DNA of 64,000 bases from Epithemia pelagica (lineage: Eukaryota; Protista; Bacillariophyta): the NCBI GenBank assembly GCA_946965045.2, contig OX337229.1:372001-436000 (forward strand). Reading direction: 5' to 3'. Made by a program: the position numbers and the translations under genes. Under the pieces are notes generated by a model that saw nothing but the letters and a program-made list of their open reading frames with translations, made no database searches and had not been told where the DNA came from. Shown in pieces: positions 1 to 64,000 of the stretch; position 1 is the first letter of the stretch, and every line of letters starts with the position of its first letter.

Positions 1-186
1 TGTTCCACAGGGATTGTCACCCGACTCGACCAGCCGTTTCTTTTCGACACCCCATACAGAATCATTGTATTGGTACAAGTCTTCTGTGTAGGGAATGCCG
101 TAGGCGAGCAGAAAGAAGCGTAGAGTTCCTCCCCGGCCACCAATGTGACCCAAATCAAGATACTTGAATGATACAGATGTCGTCAT
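1..186 (-). CDS. Glutathione S-transferase, N-terminal domain (5' part of gene; runs off the window start)
   Basis: Not in the ORF track. Manual translation from ATG at 186: MTTSVSFKYLDLGHIGGRGGTLRFFLLAYGIPYTEDLYQYNDSVWGVEKKRLVESGDNPCGT, matching the GST-N pattern Y-F/L-D...GRG..R..L...G..Y.E......W...K......P.G. Confidence 0.75.
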   Translation of the reverse strand, partial: MTTSVSFKYLDLGHIGGRGGTLRFFLLAYGIPYTEDLYQYNDSVWGVEKKRLVESGDNPCGT

Positions 187-689
187 AATATTGTGATGTA
201 CACTTGTTTTAATTGTTGCAGCCGAACAGGTCAAAGTTCGATTTGTCGTGATTTTGGTTTTGTGAGAACAACCAGTCTCTCGAACACTCCGCATCACCTG
301 TTCCTCTCGGAACATACAAGAGCGCCATAGAGCAAAATGGAGCATCTAGCGAATCTTGCCCATGAAGGTTTCGCGATAAGTATGGAGTAGATAGTACAGA
401 GGGAAAGGTGCGATCTTTTCTCCCGACGAGAATCAGCGACCGAAACTAAAGCCGAGACAACGCGCGGTCACCGCGCGTTCTTTTGTCTGCCCTCATCTTT
501 TGTACGAGGTACGAGTACGAGTAGGAAGCTTTAGACAGAGAAAAAGAAAGCTTCGTTGGGTCGCTGCGACAGTAGCCGCACTTGGTTGTGGTTCTGCATT
601 TGTAAGTTTGAGTGTACGAGACGTGTGAGAGAATTGGTCAATCAGACGAACGATTGTAGTTTGGACGAAATCTGATCGCCTCGAACAGA

Positions 690-2699
690 TCTCCCCTTTA
701 TTGCGGACAAGGACAAGCTTCAATGCTTGAATGACGATGCGGACAAGCAATACGAACAAATTCCCAAGGCTCCATCGAAGGAAATGAAGGCAAAGCAACT
801 GCAAGAAAGATGGACGCGGTAAATTGTAGAACGTCCTCAGCAAGCCTTGTTGCGCTACTTTTTAACCTTGGCCGTACTGGAAGGAGCGGCAGATGATTTG
901 ATTTTGGTCACCGGACAAGAATTGCAGCACCAATTGCAACAAGCCTTTACCGTTTCGCGCATGACAAACCACCATGACGACGACAACACTGATGCTGACG
1001 AAATGAACCTAGATCGTTGGTTTCGATATGGCCGGTTGTTGGCCGCACGTGTCTTGTGGCGTGCCACACCCATTACAGTTTTGGGACGGTTGGTGACGGT
1101 AGAAGATGAAGCCGTCCAAACGGCACTGCAAGTGCGACAAGCAGGGGCTGAGGCAGCCCTCAAGGCTCGATTGGAAGCCGAAGCCGTAGCCCATGCACGG
1201 CAACAAGAAGCCAAGGCCGAACAAGCTCGACAACGGCTCACTCGGACTCGATTAGTGGTCTTTTATCACAAACATGCTCCGGAAAAAGAAGCCAACGTTG
1301 ACAAAATATTATCAACTACGCTGGTCGATTAGAGATATTGAATGCGAAACTCTTGAAACATATGGAGAATCCTTCGAACCGGCCTTGGGGAACAACAACC
1401 AAGGGACATTGTCGAAAAACTAAAACCGGGCCAAAAGTCGGCATCTTCTACATCCACAACTGAACATGGCAAGAAACCACCATTGCCACATCCTCACAAA
1501 CGGTCCAAAAGCTTGTTGGGAGTTGGGATTGGGAGGACGAAAGAAATCCGCGACGGTGGAGGACGAAACACAAGACGATGCCGACGATGAACATGAGACT
1601 GCTGGTTCGAATCCGTTCTTATCCAAAGCTTCTCGTGTCAACCGGAAACCAGATCAAGTGGCTGTCTTTGTGGCAGCCGAGGAAGTTTTGCCGGTCGTTT
1701 GTGGATGTACCTATGGACCTCGACAACGGCGACGACAACAATCGGCAGGAACCAAGGAAGTGAAACAAGAGACTCCCAACAACGACAGTGTGAATGTGCA
1801 ATGTCATTTGGACGATGGTTCGTCCCAGTTTGCCTTGGAGCCGTTGAAGTATTTGTTGGTCGATAGTTGATCCGAAGAAGCGACGTCCGAAGTCCGAACA
1901 GGATGCTGTGTCTTGGTGGCTGGTCGATCGGCCAGCGATAGACTGCTTGCTTGGACGAATCCAACCCATTTCCAAGAGGAATTGTCAATGCGATTTCGGT
2001 GGCGGCTCGTACCAAGACTGTCCAACGAACCAAGAGCAGCAAGTCCTCGTCGTCGTGGGTGGTGTCCTCCACCTACTCCTCCACCACATCCATCTGTTCG
2101 ATGGATTTTGCCTCGATTGGCGAACGCGTCTCGCAACGCAAACGACGCTCCAGTCTTTCGACACGAAACAACCACAACAACGACAAGGATCACCCCTCCA
2201 TCACTTTCATGGCTTGCGCGAGGACTATCACCGTGTCTTGGACACTACGGCGGTCGAATATTACGATGTCATAATCCCCAATGTCCTCAACCAAGCCCAA
2301 TTTTATGTTCGGCAAACAACCTTTCCACCTCTCGACCACATTGCAGCAGCAGCAGCAGCAGCAGCAGCACCGTCTTGGGGCAGTCCCAGGAACTCTTCAC
2401 AAAACACGGACAGGGTGGAGAGGGATAGAACGTCGTCCTCTGTTGTTTTACCAAGAAAAGCCGGTACAACACCACAAATCTACCACTACTGCAACCAACA
2501 TTCTTCATGTCTTACCATTCAGAATGCTGCTGCACCACGAGATATGGATCAAGACAAATGGTGGACCAAGCGGCGCCAAACGACGAACCATGCACGACGG
2601 AAGCAGCCGAATTTTTTGCCTACACCACCTTTTGCGAAGCGCCCGGTCCGGTCAATCCCAGTCAAGAAGAAGTTATGTAGATTCTGCAGTCCTCCATAA
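690..2699 (+). pseudogene. Decayed or error-ridden protein-coding gene of unknown function
   Basis: Coding-like frames broken by an in-frame TAA at 820-822 (…ERWTR*IVERPQQALLRY…) and frameshifts. Example: FYHKHAPEKEANVDKILS continues in another frame as NYAGRLEILNAKL, completing a 'FY..H.PEK...VD.IL..Y.GR' repeat motif. Confidence 0.4.
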
Positions 2700-2874
2700 C
2701 AGTATTCATTGTCGAACGCGCACTGCTGACAGTATACTCCAAGTTATTCGACTTTTTCTAGGCGTAGGAGTATAATGTGTCGGCGCAAGTTCTTATTTGT
2801 GTGAATTTTTTTCGTGTGGCTCTTGGTAAGGAGATTGGCATCTCCCGCAAGCCCGCTGGCGTCGTCAACGCGGC

Positions 2875-3329
2875 CACAAATACAGCGGGTAGGGAAGCGG
2901 AGGAATCAATGGATTCTCCAGGGGCAACTATGGCTCTCTTCCCCGATGGCACAGAGACCGAAGTCTCCATGCCATACCTGATGACACAAGGACAAAGTCC
3001 TCGTGCCACCAGGATTTTGAATAAGCACAGAGACCGAAGTCTCCATGCCAACAAGGACATCTCCGACAAGGGCTCTAGCTAGACTCAGCTGATGTAGGAG
3101 TAGGAAGTTATTCACAAATACAGCGGATAGGGAAGCCCAGAGGAATCAATGGATTCTCCAGGGGCAACTATGGCACTCTTCCCCAATGGCACAGAGACCG
3201 AAGTCTCCATGCCATACGCCATACCTGATGACATAAGGACAAAGTCCTCGTGCCACCAGGGTTTTGTGATAACACCGACAACCGACACACCAACAAGACA
3301 AGGACTCTAGCTAGACTCAGCTGAAGTAG
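2875..3329. repeat. Imperfect tandem duplication of about 220 bp (copies at about 2875-3097 and 3113-3329)
   Basis: Both copies read cacaaatacagcgg..agggaagc..gaggaatcaatggattctccaggggcaactatggc…gcacagagaccgaagtctccatgcca…ctctagctagactcagctga.gtag. Confidence 0.9.
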
Positions 3330-3389
3330 AATTTAGCAATCGGTAGAAACAGAAGAAGGGGTAGAGTGATAAGGTTGAGTAGGAAAGAT

Positions 3390-4328
3390 TCATAACCGAC
3401 ATGACCGTGCACACGTACCACTGGCAACCGACAACCGACATGTTATTTTTTTGTTTTTTTTATTTTTTTGCTTTTTCTGGGTTTTTTGGATTGTTTTTAC
3501 TTTTTCTGGGTTTTTTGGATTTTTTTCAACTGCACCACTACCCGTATCCGCGGACAAGAGACGAGCGGATCGTCGAACGTGCACCATTCGGTCTGCCTTT
3601 TTGGAGTAGGCAACAGCAAGGATCCTGCCCAAAAGCGGGGAGTCCTCGGGGCCGGAGGAACTCTCGATCTCGTTTTGGGGGGCATTCTCGTCAATGTGAG
3701 GCGAGGTATCTTTTTGGGTGGGGGTGGGGGGAGGAGGGGTGGCGACCATGGAAGAAGGGGTAGAATTTCGAGGGGGTGAGTCGTGCCCCAAAGTGATCTC
3801 GTCGTCGTCGTCAGGGATGAGCGCAGGTTCGGGCTCAGGCTGATGACGGTCGACTGGAGGGGTCTCCTCTTCCTCGTCGTCCTCGAGATCCTCTGCGAGT
3901 GCGAGAGGAGGGAAGTCCGAGTCAGCGTCGAACTCGCAAGGCAGAACAGCAACAGTGTCGACGTCGACCGCCTCCTCGCGATCGCGAATCTCCATCTCTC
4001 CATCTTCCTGCCGACCATTCTTGCAGTTCTTCGCAGCAAGCTTTGCTTCGGCAATGGCCAGCTGTTGTTGAAGCTGAGCTTTGTCGTGTCGAAGCTGTCG
4101 AAGCTCCGCATGTTCGTGTCGAAGCTCCGCGTGGTCGCTACTTGTAGTACGACTTTTCTTGTTGAAAATGACCCGAAACAGGTGTTGGACGATAAGTTTC
4201 GCCTCATCGAGGACATCAGCGACACCGTAACACAGTATGAGAGTCACAAAAGGAGCAACTAACAGAGCCCATTCGGAGCTGATCATCTTTTCGTAACAGT
4301 AATCACAATCACACATCATCATGGTCAA
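3390..4328 (-). CDS. Hypothetical protein: N-terminal hydrophobic segment, coiled coil, acidic/Pro-rich linker, RRSARL motif, Lys-rich tail
   Basis: 312-aa ORF; WALLVAPFVTLILCYGV, HAELRHEHAELRQL heptads, LLGRILAVAYSKKADRMVHVRRSARLLSA. Start codon and C-terminus are uncertain (low-complexity repeats at 3445-3530). Confidence 0.55.
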   Translation of the reverse strand: MTMMMCDCDYCYEKMISSEWALLVAPFVTLILCYGVADVLDEAKLIVQHLFRVIFNKKSRTTSSDHAELRHEHAELRQLRHDKAQLQQQLAIAEAKLAAKNCKNGRQEDGEMEIRDREEAVDVDTVAVLPCEFDADSDFPPLALAEDLEDDEEEETPPVDRHQPEPEPALIPDDDDEITLGHDSPPRNSTPSSMVATPPPPTPTQKDTSPHIDENAPQNEIESSSGPEDSPLLGRILAVAYSKKADRMVHVRRSARLLSADTGSGAVEKNPKNPEKVKTIQKTQKKQKNKKNKKITCRLSVASGTCARSCRL

Positions 4329-4753
4329 TCGTATTTTTGGTCAATCGTATTTTGTTTTTGTGCGTGTTGGATTGTTGCGTGTTGTTGTTGTTGGCGTTTC
4401 GTGTTGTTTGGCGATCGGACCATGGAGATTGCGAGGCAGCGGGGTCGGTTTATACGAACGCGTCGGGGCAATGTTTGTTGAACGCACCTCGAGGGCCGAT
4501 GGCAGCAAAACACAGCGCAACAATCAACCGTCGGGCGTACCTCGAGGGCAGCGGAGCGCAACTACACAACAATCAACCGTCGGGGCATTGTTGCACCGGA
4601 AGTAAGGAGGACACAAGGTGGACTAACAAGAACAACAATGACTGCCCAACAACCAACGAAAACTCTCAAACACTCTGCTACTACGAACGAGCAAACGACG
4701 AACAAGGTCCCCCGCCAACAAGTTGCATGATATAGAACAATCCTGGTGGTGGC

Positions 4754-5140
4754 ATGGTTGTGTCTCTGTGCGTTTGCACCATTATGACAAATACCGAAGC
4801 TCCATCACACGGTGGTGCCTTTGATCCGTTTGGCATTGAAGCGGCGAAAGCCAGTCAGAAGCCACATCCGCCGTCTCGACGACCCGTCTTGGTGGCCGTC
4901 GAAGACAAGAAACACAAAGATACGCCATGCTTCTCCCTCTTATCACAGTCAACGGCACGCAGAGAATCATTCGGCACAAAGTCCTCCGGCCGCTCAAAAT
5001 TACCCAACCATACGACGCATGCTGGTCGTCTACAATCAGCCGAACAACAACATGCCTCGCTCCTACAACAACAACAACTACTACTACAACCAACGAGCAA
5101 TTCATGGATTCCACACTGGACCCCTTTGGAAATCGACTAA
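4754..5140 (+). CDS. Small hypothetical protein
   Basis: 128-aa ORF with plausible composition (AFDPFG, poly-Q), convergent with the Hsp90 tail fragment; no family recognised. Confidence 0.3.
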   Translation: MVVSLCVCTIMTNTEAPSHGGAFDPFGIEAAKASQKPHPPSRRPVLVAVEDKKHKDTPCFSLLSQSTARRESFGTKSSGRSKLPNHTTHAGRLQSAEQQHASLLQQQQLLLQPTSNSWIPHWTPLEID

Positions 5141-5185
5141 TTTCATTGCAACAAATGAACCTTTATCACACAAAACACTGTGCAT

Positions 5186-5341
5186 CTAATCCACTTGTTC
5201 CATGGCGGATTCTTCATTGTCATCACCATCTTCCAAGGGCGGCAAATCGTCCATTTCGGCATCCCCGGTCGCATCGGCATCATCATCGTCGTCAATGGAC
5301 AATCCGACCTTGACCAAACGGTGGATGCGCGAGGCAAAGGA
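5186..5341 (-). pseudogene. HSP90: Orphan C-terminal about 51 codons of a cytosolic Hsp90
   Basis: SFASRIHRLVKVGLSIDDDDDADATGDAEMDDLPPLEDGDDNEESAMEQVD* matches the Hsp90 C-terminus including the MEEVD-like TPR-binding end. Upstream sequence is not Hsp90 and no other Hsp90 sequence is seen in the window. Confidence 0.8.
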
Positions 5342-5787
5342 ACGATTTCGAATGTACCTCCAGAGTACCTGGCACGGTTGCAGCTTCGCTTGGTCTCTAG
5401 TAGAGAAAAGAAACCTTTGTTTGTTATGCCAAACGACCGAGGACTGTCGCCACAAACAAGCTGTCCGAACGCCGCAACAACGACCACAAAAGGGCGTATC
5501 CCAATCCAACTCGATGCAAACCTCCCGAGAGTCTCATCCTTATCGGAGCTTGTGTCCTTTGCACTCGTCCGCGCGTCTTGTTGCTGTTGTTGTTTCTGGT
5601 GGTTCTAGTATCATACAAGAGTTGCCCATTCCGATCATGTATCATAGGTCTGGGGCTACGCTCACGGTGTTGGTGGTGCTGCCGTGAAACACTTTGATCG
5701 TTTCGGAACAGATTGTACGGCATTTCAAAATATACCAAACTCGACTTCGGACAGGGACATCACCACTCAGGACATGGATATCTCCAC

Positions 5788-8321
5788 TCAGATCGTGTTC
5801 GTTGGATCTGAGGTTGTTGTGCTGCTGGTGGGCGTCCTTGTAACTTGGTTTTCTTCTTCTTTGTAGTCGTCGTCATGGACAAGACTATGCAGTGCATACT
5901 CATATCGTTGAGGAAAATGATCATACAGCATTTTGAGATTCATTTGAACGCCAAACTGGGCCAACTTTTCCGAATCACAATCCTTGACATCAAACGTCTT
6001 CCATGCTGTTTTCATATTTGTAGACTTGTAGGACAGTGTGGTGTTGGACATGGTCGTCTCTGTGAAGGAATCCCCTTGACGAGTGTCATTGCCTTGTACT
6101 TCTTCTTCTTCTTCTTGTTGTTGTTCTCGAATCCAGTAATTGTGGGCCGCGGGAATACACAGCATAGGAGCACCGGGTTTGGTCGGCAAGCGTTGGTTTC
6201 GAGCTTGTTGTATGGCACGGGCATATCGTTGGAGATTGGCTTGTCGTCCCCGCCACACGAATCGTTGGAGTCGCTTCCACCCTGGCAATCGAATCGTCGT
6301 GGTTTGCTGGATTTGCGCCAAACTGTGCAAGGTTTGACGGACCGAATCCACCGACAAGAAGGGAACCGCATCCACTCCATGAATATAATTGGTGCAAGAT
6401 TCCATGGCCTGTGGGGAGAGGACATGAATGGGTGCAAACACGGGGGGACAGGCAAACACACAACAATACACCTTGGGCGGCACTGAAGACGATGATGATG
6501 AGGAGGAAGTCTCGGTCATCCAGTCGGGAGAATGATATTGCAAGTACACATGCAGCAGGGCGGCTGCTCCGGCACCCAAGGAATGACCCGTGAGAACCAA
6601 ATCATAGCCGGGATTTTCTTGCAACAATTTCAAAATCGTAGAAGAACAACTGGACCAAACCTTTTCGGCCATGTTGGCAATCTCAGAATGTGCTTCCCCA
6701 CCACAAAAAGGACCTATCATATTGCCAACATACAATCAATAGCATAGAACACCATGAGTACTCAGTGTTGTCTGTAGCAAAGCCGTTCATCGTAGTGAAC
6801 AAGTGAATACAACTTACGAGAAAAGGCCACGACATCAGACACCAGTTCGGCCAAGGAAAATGTACCTCGAATGGACAAGACGACTTGACGATGCGCGTGA
6901 TCGACTGCCACAAAATGTCGCAGCTGTTTGCTGCTGGCACTGTAGGCCACATCCAGTACAACAATATCGGACGCTGGAACGCTAATGTGCTCGGAAATGC
7001 GTGATCGTGAAAGCTGAGCTTCGTCGTCGGCCGATCCAAACAAGACAATGCGAGGATCTCGAATTTGACCGGTCAAATCCATTTGCGCCGCTTGAATGAC
7101 GGCATCCCCATAGGCTGCCACCGCAAACTTGACCAATCGAAGGCCATCGACCAAGTGTTGGGGTACTTCCGTACTAGAAGAGCTTGATAAGGACGAGGAA
7201 GTAGAGGATGATGACTCGGAGAGCAAGGCATCTCGTGGATCCCCATTGTTTTCTTGTCGTACGAGAAAGTCTTGTGCTCGACCCAGCAACACAATTTGAT
7301 CCAACAACTGATCTGGTGTAGAGGACAGTACTTGTCGAATTTCTTCTTCAATGTCACTGGTTTGCAAAAACTCCATCATGGCACGGACATTTTCTTGAAC
7401 CTTTTGAAAGTCTTGCGAATTGGAGGAGAGTAGAGAGGAGGCCGAACTGGCACCAAATCCAATCGAGATCAAGACATCGCCCGCTATACGACGCAACCGT
7501 TTTTGGGCTCCCGTTTTGTGAGACAAGAATCTGCGCCACCAAGACGCCGCCATGGATTTGGACGAATCGGTGTTGTTGGATGGAGCAAAGAACAAATAAG
7601 GATTGTTGTACACATTATCGGAGGAGTTTCCACTTTCCGTTGAAGCAGGTATACTGTTGTTTATTGGTGGTTGTGAGGATGACGAGGAGGAGGACGAATC
7701 ACTATCTGTACTTAGTGAGGAGTTGGATGATCCCTCTTGTTTCGGTGAGAAGGAGGCAGGGTATAATGTCGAGGTCTCGTCCTTGGTACGATTATCTTCG
7801 GCTTCCGGTTTTGGCAGTTCGTTGTCGCCTTTTCCGTTCTCATCACCAGGTGCATTCTTCTCCGAAGAAGAATCAGTGGTCATCCATCTCACTTGGCGGC
7901 TGCCACAAAGAACATCGAGCAGGTGCCCATCATCCTGTCTTTTCCATGCCGATGCAGTGGGTACGCTTGGTAAGAATCTTGGAGAGAAGTACGCAGCCGA
8001 ACGAATATGAGCCAAGCGTGGAGGCACCACAAATGCAGATTCACATCCTTTATTGAATCCACTCGCAGCTGTGCCATAGGCCATCCATGGTTGCCACTGC
8101 ATCACACTGCTCCAGACAGCAAGCGATGAAAGGGACGATGACACGGGCCAACTAGTAATAGAACGATGATTTGCCATGATCCTCATCTTGGGAAGCGCAG
8201 TCCCCAGTTTCCTCATCGTCGTCGTTGGTGTCAGGGTATTGAGAACCAAGGGCACATGACAAAGTCGTTTCATTCTCCTTGTTTCCGAGAACCGTATGCA
8301 GAAATGCTCGTCAAAGCGCAA
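5788..8321 (-). CDS. Class-3 lipase (DAG-lipase-like), 2 exons; intron 6714-6817
   Basis: VVLSIRGT, LVLTGHSLGAGAA (GxSxG), NYIHGVDAVPFLS, DHFPQRY. GTAAGT…AG intron joins AFSR to PFCGGEAH in frame. Start codon uncertain; N-terminus looks like an organellar presequence. Confidence 0.88.
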
Positions 8322-8932
8322 AAAAGATCTATACCTATTGTCACAGAAAGTATCCGCGATCGATCTCCAACAGGTTCAAGCACCGTCACGAAAAAGCTAG
8401 CGTTCTGAATTTCGTGCATTCTCAACCATGCCGCCGTTACGACTTACGACCGCAAGCGGCTGAAAAAGAAAGGCAATCATTACTCATGCACGTTGCCGAC
8501 AAAACAATGAACTCGCAATCAACGGCCTGGCGGTGCTGTCCCGGAGCTCTCAACTCTTCTGGTGGTGAATCAACAATGACAAGTAGCTAGGACTCTTAGA
8601 GATAGTTAATCAAGGAAGGGGCCGTCTCCGTATGGCCGGACGCTTTTGAAAATGATATCAATGCAAGGAAAGATGGTTTGATGTGTGAGACTTGCCGGAC
8701 TTGAAAGGATGCTGGGTAGCTCGGTCTGATCATGACAGTTCGAGAGACCGACGTGTTATATTTCACGAAAAAAGGAGGAGATCGAAAAAACAAAAGAGAA
8801 CGCACAAAAGTGAGAAACAAGTGAGGTCCATCCGCGACGAACCATTGCCACGAAAGCTGACGGTGGGTTGGTTTGGTTCGCCGTCTATATATTGGAAAGT
8901 GTTACAGAACCCACAAGTTTTACTCCAACACA

Positions 8933-11900
8933 ATGGATCTGTTCGCTGCTCCATCATCCCTTCGTGGTGGCACCGAATTTCGATTGCTCGATCCAATCTG
9001 GCACCGTCAACTCCAGGACGAAACTAACAATGAAACCACTGGAATCGTGGATGACGACGAGGACATGAGTCTCAATGAATCATGGTACGCCAAAAAAGTG
9101 GAGCTGTTCTAGACAAAAATCCCCTTCTTCACAGTGTTTGTCGTCTCTCACCTTTCTTGCATGGCACAACCACGACTCTGAACTCGTTTGGATCAATTAA
9201 TGGGTATACCATAACTACACAACTGGAAAGGCGCACCATTTATGTTTCCTTGGCCATTACGACGCTTCAAGTCTTGCTCATGTTGACCATTTTTGAATGT
9301 TGTCGACGAAGCACCGTGGCGGGCCATGTCTACGATCGACGGCGGCACCAACGACCCACCCGGACACCACCACCCCTCATGCAACAACGGTTGTGGTGTT
9401 GTGAATGGTGGAGAATCCGATTGTCCGATCCCACCTATCAACAACAGGCACAACAAGAAGCCAAGGAGCGTCGTCAACAACGGAACCAACAAGACACGAA
9501 CAGTCACAAAAAGGCCCGGCGTTGGCGCCGAAACGAAAAACCAAACAGTAGTGATCCAGACAGGGTACGACCCGTCTCGTCGTCCTTGACGAAAGAAGAG
9601 AATTGGCATATTTTGCAGCAAGCCGAACAGATTTGTTTTCAAGAGTCTCCATTTTTCGATCCGACGCAAGGTGACGAAGAAGACGACGACGACAAGGAGA
9701 TTTCATTGGAAGATATTGTCGATCAGGATGAGGATCCAACCACGGTTGGTCGGAAAGAAACGAACAAGAACGATGACCCTGGAAAGGACGACCACTCGGA
9801 TGATACACAACAACTTGTCAAGACCGAAGATACCACAGCCGCCATGACCAACAGCAGTACTTCTTCCGTGACAAAGCTGCCCTTGATCGACCCATCTTTC
9901 GGATCGGAACCCATTATTGAACCACCACCCGTACATCAGCCAGCTCAGAGACGACGGCGAAGCAGTAGCAACCGAGCCGATCCAATTCGGGATTTCGTGT
10001 CAGAACTACTCGGTACACCAACCACTCCAAACAGCAGCAAGAATGACAAGAGTCCGGAGGAGGGACAATTGCACCAAAGTGGGGAGACAAGTACCATGGA
10101 CCAGGTAGAAGATGTCTCGTCGGAAGTGGCGTATCGCGACGATAGCAAATTCCACGCCAAAAAAGGGGCACGTAAAGTCCAAACCTTGTCGCCCCTCGCC
10201 AATGAACCTCCACAACCATTGTCCGCCTCGGAACGGAGAAGACGAAAGTTCGAGCATGTTCCGACCGTGTCCGACGAAGCTCATGTCATGCGCAAAACAG
10301 CAGCCGCTGTAGCGGCAGCTGGTACAGAAACGTCCATGACAAAATCAAACAAGAACTACGCAACGAACATGAAAGAAGTCAAGCCAACAGACGAGGATCA
10401 AAACATGTTACCAAAAACAGGCGAGGAAAATGGGTCTGGAACTGGAGCAGAAAGCGGAGATCATACGGACGAGACGAAGCAGCCAACGACAAGCCCAATA
10501 ATGGACTCCGTTTCTTCGCCACCCCAATCTCCCACGTCTTCACGTCCGAGGGTACGTTTTCGTCAAACCAATGTGTTTTTCTCGGATGCTTCTTCTTCCT
10601 TGGAAACCACAAAGCAGGCCGGCAACAAAAATCAAAGCCCGAAATTTCCCAAACCATTGCGATTATCCCAACGAGACGTTTCCGATTCCACCCGAACCGC
10701 AGATGTGACCATGGGAACGGAAGAGTCTGCTCGCTTGGCGCGTTTGCGATATGATCAAGGAGCAGAGAATAAGGTCACATGGGATATCGATTGCCTCACA
10801 TGCATTGCGGCCTTTATACGACGGCGAGTATTAGTGCTGCACAACAACCATGACAATGGAGCAAACACGGATGGCAACGAGGATGAAGATGATGCTGGTC
10901 GTAACGGTAGACGGGTTCGCCGGGAGAACAGCATGAGCCGTGTACAGCAAGATTTTCTAGCACAAAAGGTCCATCGACGGCCCTTGTCAATGGAACAACA
11001 GGAAATGTTGCGGTGCATCGGATTGGATGCTTTCATGACCTTGCGATTTTTAGAATTTGGGTTTGACGTGTCCTTTTGGCCCTTTTTGTTTTCTCTCATC
11101 ACTCTAGTTCCTACCTTTGTGACGGGAGACAATGACCAAGTCGGTTATTATCGATCTACGGCTTTGAATTTACCTCTGGAATCCGAACGTCACTGGGCCG
11201 TTGTTGTGTTTGGAATCTTTCATTTCATTTACATTCTCCGACGGATTTGGATTGAATGGGAAATTTTCCTTCCCCTACGATATGACTTTTTGGAGAATGG
11301 CGATTTTGACAAAAGCAAACACCAAGACCAATACCGCCATACCTGCTTGGTCGAATATGTGCCAAGATCCCATAAACATGATCAGGATGTCTTCAAGTTC
11401 TTTGATGCCATCTTTCCTGGCCAAGTCAAACGGGCAGAATTCTTGTTGAACACGTACGAAATGATTTGCGTTGGTTTCATGTTTGTGTGACCATGAATGT
11501 ATAGACTTAACCGGTTTCTTGTTGTGTTTTCTTTCACGTAACAGAGAGCACCTTCGATCATTGATCAAGAAGCGAAGGAAACACTTGTTGGAATATGAGA
11601 ATATCTACGCCCAGAAGGTTCACAAACTGGCCGAATACATGCGTCAACAAGAGCTGGTACGGCGCACAGGCAACCCTATTACTCGGTGGTGTCACAAAGC
11701 GACCATGCCCAAACGACCGATGGAGCCTTTGATTGTGGTCGTTCATGATGTTCCGCGCCAAGAGACTGGCAATCGGTTCTTTGAACCCTTTACGGAAATG
11801 GTGAGAGATCCAAGAACCTATGAAGCACTCCCATGGCATCATTAGTAAGTGACTTACAGAGCTCCAGACGAGCATTCCCTTTACTGTGTGATTCACGGTG

Positions 11901-13838
11901 TGTGTCTCATGTCAATATTTTGTTCGTTACCTTCAATAATGTTAGTATGATTCGTAAGCTCAACAAGGAAATTGACGATGAGTATATAAGACTAGCTCAG
12001 GATCGGAGGAGGGTAGTACCGAATCAAAAGGGAAATTGGTTTGAGCAGTGGCTCGGGATTGGTTATTCACCAACAGGTGAAACGGAGCGCGTTCATTCAA
12101 GCACTGCATTTGTCGAGTTTCGTTCGGTAGTGGCCAAGCAACAGGCCATTCAATGTAATTTGACTGGAACCAATCGATTCTTTGAACTCAAGCAAGTCCC
12201 CGAGATTCGCGATATTCGTTGGGAAAACGCACACGTATCACAATCCTTGATTGATGCAAGAAAAATATGGGCAAATGTTGCCTTGGTTGGTGGTTTGATT
12301 GCCTGGTCGTTCATAGTACTTGCTATCCGATCTTTCGATGATGGCAGTGATGTCGTGGGCGCGGACAATCCGATCTTGGCTACAATCTTGGATTCGTATC
12401 TCCCGGCGATGATAGTTGAAGGGTTAGTACGGATTATCCCGTTCATCGTCAAGGCAATCTGTATTTGGATTCGGTTCAAGGCAACGTCCGAAGTAGACCA
12501 TTATGTCGTTCGATGGGTAAGTGCTGTTCATCTGCGCAGCAAGCCAGCGTATAACCCCACGCTTATTCAATGTTTGGTTATTTCTTTGTTCCTCTGCCCA
12601 GTACTTTGGGTTCCGACTGCTCACTTTTGTTTTCGTCATTGGGGGTGGCACTGTCGTTGATTCGGGAGACAGTTTCGTGGACGATCCGATGTAAGTGACC
12701 TAGAACTTCCAGTTTGTTCGGTTGTTCCAGCAAAGACCACTCACAGAGTCCATTGTAATAGGGGATTTTTGAGAGAACTATCCGACAATGTGGCCGAAAA
12801 CTCGGATTTCTTCATTTCGTACATTATTGTGGCCGGTGGGCTACAGATTGCGGTTCGCTTGTCACAGTTTCACAATGTGATAATCTACTGGTTTGTGAAC
12901 AAGCAAGGTGGACGAGAAGAAGCCTTGTCTCAACGACGACTGGATACAATCCGCAAAACAGTCAAAACCTTCCATCTAGAGGAGTTCATTCCTCTGTTCT
13001 TGTTTATTTTTATGATTGCTGCGTTATATGGGTCCCTTGCCCCCTTGGCTTGTTTGTTCGCTGCCATTTTCTTTAATGCGCATACAAAGTCTTCAAGTAC
13101 ATGACGCTCTATGTATACGGAAACAACTATGAAGGAGGAGGATTCTTATTCTATACGCTCAACAGGGTCATGTTTGTTGTTCTGTACTTTTTGGTTCTGG
13201 TCATTGGGAGTTACCTGTCGCTTCATGGAGATGGAGCAATGGCTGGATTGTTTGCAACAATTCTTCTCTTGGTGACGGGTCTGGTGCAGGGAGATATTTA
13301 TCGCACGTTTGTGGTTCCATCGACTACCTTGTCGCTCGCGAAAGCCTGTGTTTCCGACAATTTCAAAAGTGGCCTCACTATACGGGAAAAGAAACTAAAC
13401 AACTATCTTGCAGCCAAGGAAGAACTGGAACAAATGGCCGCCAATGACGATGAGGATAGTGAGAACGACAATGAGAATCTCATGGAAATGTTATTGCCAC
13501 CCCGTCCGGGAATGATCATGTCCCGAGACCAGAGCTCTGGGTCTGGAAAAGACAGTGATGCCGTGGAGGATACCACCTCGAACGAAACGGCTCTTCGAAT
13601 CCAGGCAATTCGGGAAATGGAACAGCGATACCAACAAAATGACGAGACGGAGGGATCCGTGTCCGATTTCACCGAAAGTGAGGCGTCGGTCCATCTCAAA
13701 TCCGACTTTTTCATTTACCGACAACCTTCTCTTAACCGTGCCACATGGGAAATCTCCCCACGGCCGTATCGAGACAATCTATCCCGATTGGTCGAGGAAC
13801 AACCCACAACGAACGATGCGGCTGAAGTGTGGCGATAA
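8933..13838 (+). CDS. OSCA/TMEM63 (CSC1/ERD4-like) mechanosensitive channel, multi-exon, with one frameshift
   Basis: IGLDAFMTLRFL, TCLVEYVP, AFVEFRS, VPEIRDIRWEN, YVYGNNYEGGG. In-frame introns at 11454-11544, 11845-11945, 12517-12601, 12691-12761. First intron uncertain (about 9085-9134). A 1-nt deletion at about 13075 (tttaatgcg) breaks FFKCAYKVFKYMTLYVY. Confidence 0.88.
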
Positions 13839-14060
13839 AAAACAAACCGATAGTTGGCCATCATCACAGACTCTAACAACCTGCCGAAATCAACGTTTAG
13901 GTTCATGCATTGGAAACGGATTCCGATTCCATCTCCATGGACAAGCAAGGGTTTCAGCGATGTCTCATTTCTTCCAGTGGTTTGACCTACAATATACCTA
14001 CACCTCTGACTAGAGAAGACGACACTTCGAAGGAACGGTTCTACGAAAGTATGGAGTTTA

Positions 14061-15299
14061 CTAGCGCTGCGGTCCATTGTCGTCGGGCATGACCTCCTGC
14101 GAGATGATTGTGCTGGTCGTGGGAGGTTGAAATCCAGCGGCATTGGCCCGTACCAATTGTGGCATGGTCATGGGTGTTTCGCCTCGGGTAATGTATTCAA
14201 AATCGTTTTCGTCGACTTGATGATGATTCACGACAGGGTTGTCCTCGTCAATCATGTGAAAGATTTCCAAAATGCCATTGACTTGCCATTCCGGAAAGCC
14301 CATGTCCAGATAGGCCTTTTTGGCCACAGCATAGGGAACTTGTGTAATGGTTACCCGTTGTGGTGGTTGTGGTTGGTGTTGGTGTTTGTGCGGTACCATG
14401 GTGGTACTACCAAACGTTTCGGCCAATTGGTTCAAGGAAAAGCCTGGATGCATGACCAATTTGTAGGTTTGATTGTGATGGAGGATTGGATGCGCCAATA
14501 TATCGGCCGCTGCCTTGCCAACATCATTGACGACAATGGGAGTAAAGCATTTATTGGGATTGCGTGGATCGTACAAGGTCAAATGGTTCTGTTCGTCACC
14601 ACCACCATGATCGGAAGCATGGTCCGTGGCATTGTGGTGGTGGTGGTGGCTGGAAGCAGCAATAGCACTCATGGAATAATGATAATAAAAATTGTCCATA
14701 AACAAGGGCAGACGTAAAATCCCATGACTTTTCAATCCTACCGTTTGAATGGCATGTTCAATCAAGGCCATTTGTCTGCCAAAGATGGTATCGGTATCGG
14801 CCGTTACCATGGAGACGACCAAGGTGTAGGGGACATGGGCATCCTTGGCGGCATGAATGGCATTGAGGGTAATCTTGACTCGATCTTCGTGACCCGGTGT
14901 CACCAAAAAGACACAATCGTACTGACGCAAGAGTGCCGTCAAGTGTGGTCGATTGCCGCCCATGTTGGCCTTGACAATGTGGATACGACTACTGTTAGTA
15001 GAGGATGGCAGGGAGTCGTCGTCGCTGTCGTGGTAGCTGTCGATTGCTTCTTCTTGTGTGATTCGTCGTCCGTGTGCTGCTGCTGGATACGAGGCGTCGT
15101 CCGTTTGGAGACTGTTCCAGGTGAACGACCACAGAGTGGCAAATTTGAGGGGATCCCGAACACCGGCTGTAATCTGAATGGGTTCATGACCATGACGAAT
15201 CAGTAACTGGACCAACGTGGCTCGACCGACATTGCCACTGGCACCCAACACGAGAATTCGTATCTTGCTGCACGGAGACTTGGGGATGCAATTGCCCAT
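14061..15299 (-). CDS. NmrA-like / atypical SDR NAD(P)-binding protein
   Basis: ILVLGASGNVGRATL Rossmann motif, VFLVTP, ILRLPLFMDN, IVVNDVGKAAADIL; N-terminal MGNC. Confidence 0.88.
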   Translation of the reverse strand: MGNCIPKSPCSKIRILVLGASGNVGRATLVQLLIRHGHEPIQITAGVRDPLKFATLWSFTWNSLQTDDASYPAAAHGRRITQEEAIDSYHDSDDDSLPSSTNSSRIHIVKANMGGNRPHLTALLRQYDCVFLVTPGHEDRVKITLNAIHAAKDAHVPYTLVVSMVTADTDTIFGRQMALIEHAIQTVGLKSHGILRLPLFMDNFYYHYSMSAIAASSHHHHHNATDHASDHGGGDEQNHLTLYDPRNPNKCFTPIVVNDVGKAAADILAHPILHHNQTYKLVMHPGFSLNQLAETFGSTTMVPHKHQHQPQPPQRVTITQVPYAVAKKAYLDMGFPEWQVNGILEIFHMIDEDNPVVNHHQVDENDFEYITRGETPMTMPQLVRANAAGFQPPTTSTIISQEVMPDDNGPQR

Positions 15300-16076
15300 T
15301 GTATCGTGTTGTTGTTCTTCTGCTGTTGGTTCTTGTTGTTGTCGTTGGTGTTAGAATCTCTGGTTCTTGCTGGCTTGCTTGCTTGTTTGGTGGACCGAGA
15401 AGAAAGCTTCTCATTTTGGTTGCACAACAAGGGAAAAAAAGAAGAACAAAACCGCCAACCAATGTGGTCGTGCTCGAACGGCTCCTCCTTCCCATTTTTT
15501 CGTTTCCTTTGTCTTTCCGTAATACGTGAACCACTCACGACTCTCGTCGCTGTACTACATCATGTCGTCTCGAATATCTCTCCACACTCCGAAATGCATG
15601 GCTTCGCGTTTCCATCCGCACAGTCTCTTTTTCGGTGGGTGCATGGCCCTTCGCCGAAAGTCATGTGCTGTCTTGTTGGGTTGTCTGTCGTGTTGGCAAT
15701 TGGCAAGAGAGTGCTGTTGCGTTGCGTTGCATCCGTTCGTTCGTTGGGAACATCGTGATGAGAACTCGGAAGCCGCGAAAAAGCGAAGAACATCAAAAGC
15801 GAGCTATCAGCGATCCGACCCTTCACTAGAAGAGAGCGATCGATCCGCGATCGAATCTTTTCCGGACTGACATACGTCCATCACCGACCATCAAAGCCGA
15901 GTTGTTGTTCTGTGTTGGATCGATTGGCATTCTATATCCAACCGAAAAAGTCAGAGTTGATACAGTCGGAGACTTCCAGTGGCGAGGAATACCAAAGAGC
16001 TGAGGCAACCCGATCTTGAAAGGATCCGGTTCGCAAGCAGTGCAAGATCAATTCCATTCAGTTCTTATATAGCAGC

Positions 16077-19000
16077 ATGTTCCGACGACTTGGCCATTCA
16101 ATGAACGGCAGCGGTTGGTTTGGGTCGTCGTCGTTGTTGGGTCCAGTCAAGGTTGCCAGGATGCTATGGATCCTTGTCGTCGCCACTACGTTGGTTCCCC
16201 ACGAAATCTCTGGCTTTGGGGTTTCCCCCAGCACATTGGGAGAAGTGCGAATGCCATTTCCAACAGGGCCCCTGTGGGGAACGGCACCAAACACTCCAAT
16301 CGAGGAATGGCAATCCCCATCCGAAACCACCACGACACGAGAACCTATCCGAGAGGAACCCGTGACAGGCTTGTCGTACGATCCTTCCAAATTCAAGGCG
16401 GGTGCTTTGATTCGCAAAACCATTTTGCACAATCACTTGCATTCCACTCCTCCACGACAATGGAATCCACCCAACCATGAAAATGACGCATCCAATTCCA
16501 CTACGACGGCTTCATCGTCTCCACCACCAGCCATTGTCTTGATTGATGTCGAAAATGTCCGTGGCAAATCTGGCTTTGCTTTGTCACATGCCGAATTGGT
16601 TCATGGCCTATCGGTATGGACCCGAATTTGTCAACTCCAAGGACAAGTCTCCTTGGTTGTCGATCATGGCAATATCGAAGCAGCCTATTATATTCCCACC
16701 TCGCAATTGGCCATTGTCTTTGCCGGTCCACGTTGCAAGGCGGACGATGTCATTGCCCATGACGTTCACGACTTTTTGGCCACGTCGTCCACAGCCATTC
16801 GGACCAATGTCGTGGTGGTCGTCACGGCCGATCGAGGATTGATCGATCGATGTCGTCGACGAACGGGATTGCGCAAAACGGTCACCATTGTGCAACCCTT
16901 GACACTGTTGGAAGATTTGGAACACATTTTCCAAGCCGTGCCCATGCCACAGGAACCACACGACACGACCATGACACACGACGAAACCACGTCTGCGGAT
17001 CCCGCATCCTCCTCCTCCATGGAACCAGAAATCAAGGCCTTGGATCATGAAATTAAATTAGGTGCCGAATTGTTGGAAGCGGAAGCCATGCTTCGAACCA
17101 AGGGAGGGATCAATCACAAACGCAAGGGCAAACTCAAAGCCAAGGTACGATCCTTGCGAGAAAAATTACTGGAATCCTCATCGCCCCTGTTGAATCAAGT
17201 CGTGGCCGATGTCTTGAAACAAGGACCCCAACAAGCCTTTGGTACTAGTGGTAGTCATCATCATCATCCAACGGAATCCTCCGTGTCACAACCAGCAGCA
17301 CCACGACTCTCCCCGGAACAACAAACGGCCTTGTTGGCCCGATGGGAAAAATTGCGCAAATCCATGAGTCGCAAAGAAAAGACGGGAGACCGGGTCATTT
17401 TGGCCGAACAATGGCGACGTCAACTCGAAGAACAAGTCGCGGCATGTCCTCCCACGGCATGGATCAATGCCACGGACCTTTCCAATCACAATCACAATCT
17501 CAATGTTACCAACGGTACAACCGTATCCGATTCCAACACCAACACGACCATGACAACAATAGAAACCACCACAAGAGTGTCCGCCAACATGGCCATGGCC
17601 CATGTGTTTCGATACAATGCCAATCATTATACTCCTCGACCAGGAGCATACGGACAGACATCGTGGATTCAAAATTCCATGCCCTTGTCGTCGTCGTCGT
17701 CTCCCTTTGTCGTTAATGACATGATCTCATTGTCGGCAGCGGCAGCCGATTATGTTCTTCCCAATTCCACGTCCTTGCGATTGGTGGTGATTTCCGATAC
17801 GCATGGCTTCGAAAAAACCTTGGCCAATGAAGAAGACGGAACAAGTCTACCGGATGGTGATGTCTTGTTGCATTTGGGTGATTTTGCCATGGATGGGAGT
17901 CACAAAAAGAGCTCGGCGGTTCGATTCGATCAATGGTTGGCCCAACAACCACATGCCCACAAAATTATCGTTCGTGGCAATCACGATCCTCGAACCTGGT
18001 TCCCCGAAACCTCTGGTGCCACCTTTGTCACGACACCCAAAACGGTCACCATTGGAGACTTTGTCTTTGCCCTTGTACCACACTTGTCGGGAGGCAAATT
18101 GTCCAATCGACTCATGCCCAAGCGGTGTCATGTCTTGGCCTCCCATTTGCCCCCCAAGGATATTTTGGATCATTGCTATTCCGGCAAAAATGCCGGAAGT
18201 TCCGGATTGCGCAAGGGCGTCGAACGCATGGTGAGCAAAACCACGGCACCACCGCCCAGTTTGTGGCTGTGTGGACATATTCATGAATCACGAGGCGCCA
18301 TTCGACATGCATTTGGATCGTCCACAACCAGTCCTTCAAACAACCAAAATGACGGAGCAGACTCGGAAGAGACACTGGTACTCAATGCCGCCAATGCCAA
18401 TTCCGGTATTGCCAAGCGATTGGAGCATGGTCCTGTCGTATTGCAACTCTCCATGGTGGGCAATAAGGGACGTCAAAGTAAATGTCATGTCGAAATTGTG
18501 TCCATGGACAATCAATTTGAATATCTCAATCAAAAAGATCCCAACTTCTTTGAGAAAGCAGCGACGACGACGACGACAACAACAACTACAGCCGATGAGT
18601 ACTATGGTCCCGAAGACTACCCCCTGATTGAGTTGTTGTTGGCGGTGGACTTGGGTTTGCGAACTGGATTTGCCCTTTACAATGATGAGGGACAGTTGTT
18701 GACCTATGAAAACGTAGAGTTTGGCAGCCCACAAGAGCTTGAGGAAGGCGCCTTGCATCGTATCCGTGAGTGGGAAGCGCAATTCAAGCCACTCCCAAAC
18801 GAAAAAGACGCCAAGCCAACGGCTCGCATTAGTCACATTGCCATTGAAGGAGCCGATGTCGAGCTGCGACAAGTGTGGAGAGAGATATGTAGTCAAAGTG
18901 ACTCTGACGACAATACGGACCATGCAGCACCCCGACAGTTGTTGTTGGTCCGTCCCGAGGAATGGCGGGCTGATTTACTTTCCAGCAAGGAAAAGCGATC

Positions 19001-19358
19001 GGGACAAAAGTCCAAGGAAGCGGCTCGTTTGATTGCCCGTCAAGTCGTGGCCGATTTTGGTGTGTGTGGAATTCATCAAGGGAAATTTCCGACCGACGTG
19101 GCCGAAGCCGTCTGTTTGGGCTATCATGTGAGTCGTCGATTGGGATGGATCGTACCTCATCGAGAATCTGCCGTGCGGCGATTTACCAATGGCAATATAA
19201 TCGTGCCAACCACGTCCGCAACACCCTTGACCGTAACCAATGCTACTTCGGTGGTGCCAATTGTGGTTCCCGCCAATGCCACAAGCACGCTATACTCTGA
19301 TAATCCTCTCACATCTGGCCAAATGCAAAATACAACAAAGTCTACGGTCTTGGTATAG
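16077..19358 (+). CDS. 1093-aa fusion: presequence + NYN/PIN (YacP-like) + calcineurin-like metallophosphoesterase (MPPED-like) + RNase H-fold RuvC-like domain
   Basis: Single uninterrupted ORF. NYN: IVLIDVENVRG, LVVDHG, KADDVI, VVVTADRGL. MPP: VISDTHG, LHLGDF, VRGNHD, LCGHIHE. RuvC-like: LLAVDLGLRTG, IAIEG, VRPEEWR, TDVAEAVCLG. Confidence 0.85.
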   Translation: MFRRLGHSMNGSGWFGSSSLLGPVKVARMLWILVVATTLVPHEISGFGVSPSTLGEVRMPFPTGPLWGTAPNTPIEEWQSPSETTTTREPIREEPVTGLSYDPSKFKAGALIRKTILHNHLHSTPPRQWNPPNHENDASNSTTTASSSPPPAIVLIDVENVRGKSGFALSHAELVHGLSVWTRICQLQGQVSLVVDHGNIEAAYYIPTSQLAIVFAGPRCKADDVIAHDVHDFLATSSTAIRTNVVVVVTADRGLIDRCRRRTGLRKTVTIVQPLTLLEDLEHIFQAVPMPQEPHDTTMTHDETTSADPASSSSMEPEIKALDHEIKLGAELLEAEAMLRTKGGINHKRKGKLKAKVRSLREKLLESSSPLLNQVVADVLKQGPQQAFGTSGSHHHHPTESSVSQPAAPRLSPEQQTALLARWEKLRKSMSRKEKTGDRVILAEQWRRQLEEQVAACPPTAWINATDLSNHNHNLNVTNGTTVSDSNTNTTMTTIETTTRVSANMAMAHVFRYNANHYTPRPGAYGQTSWIQNSMPLSSSSSPFVVNDMISLSAAAADYVLPNSTSLRLVVISDTHGFEKTLANEEDGTSLPDGDVLLHLGDFAMDGSHKKSSAVRFDQWLAQQPHAHKIIVRGNHDPRTWFPETSGATFVTTPKTVTIGDFVFALVPHLSGGKLSNRLMPKRCHVLASHLPPKDILDHCYSGKNAGSSGLRKGVERMVSKTTAPPPSLWLCGHIHESRGAIRHAFGSSTTSPSNNQNDGADSEETLVLNAANANSGIAKRLEHGPVVLQLSMVGNKGRQSKCHVEIVSMDNQFEYLNQKDPNFFEKAATTTTTTTTTADEYYGPEDYPLIELLLAVDLGLRTGFALYNDEGQLLTYENVEFGSPQELEEGALHRIREWEAQFKPLPNEKDAKPTARISHIAIEGADVELRQVWREICSQSDSDDNTDHAAPRQLLLVRPEEWRADLLSSKEKRSGQKSKEAARLIARQVVADFGVCGIHQGKFPTDVAEAVCLGYHVSRRLGWIVPHRESAVRRFTNGNIIVPTTSATPLTVTNATSVVPIVVPANATSTLYSDNPLTSGQMQNTTKSTVLV

Positions 19359-19663
19359 AGGTATATATAATCTCCATTTACAAGAGGACGCTTTGATCTC
19401 CCATTGTCAACAGTCGGGAACCAACGTCACGGTGCGACGAGGGCCATGGTACGAGTAAGCTTTGATTCGGAAGCAACTAAACGCGGGCCGGGTTTGGACA
19501 GTCGCACCTGTCGCACCTTGTGCGCTCGGAACGAAGTTCGTTGCGTGAAACACAACCGGATCGGATGAGTTTGGATGGAAAAGGACTCGGTCATCGTCCA
19601 ATTGCGTTGCTCATTTTCCCAAGGCATTCCAAATCACACGGGCATTCGATCCTCCGTGACACC

Positions 19664-20752
19664 ATGCGTATGGGATCAACACTCTATCACCAAGAACGGT
19701 TGCGCATGACTTGCAAGTTTTGGACTACCGTGTTGGTACTGGTGGTGGGTTCCCTCATGGCCATGATTCATGAGGAATACACTCGCAAGACCCTTCTCGC
19801 GGCGCAACAGCGCCACGACCAAGGATGGAAGGCAACTCCTCGGATTCGGCAGCTTAGTATTTTGGGCGAACGAAATAGTGGAACACGATGGACCTACGAG
19901 TAAGGAAATGCTTCCAGTGTTGTCGTCATTGGAAATGAGTGTCAGTTCGGCAGTCTCATTCTCACTCTCTGTTTGCTTTCCAGTCACTTGAACGATTGCT
20001 TTGGTCACGGGTTACGAGTGGTGAGCAACTTGACTCGACACAAGCACTGGTTTCAATATTCCGATCCTTCCCGGTACGAGCACGAAACCTTGGTGATTGC
20101 CCAATTCCGCAACCCGTACGATTGGCTCAAGGCCATGGAACGTGTCCCGCATCATGCTCCCAATCACTTGCGAACCAAGGAGGGAGCTAACGCCAGTTCG
20201 AACGAGTCGGAAAATGATTGGCGTATTTTCTTGAGCAAGGAATGGACCATGAACCGTGTGGGAAAGGATTTGGAATTGTTGGGCAATGAAACGTGTCAAG
20301 AAAACTTTGCCTTTCGAGATATCATTAGCTGCATTCAAGAACCCTTGCCCCGTTCGTATTACCAACACAAGCTCCGCTACTCGGAACAAGAACCCTTTTA
20401 CGAAATGCGCAATGATGGCAGTGGACATGCCTATGCCAATATCATGGAACTGCGAAGTGACAAGATTCTCAACGTTTTGTCCATTCGGGAGTATCCCCAC
20501 ATTGCCAGTGTCTGGGCTACGCAATACGAGTACTTGTTGGAAACGGGCACAGGGTTCTTGTTGGAACGCATTCGCAATGTGACGGGAATTGAACCCCATT
20601 GCCAGGCAGTGGCACCGCAAGTTCGTCCCGAAAAAAAGACGAGAGTGGTCACGCCCGACTTTGCCCGATACGTTCGTGAACATGTCAACTGGACCGTGGA
20701 AGCCATGGTGGGATACGAAGTGGAATGGGCCCGAGAGAATCCAATCGAGTAA
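19664..20752 (+). CDS. Membrane-anchored sulfotransferase-like P-loop protein, 2 exons; intron 19900-19983
   Basis: N-terminal TM segment (FWTTVLVLVVGSLMAMI), ILGERNSGT (5'-PAPS-loop-like), QFRNPYDWLKAM (3'-PB-like). Splicing joins TYD to HLNDCF in frame. Start codon uncertain. Confidence 0.65.
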
Positions 20753-21861
20753 ACTCTGTCGACCTATTGCATGGATGAAGATGCTGGGTTGCTGTGGATG
20801 CACCACCCTGGGTACTGTGAGTGAATAGACATAGTCTTTATTAATATAGGAGTGGTTGCGACGATTCGATAAGAGAGAAGATAGACTTTGGGTTGTGATT
20901 CGGGGTGGACTCCACTTGCTAGCTATGCTATCCCTCTTGTCTATAAAAAGAGACGCTGATGTCAACACGATGGGGGATTGTGTCTTTCGTTGGGGGATGC
21001 GCCCGGGTGGTGACAACCGACAGATGTCCATCCCACCACGATGCGACACTCATGTCCCAGTACTGATTGCCGTACATGCGACGGCAGAGCGACACTTTTG
21101 GATTCCGTGGATCTTCGCGGAAGTCGATTTCCAGATCTGACACAGACACGAGAAGATTCTTCGGAATCTCCGATTCGGATCTTGATGCGCGATTCGCAAT
21201 GATGCAAGCCGATTGTTCGTTCGTCGAAACTCATCCAACCTCCAAACGCGCGCTCCATCAATCGACTGTAGGTCAATGTGTAGTAATACAATTCGGTCGT
21301 TTTTTTTTTCATTCCATTCGATTCGCACCATTTCCATCTCTCGGAACCTCCCACAAATCTTCTGCCAGCCATCACATCATCCCCATGCGATTGAGCGCTT
21401 GCTTGGTTGGTTCTTGTGGCACCTCTCTTTCACGAAAAAAGCTGAAAGCGATCGACACGATTGTCCCGGGTGTCTCGTCTTCGAAAAAGAGAGTGAACAA
21501 CAAGAATCCCTCACGCACAAAAAAAAACAAGAAAGATTACTGCATACATTCATTGGCAGCTCGTTGTCAATCCCATGTTTCGCTAGATTTGCCTGCCTCT
21601 GCGTGTTATCTGTACTAGATTGTGAAATTGATTGATTGTGATTGTTGATGGATGAAGGCATCTCGGTGACTTGACTTATTGTGAACGAGAACTATCGAAA
21701 CCAACCAACAAGAAGGAGATATAGCCCACATTGGATCGTGAACAAGCAAGTATTATATACAACACTGTGTCTCGATTGGAGACCGTTCTGGTATCGAAGG
21801 ATCGTTGTTCCATCCGAGAACCCATTGTACGTTTGGTTTCACAAACACCAAGACATTCGAA

Positions 21862-23340
21862 ATGGACACTTCGTCTTCTTCCCTTGCCTTTCCATTGGCA
21901 TCTGGGTCTTCCAAACTCACCACAACGACCAGCACCAACAATCCAAACCATAACAACAACAATAGCAATAAGGCGGCCAATGGAAACAAGGCTGTGACGG
22001 CCCGAATTGTTTCGAGTTGTGTTGGATCCTTGATTGCCAACTTGTCGGTTCATCCCATGGAAGTGGTCAAGGTGCGGATGCAAAATACCTTTGCGAATCC
22101 GTCGGCAGCAACAGCAATGGCTACGTCTGCGGCATCGACCACGAGTTTTGACTTGTTGCCTGCCTTGTTTCCCTCCTCTTGCCATTCGACCGCGACTACC
22201 ACCACAACCACGACAGCTCTCTTGGAACGCTATCATCAATTTGCTACCAGTTATCATCATCATCATGCTGCACCCTACATTCCCGAAACAACCTTGTGCA
22301 GTGGATCCTCTGCCACGGCCAATCTGTTGGTGGCAGCTCCCGAACGAGCCGCTACCTTGCAGGCCGCTCGCTTTTCGGCCCCACGAGTCGCTCCACCACT
22401 GTCGTTACAGTCTTCCAATGAGTTGAGTCAAACCATTGCCATGATTCGGCATATTGCTCAATACGAAGGAACATCGGGTTTTTACAAGGGCCTTCGTCCC
22501 AGTTTGGCCATGATTGTACCCAACGCAACCGTTTATTATACCATTTACGATTGTTTGGCCGATTACTTTCGGGCCCAATTGGCCAATCATGGTTCTTCCA
22601 ATACAGGCGGCAACACGCCTACATCGTCGGCTGTGAATTCCTGGATTATTCCCTTGGTCGGTGGCAGTACGGCACGGTTGATTGCTTCCACTGTGACGGC
22701 ACCCTTGGAATATTTGCGAACCGTACAGGCTGCCAACTTGGTTGTGGGTGGATACAATCACAGTGGACAAGGCGATGTCTTGGCTCGAAGTGGCGCATCA
22801 GCAGGAGCCGCCCACTCGTCGGGTGGTGGTATTTGGAAACCCTTGGCTCATTTGTGGCGCCATCAAGGTGCTCGCTCCCTCTTTCGAGGATTGGAACCCT
22901 TGTTGTGGCGTGATTTGCCCTTTTCGGCCATTTATTGGCTGTCCGTTGAAAAATTGCGAGAAGTCCAACAGGAACGACAGCAGCAGCAGCAAACGACTTC
23001 GTCGTCATGGATGAATCCACCTCAAGTCGTGTGGGATTTTGGACAAGGCGCCATTGCGGCAACGTTGGCTGCCTTGGGCACGGCACCGGCCGATGTGGTC
23101 AAGACTCGATTTCAAGCACACATGGCTCAAACAGCTGCCCTCACCGCCGCCTCCAAGACGACGACAAGGACGACAAATGTCACACCCTTGACAATTCTTC
23201 AAGATATCTTGTCGCAACCGGCAGGTTGGAAACAACTCTGGAAGGGCAATTTGGCTCGAACGCTCAAATTGGCTCCGTCCTGTGCCATTATGCTGGCCAC
23301 CTATGAATGGGGCAAACGAACCTTGATGGCTTCCTCCTAG
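21862..23340 (+). CDS. Mitochondrial carrier, SLC25A39/40 (Mtm1)-like
   Basis: Three carrier signature repeats: HPMEVVKVRMQ, APLEYLRT, APADVVKTRFQ; also LWRDLPFSAIYW and APSCAIMLATYEWGK. Confidence 0.9.
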   Translation: MDTSSSSLAFPLASGSSKLTTTTSTNNPNHNNNNSNKAANGNKAVTARIVSSCVGSLIANLSVHPMEVVKVRMQNTFANPSAATAMATSAASTTSFDLLPALFPSSCHSTATTTTTTTALLERYHQFATSYHHHHAAPYIPETTLCSGSSATANLLVAAPERAATLQAARFSAPRVAPPLSLQSSNELSQTIAMIRHIAQYEGTSGFYKGLRPSLAMIVPNATVYYTIYDCLADYFRAQLANHGSSNTGGNTPTSSAVNSWIIPLVGGSTARLIASTVTAPLEYLRTVQAANLVVGGYNHSGQGDVLARSGASAGAAHSSGGGIWKPLAHLWRHQGARSLFRGLEPLLWRDLPFSAIYWLSVEKLREVQQERQQQQQTTSSSWMNPPQVVWDFGQGAIAATLAALGTAPADVVKTRFQAHMAQTAALTAASKTTTRTTNVTPLTILQDILSQPAGWKQLWKGNLARTLKLAPSCAIMLATYEWGKRTLMASS

Positions 23341-23839
23341 AGAGGGTGACGTTATTCCAGCACAAGGCAAAGAGCTAGCGAAATGGATCTCATCAAGGAC
23401 TCTCATGGTCAATTTCTGATTGCTGACTTGGTTTGGAGGCAGACAAACTCATGTTTACAGATGAGAAGGCACTGCGGGACCGTCGTCCAAAACGACGGAT
23501 GGAGCGCTGTATATTTTGCACACTTTATGTTTCTTTCTATATATTCTATTCTTCTTGCATGTTGATTGATGAATCGATCCTTTCACATTGATAAACCATA
23601 GATGTACAGGCTACATTAACAAAACACAGACAATTGATTACCTACTCTCCAAACTCGTAGGAGTTCACCATTGTCGCATTCCATGCACGTAACTAGCTAG
23701 AGCTCCATTGAGGTAGGGGTAGCTACCCCTCACAGAAGGGCCGTTTGGTCTTATCCGCTGAAGGGTCGCTGATCCGCCGTGTTCGACCTCCGCTTGCCGC
23801 TTGTCATTTCCACAATATAGACCTCAGGAATAATACATC

Positions 23840-24262
23840 ATGGCGGACTACGATACAGACGAAATGGAACGTCGTTCCAAGGCTGCTAGCAAGACGAAGA
23901 AGCGTCGGGGAGGATGGGAGGGAGAAGAAATGGAGCTGAAACATGCCAGAGAGACGTGGAAGGAGAAGAAGTCTGAAAATGCAGTGGCTGTGGATTTGGA
24001 GCAATTTCGAAACCACAAGGTGGGAGAAGGATACCAAGCCAAGTTTGTCGTGCGGCAAAAACGAATTGAGAATGCGCAGCCGATACGACGAGAAGTGCCA
24101 TCGTCCAAAGAGGCCATCTCCAAACAGACAGAGACTCACGACAAGAAGAAACGGAAGCGGCAAAGACAAGGGGATGCCCAAGAACTTCTGAACGGTTATC
24201 TACAGTGTGAAGGATTGAGACACTTTCGGAAAGAGATTGAGAACATGCTCAATTCACCTTGA
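23840..24262 (+). CDS. Small Lys/Arg-rich hypothetical protein
   Basis: 140-aa ATG-initiated ORF with charged composition; no family recognised. Confidence 0.5.
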   Translation: MADYDTDEMERRSKAASKTKKRRGGWEGEEMELKHARETWKEKKSENAVAVDLEQFRNHKVGEGYQAKFVVRQKRIENAQPIRREVPSSKEAISKQTETHDKKKRKRQRQGDAQELLNGYLQCEGLRHFRKEIENMLNSP

Positions 24263-24513
24263 TCCGATCATTCCGATAGATAATTAGGTGAAAAGTGAAA
24301 ACGTCTCTTCTCGAAAAAGTAAGAGAGCGAGAAAAACGATTCGCGAAAAAAAAAACGATTCAAGAACCCTGGTACGGGGTTGTCCACCACTGTATCTTTT
24401 GAACAGAACTCGATACACAACCAACCGTTTTGAGGATGTTGTATTTTCTGGACTCCTCTTTCCATAAATGGACACTTGGCGAGCTCCACACTTGTCGTTT
24501 GCAAGTGGCCATC

Positions 24514-26838
<2,325 letters not shown>

Positions 26839-27189
26839 AGTACTTTATATGAGTAGAGGATATATTGTTGACTAAGCGTCAGTTCAATCTCAAGATCTCG
26901 CGTCTTAAAAAGAGGCCATCCGTCGTCATCCATCGATTCATTGACCTTCATGATGTATCGCGCAAACTATGCGTGACCAGTGCATCGTCTGGCAGGCGCA
27001 CGTAAACGGTCGCTTATAGGTAGCTTATCAGACGCTTTAAATCTCATCCATCGATTTTCGCTCATCATTGCACCATCCTCATTCTTTGGCAATCGTCGAA
27101 TGTGGGGATTGGTGTGTCTTGCCAAGTGTGAATATATAGAGAATACGACAACCTTCTTGTGTGGTTGGTGAAACAAAAGCTGCAGTGAC

Positions 27190-30100
27190 ATGAAGGACGA
27201 CGACAAACCAAAGAACAAGACACGAGCCGAGATGGATCACAATAACGAGGGCGATGATGAGGACGATGCCGATATTGCCTTTGCCACCATGGACTTTTCT
27301 GGTGTCAACTTTGATGAACTCAACACAATGGAGGAACAACAACAACAAGGCAAAGGAGTAGCATCCATGGCGAGCGACAAGAATCTTACGATTGTTGAAC
27401 AATGGGAACAAGATACCGCCTTTCAAGACTATCAATGGGCCACCTCCACAGACGACGACGAGGACGACGCCGCGCACAACAAGAACAACGACCAACGACG
27501 ACAAGCCATTCGACAATTGGGTCAATGGATGGCCCATGGTCAGTATCTTCGAGCCCTCTATTACGACGACAACAACAACAACAACAATGACAAACAAAGT
27601 AGCACAACACACGACGAGCCGCAATCCATCGCACAGCAATTGTTTGCCGGTCCTTTCACTGGCACTTTGGCATCCATGTCCAACACGTCTGGAGGAGGAG
27701 GAGGAGGACCCATTTGGCAGTCGTTGCACCACCGAATTCACGACATGTTACAGGCGTTTCCCACCACTACTGCCGACGATTCTTCTTCTTTGCGGTCCAC
27801 CCAGTGGATGATGTTTGCCCTGGAATTGGTGGCCATTGCGGCCTTGAATTTGTTTTGTCAAGCCAATTACACGGGTCCGGCACAATTGGACAAGGAACCC
27901 ACCACCACCAGCACCAACAGAACAACAACAACAACAACAACCACCATGGACGACGAACCAAAGACTCCTCCTCCGACCAATGCTTATTTGCTGTCACAGG
28001 TACATCCCCATGACTGCATGACGACCGTATTGGAAAATTCATCCAACCACCACCACACGAACAATGAGTCCAGTACTACACCCACTCCAGTTGCCTTGCC
28101 ACCATGGAATCCGAATCCAGAGGATTCCAAAGAAATGGACGATGCTCCCGACAATCATCCAAAGGACGAAACCAAGTCTTTGATTCCCGACCATCCAGAG
28201 ACAACCACAACAACAACAACAGTATCGTCCAAAGTCGAACGAGGACGAGATTCTCGGTACCACAATGCCATTTTGGCCGAATTGGCCGTCGAGGGTGAAT
28301 GGCCCTGTCCCGTATGTGATTACCCCTACTTTTTGTTGGTCGCCCGTGCCATTTTGACAGCCTTGGTCCAACAACAACATCATCATCCAACATTACAAGG
28401 AGGACCAGAACCAGGACGACTCAAGGGATTGTACTTGTGGCATGCCCGGGCTTTGGTGGCGCATGTCCGATTGCTCCAAACCAAGGTGGGTGAGGTGCCT
28501 CCTACCTTGGAACAAGAAGTATTGAATGCCTTTGAACAGGTGACGGTCTTGTTTCAGTCCTCCTCCTCGTCGGAACCAACTCCCTCTCGTCAATCTCGCC
28601 TCGCCACGGTGTGGTTGGAACGAGGATTGGCACACTATCATTTGCATCTTCCCAACCACCACCAGGAGAATGGCAAACCCATGAACCGTCTGGCACCATC
28701 ACCATTGGCATCCGTGCCCGAACCATCAACCTTGGTGGTGAGTGGTCGAACTTGCTTTGTCCATGCCCAAACATGTTCGGGGTTACAGGTTCAATTGACG
28801 GGAGCCATGGGAAAACGTACCAAATATCAACAAGAAGCCAAGGCACAATTGCGTGTCCATGCTCGGTCCAAGGCCAACCCAAGACGAAATGGATTGGATG
28901 CTCCAGAGCCACAACAGAGAGACAATGCCACAACCAACAATGACGAGTCCTTGTCTCCACCAATAGAAACCACTGATAGGAAAGCAAAGAAACGCGAAAG
29001 CGACGGACCAGACGTTTCAAGCAAGCCTACCATTCAACCAGTGGATCACCCCGAGGATACCATTTTGTTGGACCGCATTCAATTCGAAGAAGACGACGGC
29101 AACACCCCATTATCCGAACAAGACGATCCACCGCTAAGACGATTGGATCAGGCCATTATTTTGGCGCTGTGCTTGGATGTCAAGAATTCCAATCCATCGG
29201 CCGATGTTTTGACTGCAGAAGAAATGGGTGCCTTTTTGGCTCGTGTCCTAGATGACTCGTACCAAAGTCACGACCAGAAGGATGACGAGAAAAAGTCAGA
29301 TGCCCCATTACACCATCCGGATTGGATGATTTATTCTACCGCCTTGTTGGAACGTGCGTGGTTAGAGTTTGAGCGCCCCCATGCCAAGGAACGAGCCATT
29401 TTGCAATTGCAAGCCTTGGTCGATCAACACGATACCCATCGCTTAACCATGACGCAATCCACCCATTCCAGTATCACCACCGACGCCGCTCCGGTGCAAA
29501 CACGGCTCCAGAATTTGCACACCTTGGTGTATCCACCTCGATGGGCCTTTTTGAATGATTTGGCCCATCGTTACGCCCATTTAGGCTTGGTCACGAGTGC
29601 GGCAGAATTGTACACAGAAATCGAGTTGTGGGATGACGTGGTGGACTGCTATACCCGTGCTGGCAAACGATCCAAGGCACAAGCCATTGTGAGAGAACGG
29701 TTGTTGCACGATGCGGAAACTCCTAGACGATGGACGGCATTGGGAGATTTGACTCAAGACATTTCGTGCTATCAAAAGGCCATTACTGTCTCACATGGAC
29801 GGTATGCCAAAGCCTATATTGCCTTGGGTCAACATTACTTTGAAAAGAATGAACTCACTCTGGCCCTGGAAAACTATCATCAAGCATTGCAATTACGACC
29901 CCTGGCACCTCACATTTGGTTTCGGTATGGCACGATTGCCATGCGACTGGAACAATGGGACGTTGCCTTGTCGGCCTTTTCGGAGGTGGTACAGCAAGAG
30001 CCAGAAGAAGCCGAAGCCTGGGCCAATGTCGCAGCGGTTCACATGCACAACCGGTGTCCCGACCAAGCCTATCCAGCCTTGAAAGAATCACTCCGGTATC

Positions 30101-30943
30101 AACGCAACAATTGGCGTGTATGGACCAGTCAACTGTACACCTGTTTGGATTTGCAAAAGTGGGACGAAGCGCTGCAGGCCTGTCAAATGCTCCTGGGTTT
30201 GTACCACTCGCGAGGACAAGCAGACAGTGTGCCACCCCTCGAAGAAAAATGCGTCCGTGCCTTGGTGGGTGGCGCTCTCCAAACGTACCTCCAACAACGA
30301 GAAGAACAAGCACTCTCATCATCATTATCGACTGGTACAGAAACAGCATCGCCCATGGTGGGATCACTCGAAGCGGCACGTCGAACTCTTTTGCGAACGC
30401 ACGAATTGCTGGAGTCTATTGGAAGCTCTGCTACATCCGCCACCAGCATGCCATGGGTGATGGAATGTCTGCGATTCCTCCAAGAGCAAATGGGAGCAGA
30501 AGATAAGGTCTTGTTGGAGTATCTTATGCAGGTAAGTCCATACAACACGTGGTTCGCCGGAGAAATGATGCAAAACGACAGTCACAGTCTGACATTTCCC
30601 TCTCTGCCTGTTGTGTATACTGTACTAGGAATACCGTACCTTGCAAAGTGTTCCACGATGGGAACGAGATGATGATTTGCGAGAAAAACTCTGTAAGGTC
30701 GTGGCCCACATTGTGAGTTTGCGGAAATTGGAGGGATCACGAGACGCCCTCTTGAAATCGCGCTTGCTCCTTCGCGGCATTCACAAAAAGATTTCCACAG
30801 TGGAGGCAGAAGAAACAGAAAGTAACCCCCATGGCCTATTGAGTGATCGCATCCAGGCCTTGACCAGACAACTACAAACACTCCATACGCTGCTTTCCGA
30901 TGTTCAAGACCTTTTGGAACAGTTGCCCGATGGATCAGGATAG
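27190..30943 (+). CDS. TTC27: Tetratricopeptide repeat protein 27 (Emw1-like), 2 exons; intron 30532-30628
   Basis: LTGAMGKRTKYQQ, LDQAIILALC, WMIYSTALLERAWLE, YPPRW, ELWDDVVDCY, then TPR repeats. CAG|gtaagt…tag|GAA joins in frame. Confidence 0.88.
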
Positions 30944-31338
30944 TATTTTTCAACGACACATGGTAGATCTATGGATCAAGCGTTTTTTTCTTTACGTTCA
31001 GCACTCGCAGGTATTAGCCAAAAAGGCTGTTACAGAGGTCATACTAGCCTACCCATAAAGAAATCGTCCCGGTTTCCTTCGCTCCCGTGATTCTAACCGT
31101 TTACACAGTAGCCATGGAGGTATTTGGGGAAAGCACCAGGACGATGACTCGACGAAGCGCAACTAACGGTTGTTCCATGTCCTATGAACTATGAATAGCC
31201 TACTCCTATCTCAACCAAGAATTGCCACGTTTTCTTTCCATGATTCGAACCCTTCCTATACAATAGTCCAAGAGAGTATTTTGGGAAAGCGCCACAACAA
31301 GACGATGATAAACAGTGTGTTTGTGCGTAACATTACTA

Positions 31339-32717
31339 CTACAAAAAGTAGTCGGGTGTTCGAGGACTCTTGTGCCAGTTTTCATCGCGCGGTGCTGGAT
31401 CAAACTGGGCAAACTTGCAATGATCGTGAATGGTATCCTTCCCCGTTTGTTCCACGGTATCATCGACTTCCATAATGGCGGCTTGATTTCCGCAACGATA
31501 GCAGTAATTGGGGGCCGAAAAGACCGTCACGACGGTACGATTGTGTTGCCACTGATAGCCCTCCATGACCAATTGATGAGCCCGGGATATAAAGTGCAAC
31601 CCGTTAATGTGCGTAAATTGCTCCGTAATGTCCTGACCAAATGTGTAACCCGCACCCCGCGGGGAAATTCCCCAACCGCATCTAGAGAAAGAGAGAGTCA
31701 ACAAACCGAAACGCACACACAAGAGACGAAACGGAGTGAGAAATATTTCCTGGATGAATCGACTGCACTCCATCATTCTTATAAACATACCGGTCATCGG
31801 GATCGGACCAGACCAAATCACACATGGGTCCTTCGTGTGGTACTTCTTGGACGCGGTCCAAATCACGGGCGTGATCCAAGGTATCAATGCTCGGCGAAAG
31901 GCCTCCATGCAAACAAAAAATGCGATCGGAAATAACGGCCGTCATGGGCAAATAATCAAAGGTATCGGTAAAATGTTTCCAGACATTGGCATTCCCATAT
32001 TTCCGCAAACACTCGTCGTAAAAGCCATAGACTTGGGTAATTTGCCGACTCTCGTGGTTGCCTCGTAAAATGGTAATGCGATTCCGGTGGCGTACTTTCA
32101 AGGCCATTAATAAGGTGACTGTCTCCAAGGAGTAGTAGCCTCGATCGACGTAATCGCCCATGAACAAATAATTGGTTTCGGGACATTTGCCTCCAATGCG
32201 AAAGAGTTCGGCCAAATCGTAAAACTGCCCATGAATGTCTCCGCACACCGTCACGGGCGCATTCACCGGTTGAACATTCGACTCGGTTCGCAGTATATCC
32301 TTGGCCTAATAAGAAAACAAGACAAGAAAACAATTCGACAACAAGACAACAACACAAGTGGTAAGCCGTTTTCATTCTCCTCGTCCCAACACGGTCTACA
32401 AACAGACGCTGTTCTTCGATACAGGGCACCAAAAGTGCTTTCCTTCCAGTTCACCCCATTCTCTTTCACCAAAGTCGTAACACAAGGCAGCTCAATACGT
32501 TTCTTGTCCATTCGGATGGAACGCAACCAGCAGTCTGCCGTCTGTAACGTCAACTCGGTGGTCACTGCAGAGGGTCTTTTGGGGTATTTTTTTGTCGAGA
32601 TGGATTTTTGTTGCATCGTACCTTTTCGCACAAGGCTCGAACTTCATTTTCCGTCAATGTATCTCCTTGGCGCAGTCTTTCAATATGTTGATCGAGTGTA
32701 TCTAGATCGAGAGACAT
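31339..32717 (-). CDS. PP2A-C: Ser/Thr protein phosphatase 2A catalytic subunit, 3 exons (32622-32717, 31791-32305, 31339-31681)
   Basis: [30 protein letters not shown]-terminal TPDYFL. Spliced CDS is 954 nt. Confidence 0.95.
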
Positions 32718-33163
32718 GCTGTGGTCTCCACCCGTTCTTTGTAGGTTGTTGTGGTTGTTGCTGTAGATCCACCGTTGTGTGTATTGCGGTCTCACGAAAA
32801 AAAAGAGTTTCTGGTGCGATGCGGTGCTCGCCGTCTTGCTGCAGCGAGCGATTTCAATATTCAATATAATTCTTATTGTAGTAGCACGAGGAGATGACGG
32901 CTTCTCTGTTGGCAGCAGAAACCACCACCAACGCATTCACTGCATGCGTCGCACCCCAGTCCCGGAAGGAGATTTGTACTATTTCCGCTTATTGGAAAGC
33001 CAGCACGGCCCGGTCTTTTCGAGGACCCGGAAGCGACAGAACTGATTTTGGTGTCGCACCGATTAACCGTACCTCGTTTTTACCTTCTACTGCGTTACTA
33101 CAATATCCACCGTCTCGAGGGCATACCACTTGAGTGAAGACTATTGGATTGAACAAAAGAACC
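32718..33163. promoter_or_regulatory. Putative bidirectional promoter between PP2A-C and RPL4
   Basis: 446-bp gap between two head-to-head housekeeping start codons; inferred from geometry only. Confidence 0.45.
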
Positions 33164-34321
33164 ATGACAGCTCGTCCTCTCGTAACTGTCTTTTCGACGA
33201 CCGGCGACAAGTCGGGAGAAGTGACTCTCCCGGCCGTCATGACGGCGCCGTTGCGTCCCGATTTGATTCAGTTTGTCCATACGCACATGAACAAGAACAA
33301 GCGTCAAGCCTACGCAGTCAACATTCATGCGAGTAAAAAGGTGGTGGCCTCGTCGTGGGGTACCGGTCGTGCGGTCGCCCGTATTCCTCGTGTCGGGGGA
33401 GGAGGTACCTCTCGTTCGGGACAGGGTGCCTTTGGAAACATGTGTCGTGGTGGACGCATGTACAATCCCTCCAAGACGTGGCGCAAGTGGAATGTCAAGA
33501 TCAATCTCAAACAAAAGCGTTATGCCGTTGCCTCCGCCTTGGCCGCTTCCGTGGTACCGTCCTTGGTCATGGCACGCGGACACGTCATTGATCAAGTTCC
33601 CGAATTGCCGCTCGTTTTGGACAATGCCTTGGAATCCACCAAAAAGACATCGGCCGCCAAGGATGTCTTGCAAGCCGTTGGTGCCGCGGACGATGTCGAC
33701 AAGGCCGCCGCTTCCAAGCAATTGCGCGCCGGTAAAGGAAAAATGCGAAATCGTCGCTATACCTTGCGTCGGGGTCCCTTGGTCATTTACAAGACCAACG
33801 ATGGCGTCGAACAAGGCTTTCGCAACTTGCCCGGAGTGGAATTGTGCAGTGTCGATCGCTTGAATTTGCTCCAATTGGCGCCCGGTGGACACATGGGACG
33901 CTTCATTGTCTGGTCGCAAGCCGCCTTGGAAGCCTTGGATACCCTGTACGGATCGGAGGCCTCCCAAAAACGCATTCCCACCTGCTCCATGACCAATGCG
34001 GACATTGCTCGTATCATCAATTCCGATGAAGTCCAGTCGGTCGTGGTACCCGTCAAACCAGGACAATTCGAATTCCAGCCCAAACGCAATGCCATCAAGA
34101 ATACCGATGCCCTGGAAGCCTTGGATCCCTATGCGGCCGCCAAGCGACGTCAACAAGCTGAATCCGAAGCCGCACGAGCGGCCAAGAAGGATCAACTCAA
34201 GGAAGAACGACGTGCCAAGAAACAGGCCAAACGAGCACAATTCAAGGAACAGGGACAAGCCTTTTATGCCAAGGTGTCGGCACAAGGAGATGTGTGCAGT
34301 GAAGGATTCAAGATTGATTAG
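33164..34321 (+). CDS. RPL4: 60S ribosomal protein L4 (uL4)
   Basis: MTARPLVTVF, SWGTGRAVARIPRVGGGGTSRSGQGAFGNMCRGGRM, LNLLQLAPGGHMGRF; intronless. Confidence 0.97.
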   Translation: MTARPLVTVFSTTGDKSGEVTLPAVMTAPLRPDLIQFVHTHMNKNKRQAYAVNIHASKKVVASSWGTGRAVARIPRVGGGGTSRSGQGAFGNMCRGGRMYNPSKTWRKWNVKINLKQKRYAVASALAASVVPSLVMARGHVIDQVPELPLVLDNALESTKKTSAAKDVLQAVGAADDVDKAAASKQLRAGKGKMRNRRYTLRRGPLVIYKTNDGVEQGFRNLPGVELCSVDRLNLLQLAPGGHMGRFIVWSQAALEALDTLYGSEASQKRIPTCSMTNADIARIINSDEVQSVVVPVKPGQFEFQPKRNAIKNTDALEALDPYAAAKRRQQAESEAARAAKKDQLKEERRAKKQAKRAQFKEQGQAFYAKVSAQGDVCSEGFKID

Positions 34322-34673
34322 GAACCGTAACTCCAAAACCTGAAACGCAGCACGTACACGTTGCTCATGGGAACAATATTTCTGGTCATAACCAAGTCCT
34401 ACACCTATAGGTAATCCTAATGGTATATTGGAAGATGCGATTTGGAAGTAAAATGATAGCCTTTGAATAGTTTCGTATTCAAACCCATCGACCGCAACGA
34501 GCTACATCTACATGTTACAGCAGACGGTTGGTGAGGGCCGTTGGTGTTTGGTTAGGAGTAATATGCAAGTCCCATCGTGTTTTTACAATGGTTGGTCGAT
34601 TTTGGAGACGTCGTCTGTCTGCAAGTAGGAACGGATTGTTTAAGCTGAAGCCGCATGCATATCAGCGGAGAAC

Positions 34674-35297
34674 CTATGGTGAGAATGAACAACCTGATCC
34701 CGAGTCTCGGCGAAAGACTTCGAACAGATATTTTCGCGATTCTTCGCTGTCGGAACTCAAAAAGAAACTTCCTCCAATGTCACATCTTCGTCGTTTGATG
34801 AATTGGCGAGTTTCTTCTGTCCGTTGCATGGAGTCTGCAAGGCGCTTCATGAGTCGTTGGTACTGAAGATGTATGGATTCAGGGGATTCACCGATCAAAG
34901 AATTGCTGACTCCTTCGTTGAAGTCATGGATCTTGCCATGGTCGAGATTTCTGAGCGTATCTTCATGTCTCTCACTCTCGTTCAAAGTCTGAGACGCAAG
35001 AGGTGATACTACGATTGAATCGACGAATTGGTCATCGTGAATCTTGTCATTGGAGATTCTTCTTCTTCTCTTGGACGATCCAGGCGATACCACAGCCACT
35101 GAATCCTCGTCCGTTAGATATAGGTGCGAGGCTCCCTCGTGTATTTCGTCGTCGTCATGTGGATCATTGTGATCCAAGTCAGAATGAAGAGGATGACCGA
35201 AGCTGTCGTCATCTTTATTCCATTTCCAAGTCTCTTCATCATTTGCATCGGGGATGGGCAAGTCCAAAAACGGAAGGTTATCGTCTAGGGAATCCAT
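34674..35297 (-). CDS. Hypothetical acidic protein with C-terminal 'LADSMQRTEETR' helix
   Basis: 207-aa ATG-initiated ORF with coding-like composition; no defined family. Confidence 0.55.
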   Translation of the reverse strand: MDSLDDNLPFLDLPIPDANDEETWKWNKDDDSFGHPLHSDLDHNDPHDDDEIHEGASHLYLTDEDSVAVVSPGSSKRRRRISNDKIHDDQFVDSIVVSPLASQTLNESERHEDTLRNLDHGKIHDFNEGVSNSLIGESPESIHLQYQRLMKRLADSMQRTEETRQFIKRRRCDIGGSFFLSSDSEESRKYLFEVFRRDSGSGCSFSP

Positions 35298-36057
35298 CAG
35301 TCAGTCATGTGCGCCGACTCACTCTCGTCTTGTCTTTTGATGCAATTGCGTTCTTCCAAGCGATGAACGCAATCAATCGACAATCTCTCTTCATAGCATT
35401 GACTAGGTAGATGCTTGGGTCTGATAAACTGAATCGTTTTCTATAGGATTGATAAGATAGATGAAACCTTTTGCAATCAAAGCCAAATCTAAATTATACA
35501 CATTATTCTATTCTTACAAACTGTCCAGCCAAGTGGGACTCTTCTGCTTGCGATCCAAAGGCCTCCAAGCAGCCAGTCCAAGACTAGATCTCCAAAACCG
35601 AATCAATTCTCTGCATGATGTTTCTTGTTCAAAGTCGCTTGTTAGTGAGCTGCTTCCCCAACGGCGCACCCACGGGCGTACGGCAATACCTCAAGGAACA
35701 AGAAGCCCGTGAGCAGAACGCGATGCAGAGCGCAAAGCTCGTCGAAAAAACGGTAGTTTGCTATGAGGTGCAACCCGCCATTCATCAAAAGAAAGCCGTC
35801 GTCGCAATCAAAAAGAAACTTGCCGTCGCAATTAAGTATCGATTCCTTGCGCTCGACAAAAAGAAAGTATAATCCCCGGCGCAATACAAAAATAGAGCCG
35901 TCGCAATTCAAACAGAAAACCGTCGCGATTCAAAAAGAAAGTATAATAGAGCTGTCGCGATTCTCTACTATGCAACATGCTCTCATCCTACATGACACAA
36001 TCGCACAGACCACCGGTGTTGTTAGCCGCGGAAGGAAGGAGCATGCTTGTCTCTTAT

Positions 36058-37173
36058 TCAAGCGTCAACCCAATATGGTGCGGTTTCGTCATAACGTTTG
36101 CACATTGCTTCTTCGCACACCGTGCAGTTTTCAGGTTTCTTGAACAATGTGCTATGATTGTTTCCTGCGCAATCTCCATCCAAACATTCTTCCGTCGGAC
36201 GTCCGTTTGTGAAATAGTAGAGCGCTATCGATCGCCGAAGCCTGTCTTTTGGAGACGTTTGGGGCTGCGGATGACCGTGATAAGAAAAATCCGTGGAGGA
36301 AAAGACCACGAAGCGACCCATGACGGGCAAAATTTTTTGATAGCAAGACTTCATGTCGCGACCCCAGAGCTCGAGATGCCCTCCGTAGCTATCGGGCCAA
36401 TCGTCGTTCATGTACACGAACGTGTTGACTCGACGATCTAACTGGTACGCGTTGTATCGATTAAAATCGGCGTGAATGTCCAGGTTGCCTCCCGATGCGG
36501 TGACGTGCAAGCCGGAACCTCGGTAGTGAGGATCCGGGATGATGTTAGGGATTCCGGATAGTTCTTCGAGAAATTTCACCCACGTGCTGGATTTTAGAAA
36601 CCCAAAGAAGACGCGCGTGTACAAACCCATATTGTTTTCGTCGTCAACGGCGGACTTCTTGTTTTGCTTGGGAGTCAAGAAACACTTTTTCGGGTTGTAG
36701 CATCCGTTCTGCTGGGCCTTCTCTTCCGGAATTTCGTTGGAAATAGCCTCCAGGATACGCCTCGGGAAGATCCCGTCAATCACAATGTGCGGGAACGGGT
36801 CCGCTTGCGCGTAAGCTTCTCTGTGATCCCGTGCAATCTTGCTCAGGCGTTCCGCGGTTACGACTTGATACAATTCTTCAATGACTCCAACATAGTTGTT
36901 GTCTTTTTTCTCTTCACCATCCTTGACGTAAGATGGTAACGGTGTTCCCAGTTCACTCCCTCGAATGTGTGCACCTTGTCCTGAAGCACCCCCGAACAAC
37001 GTGTAATAGCCAGCCAACAACAAACTGGCCAGGACAACAAACAGAATGCACATTCCCATGGAACATTTATAATTCCAAACTTCGTTGTTCGATTTCCGTT
37101 TCGTGATCTTTTTGGCTGGTGCAAGATTTCTTCCAGTAAAAGGACCTTCATTTCCGGATTTGTCGTTCCCCAT
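36058..37173 (-). CDS. 2OG-Fe(II) oxygenase (prolyl-4-hydroxylase-like) with N-terminal TM anchor
   Basis: LDIHADFN (HxD), GGHLELW, HGHP (distal His), RRSIALYY; TM segment CILFVVLASLLLAGYY. Confidence 0.88.
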   Translation of the reverse strand: MGNDKSGNEGPFTGRNLAPAKKITKRKSNNEVWNYKCSMGMCILFVVLASLLLAGYYTLFGGASGQGAHIRGSELGTPLPSYVKDGEEKKDNNYVGVIEELYQVVTAERLSKIARDHREAYAQADPFPHIVIDGIFPRRILEAISNEIPEEKAQQNGCYNPKKCFLTPKQNKKSAVDDENNMGLYTRVFFGFLKSSTWVKFLEELSGIPNIIPDPHYRGSGLHVTASGGNLDIHADFNRYNAYQLDRRVNTFVYMNDDWPDSYGGHLELWGRDMKSCYQKILPVMGRFVVFSSTDFSYHGHPQPQTSPKDRLRRSIALYYFTNGRPTEECLDGDCAGNNHSTLFKKPENCTVCEEAMCKRYDETAPYWVDA

Positions 37174-37597
37174 GGCTGGTGGATTCTGGAAAGGTTATTT
37201 CTTCTTGTTGCCAATGGAACGATTACCGAATGATGATGGCATTTATCCCAATGATCCCATGGATGAAGTGGAAAGTAGAAACTGGAAACTTGAGAAAATG
37301 ATCGCGACGCCGATCGTGATCGTGCCCGGCGCGCGCATGGCGGCCTTATGCATTCGAATAGAATATCCCCAATTTTCAAGTCACCCCCAAAACGGACGCC
37401 CTCATCTGAACGAAATCTCCCCTTTTGACTCCCCTTTTGTCGTCTAAATCGGGGGGTGACCGCTCATGATTTTATCTTACTTTTGTGCATCGCTCCATGC
37501 TCCATGCTCCATCTATTAACCTTCGACAACAACGATTCCTTCTTCATTCATTGCTTCTCACCCTGCACCACAGGCGAGTGAAGCATCATATCAAACA

Positions 37598-39807
37598 ATG
37601 AATACGGAAGAAGAGGAGCAATTGTCTGAAACGAAGGCTGAAGTGCTGGGGCCGGCAGGGACACCGGCGCCGAAACCAGTGAGTTTGAATTTGTGATTGT
37701 CTAGAGTATTTGTATTCGATTTTGAGATTCTACCTATTGTAGGTCTCTTTGCCTATTGCATCAATTATCTGGGCTACTGGCTGGTATTGAGCTACCAGAC
37801 TGCTGCAGGAACAGCCATCAATTGCGCATGACAGCATAAAGCAATGAGTGAACAAATTAAATCCCTCACAACATCTTTTTTAATGTACCACGCCGCTTGA
37901 CGGAAAACACTGATTCCACCGATCGAACATTGCAGCCTTCCAGAAAGAGACGGAAAGAGGATGACATGTCAGATATCGATGAAAAGCGGATGCGAAAAGC
38001 ATATGAAATACGTATGTTCAGAGGCCTTGCTTCCTTGATGGATGCACAACCAGGGGACTTTCGTTTGGTCTCGAAGAGTAATTTTAGCTACACCGCGGAC
38101 AGCAACGTCAAAATCAATTGACACATTCGACCTATCGATTCCTGATGTTCTGAAATTAGAGAAGGAAAATTTTGATGATTATTGGGAATTCTCGTCGGCT
38201 CTTATCAACCATTTCTGGGATTTCCGCAAAGGCTTTCCAATGAGAACGCGCATACCTTACCTAGGTGGCATCCGCAACATCACCTCGCTGGCTGTTGTTG
38301 ACGCCATTGAAATACTTGCAATGGAAAGGGTTTTCGAAAGAGAGGAGCTTGTAATAAATTTTGAACGGACCCTTTTTGGATGCCACCCTGACATCATGAT
38401 AGTCCGTGGTCGGGACAACGTCGGGTTGATTGCTATCGAGGTCAAACAACCGACAAAGAAAGAGTTGAGAAGTTATACGAGTGTCGTAGGGCATGCATTT
38501 GATCATGCTATGGCAATGAAAGCTTTTAACGTCGCAACCGATGGATGGTGTTGGTGACGTCCTTTGAGGAGTCTTTTCTCGGCTCTCTCAAGGCGGAAGA
38601 TTTGACTCGATCCGTCAAGAACGGCGACGCGGCAATGAAACTTGAGCATGGTTCAGGTTTTACCGAAAACGACGTAGGAAATGACAAAAAGATTTCATTT
38701 GGGGCGGAGACTGTGACTGTGACTTCAGCATCCACGCTGATGTCACAATCACAGTCTCCGCCCCAAACGAAATCTCCTTCGATTTCTTACACAGTCAAAA
38801 AAGATTCTGACTCTCCAACCTTGGTCGATGATTCAGGCTCTGATGGTCAGACTCTCTCACCTACCAAGCCAAAAGGCCAGGGGGGCGATCAATGGGGAAG
38901 TTTCACGAAGAACGCATCTGGGCGAGTACTCTACGTTTCCGAAAAGGATTACAAGGCTCACGAGCTGGTGAAGCTTGTCTACACTGCTCTAAAAATTTCA
39001 AAGGAAGCCTACAGAGCCTTCCAGAAGCAGACCTGTAATCTCCATGATGGTGTCAGTTACTTGTTTTCGAGAGCACTTCAAGTTTGTAACAACACGGATC
39101 GGTGGGAGTGGGGTAAACTGGAGGCGACAATCGGCAAGTCTATCGAAGAGCAAGGAAGAAAGTCGAATCCACGTTCTATTGCAGACGGGACCACCAGAAC
39201 ATCTCATAAAGGGACCTTTTATATAGTTGGAAACCTCGGTCAGGGTAACAGTTCCAATGTTTTCCAGGCACTTGATGACTCGGGAAATCTCGTTGCGATG
39301 AAAGTCTTTGTGAACGATGAATTGGAAAAGGAAGCAGAAAAGTCATGTACGCAAGAGAAGGACAATATGTTGAAGTGCTACGAATTTTTGAAAGGAAAAG
39401 TTGACGTCGTCAAGATGTGCAGTCTCTATGCAGTGGTCATGCCGATTTTCGTACCTATTCCGAAAAATGATCGTGAAAAGAGATTGAATGAAGTTGAAGC
39501 CGGTATTAAAAACATGAGGGAGAAAGCTGGCAAAAAATACCAGCAATGTGATGTTCGTTGGCGCCATGTGGGAACGTTCCAAGAACACGTAGTTTTGTTT
39601 GATCTCGCCGACTTGGTCGAGTACGATGATGTAACGTCAGACGATGAAACAAACGAAGTAGATAACAACGAAGAGAAGGAGGGGGATCCTGTTCTGAAAG
39701 CGTATATGGAAATTTTCAAGCAACGCTGTGGAAACGACGACAGCTGTCCCACACAAACCAACGCGGTATCATTTTTTGGCGACGTCGTTCAGAAGAATGC
39801 CGAGTAA
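37598..39807 (+). CDS. PD-(D/E)XK nuclease-like + protein-kinase-like gene, frameshifted (pseudogene or assembly error)
   Basis: HPDIMIV…IAIEVKQP (PD…ExK), then LGQGNSSNVF, VAMKVF, DVRWRHVG, VLFDLAD. Frameshifts at about 38112 and 38543; probable intron from 37679. Confidence 0.6.
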
Positions 39808-40762
39808 AACTTCATGCACCCGATACTCTTTACTCAATACACTCATTGCATACAATGCCGTTTCTTGTCGTTGTTGGGGGTGTGGGCGGTGGTGGTCATC
39901 ATTGCCAACGACATACATGAGCAAGGTGGGGCTTTTTTTAACTTGGAACTCGACGAAAAAAGAACAAAAGAGAAGATATGTCCCAAAATTCAAGGACGTA
40001 TGATTCGTTTGTGGTTTGTGGATCTACACTGTTGCCATTTCTTGTCCATTTTATGATGATTAAGAAAATTGACATGTATAAAGGTAGCTATTGGCTTGCG
40101 TCGGCAGCACTACACCATAGAAAAATAAGAAGGTTGGACGGACGTCTTAAAAGGTTTGCTCCTTCACCAAAGCTTGAATCGCTTAGACCCTGGACTTTCC
40201 ACAACGGTATGAACGCATCGTTCTGTTTTAGTCAATTCAACTTGCGTAGGCGGCTGTCTTCTGTAACCCGTCCTCCTGATCCTAAACCTGATATCTACGT
40301 AAAAGTCCATGGTCTCTAACGGTAAAGTGCTCTGTCGGTAATCAAATGAGTTAAATCAGCAACGGTTTTGACTACCCTTCTTTCAACCTCATCCAAATCG
40401 AAAGTCCTTTGAGAAGCCAATTGGAATTTGGAGGCCTATGATCAGCTACCAACACTAGCCGTACGCCGCAGCCATCGTCTGTCCGTCGTGCTAGCCTCTC
40501 AAAGCTCAAAGAATTTCCAATTCCCATCTTCGGATATCCTTCGTCCTTCGTGATTCCTGAAAACTGACGTCAGTCACGAGCTCTCCGCGTCTCCGGATGG
40601 AATTTCACCAACGCGGACAAACCAAAGAGACTGTGAAGACGGGAGACCGGTGGTGGCGTGTGTCAGACTCCTGCCATAACCTGATAGTGCCACAAGCCGC
40701 CATCAAATCACCAACCGACACACACCGTTCCTTCCCGAAAAGCTATCTACCTACATCGTATT

Positions 40763-41510
40763 ATGAAATTCATTGCCGTTCTCGCCACATTCCTTGCCGT
40801 AGCACACGCCTTTACCGTGACGACGCCCAGCAACAAGTTCTCGGCGTTGAAGGCGGCCGAATACGAACTCAAGGATGGAGAAGGAAAAATCAACGTCATG
40901 GTACGTACGACGCATTCTTCCCACCAAAGTTCCACGAGAAGCGCATTGGTCCATGGGCAAGAAGAGATTCATTTTCAGATCTTTGTGAGAAACTCGGGGT
41001 AAAGGCCACGCCCGTATTATGGAGCTTAATACTTGTGTATTGATACTATAAATGAGGTGTCTAACACAATATGTCTTGTGTTCTTTCGGTATGGATTCCT
41101 TGTTCGGTCTTGATTCTTCCATGACCAATCTCCGATCCATCTTTTGTGTTGTGCTTTATGGACGCTGCTGTTCTATCTCTATTAGATTGACTTGGAATCG
41201 GAAAAGGTTGCCACCATGGATGAAATTGCCAAGGGAAAGAAGGTCTATTGCCGATGCTGGTTGAGTGGAACATTTCCCATGTGTGATGGTACTCATGCGG
41301 TACGACAACTTATTTTAGACTAGCATGTACGTTGTGACGAAACTTCCGTGATGGATGGATTCACTAACTCACTCTGTTCCATTCTTGCGTTTCTTGATAT
41401 TCTCTTGTTGCATTGTCGTGTTGAATATTGTTCTGGGGACATAGAAACACAATGCCGCCACGGGAGACAATGTTGGTCCCTTGATTGTGAGTGTTGCCAA
41501 GGAAGAGTAA
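40763..41510 (+). CDS. CDGSH iron-sulfur (NEET) protein with bipartite plastid presequence, 3 exons (40763-40900, 41186-41299, 41445-41510)
   Basis: Spliced product of 105 aa: [19 protein letters not shown]… then [33 protein letters not shown] (CDGSH motif). Confidence 0.9.
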
Positions 41511-42110
41511 ACTGTCGAACCAAACGTGGCACTTTTATCATTCGTACATACACAACCATCTATATATGGAATGGACAAGACTCGGGTCCGAACGAGGGAA
41601 CTGGATTTGGAGCGGCTGTAGGGTAGAACTGGATACGCCACTGTCGCCATATCGCATGACTAACTTGCAGTTACACGAACCACCATCTGTGATATCCAAC
41701 CAATCGTTATATTTACCCTTGACAAGCTTTGCGAGCTGGTGAGTGTTCTTTATATTGTGTAATGCCTATACGTCGAGAGAGCGACAAGGTCGTACTACAG
41801 GGAACCGCCTTTTACGGGAGGGCATGCACGAGATTGCGAGCTCCTGCTGAGGTTAGTTTGGTAGTTAGAGCATGGCGTATTGCTTGGGTCCTTACAAACT
41901 CATGAATCGGTGGAATTGGAAATGAATCTCTAGACAGGCAAAACAAAAAATGGGATCTACGCTTTGGCTACCTGTCCGATCTCTAAATGCGTTCATAAAG
42001 CGACTACACATTGATCGGTCGCATTTGACTGAAAACCCGGATTCGGAGCAACCAAATCGTGCGCTTTTTTCTGTGCTGTTTCTGTTCCAAGTTCCAAACA
42101 TCAAACCACC

Positions 42111-42872
42111 ATGAACTTGGCCGCTCCCGCACCGCAAGTCGAAAAGGCTGAAGCAGAACCTGCTCCTCGCGAGAGTACAACGTTGGGGACAATTGCAAGT
42201 GCTGGGGCTGTCGAACCGGCTGTGGCAGCGGCAGCACCGAGAGTCGATGCTGCCAAACCGATTCAAGATCCTCGACAGCATGCCCCTCCCAGTGTCCTTC
42301 ATGCCACCACCTTGTCCATGCAACAAGCACAGCAAGCCTTGACGGTGGAGGCCCTTCGAGCCAATCATACCAATGGAAGATTGGATTTTGAAGGCTTTGC
42401 CGCCGTGATTCAAGGACCTCCCCTCAAGAATATTGCACGACGGTGTTTGCCGTGTATCTTTGACGAACGCGATTTTGTAGCCTACGGAGAAGTCAAGTAC
42501 TTTGTCGCCGTCTCGGGACAATCGTGCTTTGTATATGGTGAAGAAACCAGTCCCAAACCCTACTTTGCCATTGACTTGACGCGTTATATGGCCATTCAAG
42601 AGGATCGAAACCATCCAGATCCAGAGTCCTTTACGATTTCGCCAGAGCCAGATACGAATAAACCACGGCCAGCCATGATTACAATTCTCTTAAAGTCGAA
42701 ATTGGACCGCTCTCAAGCCTATCAATTCACCTTTGATACCGAACATGACCGATCACTGGCAAAACGCTTTCTCGATGCAGTTCAACAGGCGGAAAGCAAA
42801 GAGGCGATTGTTGCTGTAGAGGGTGTGATTGTAGAAGAAGAACCATACCGAAAAAGACATGGAAAAGCTTGA
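42111..42872 (+). CDS. Hypothetical protein, possible PH-like C-terminal domain
   Basis: 253-aa ORF; Ala/Pro-rich N-terminus, then a beta-rich region (VKYFVAVSGQSCFVYGEE…YFAIDL…YQFTF). Confidence 0.6.
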   Translation: MNLAAPAPQVEKAEAEPAPRESTTLGTIASAGAVEPAVAAAAPRVDAAKPIQDPRQHAPPSVLHATTLSMQQAQQALTVEALRANHTNGRLDFEGFAAVIQGPPLKNIARRCLPCIFDERDFVAYGEVKYFVAVSGQSCFVYGEETSPKPYFAIDLTRYMAIQEDRNHPDPESFTISPEPDTNKPRPAMITILLKSKLDRSQAYQFTFDTEHDRSLAKRFLDAVQQAESKEAIVAVEGVIVEEEPYRKRHGKA

Positions 42873-43227
42873 ATTTGGTAGTATGTTTCTCTTCTCTTAA
42901 TCCTCTTTGTACTTGATGCCACTCACTTCCTGACACGAAATAGCTGTAAACAAGCATGTCAACAGTTTTGGACAAGCAATTGAAACGCATGATACACTTG
43001 AATGTAGTGATAGCTTTTCTCTTCAACATGTATATATACATCCATTACTACAAGAATTACATAAACAATCTTCTGTTCTTATAGCACGTTGATGAAACAA
43101 CGGAAACTTCTTCATGACATGTTTCAGCTAATCCACCGAATGGGCAACGAGAGAAAAACACTCAAGACAAGACAAGCAATGCTGCCCTCTCAAGAGTTCC
43201 CACCTTTGGTTATGATCTAACAGCTGC

Positions 43228-44764
43228 CTACTTGGCCGCTTGTCGAATATATTGTACATTGGCATCCAATCCCCAAAGCATGGTAATCATGCAATAATGA
43301 AAGATGCGTTGCATGAGACTCGGATCATAGTCGCGACCAGTAATCACGTACACGAGGGCAAAAAAGTATACGGCAAACCATCCCAGTAAATTGGCAATGA
43401 CGGCCGCAAGGACAGATCGACCAGAAAGTAAATGGATGCCACCACTTCCATAGGGCCTGTGTCCAGGGAATGTGTTTTTGAGTTCTGAAATCGAGTTTCG
43501 AGTTTCGAGGTTGAGCCAATAGGTTATGGTCCCCTTGAAAACTCGAAAACACAACCTCGAATCCCCCAAATCTTGGCAATCCCCCAACGACCTTGCCAAG
43601 ATTCTGTTTCGAGTTTCGAGCTTTGCAAAGAGCCCCACGCGCTCCTACAAAACCCACCTTTCAGCCGCCGGGCTCTCTGTCTCTCATTTCGATCTCTCCG
43701 ACAACAACAACGAGGCAATCTCTCTTGTCCGTTATAGACAATAGTAGCACAATGATTGATGTGATATAAGTAGGAGCTTCTCTAGAAAATAAGCAAGTAT
43801 TATTAACCTGTCGCTGCCATGGAAGTAATGGTCACAACCACTGTCAATGGTCAAAAGCTAATAGTTCTCATCTCTCCATAGATGACATGGTTACGGAACA
43901 AAGCCCGCATCCTGCTCCATGGACGGGCTCTACAAATATTCTACCTTCTCCCGTTATGCAATGTGATATTAGGAATTAGGAGTACTCAAGCGACATTTGT
44001 TTGTCGTCATTGTCAATTGCCGTTGTGCTCGTTCATGCGCCGGTAGGGGGGAAGCATGGGAGTGCACGAGTATTGAAAAATAAAACTCGAACTCGAAACT
44101 CGAAAATACAGTTTTTACCTGGACACGTACATCCAGATCGTTGTTTCAAGGTAGGGACAGAGCCCCACCTCAAAACTCGAAACTCGATTTCAGACCTCGA
44201 AAACACATTCCCTGGATACAGACGGCTTCTCCCAAACCAAAAGTTCGATCCGCCCAAAAGATTTGATTGCCTTGAGGATCATTGCCAATCATGAGTGTTG
44301 TGGGGGTCATGGTGCACATGACCAGACATCCTGATATCAACAAGTAGGCAATATTACCCAAGGCGATATATTCAAAGACTTCTCCCAAATCCCAACCATA
44401 CCCATATCGAAGGCAATTGCCACTGTAACCAATCATCATGGTCACGTAGAATCCATAATTTCCCACTACCTCCAAGGCGCGATTGGGGAACCAACGATGC
44501 GCCATGCCTCCAAACAAGTGGGCAATAAAGGTGCCTCCATAAACACTTTTGACTCTCCCCTCCATGGTCGTCCGTGTCGTAAAAGTACAGGCCCGAAATG
44601 AAAAACAAGGCACCGGCAAGACTTGCGGCAAAATCCGTCGCCCAGCCACCTTCCGAAAAATCTACACCTTCGGGTAATTGATCGTCAATCGCGGTGTCTT
44701 CGAGATCGCGGGGACACGGACTCTTGGAGCCAAACATGGTTTGTAGAAAGTATCGATCCGCCAT
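43228..44764 (-). pseudogene. Multi-pass membrane protein gene, frameshifted and split by a TIR insertion
   Basis: 5' part MADRYFLQ…WATDFAASLAGALF / IAHLFGGMAHRWFP…YGWDLG (44224-44764); 3' part AAVIANLLGWFAVYFF…RIFHYCMITMLW (43228-43456); at least one frameshift near 44580. Confidence 0.65.
43457..44223. mobile_element. Non-autonomous TIR element (about 767 bp)
   Basis: 54-bp inverted repeats at 43457-43510 and 44168-44221 (4 mismatches), subterminal AAACTCG repeats, flanking direct repeat GGC at 43454-43456 and 44224-44226. Confidence 0.85.
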
Positions 44765-44908
44765 GATAGGATAGGTGCTGGTTGCTGCTGCTGGGTACGA
44801 ACGATACGAAACCTGTGGATACCTCTTGTGTGTGTTTGTCCAATGACCACAACAAATGAATTTTGAAAAGAAGTGGAGCAATCCGGCCACTTGGCGACCG
44901 ACTTCAAC

Positions 44909-46310
44909 GCGAGGGGAGTGAAATGACAGACTTTCATGACAGACTTTCATGACAGACTTTCGGATAAACTTTCAACTTTAGAGGGAAGTAAAAAACTAAG
45001 ATGAATTGCCCCTCATCCCTCACATGTACCGACCGATCAATGAGATGCTCAATCTCAAGATATGCAAACTATCCTCACACACACCATGGCGAGGAGGCTC
45101 TAACACAACAGCAATCAACCCGCCTCCTCTACTTGTATGAACATGACTAATTGAGTGAGAGCATGTACTAGTTAGCTTTGTACATACTTGTATGTGTCAT
45201 ACTCGTAGGCAATCGTTTCGTCCATCCATCCTCGTTCACCATCCTGTCTTTTGCCTGCATCGATCCATTTGTCTTTGTCTTTGTTTATTGTTGTTTCACC
45301 ATCCAGTAAGAGTGTCAAGATTCGATAAGGTGCTCTCGTTTACGGCGTCCACTCCTTCTTCCACTCGAACTGTGTTATCGGAAGCAGCCGAATGGTGCTG
45401 TTGCCGTGCCGTCGTCGCCGATTGTTTTGCCGTTCGGCAGAAACGAGGAGTTGATTGTTGAGTATGTCGCTGTCGTTGTTGTAGCCGCATGTTGTTGTTG
45501 TCGCTGTCGTTGTTGTAGCCGCATGTTGTTGTTGTCGCTGTCATTGTCGACGCTTGTTGTCTTGTCGCATGTCGTTGCTGCAGTCGCCGCATGTCGTTGT
45601 TGCTTCTTGTTGTCATTGAAGGGCACAGTCTCGTGCACTGGGTTCGGTGACAGCGAGTAGTTGATTGTTGCGTGCGGGTTGTTTTTGTTGTTGTTGCCGA
45701 ATGTTGTCATTGTTCGTTGTTCGTTGGCAGCGAGTAGTTGGTAGGTGATTGTTTTCTGCTTCCTTGGCGTGGTTGGTTCCATCATTGTTGGGTCCAAACG
45801 AGCAGTCTGATTACGGGAACTCAAGACACTAAAAGGCAATATTCTCTCTATCATGTGTAGATATGATGTTGGTTGGGAACATTTTTTTATTGTAAATAGA
45901 AGATACTACAAAAATAAAAAGTTTTCCCGAATGTCTGTCAAAAAGCTACCTGAAACTCCGAATGTCTGTCAAAAAGCTACCTGAAACTCCGAATGTCTGT
46001 CAAACAACTACAATACCCCGAAAGTCTGTCATTTCACTTTTTCAGGCCTGAATAGCGAAATGACAGACATTCGGGTAAACATTCGTTTTTAGAGTTAGGG
46101 TTAAACGGGGTATCCTCGTCATGAATTTTAAGTGGCACTGACGAGACAAGAAGGGCTATAGTAAAATGCCATTTTATTTATATGAAGAGTGCATGTGGAA
46201 GAGCAACAGTGACATGGAGTGCAGCCGGATAGTCTGTCCGTATAACAGTCAACATTTTGAAAGTTTATCCGAAAGTCTGTCATGAAAGTCTGTCATTTCG
46301 CTATTCCCGC
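44909..46310. mobile_element. Compound fold-back element: two adjacent TIR units of one family
   Basis: Unit A: agtgaaatgacagactttc at 44917-44935 and its reverse complement at 46020-46038. Unit B: gaatagcgaaatgacagac at 46050-46068 and its reverse complement at 46288-46306. Joined at palindrome tcaggcctga (46042-46051). 13-bp tandem repeats at about 44923-44960 and 31-bp repeats at about 45927-46020. No TSD seen. Confidence 0.75.
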
Positions 46311-47547
46311 AAAGATATTATATTCAACGGAGCGAACAATCATCTATACAGCGGTCATGCAAAGCTCTTCGGTTTGTATGTTGCATGGTTTAAGGCTCTG
46401 GAATGTGAGAGGTGGTGACCAAGAGATGATTCATCGAAAGGATATATAAGGTTGAGAAACGACGACAAAAAGCAAGAGACGAGAGCGCAAGAATACATTT
46501 CTACTATGTGAAGAAGAAATGGGTTGGTAATGGCCTCGTGACGTGCAAGAGAGGTGCCGAACAACATCATGAGGAGTCGGAAGGAAAGAGAACGAGCTCG
46601 TTCCCCAAGGCTCAAGGGAACGCGACAAGCTTCTGCAGCTTCAGAGCAGGGACATCTAAACACAATTGGGCACGTTTGCATTCAGGCGATAACTCACCAT
46701 CATGAATATGTCGACGCTCATATCCTTGTCCCAAAGGCGACTGGTAGTCGGTGGCCATGGCCATTGCGGCCTGTTGTGTGCGTCAATGTCGGTCGGTCGG
46801 TCTGAGGTACGGACTCCTCATACTACAACAACCGCAGAAGAGAACAGTTCAAGATCAAATCTTAAAAGAATCATATATTCGTGCTTGTTTGGATCAACAC
46901 TCCAGCATAATCATGGCTCAATGGATTTGTCACTCACTTCTAAGACTTTGTCGACGAAGTGGTTAGGAGTGGTTCTTCTGGATGTCCCTCCCACTGTCTG
47001 CCTTCTGATTATGCATGAGGGTGAAAGAGGACTTGGATACAGGGGGAAAGATTATACAAATCCTTTGGTCTTGATACGAGGAGAACAACACTGACCTTGA
47101 GATCCAATAGCACTACATGGCAGGCGTTTTCCTTCGCATGAAACCATGAATCTACCAGAGTGCGCGCTAGGGGAAAACACGGACGATCGAGACCAACTAC
47201 GACTACTACAGACAGCTGCAGACGTTGTAAAGTCATCCAAACGCAGATCTTATGTCAAGGATGGTGCCATTTCGCGTTATTGCCGGAATCCTACAATCTG
47301 TCGCCGGTCGAATTTGCACAGGAATCCAACAAGTGTTTTTTTAGCAATAACATCCGTTCTCTTGTAGAGGTCCTTGAACGGCGTGCCACGTTGTCATCAT
47401 CATAGTTCGTAGCTGATAGCTGCATCTGATAGTCGCAATGGAAAGCATACAATTTCTTCTGAACACATAAACCGATGAATACTGGTTGAAGTGGGGTGTT
47501 GGCACAATGAAACAGTCTTGAGTATACATACATGCAGATGTCGTTCT

Positions 47548-48432
47548 TCACAACCAAAAATCGTCACTCTCGATTTCCAACAAGGATAACTCCGATAAAT
47601 CATCCATATCCATGAACCATTGACTTCTAGATTCTCCGAGAACTTCCCCCAATTGCTCGAACGAAAAGATAGATGGTCCATTGCTCACGTGAAACTCGTT
47701 TACGGCAGCTACGGGCTTTTCAGATGCGATGGGTCTTGTTTTCTTTGAGGATTTGGACTTGGTCGGTTTTTTCTGCCTTTCTGCTTGCACTTGCTTCTTC
47801 TTGGGACTCAACTTGGACGAATTTGCCGATGGCGTAGATTTAGAAGCCTCTTTTTTCAGGGTACCACGCCTATGCCTCAATGCCTGAAGAGATCGGGAGG
47901 CAATGGAGTTCGTACATGCCGCCAAAAAGTCAGGATCCATGTTTCCTACGCAAGATCGAGTTCCAAGAAAAGGAAAACGGGTTGCCTTACCTGAGACACC
48001 TTTATCCGGGCTTCTGCATCAGAAACTTCGTACAGCTCACCTGTAGGCACATCTAGGGCAAGAAATCGGCCGCCGTTGTCTTTTACAAGTGATAATATCT
48101 CCACTGTCACGAAGATTTTATCTGACGAAAAGAGGTAGCACGACAACAGAGTTCGCCATTGAGATTGTGAGTCTTTGTGGAGCAGTCTAGGCAAGTCTTG
48201 TCTTCGGCTTGGCTCTCCAACCGAGAGCCAGCTATGCCCAAAGGAACGTAGAATTTGTTGGCCCACAAACGAACTACCTACCTTTGTTCGACTTGGCTGC
48301 CACATATGCAGGAACATAGGCCAGAATCATGTTAGCAAAAGCAATATTCCCCTTCCATTTGATGGAGCCCCGTCCTCTCCCTAGGAGAACATCTACTGGC
48401 TTCGGCGTTATCGGTCCTGTCGACTTCATCAT
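47548..48432 (-). CDS. DUF6824-type protein, 3 exons (48282-48432, 47991-48121, 47548-47883)
   Basis: DVLLGRGRG…KGNIAF…Y…K…IL…GGRFL…EVSDAEARIKVSQ|ALR. Two GT-AG introns restore the frame (618 nt). Confidence 0.75.
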
Positions 48433-48561
48433 CTTGTATTTTGGAACAACAGCAACAGCAGCAACAACAACAACAGGCTTTTTTTATTCGTGTTTGGAGT
48501 TTTTTTTCTACCAATGTGTGAGTGTTGGTTGTAGCTCGGTAAGCCAGGGGCAAGGGGCAAC

Positions 48562-48639
48562 ACCTTGCCAACCAATCAAAGGCGCGCAAAAGAAAAAAGA
48601 ACCTTGCCAATCAATCAAAGGCGCGCAAAAGAAAAAAGA
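48562..48639. repeat. 39-bp tandem duplication
   Basis: accttgccaa(c/t)caatcaaaggcgcgcaaaagaaaaaaga occurs twice. Confidence 0.9.
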
Positions 48640-48988
48640 AGACGATGTCATGGGCCGTTCAAGTGTCTTGTGCGTAGTCTTACCAGTACCACCTAGCACC
48701 CCCCCAGGCAGTTGTTGTGAAGCTTTAAATAGATGTCCGAGGGCTTGACTGAATGGGTTCTCCCAGGCGGGGATAGCTGAAAAGAGTACATATTGACATA
48801 GATATGTCAGGCGGCCCCTAAACATCTCCAAAGGCACGACAGATGGGTTGTGAGATTGAGCTCGGATAGCACTGGTAGCTTTGTTGGGTTGACTTCTTCC
48901 GCCAACACATGGGAGTAGGAGTAATACGTTTCAGAGATTCAACCTGACGGACACAAGTGCCCAAGCCCAAGAAAGTACATTTCTCTTA

Positions 48989-50339
48989 GGCTGTTCCTCG
49001 AGCACGACAAAACCAATCTGAAAACGTGACACGTCATCAATTTACATCATCTTGACGTCATATTTCACCTCACAGTTTCCGACAAATCCTGAAATAGCAT
49101 TAGGGATTGTCTTATCATTATTCTAGTGTACATATGGTATACAGAAACTTCCAGCGCGCGTTCTGGACTTCAGCGGCGCGCGTTCGACTCCAACGGTCCC
49201 CCAATCCCTAATGAAGTAGCCCGACTTGCGAATAGTATTGGTATTCAATTCCACGGAGTACTTGTGGGGAGTGTTGGGACGTGCAACCAGTGACCGACTC
49301 CAAGAATGCCTCTCGTCGCGCGCGTCGTAACGTCACCGGACCTAGGTGCGTCCGTGACAAGGATATCCAATAACTAAAACAATTACACTTATGCATGGCA
49401 ATGGCATGCGTGGTCCTTGTCACGGTTTTCCTTATATATTCTTATACTCCGTGAGGTACTTTCCCCCAAGCTCCCCAAGAGAACGCCTGCCATGTAAAAC
49501 AATTCCCTCCAAAAATCCGCCCCGTTGATAATCCCTTCTTGGCATCCATCAACGTAGCCAAGAGGTACTACTCCTATTCAATATTCAAACCTAGGTCAAG
49601 TTGTGAGTGCATGTAAAGAAACAATTTAATTTAACGAAACGCAGCTGAGAATAAAAGCTGCAAATGCACGGTATAGAAGACAGATCATTCAATCGTCTCC
49701 GATGACAGGTGACACCGACAGGAACAAGAGGTTCTCTTCTCTCAAATGGGTCAACTAGTCAGTGAAGCCACAGTCGGGCAAGCCGTCTAATGGTGGCCTT
49801 TCTTGCTTTTAGCCTTCTTACTGTCGTTCTTGCTCTTTGCCTTACCACTATTCTTTCCCTTGCCCTTACCACTTGGTGGACTTGGGGATGGGTGGGAGTA
49901 GTAGTCATCATGGTAGTAATAATCATCGTGATGATAGTAATCGTCGACGTAGTAGTAGTCATCATGGTCCTTCTTGGATTTTCCTTTGCCCTTACCACTT
50001 GGTGGACTTGGGGATGGGTGGGAGTAGTAGTCATCATGGTAGTAATAATCATCGTGATGATAGTAATCGTCGGGATAGTAGATGTCATCATGGTGATAGT
50101 AGTCGTCATCATAGTCCTTCTTAGATTTTCCTTTGCCCTTTCCTTTACCACTCGGTGATGGGTGTGGAATAGGAACAATGTAATCATCATAATGATAGTA
50201 ATCGTCGGGATAGTAGATGTCATGACCCAGGCGCGGGCTCTCGTTTTGGTTTTGGTTTTGCTCGAGGAAAGAAAAACGGGCGAAATTTCTCCAAGACGTC
50301 ACGTTTTCAAATTGGTTTTGTCGTGCTCGAGGAACAGCC
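48989..50339. mobile_element. Non-autonomous PIF/Harbinger-type element (1351 bp) with captured coding cargo
   Basis: 42-bp TIRs GGCTGTTCCTCGAGCACGACAAAACCAAT(C/T)TGAAAACGTGAC; TTA target-site duplication at 48986-48988 and 50340-50342. Confidence 0.9.
49787..50230 (-). CDS. Asp/Tyr/His + Lys/Gly repeat polypeptide (cell-wall/biosilica-protein-like fragment) inside the element
   Basis: Three units of DDYYHHDDYYYHDDYYSHPSPSPPSGKGKGKSKK-type repeat ending KSKKGHH*. No signal peptide; the open frame begins within the right TIR region. Confidence 0.55.
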   Translation of the reverse strand: MGHDIYYPDDYYHYDDYIVPIPHPSPSGKGKGKGKSKKDYDDDYYHHDDIYYPDDYYHHDDYYYHDDYYSHPSPSPPSGKGKGKSKKDHDDYYYVDDYYHHDDYYYHDDYYSHPSPSPPSGKGKGKNSGKAKSKNDSKKAKSKKGHH

Positions 50340-50520
50340 TTAGAGAGAAAAAGATAGAGCGTTCATGATAGAAATCGAACATGGTTTACTGGCCAAACTC
50401 TTCTCTCACCATGTCAAAACGACATGAAACATCCTTTGCCAAATCTCAAGATAGGGGAACACCACTCTCACTCCTAGAGGAGTGTGCGGAGATTGGACTT
50501 GCATATAATAGAGGAAGTGG

Positions 50521-51434
50521 TAGAGCTGGGTCAAGCGTCAAGCGCTCAAGCGCTCAAGCGCTTGACCTCTCAAGCGCTTGAGGAGCTCCAGCGCAGAAAG
50601 GGTGTTGCTTGAGAGCTCAAGCGCTCAAGCACCCGGACTACCGGAAAGTCCCTAAACGTAACAAAAACCCTCATTCATCTGCCCTTCACACCTTTCCAAA
50701 ATGCCCGACAACTCCAGTGATGATGAGAATGAGTCATCATACCATCAATATGATGATAATGATGAGCAAGTGTCCGAAGAGGAACTAATAGCAGGAAGTT
50801 CCTTTTCCAACCAAGAGGGCAAGGACAGAAGTGGAGTTTGAAGTCAGTGACACGCTGGGAGAAATGATGGATGACGAAGAGGATGACAATGGAGACTCCA
50901 GGAAGATTTATAGTGGAGGGGTATCCTATGCTACCATCTGCCGTCTTGAAATTGACAAGTTCCGTACAACGGCAGGACTTAAAATGTACTACGTGAACAA
51001 GGCTGGGACGAAAGTTGCACAAGATCCTTTGCTCTCTTGGTGGAAAGGAAAGGCAAGTGAGTTTCCCAATATTTGGTGACTTGCTCTTAAGTATCTTGCC
51101 ATGCCAGCAACAGCAGCCTCCTCTGAACGGGCATTCAGTATTGCTGGTCTGATAATCACGCCAAAACAATCATACTTTGATCCTTCAACAGTTTCTGATC
51201 TCCACTTTTTGCGTGAGAACTGGGGAAGTATCTTCTAACAGAGTTTCCATTGCATATCAGTTACATAATAAGAGTAGTTACCATTTCACTAGAGGTATTG
51301 CAATGAGTCTATTGCCATAGTTTCCCGTGTTAGCCCTGTTCGCTGCCGCTTGAGCGCTTGAATTTGGTCCTAGCTCAAGCGCTCAAGCGCTTGAGTTCTC
51401 CAGCAGAAAAAAGCTGTTGCTTGACCCAGCTCTA
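50521..51434 (+). mobile_element. hAT deletion derivative (914 bp)
   Basis: TIR TAGAGCTGGGTCAAGC at both ends, 8-bp TSD GGAAGTGG/GGAAGTAG, subterminal TCAAGCGC repeats, hAT dimerisation domain DPLLSWWK…FPNIW*LALKYLAMPATAASSERAFS with a stop at 51077-51079. Confidence 0.92.
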
Positions 51435-54400
51435 GGAAGTAGCTTTCGATGAGCGACCGCTACGGGTCATTTTCATTTCCCCTGCCGGAATCCGGAATGC
51501 CTGGGTAATTTCCCGAAAATGCTTTGAAATCTTGTACCCCGAGACGCCAAGGAGTTCCTTAATACCGCGGGAATCAACGATGTGATAAGGCAATGATGCA
51601 AACAGAATATCATGGTCTGTTGGGTCATGCGAATGGACTTGGAAAATGTTTTTCAATGCCTTCGTTGCTTCTTTCCGTACAGGAAAGGAAGGGACCGAAC
51701 ACATCCACACCACCTTCGTGATGAGGAAAGAAGAGGACCTAGCCCTGAGATCCGATCCAAGTATTTTTCCAGAGCCCAACTTCTGTTCCCACGAGAGCAG
51801 TAGTAGTACCTTAGGTGTGCTGACGGCTATTCTTGCAGTCCTGATACATTCAATGACTGTGTAAGTCTCATGGCCTCGGTGTCTGTCATCATTGTTTCGT
51901 TGTGTTTCAGTTGCGAATGCTGAAGGAAAAGAAGTGGTACCCTGATAGAACGACCAAAGACAGAATCGCACGAACTGTTGTGTCCGAAAGCACGCCATTC
52001 GTAGAGATTCCAACACGTATAGCTTCTCGCATTCGAGACTCTTCATTCTTGATGAAAGCTTGTTTCTAGCTCGCTCTTACGTTCTTAGTTCCACCTGAAG
52101 AAAAGCGACATGTGACGAGATAGGGGAAAAGAAATGATCTTGTAGTAACCTCACGAGTGTCCCTTTTGCTTGCAACCTGTGTGAAGCAAGGCCCCTGTCG
52201 ACAGATCCCGAGCAGACCAAACCATATAGGAGTATGTGGCAGAAGTTCCACCACCAGTGTACACATCTCCAGTCTCACTCCTGGTGGGTAGTAAGCGATG
52301 ACGTCTGGAGATAATCTAGTGCACTGTCATGTCGTTGTCCTGAAATGGATCGATTGAAAGGCAGCAGGAGAAGATCGTATTAGTGCGGACCGTACCTCGA
52401 GTGGAACAAGCTACATGTATGGAAAGAGTTTCACCATCATGGCTTCGCCACCGACGTTAACAGCTTCAGTCTCCTGGGTAGGAGATGGGGTCTAGAGATC
52501 ATTCGGCGAGCTATTTTTGGCGTCTTCGTTAATGGATCGATCGAATGCCAACACAAGAAAGCTCGCAGTGGTGAGGACAAGGACAACATCTTCTGACAGT
52601 GAATTTCCCTACAATGATGGCTCCTGGTAATGTCGTGTTAGATGAAGCTTACCAAATGGGACCCTGTTGCATCAAGAAGAAAAAACGAAAACTGTCCGAT
52701 TCTCGTACAGAAGCTGCTGGTAAGGATTTTGAGTGCAACATCAGCCGCATGAACTACATCTGACTATTGTCAACCTTCTTGTTGGTTCTCAATTCAATGA
52801 GGGTGCAGGAGAAGGGTCTAGGAGACTTCTGAGGCATGATAGGAGGGGAAAAAGTCCTATTCACGGATCCACACCGTGCTTTGTCCGTTGGAACAGACGT
52901 AACCATGACACAGATCTCACGGGTTGGAGCGAAAAATGTGGATCAAACCCGAGGGGTCCAACCATGTGTGTCATTCGGAGTTTTTGTGTCGTGAGGCTGA
53001 TGTGTGACCGCAGACCATGCACCCCAATTATGTTCTTTCTACGTCTACTTCGAACTTCCAACAAGACAACGTCTATGCATGGATGATACAGGCAAACCAT
53101 GATTATGGTTTTTGAAACATTGTAATCGGACGACAGCTGGTGCTCTTTGCCCAAGTCCCGTCTTTGATATAGGAGTAGGCGGGCTTGAGTGTTGAGCTAG
53201 CAAAACAACGACTAGAAAACGAATTTGGTCGTAAAGTCTGAGCCGGCGTTCATTGTGGGGGACCCCAAGAATCTTTATCGGTTAGGGCGAGATTCCATTA
53301 TCAAATATGAGCATTATAAAGACTTGTAAGAAAATGATCCACTCGGGTGTAATGCCCCGCAGTATCTTCGCCCTTCTTTTGGGGTGGAGGGACATAATGA
53401 TGCCCACATCCACATGGTAGCTGCTCCTAGTCAATTATATCATGTTATGTTTCGACCTTGACCATAACAGGACGGCATCTGAATCTTGGGGGGACGTTTC
53501 CGTGAGTGGTTCCTTCTACTGTCAAGGCCAACGTGTCGACTGCAACAGGAGAAGCTATTTGGAATGGTTTACGGAGCAAGCCGGTGGACCAGTAGCGTCT
53601 AGTTGGTTAAAGACAGTGAACAACATAAAGCAGGGCCTTCAAATATGTTTGGTATCACGGTTTACGAGCGCCATTCGGTGCACCATGGCAAACACAGTCG
53701 AGGAACACATAGATGACGATAGTGGACCTGAGGGCTATCCAAGGGTTTAGGTGAGCAAAAACTTTCCATGGTGACAGAATGCATTCGAATTAGAGGCCAA
53801 GAGCATGCTGGTTGGTTCCGGTGTCCTTTTCAAACATAGTCATGAACGTTTGGTTTTCGGATGCATCTTAAGCCTCTCTTCCCCTGAGTTTGACACATGG
53901 TGTATTTGTCCCATGCAAGATTTCAAGATTTGATAAGGAGAGGACACGAGGAAAGGCCGTTGGGTGTTGGGGTAACAAGAAACAGACGGAAGGGGCGGTG
54001 ATGGATCATTCTTCAGATTCTGACTTTTGTCGAGCGGATGTGGTATCCACAGACACTCTTTTTCAAGTTCTCTGCATGTTTGACCATGGGCACTGGTTCC
54101 TATCTCTCTGAGCAGGGCCCAGTACCACGACTAGGTTTGAGAAGATGCCAGCATATTTTGCTTTGGTTCCAAGTCTGCGACGTGTATCATCTCAAACTAT
54201 CATCCGACTGAAAGTTACGCGTAATCCTTGGGCGACAAGGGGGGTCGCAAAACGGGACGATAGTTCTCCATTTTGACTCTGTCTTCATGGGTGAGCCCTT
54301 AGTGTCCACAACCGCTCTCCCGAGTTTCAACAAGATGCCTCATGACGATGGCAAAGGTTAGTCATATCTATTGTTGACTCTCCGTGATGGCAAATGATGG

Positions 54401-54579
54401 AAACCGAAGCAATGAGGGTTGTCAGCATGTGTCTTCTTCTGCTTTCTAGCCATTCGCAGGTGTCTTCCCGTGGAGCACTTTTGAAGATGAACTTGTGGAC
54501 GTTCACCAGTTGATGCCGAGAAGCGGGGACAACGCATGATTTGGTCATAAGTTGATCAATATGTATCTATCTTCACGGC

Positions 54580-55710
54580 AACGCGACTAAGGTGTTGAAG
54601 ACTACAAAGGCACAAGAACAAGCAAGGACAAGGACAGTGGACGATCAATCTACTTGTTACCAAGATTTGCTCTACCATGGTGGAGAACCATAGGAACATT
54701 GTCCTTTTCGTTCAACAGACGTGCTATTGCTACATCGTAAGGGCACTGAAGGGCAGTGATCGAAAGCTCTTCACCAAGCTATATGAAAGACCAACCTAGT
54801 TTGCTCTATTCATCAATGTCCAAAGAATGCCATTTTGGAGGACGACAGGTGATGGTGATCGTACCACAATGGCTTTGTGGTGGCCCTTGGGACCAAACTC
54901 CAAATTTGACACACCTTAGCGTGTAATGGAAATGTGGGGACGACGAGAAAGAGCAGATTTCCCGGACACAACAACAAAAATCATGGGACGGCCAAACACT
55001 CCTACGGCTACGCCGCCCTTTGTCCAACCATGCGTGTTCCTGGTTTCTGTTTCTTGTTCGTGGGGGGTCTCTGAGAACTGCGAATTGCGAACTGCGAATA
55101 CGGCAGTCTTGAGGCAAAACAAAGCAACAGGTTTGGGAGGGTTTGTAACCACGGAGACTCATGCGTTGAACAATGTATTTGATGGAAGCTAGCCGTGGTT
55201 CGCGATGAGATGAGAAAGGATTGTTGTGAGTGTTTGAGTGGAACTGCTAGCATTTACAGCTACAGATAGGATGGCAATGACAAACGAAATGAATCGGCAT
55301 GCGCATTATCGGAAGAACGGTGCCGTGACGACCATATGATGGTTTGACTTGCAACTGCTGCCAAGAGCACATGTACTGACCCAAGTCATGAGAATCACAC
55401 AGTTTCCTCTCGATGCATCTGACGTCTCTTTGTAAATGGACCGTGGCGTAAGAAGACTAGAGACGCACATTCTGGAGTGACAGAACAGATCTGGGCTCGC
55501 CGTTGCTTTTGCTTGTAGCACTCATGCAGTAATTTTGAAGGAGATGGAAGTAGCATGGACAACGGTGTAAGGCTCTTTCCGGTGAAGTCAAGCTTGGTTG
55601 GCATTGCAGTTGTACACTTACAGCTCTCGTGCATAGTCAAACTTTTGCTCTCATTAATAGAAGCAACGCATTACAGCAGATGAGTGCCATGTTGTCGCTT
55701 GAAGGACATA
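54580..55710 (+). pseudogene. Possible heavily decayed Ser/Thr kinase
   Basis: Kinase-like words in the expected order across shifting frames: ATKVLK, NHRNIV, HGD..LNNVF, IWA, KLL…KQRITADE. Many stops; weak evidence. Confidence 0.25.
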
Positions 55711-56111
55711 GTAGCTGGGGATATATGCTATAGTTCCCGCAAATTGTGGGCTATCGACAGGAAACAGCTGGTACAACGAGGAGAAGCTGCGAAGACTATC
55801 GGACGATATATGTAGTGTCTCATATCATGTGTATCTAATGCGTGACGGTTTCTCTGATACGATGATAGCACAATATTTATCAGATAGTTGTCCTTCTGTC
55901 ACTTGTATGCAGAATGCAATCCCAAAGATCTTTCCCCGCAAAAGGCAACAGAAGAAAGGCCAGGAACCCCACTAGTGCAAGATGCACTACAGAAAACACA
56001 AGAAGCCAAAGTCAAGCTTGGACAGGAACATCGCAAAGTAGTCATGGCTCTTTTTCCCCATTTACTACGCTCTCGAAGATGTGCTTTCATTTACAGCGTG
56101 GACAATTCCCC

Positions 56112-56729
56112 TCAGGTCTTCATATCATCGTGGTCCTTCTCAATGGTACGTAGAATGCGGGCTGGGACACCAGCTACAACGACATTGCTGGGAACATTAC
56201 GTGTGACAACTGCGCCAGCTCCAATCACCACATTATCACCAATCTCGACACCAGGGTTTATGGTTGCATTGGCGCCAATCAAACAATTGTTTCCAATGGT
56301 AATGGGTGCCGTCAGTTCATCTCCGTCCAATCGACGTTGGGCGTTAAGGGGATGAAATGCGGCAGAAATAACAACGTGGGGAGCCGATAGACAGTTGTTG
56401 CCAATTACAATGCGATTGCAATCGAGAATGGTGCAGCCATGATTGGCGTAGAAGCCTTTGCCAACCTTTAGGTTGTATCCATAATCCACGTGAAAGGGAG
56501 ATTCAACGACCGCATCGTCTACTCCAAGGAGCTTCTCGGTTATCCGTGGGCGCTGTTCGGTTTCTATAGGAGGAGTCATGTTCAACTCGAAACAAATTTG
56601 TTTGGCATTGACACGTTCTCGAACAAGTTCATCATCCTCCATGGCCTTGTAATAATCGCCGTCCAGCATCTTTTGCTTCTCAGTCTTGGCGACAATTTCC
56701 TCATCGTCACATGGAGAAGAGGACGCCAT
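56112..56729 (-). CDS. maa: Maltose/galactoside O-acetyltransferase (Mac domain + hexapeptide repeats)
   Basis: KQKMLDGDYY, VESPFHVDYGYN, FYANHGCTILD, PITIGNNCLIG, IGAGAVVTRNVP..VVAGVPAR; intronless. Confidence 0.92.
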   Translation of the reverse strand: MASSSPCDDEEIVAKTEKQKMLDGDYYKAMEDDELVRERVNAKQICFELNMTPPIETEQRPRITEKLLGVDDAVVESPFHVDYGYNLKVGKGFYANHGCTILDCNRIVIGNNCLSAPHVVISAAFHPLNAQRRLDGDELTAPITIGNNCLIGANATINPGVEIGDNVVIGAGAVVTRNVPSNVVVAGVPARILRTIEKDHDDMKT

Positions 56730-57201
56730 TTAGTTTCTTATGGCTTTAAACTTCACCTTGATAAGATGATCCAAGCAAATGAAGAGATCATGATGACAAG
56801 GGGGTGGGCATGTTTGCCATCGTGGACGAAAAAAGAGAAAAGGGATTGAAAAGATCCAACGAATCTTCTTGATGGAATTTTCGTTTGGTCGTGGTATGTC
56901 TTGGTCCCGTACATTGACTAAGTTTTGGACGATCAGCGGTCAGACGCGGCGAGTCCGACCGTGCACGTCTGTATTTTTTGCAATCCAACTTTCCATGTCT
57001 CGTGCTCTGCAGGTCTCGTCGGAACATCGCGAAATTGCCTTTTGCGCCTGATGTTAGCAACGTCGGCCACGGACACTCCTAGCAAGTGAAATAGAAGGTA
57101 GTGAAATACTGGAGAACTAACTAGGAGTAATATTTACTGTCAAGATCATAACTGAAAGCACCGTCAGGCCATAGTGGTCGTTGTTGTTCTTCGAATGAGA
57201 T

Positions 57202-58274
57202 TCAGTCCTGAACCATATGGGTGGCATCGTCGTCATCATAGTCATAGTCGTCATCATCATTGCCCCTGCGGTTATTGTTGTTGTTGTTGTTGCGGCGTCG
57301 GGTAGTTGGGGTGGTAAACACGCGGATCCCACCCTCTTTCTTTCTGTAACGCTTCTCCGTAGCAACAAGATCGACGGCAAGGATGAAGACCATCTGCTGC
57401 ACTCCACCAAGATGAAAGTCGGTGTCGTTGTTTCCAAAGGCTTGGACTTCCCAGCGAGAAATTTGTTCCTCAACTGGAAATGGAAGCTTCACACTCTGCG
57501 GGTCGCCCATCAGACGTTGTTCCACGGAGCCATCTCCGTGTTTTTTCTTGATGCTGTCGACTGCCATCTTGTAGGCAGTGGCCTTGTGGGTGTTTTCGTT
57601 GATCTCGTCATTCGCAACAAATAGACGGTCATCGCTCACAAAGAATGGAGGAACTATAACTCCGAGTTGAAGCTCTTGACCACCGGGACTGACCTTGGGG
57701 CAGTAGGCACTGTTTGGCAGGCCATAGACCAAAAAGTCAACACTGCAGTGTTTTTCGTCGGCTTCTTCATACTCGTAGAGGAAGTAGGGAAACGCCACAT
57801 CCATGGAAAAAGGCTTCTTGGTGGGGGCCTTACCGACACTCATCTTTCCCAGTAGCTCTGTAATACCGTCCACTTGTTCGTCTTCGTTCTCGTCCTCACT
57901 GACTTCTTCACCGTTGTCACTGCCGTCCACCTCTGCTTCGTCGTCCTCCTCTTGTCCAGCAGCGCCGGTGTCCTCTTCTAGTACAACACAAATGAGTTAG
58001 ACATGCAGTAGTTGAAACACTCACATCCGTGGTACTTACCTTGAGGCTTCCGACTACCACTCAACGTCTGATCCACGTTCCACTGTCGTGCCTTCTTTCG
58101 GAAGAGGGGAGCAAAGTTACGGTACTTTCGCTCCGGAAAGTGCTGCTGGCGGACTTGTTCAATAGCCTTTTGGTCTAAATTTGTGGTCGAGACCCCACCT
58201 TTAGACACAGGCTTGCTGAACAACACGTGAAGCTTGGCGTTGTTGTCCTTGCCCCATTTACCGGTGTCCGACAT
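57202..58274 (-). CDS. Transposon ORF2 (336 aa): basic helical N-terminus, acidic linker, alpha-crystallin/HSP20-like C-terminal domain; intron 57978-58039
   Basis: KWGKDNNAKLHVLF…FRKKARQW; G|AA splice in frame; YEYEEADEKHCSVDFLVYGL…KVSPGGQELQLGV…QSVKLPFPVE…FILAVDL. Confidence 0.75.
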
Positions 58275-58687
58275 CAGTTTTGTGGTTTTATGGCATGTTT
58301 TCTGGTTTATCAGAGAGATTTGAGACTCGTTGTTTTCTACAAGAACAACTTGATGTGTGACAGATCACACATGGGGAGACGAAACACATGACTTTGATCG
58401 GACACGATGGATCGGGTCTACTTGAAGACTCGTGTCCCATGGCATATGTGATCCATGTTCATTGATGTAGGGCAATGTTATTCTTTATCTATGTAGGCAA
58501 TTGTATGGATCGGTGATCGGTGTGCATCCTCAGCCCTATGTGTGTGCTACGTGACACAACAAACCACAATGGAACAATGGATCCAAGAACTGATAAATGA
58601 AAAAATGATGGAGACAAACGACACACACACAACATAGGATTAGTTACGATGAAGCTAACCAAATAATGAAGATAAGCTGAAAACTCA

Positions 58688-58962
58688 AAACGGCAGATCG
58701 GAGCTAAACGGCAGATCGGAGCTAAACGGCAGATCGGAGCTAAACGGAAGAAAGGCGAAAAACGGAAGAAAGGCGAAAAACGGAAGGAGCTACGAGAAAA
58801 CACGTAGGATTTTGTACTAGGAGGCGATAAACGGAAGAAAGGCGCTAAACGGCAGAAAGGCGCTAAACGGCAGAAAGGCGCTAAACGGCAGATCGGAGAA
58901 AAAAGGCAGATCGGAGAAAAAAGGCAGATCAGAGCTAAACGACAGATCAGAGCTAAACGGTA
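58688..58962. repeat. 18-bp minisatellite, about 13 units in two blocks, between the divergent transposon ORFs
   Basis: aaacggcagatcggagct / aaacggaagaaaggcg(aa/ct) variants at 58688-58791 and 58828-58962. Confidence 0.92.
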
Positions 58963-59454
58963 GAGCACGTCGTAAGTAGGACTGATCCATCACCATCTGA
59001 TATTCGGGTTTGAATTTTCTTAGCTTAAGCCTTCTTATGGAAAGCAAGCAATGATTCTGTCTTCTTTATGTGCTGATCCCCGAGTCGCATCACACCAACT
59101 CGATGTCTTGGGTCTTGGACAAATTTTTAGACTCTGTAGCTACTCAGAGACTGCGTGTACTCGTTGTACTCTGTGATTTTCAATCGAATCATTTACGAGT
59201 TTCTCATGTTCCCTATTAGATATCGGCCAATGGAAGCCATTCAGAAATTTCCAATGCATCTCATGTTCTTGTGGGCTGTTCTTGTAACTTTATAACTACA
59301 CTACTATTACATCAAAAATCGGGAAATAGTATCTAAAGGGCATAACTTGTTGAGTCTCCGTTGGTGCACCTCACACGATCCATCTCCCGCACTGCGAGAG
59401 CCACACACTCAAATCTTTATGTGAGAGTCCTCTCCTCTCTCGTGTCACAGAAGA

Positions 59455-60421
59455 ATGGATTTGCCAGATCGAAAGCGACAACGGTCCAAAGCACCTCACG
59501 CCGATGATGTGCTGAGGATTGCGCGTGGGATCTGGGGACGCGATGGCCTTAGAGAGCGTTCCACCCAGACCGAGGATCTGGAGTTTCGGAGCTTTTTTGG
59601 CTGTTCGGTGGCAGTGTTTTTGTCTTTGTGGTCCTTGCTGGGAACGACCGACACCATACCTGAAGGGGGCACAATCACTCATTTGTTGTGGACCCTTCTA
59701 TTTCTGAAGGTCTACTCAAATGCAAAGTCATTGTGTGCCCTTGTAGGTGGGGTTGACCCGGAAACCCTCCGCAAGTGGACGTGGTTGTTCATTCCGGCAA
59801 TTGCTAACCTAGAACCCCTAGTGGTAAGTGGTGCTACTTGTTGTGAAAGGGATGTCGGTCTTTTCTTATCTAACCCCATTGCTACAGATAATATTTGAAA
59901 ATAGGTTTAAGAGAGATGTTGGCAATGACTGCCTTATGTCAGTGGATGGTACGGACTTTCGCATACCGGAGCACGGCCGGAAGTTCTTTTCGTTCAAGTT
60001 CAAAAAGAGTGGCCTCCGGTACGAGGTGGGCCTTTGCATCCTCACTGGAGACATTGTGTGGATCAATGGTCCGTATGAGTGTGGGTTGTGGAATGATCTT
60101 ATGATCTTCCGCAACTCCCTACTCTCGCACCTAGAACCAAACGAACGCGTGGAAGCAGATGATGGGTATCTCGGAGAGCATCCGAAAAAAGTCAAATGCC
60201 CAAAGGGCTTCGCCAATCCACCCCAAACAAAAAGAATGCAACAACGTGTTCGTAGTCGCCAGGAGACAATTAACAAGAGGTTTAAGCTTTGGGGCTGCCT
60301 TGCCCAAACCTTTCGACACGACCTCGATCAGCACGGAGATGTTTTCAGAGCTGTTGCCGTAATTTGCCAGCTCACAATAAACAACGGTGAACAACTCTTT
60401 CAGGATGACTACAAAGATTAA
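59455..60421 (+). CDS. DDE_Tnp_4-type transposase (about 300 aa); intron 59824-59887
   Basis: HLLWTLLFLKVY…ETLRKW (HTH), CLMSVDGTDFRI, NDLMIF, VEADDGYLG, RSRQETINKRFK; no stops after splicing. Confidence 0.9.
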
Positions 60422-60904
60422 TTTATAGCGCCTAAGGAATGTTAGTTGTCTATTTGTATGCCAATTGTTTGTTTCCGTAGGTTAACAGGTTGCAAGCTAC
60501 AGCTCTACCTGCTACGAGCCATTGCTAGGAGTGTCCGTGGCCGACGTTGCTAATGTTGAAACTCAAACAAGCCGTGCCGTAAAAGCAACTCTTTCTAGGC
60601 TTATCAAACTACGTAATCTCCTTAGAATGAACACTTGCTTGTTCATCTTGCCTAATGTTGCTTTTGCCACGTCGACGGACTAAAGTCCATGCTTCGGCAT
60701 CTTCATCATTCAAGTTTGGATCCTTTGCTTCCGAATCACTCTCTTTAGTCGCGGCTTGCTCGCTGCTACTCGTCGCCTGTTCACATATCCTCAACAGCTA
60801 ACATCAGGCGCAAAAGGCAATTTCGCGATGTTCCGTCCCGTGGGAGATGGAAACAATCTAAAGCTCACAAAAACAACTACATCCTCCCAGATGAAGCGAC
60901 AAGC

Positions 60905-61351
60905 ATGGACTGTACAGACCCATCGACAAAGACACAGAAAAAGAGACTGATAATGAATTCATCTGTAATGAAGCAGCAAAGTGTCGTATCCTCGTCGAAA
61001 ACAGCATGCGAACACGAAAGGAGACATCACATTTGCAAAGGAAGTATGCCCCGTCTTGTCGACGTGGGAGTGAATCTTACGCATAGAGAATTTCGGGACA
61101 ATTGGCGGGACGTTGTGCGTCGATCGATTGATGCCGGTGTAGATCGATTAGTTGTCACTGGCGTAGACTTGGAAACCTCACGACAAAGCTTGCACATGGC
61201 CCAGACATGGTTCCAGGAAACAGGCACTAGGAACTTGTTGATGACGGTGGGTATTCACCCATGTGATGTGAATGTCTTTGATGAAACTTCGATTCAACAA
61301 ATCAAAGAGCTCGTTCAAGAAAACACTGACAGTCGCAGTTTATGTTTTTAG
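60905..61351 (+). pseudogene. tatD: TatD-family DNase, 5' part only (truncated)
   Basis: LVDVGVNLT, VVTGVDLETS, TVGIHP. Homology stops at about ELVQEN, before the expected VAVGExGLD motif. Confidence 0.82.
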
Positions 61352-62202
61352 CACCAGTCGCGTTTCCAAATTTGTATTTGTGTTTTGAAATATTGAATTT
61401 GCACGACTGGCAGTTTGTGTTGCATGACCCAATGATATAAGCCTACATGTCGGAATCCGCGCATGCTGTTAGGATTCTCACCGAAAACTAGGTGGCGAAA
61501 CCTACAACTCATCGAATGATGCTAGTATTTTATGGCATCCGATGACATTTTCCTAAAAGTGAGAAAAGAATGTCGGCATGCTCGCGAAACTATAAATTTG
61601 GCCACGGCATGCTCGCAGTGCACGCGTTATCGGCGACCGCTCGGATATTAACTATGGCCCAACACGTGCGCGCCCAAAACTATCAAGTGCGCGCCTCTAC
61701 TATCCGAGTACGCGCATCCACGATTCGACCTAACGGTCTATGTAATCAAAGCACGAATCACGATCACGCGAGACCATATCTCTGTTCCCACAAATCCAAG
61801 AATGCAAACAGCAACGCGCCCAGGACAAGACTTATACCACGACAAAGCAAGAGCTGTTGCATCCCATACATGTTATCCATCACCCTATACATTCAATATA
61901 CACCAATGCCGGTCTACTCCAACCAGTGAGGACCTATCACACCAGATCCATGGCCGTATGCAAGAGCCAGGACCTCGGCACCGTCAACCACCTTAGTTAG
62001 TAATCGTCTCACAATCATTAATATCACCATTTTAACACTCATCTTAAGACTAACCTCTTATCAGTGGACCGACTGCCCCCACCCACGGCGGACTTCGACT
62101 TGCAACTCTTCTCTGACCCGTGGAGGATTGTTGTATCGGTTGGTGATTCGATTGTCGGCTCAGCGAGCCTTTTACCTATCCTACCTATCTATCTAACCCC
62201 TG

Positions 62203-63018
62203 TTGAATCGAGAGAAGTTTATCAGATTAACAGTCTCATCGTTTATTTCCGAGAAGCTTTCGATGTCTCACGACGATTCCAACCTCTCTATTCGACACAT
62301 CTTTCATTCCTTCCAACAAAGCGGGGAGGAACTCCATCCACCCGTGGCCCATCCGGGCGAGCCCTTGATTGAAACTCCGAAACCGACCCCGACTCAGGCC
62401 AGTGCTCCGAATCCCTTCCAGACTCCGGACCAAGTGGTCCAGCCTCCTTCGATCCCGACTCAACCTTCGACTCCGCCTCGCCGTTTGAACCCTACTCGCA
62501 CCCGACGTACGAGCCGTCTTCTTACTGCGCATATCCGACACTTCCGCGAGCCGACTGAGTCGACTACCGACCCCGACGTGATCCGTTCCACAACCGAACG
62601 CGAGATCGATTTCCAGTCCGTACAACCCGTGACTGACCTTGAGGACATCCAACGACTTCTCGACCTCTTGAACCAGTGCTCGAGACGCCGTTTCATTGTC
62701 CAAGCCCTGTTGGGCAACCCTGTGGAACCCATCCGTATTCGATTCATCTCCTTTGAACGTCCAACCAACTACTTCCACACCATCTGGATCGTCAACTCGA
62801 CGACGAATCCGCTACCTACCCCGACTACTCGTCTCGACGAGTACGTCTCCTTTGTTCACGAGATCCATCTCTGCCAGGATTTCCGTGCGACTATCTACCC
62901 TCTCTTCACTCAACACGTGAACCACTTGTTGGAAGACGACGACGTTGAAGAACTAGCCACTACAGTGACCGATTCCGCATCTCGTCTTCAGTACCGAGCC
63001 GAAAGTGACCAAGAATAA
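62203..63018 (+). CDS. Unknown 271-aa ORF between the putative LTR and gag
   Basis: Uninterrupted ORF with a Pro/Thr-rich linker and an apparently globular C-terminal half; no family recognised. First ATG in frame is at 62263. Confidence 0.55.
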   Translation: MNREKFIRLTVSSFISEKLSMSHDDSNLSIRHIFHSFQQSGEELHPPVAHPGEPLIETPKPTPTQASAPNPFQTPDQVVQPPSIPTQPSTPPRRLNPTRTRRTSRLLTAHIRHFREPTESTTDPDVIRSTTEREIDFQSVQPVTDLEDIQRLLDLLNQCSRRRFIVQALLGNPVEPIRIRFISFERPTNYFHTIWIVNSTTNPLPTPTTRLDEYVSFVHEIHLCQDFRATIYPLFTQHVNHLLEDDDVEELATTVTDSASRLQYRAESDQE

Positions 63019-63352
63019 GTAACTTTACGTAGTTTCTACACCAAACCAGACACAAGACCGAGTTCCGTCCAAGACTTAAACTCAACGCACATCCGGGTAC
63101 CCTTGGTCGCACAACACGCCACACATTCCCGTCAAATCGCGAAAATTCGGCGAAAATTTGTTGAAACTCGGCGAAAATTTGTCGGAATCAACGGAAATTT
63201 CCAGGAGTCGCACATCACAACACACATCCGGGTATCACATACGTGGTACATACGTGGCACACGTGGTACATCCGGGTTCACATCACATCACACATTAAAT
63301 AAACCACATCACACCGCACATTAAATAAACATCGAACCAACCAAATAACATC

Positions 63353-64000
63353 ATGGAAGCGACACCTCCCAAGACACCGTTTACTCCTCCTGAGGACAAG
63401 TCAAGTCATATAACCGACCAAGATCTCTTCGACCTTATAACTAAAGGCATCTTTGGTTGTAATGATGAACGAGCCCAATCACTTCAAAAGTGGATGCGAC
63501 ATCATGGTTTTGAACATATCCTTCATGTCCTTGACCATGTTGCAACTGATCCCGAGGAGACACTCAAGGATCTCATGCAATACAAGGTTGGAAAGCAAGT
63601 CAACGACTTACAGACAAGTACAAGATTACAACTCAAACTAATGGCATATTGGTTACTACAACAACGGCAACTCCAACATGGAAAACTACCCCGTGCTACA
63701 TGGATGAACCTCACGAGGGACCAATATGACGATTGGAGGATCAACACCGACTTTACCAAGTCTGGTATGAACCAAGACCCAGTTTCTCCTCTGAAATCAC
63801 CTGCACACTCCGTATCATCCCGATCTCCCACTACATCCTCTACAACATCTCAATCCATGTTAGATCTCTCTGCTTTCAAGAAAGGAACCAAAAGAGATGC
63901 AACAGCATTTGAATCATTCAAAGACGAATGATACTTTGATTCGTTTTGGCGTGTATTCAAATCAACTGCGAAAGCACAAGGATTGTCGAATGTTCTTGAT
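63353..64000 (+). pseudogene. gag: CoDi-like Copia gag (5' part) with an in-frame stop at 63929-63931
   Basis: LSAFKKGTKRDATAFESFKDE*YFDSFWRVFKSTAKAQGLSNVLD resembles diatom Copia gag; the frame continues past the TGA. Confidence 0.8.

Follow-up and report, generated by a model that had tools for sequence, protein, structure and literature searches.

Rae1 from Bacillus subtilis is a ribosome-dependent RNase and the sole characterised YacP member, and its relatives have been reported in Firmicutes, cyanobacteria and chloroplasts (PMC10351889). Phosphodiesters hydrolysed by MPPED orthologues include cAMP and cGMP (PMC10547211), and MOC1 is a chloroplast enzyme known in green plants and in Chlamydomonas (PMC7078210). 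In a stretch of 64,000 nt from the diatom Epithemia pelagica (contig OX337229.1, positions 372,001 to 436,000; hereafter the window), modules of these three types are joined in one protein. This fusion is an uncharacterised protein, in which known module types are newly seen combined; as the initial annotation had supposed, no publication describing the three-domain combination was found in a literature search. Its features, in window coordinates, are:

16077..19358, + strand: whole ORF, ATG start, 0 internal stops, 1093 aa plus stop, all domains in one polypeptide
16161..16217, + strand: signal-peptide-like hydrophobic segment, aa 29-40 (MLWILVVATTLV), then PHEISG46/F47, a candidate ASAFAP-type cleavage site (sequence)
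16518..16946, + strand: YacP/Rae1-type NYN (PIN-like) nuclease domain, aa 148-290 (AF2 pLDDT 91, VIA, Foldseek, conserved residues)
17028..17444, + strand: conserved middle region, aa 318-456, ending in the motif R-x-E-x-T-G-D-R-x-x-L-A-E-x-L-R-R (conservation)
17754..18521, + strand: MPPED1/2-type (class III) metallophosphoesterase, aa 560-815, five metal-binding motifs all present (Pfam, profile)
18609..19220, + strand: RuvC-clan (RNase H-fold) junction-resolvase-like domain, aa 845-1048 (AF2 pLDDT 93, Foldseek, VIA)
19221..19355, + strand: Thr/Ser/Asn-rich non-conserved tail, aa 1049-1093 (alignment)

The gene encodes a real, conserved single polypeptide, in which three modules with intact catalytic residues are accompanied by the middle region. 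More than 100 diatom proteins, complete MMETSP transcripts included, share the colinear NYN-phosphoesterase-resolvase architecture, and the colinear alignment with these homologues over aa 154-1044 is consistent with the gene being intronless, as initially proposed. Compared with a second copy, from another haplotype or strain, the gene shows 96% identity and a dN/dS of 0.21 overall and 0.10 in the NYN domain, with 0 non-synonymous versus 5 synonymous changes in the phosphoesterase; purifying selection acts between the two haplotypes. Split forms of the protein do occur elsewhere, as might be expected if two or three adjacent genes had been read by chance as one ORF. Such a gene-model artefact is nevertheless extremely improbable, given that the frame is open over 3279 nt and stays open in the second haplotype despite 100 substitutions, that the domain linkers show neither a stop codon nor a start-like break, and that the architecture recurs in the homologues, among which the complete transcript ORFs P0046 and P0062 from other diatoms span aa 140-1049.

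Phosphoesterase was the only domain detected by a Pfam scan of the query. The NYN and RuvC-like domains were assigned on profile or structure evidence, folds being tested independently with AlphaFold2 models followed by structure searches (Foldseek, VIA-align). All of the motifs named in the initial annotation, in the three domains and in the leader, were found where it had placed them, and its three domain identities, all of bacterial type, were upheld. Residue conservation was scored in alignments of 39-45 homologues sharing 33-72% identity, where the catalytic and metal-binding residues of all three domains are invariant or at least 90% conserved.

For the NYN domain, the match to Rae1 was clear. 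VIA gave a Z of 14.6 (rmsd 2.9 Å, 119 residues) to structure 5mq9 and of 13.5 to 5mq8, the next family reached only 9.2, and the top three Foldseek hits of the model were all Rae1. Beyond the common fold, the Rae1 motif pattern (strand-1 D-x-x-N, a second Asp, A-D-D and T-x-D) is present here as D157-x-E159-N160, D196, A222-D223-D224 and T250-A251-D252; E159, N160, D196, D223, D224 and D252 are invariant, and D157 is at least 90% conserved. By the offset of the structure alignment, D157 (model residue 10) falls on Rae1 D7, and D223/D224 would, from the motif alone, be the counterpart of D81, the two positions altered in the D7N D81N catalytic mutant (PMC10351889). Unlike Rae1, the NYN here is part of a eukaryotic fusion protein of 1093 aa and is sub-threshold in Pfam, scoring 12 bits against PF05991 (NYN_YacP) for a gathering threshold of 24.6. 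The same model picks up 23 of the 45 homologous domains with E values of 0.1 or lower, the best being 2.9e-5, and the threshold is exceeded by the short relatives P0257, P0271 and P0284 (25.3-29.4 bits).

The binuclear-metal phosphoesterase scored 38.1 bits against PF00149 (Metallophos; cutoff 21.5). Its profile matched MPPED2 (3rl4) with an E of 2.8e-24 over both halves, the next PDB match being at 5.6e-4, and as judged from these profiles its nearest characterised relative is MPPED1/2. All metal ligands of MPPED1/MPPED2 (239FB) and Drosophila dMpped (3rl3-3rl5) are kept, including the G-H-I-H-E His. The motifs are D574-x-H576-G, G601-D602, G634-N635-H636-D637 and G733-H734-x-H736, and D574, H576, D602, N635, H636, H690, H734 and H736 are invariant. 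In contrast to MPPED1/MPPED2, the domain carries insertions and is fused to two nucleases. A weaker, sub-threshold likeness to DNA-repair phosphoesterase nucleases was also seen (PdeM, E 9.7e-5; Nuclease MPE 6nvo, E 1.4e-3). Known substrates of MPPED-type enzymes are small-molecule diesters, not nucleic-acid ends.

Two segments lie outside the enzyme modules. The middle region (aa 318-456) had no match in PDB, Pfam or Atlas, and looks helical or coiled-coil by its composition. The tail (aa 1049-1093) has no counterpart in the aligned homologues.

For the C-terminal domain, none of the 45 family members matched the RuvC, Pox_A22 or Ydc2 models (PF02075, PF04848, PF09159), an NCBIfam scan of the domain gave no match, and sequence links to RuvC/MOC1 were non-significant (E 0.018-0.24). 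With a widened profile, the best PDB sequence match was NtMOC1, again non-significant (E 0.19), in a partial alignment that placed E1010 on E258, a residue of the MOC1 catalytic tetrad (PMC7078210). By structure, Foldseek reached RuvC with an E of 1e-5, and VIA gave a Z of 14.6 to the fowlpox resolvase (rmsd 2.1 Å, 134 residues), 13.5 to DrRuvC, 13.4 to ZmMOC1 and 12.8 to EcRuvC. An unbiased search over 48,161 chains put junction resolvases at all of ranks 1 to 7 (Z 11.2-13.6). Bacterial RuvC, phage RuvC and poxvirus A22 (1hjr, 4ld0, 7xhj, 4ktw, 6p7b, 5e6f) are the closest structures, with Z of 12.3-14.6 and rmsd of 2.0-3.4 Å.

The putative acidic tetrad, D858 (AVDLG), E924 (IEG) and D1007/E1010 (DVAEA), occupies positions structurally equivalent to that of the RuvC and poxvirus enzymes: in the model, D858 closes strand 1, E924 closes strand 4, and D1007/E1010 open the last helix. 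In partial alignments D858 falls on EcRuvC D7, and the last acidic residue is Glu here versus Asp in RuvC/poxvirus resolvases. E924 is invariant among the diatom homologues alone and with bacterial kin added, D858 and E1010 are invariant in the former and at least 90% conserved with the latter, and D1007 is at least 90% conserved in both sets. W963, R964 and K980 are also invariant, and a motif found only in eukaryotes, R-F/Y-T-N-G-x-I/V-I/V-x-P, lies at aa 1034-1043. With MOC1 (6kvn, 6is8; Z 12.7-13.4), the domain shares the RuvC-clan fold and the W-[KR]-x-E...K-E-R and A-E-A motifs. It differs from it by having a single Asp in strand 1, where MOC1 has D-x-D, by retaining a RuvC-like Asp three residues ahead of the Glu, by lacking the aromatic and base-recognition loop, and by its fusion to other enzymes. 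The aromatic wedge E-X2-4-Y/F that follows the catalytic Glu in RuvC, Ydc2 and MOC1 (PMC7078210) is not conserved, the consensus here being E-G-x-D-x-x-L-x-x-x-W, with no Y/F at +3 to +5.

An RNA-centred function, closer to the view of the initial annotation, would place all modules on organellar RNA: the NYN domain would cut ribosome-bound mRNA, the RNase H-fold domain would act in the manner of YqgF/RuvX (rRNA maturation, RNA-DNA hybrids), and the phosphoesterase would open 2',3'-cyclic phosphate ends or degrade 2',3'-cNMPs. It draws on the ribosome dependence of Rae1, the only YacP member characterised (PMC10351889), on structural matches to YqgF, RuvX, Tex and Spt6 (Z 9-10), and on Atlas feature and shape neighbours, which include a cluster auto-named 'YqgF family'. 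The structural comparison, however, puts the C-terminal domain nearer to true junction resolvases (Z 12-14.6, and the top ranks of the unbiased search) than to YqgF/RuvX, which favours a DNA-junction role for this domain, and the D-x-x-E spacing in the last helix is RuvC/MOC1-like. Furthermore, cleavage by metal-dependent nucleases of the PIN/NYN and RuvC types produces 3'-OH and 5'-phosphate ends. No cyclic phosphate would be made by the two nucleases and healing of ends is therefore not chemically required, which weakens the 'cut, heal ends, resolve' scheme first put forward. We consider an RNA-only role unlikely.

At least 403 bacterial species encode proteins of about 155 aa, labelled 'hypothetical protein', that form one unannotated family with the resolvase-like domain; these species include members of Herpetosiphon, Roseiflexus, Longimicrobium, Rhodothermales, Geobacter, Phycisphaerae and others. 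A profile built from diatom sequences only reached this family with E of 1e-20 to 1e-27 (27-35% identity), Atlas shape matches gave TM of 0.85-0.91, and the D-L-G-L-R-T-G, E-G, W-R, K and D-A-A-E-A motifs are common to both; on sequence criteria, these proteins are true relatives of the C-terminal domain. They are stand-alone, uncharacterised, and devoid of the eukaryote-only R-Y-T-N-G motif. No conserved gene neighbours were found for them, and they therefore give no functional hint.

Two kinds of variants accompany the fusion in algae: proteins with the NYN and phosphoesterase domains but no resolvase domain, such as P0104 at locus L011, where there is no room for one, and stand-alone resolvase-like proteins, such as transcripts P0173 and P0178. 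The occurrence of these parts as separate proteins in other algae argues that they work in one pathway.

The location of the protein was examined through its N-terminus. The query leader has a mean Kyte-Doolittle hydropathy of 2.5 over aa 30-40, with M29 as a possible alternative start, and ISG46 is followed by F47, so that Phe would stand at +1 of the candidate cleavage site. Phe at this position is a mark of stromal import. Of 77 fusion N-termini, 64 carry a hydrophobic leader, and 58 of these 64 leader-bearing homologues have a net-positive spacer, unlike the query, whose spacer is neutral to acidic (net -1 over 30 residues past the leader). A (-3,-1)/F site was found in 12 of the 64 leaders for 6.3 expected, a number (>=12) reached in 15 of 1000 shuffles; sites seen in the family include AHA/FAAS, VHA/FASS, AAS/FAST and ISG/FGV. 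When F, W, Y and L at +1 were taken together, no enrichment was observed in the 64 leaders (29 versus 26). Among stand-alone eukaryotic resolvase-like relatives, a signal peptide is followed by F, Y or L (SARG/F, CSS/F, VMS/F, SES/Y, SSA/L). The plastid targeting proposed at the outset is thus not established: the leader with its G/F junction in the query, and the leader with a basic spacer across the family, speak for it, whereas the minority status of Phe at +1 (12/64) and the net -1 spacer of the query do not. With the chloroplast occurrence of Rae1 relatives and of MOC1, the leaders suggest that the protein would be delivered by the secretory route to a DNA-holding organelle, most likely the complex plastid.

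The same biochemistry could take place in the mitochondrion, the protein being then an analogue of fungal Cce1/Ydc2 instead of plastid MOC1. Many leaders are short, basic and acid-poor (e.g. M-L-L-R-S-L-L-L-Y-F-L-A-A-Q-H-K) and thus presequence-compatible, Phe at +1 is not conserved, and the mitochondrial RuvC-fold proteins Ydc2 and TEFM match structurally (Z 11-12). We nevertheless hold this location to be quite unlikely: the leaders open with 11-16 strongly hydrophobic residues, as signal peptides typically do, textbook ASAFAP-like sites are seen in several homologues and in the stand-alone relatives, and every named holder (diatoms, Rhizochromulina, Isochrysis) is an alga with a plastid. 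A secreted, ER-lumenal or periplastidal enzyme, for instance a scavenger of extracellular nucleic acids or phosphodiesters for phosphate, would account for a conserved signal-like leader whose +1 residue is mostly not aromatic, and for the 10 N-x-S/T sequons of the query; Icc-type phosphoesterases can act in phosphate scavenging. Yet the sequons are sited in non-conserved linkers, the catalytic domains have few conserved cysteines, and the net-positive, acid-poor spacer resembles a transit peptide. We know of no secreted nuclease reported with a junction-specific resolvase fold or a YacP domain, and regard this alternative, too, as quite unlikely.

The three-module protein probably has organelle nucleic acids as its substrates. 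In diatoms it may take the place that the resolvase MOC1 holds in green plastids, organelle service being common to both by analogy. Our working proposal, to which we give a little less than an even chance, is an organelle-delivered enzyme that combines MOC1-like junction cutting with RNA cleavage by NYN and clean-up by the phosphodiesterase. After entry into the secretory route by means of its hydrophobic leader, the C-terminal domain would dimerise and, like MOC1 in green plastids, cut organelle DNA at four-way or branched structures. RNA would be the target of the NYN domain, either on stalled ribosomes of the organelle, in the manner of Rae1, or at replicating or recombining DNA, and the phosphodiesterase would strip phosphodiester-linked end groups or hydrolyse nucleotide products. 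A bolder extension, conceivable but rather doubtful, is that the C-terminal domain, a single acquisition from bacteria other than cyanobacteria, represents a new RuvC-clan branch and supplies the Holliday-junction resolvase so far missing from red-lineage complex plastids, where it would replace MOC1; its coupling in pennate diatoms to a Rae1-type RNase and a phosphodiesterase would then tie plastid junction resolution to RNA clearing at the same sites.

To our knowledge, the resolution of recombination intermediates and the policing of RNA in diatom plastids and mitochondria are largely unknown. The physiological roles of YacP-type RNases and of MPPED-type phosphodiesterases are likewise still poorly defined. 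The protein offers a candidate conserved across diatoms, with three mutable active sites, that is directly testable in transformable species. It also exposes a RuvC-fold family that escapes Pfam and NCBIfam models and is present in at least 403 bacterial species, and its fusion and split forms link this family to YacP-type RNases and MPPED-type phosphodiesterases.

The reading frame at window 16077–19358 (plus strand) encodes 1093 aa without interruption and has an even base composition throughout. All of the motifs that the initial annotation had listed in it were found, at the positions reported there. A second copy (locus L009) was present in assemblies of the same organism, representing a haplotype or a close strain; its frame is kept and its protein is 96% identical. 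Between the two copies, dN/dS was 0.21 for the whole ORF and 0.10 for the NYN domain alone, and the phosphoesterase had 0 non-synonymous versus 5 synonymous changes. Although the counts are small, these values point to purifying selection on the ORF.

Comparison of L009 and of three sequence runs (X1–X3) with window 15700–19700 revealed two versions of the locus, with ~3% divergence for the DNA and ~4% for the protein, consistent with a heterozygous diploid. The locus occurred in no RNA run; the three runs containing it are DNA contigs, in which two haplotypes and no joints were seen. Contig breaks in the assemblies of this organism fall at the variable linkers of the ORF. A poly-Thr linker (T x10, window 18537–18572, region of aa 821–832) separates the phosphoesterase from the resolvase-like domain; its length differs between the two versions, run X2 having small deletions at 18563–18570. 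Two neighboring genes were recognized by Pfam models on the allelic locus L009:

14061–15299, minus strand: upstream gene, NmrA-like (PF05368 on the allelic copy)
21805–23340, plus strand: downstream ORF, mitochondrial-carrier gene (PF00153 on the allelic locus)

The NmrA-like gene has a His-rich insertion (HHHHHNATDHASDH), and the carrier ORF a long N-terminal extension rich in Thr, Ser and Asn.

A whole-length search with the query protein retrieved more than 120 proteins of 600–1080 aa, mostly from diatoms (the named sources being Fistulifera, Cylindrotheca, Nitzschia, Fragilariopsis, Seminavis and Dactyliosolen), and known publicly only as “calcineurin-like phosphoesterase” or “hypothetical protein”. 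Most of them aligned colinearly to query aa 154–1044; the first ~150 aa of the query, its linkers and its last 45 aa were not conserved. Two homologues, P0046 and P0062, are complete ORFs of MMETSP transcriptomes, so that in other diatoms the three domains are carried by one transcript. In the query, a single conserved polypeptide carries three active sites, all of them intact. The individual domains are of known kinds.

For the whole protein and its pieces, nothing passed in Pfam and NCBIfam but Metallophos, which was above threshold for aa 560–815. The best solved relative of this phosphoesterase is MPPED2 (E 8.7e-9 with the single sequence, 2.8e-24 with the profile), both halves being covered, and the metal-binding motifs are all invariant. 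MPPED orthologues hydrolyse phosphodiesters, cAMP and cGMP among them (PMC10547211). Similarity to the MPE nucleases of DNA repair was weak and below threshold.

The NYN domain (aa 148–290) was not called by Pfam NYN_YacP (12 bits, E 0.21), a model that matched 23 of 45 homologous domains (best E 2.9e-5) and whose threshold was passed by three short relatives. In the PDB, neither its sequence nor its profile had a significant match, the weak ones being to Fcf1/Utp24 PIN domains (E 0.37–1.6). Its AlphaFold2 model (pLDDT 91) had Rae1/YacP, the ribosome-associated endoribonuclease, as its top three Foldseek matches, and VIA-align aligned it to Rae1 with Z 14.6 (rmsd 2.9 Å, 119 residues), the runners-up scoring 9.2 at the next rank and about 8 for FEN-type PIN domains. 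Atlas features indicated YacP clusters, as a lead only. Residues E159, N160, D196, D223, D224 and D252 are invariant, and D157 is at least 90% conserved. The latter corresponds, by alignment offset, to D7 of Rae1, which together with D81 is substituted in the inactive mutant D7N D81N (PMC10351889). The following middle region (aa 318–456) is also conserved and bears a terminal motif R-x-E-x-T-G-D-R-x-x-L-A-E-x-L-R-R; it had no match in PDB, Pfam or Atlas, and from its composition looks helical.

The C-terminal domain (aa 845–1048) had no significant match in Pfam, NCBIfam or PDB sequence searches, a widened profile finding NtMOC1 as a weak PDB match (E 0.19). Its AlphaFold2 model (pLDDT 93, pTM 0.91) shows the order of the RNase H fold, strand-strand-strand-helix-strand-helix-strand, and its top Foldseek matches were the RuvC proteins from Thermus, Deinococcus and E. 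coli (E 1e-5). With VIA-align, the first 20 ranks were occupied by junction resolvases only: the fowlpox resolvase (Z 14.6, rmsd 2.1 Å, 134 of 148 residues), RuvC of D. radiodurans (13.5), of a phage (13.4) and of E. coli (12.8), and ZmMOC1 (13.4) were among them. A search of 48,161 chains independent of Foldseek agreed with this ranking, with Z of only 9–10 for YqgF, RuvX, Tex and Spt6.

A putative catalytic tetrad occupies the positions of that in RuvC: D858 lies at the end of strand 1 and E924 at that of strand 4, while the start of the last helix carries both D1007 and E1010. In non-significant sequence alignments, D858 stood opposite D7 of E. coli RuvC, and E1010 opposite E258 of NtMOC1, a proven catalytic residue (PMC7078210), in agreement with the structural placement. 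With hhalign, family profiles aligned to E. coli RuvC over the first strand only (E 0.24 and 0.018). Unlike RuvC, Ydc2 and MOC1, which have an aromatic wedge after the catalytic Glu (PMC7078210), the family of the query's C-terminal domain does not conserve such a residue. Directly after the domain (window 19176–19205, aa 1034–1043) stands a motif R-F/Y-T-N-G-x-I/V-I/V-x-P, kept in fused and stand-alone eukaryotic forms and absent in bacterial relatives. It may be an element for interaction or regulation that is specific to eukaryotes.

A profile search of 1.84 billion representatives yielded 451 proteins related to the C-terminal domain, including stand-alone proteins of 150–250 aa. The bacterial relatives, about 155 aa long and 27–35% identical, are all “hypothetical” and form a RuvC-fold family for which Pfam and NCBIfam hold no model; they were the closest ESM Atlas shape matches to the domain (TM 0.85–0.91). 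Genomes of at least 403 bacterial species carry one, in Chloroflexota, Gemmatimonadota, Rhodothermales, Planctomycetota, Desulfobacterota, Nitrospirota and Armatimonadota (holders include Herpetosiphon, Roseiflexus, Longimicrobium, Geobacter and Phycisphaerae). No cyanobacterium was among the best 80 genome matches.

At 80 bacterial genome loci, no NYN or middle-region neighbor was detected, and a single weak phosphoesterase match. The largest neighbor “clusters” were antisense ORFs over the resolvase-like gene itself. The neighborhoods revealed no conserved gene and no linkage to NYN or phosphoesterase genes. A BACON-domain lipoprotein that recurred at two loci has no relation to the diatom protein, and the neighborhoods in three further genomes had nothing in common.

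In a maximum-likelihood tree of the C-terminal domain, the eukaryotic sequences grouped together (support 91/86), and a single eukaryotic clade was not rejected (AU p 0.47). One fragment labelled bacterial joined this group; it has the eukaryote-only C-terminal motif. The diatom fusions formed a well-supported clade (99/97), outside of which P0120, a fusion of 920 aa whose source organism is GC-rich, was placed.

Split forms were also found in other algae. P0104 (L011:6001–7881, 626 aa) comprises the NYN domain, the middle region and the phosphoesterase but lacks the resolvase-like domain, and an unrelated gene begins 33 bp further on, on the opposite strand. Resolvase identity was ruled out for this gene (L011 7917–8702, minus strand). 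Stand-alone resolvase-like proteins are represented by real transcripts, P0173 from Rhizochromulina and P0178 from a second MMETSP organism. From the coexistence of fused and split forms, it is inferred that the parts share a pathway. A light-harvesting-protein gene shares the contig of one stand-alone resolvase-like gene.

In the query, aa 29–40 are hydrophobic and are followed by ISG↓F, a candidate cleavage site. A similar leader was found, usually at the very start, in 64 of the 77 homologues with a complete N-terminus, and the next 30 residues were net-positive in 58 of these 64; the query's own spacer has a net charge of −1. A (−3,−1) site followed by F occurred in 12 of the 64 leaders, versus 6.3 +/− 2.1 after shuffling (12 was reached in 15 of 1000 shuffles), and some homologues have textbook sites (AHA↓FAAS, VHA↓FASS, AAS↓FAST). 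For F, W, Y and L combined, there was no enrichment at this site among the 64 leaders. Among the stand-alone relatives from eukaryotes, the sites read SARG↓F, CSS↓F, VMS↓F, SES↓Y and SSA↓L; P0173, P0178, P0156 and P0166 are stand-alone resolvase-like proteins with a signal peptide, then F, Y or L. From these N-termini, the protein likely enters the secretory route. A complex plastid is a plausible destination, with the balance about even, and mitochondrial, periplastidal and secreted locations are the alternatives. An organelle location is supported by analogy, since Rae1 relatives are reported from chloroplasts (PMC10351889) and MOC1 is located in plastids (PMC7078210).

By analogy with RuvC and MOC1, the C-terminal domain would act as a dimer cutting branched DNA. 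The NYN domain would cut RNA, and the phosphodiesterase would trim nucleotide products or groups attached through a phosphodiester. The ends left by metal-dependent nucleases of the NYN and RuvC types are 3'-OH and 5'-phosphate. Therefore, the step of healing the ends, which the initial annotation had placed between cutting and resolving, does not follow from the chemistry of the two nucleases.

In a literature search, the three domain terms were nowhere found together in one paper, nor were Holliday-junction resolvases linked to diatom plastids. New are the three-domain architecture and the RuvC-fold family, itself unannotated, to which its C-terminal domain belongs, as well as a possible MOC1-like role in plastids of the red lineage.
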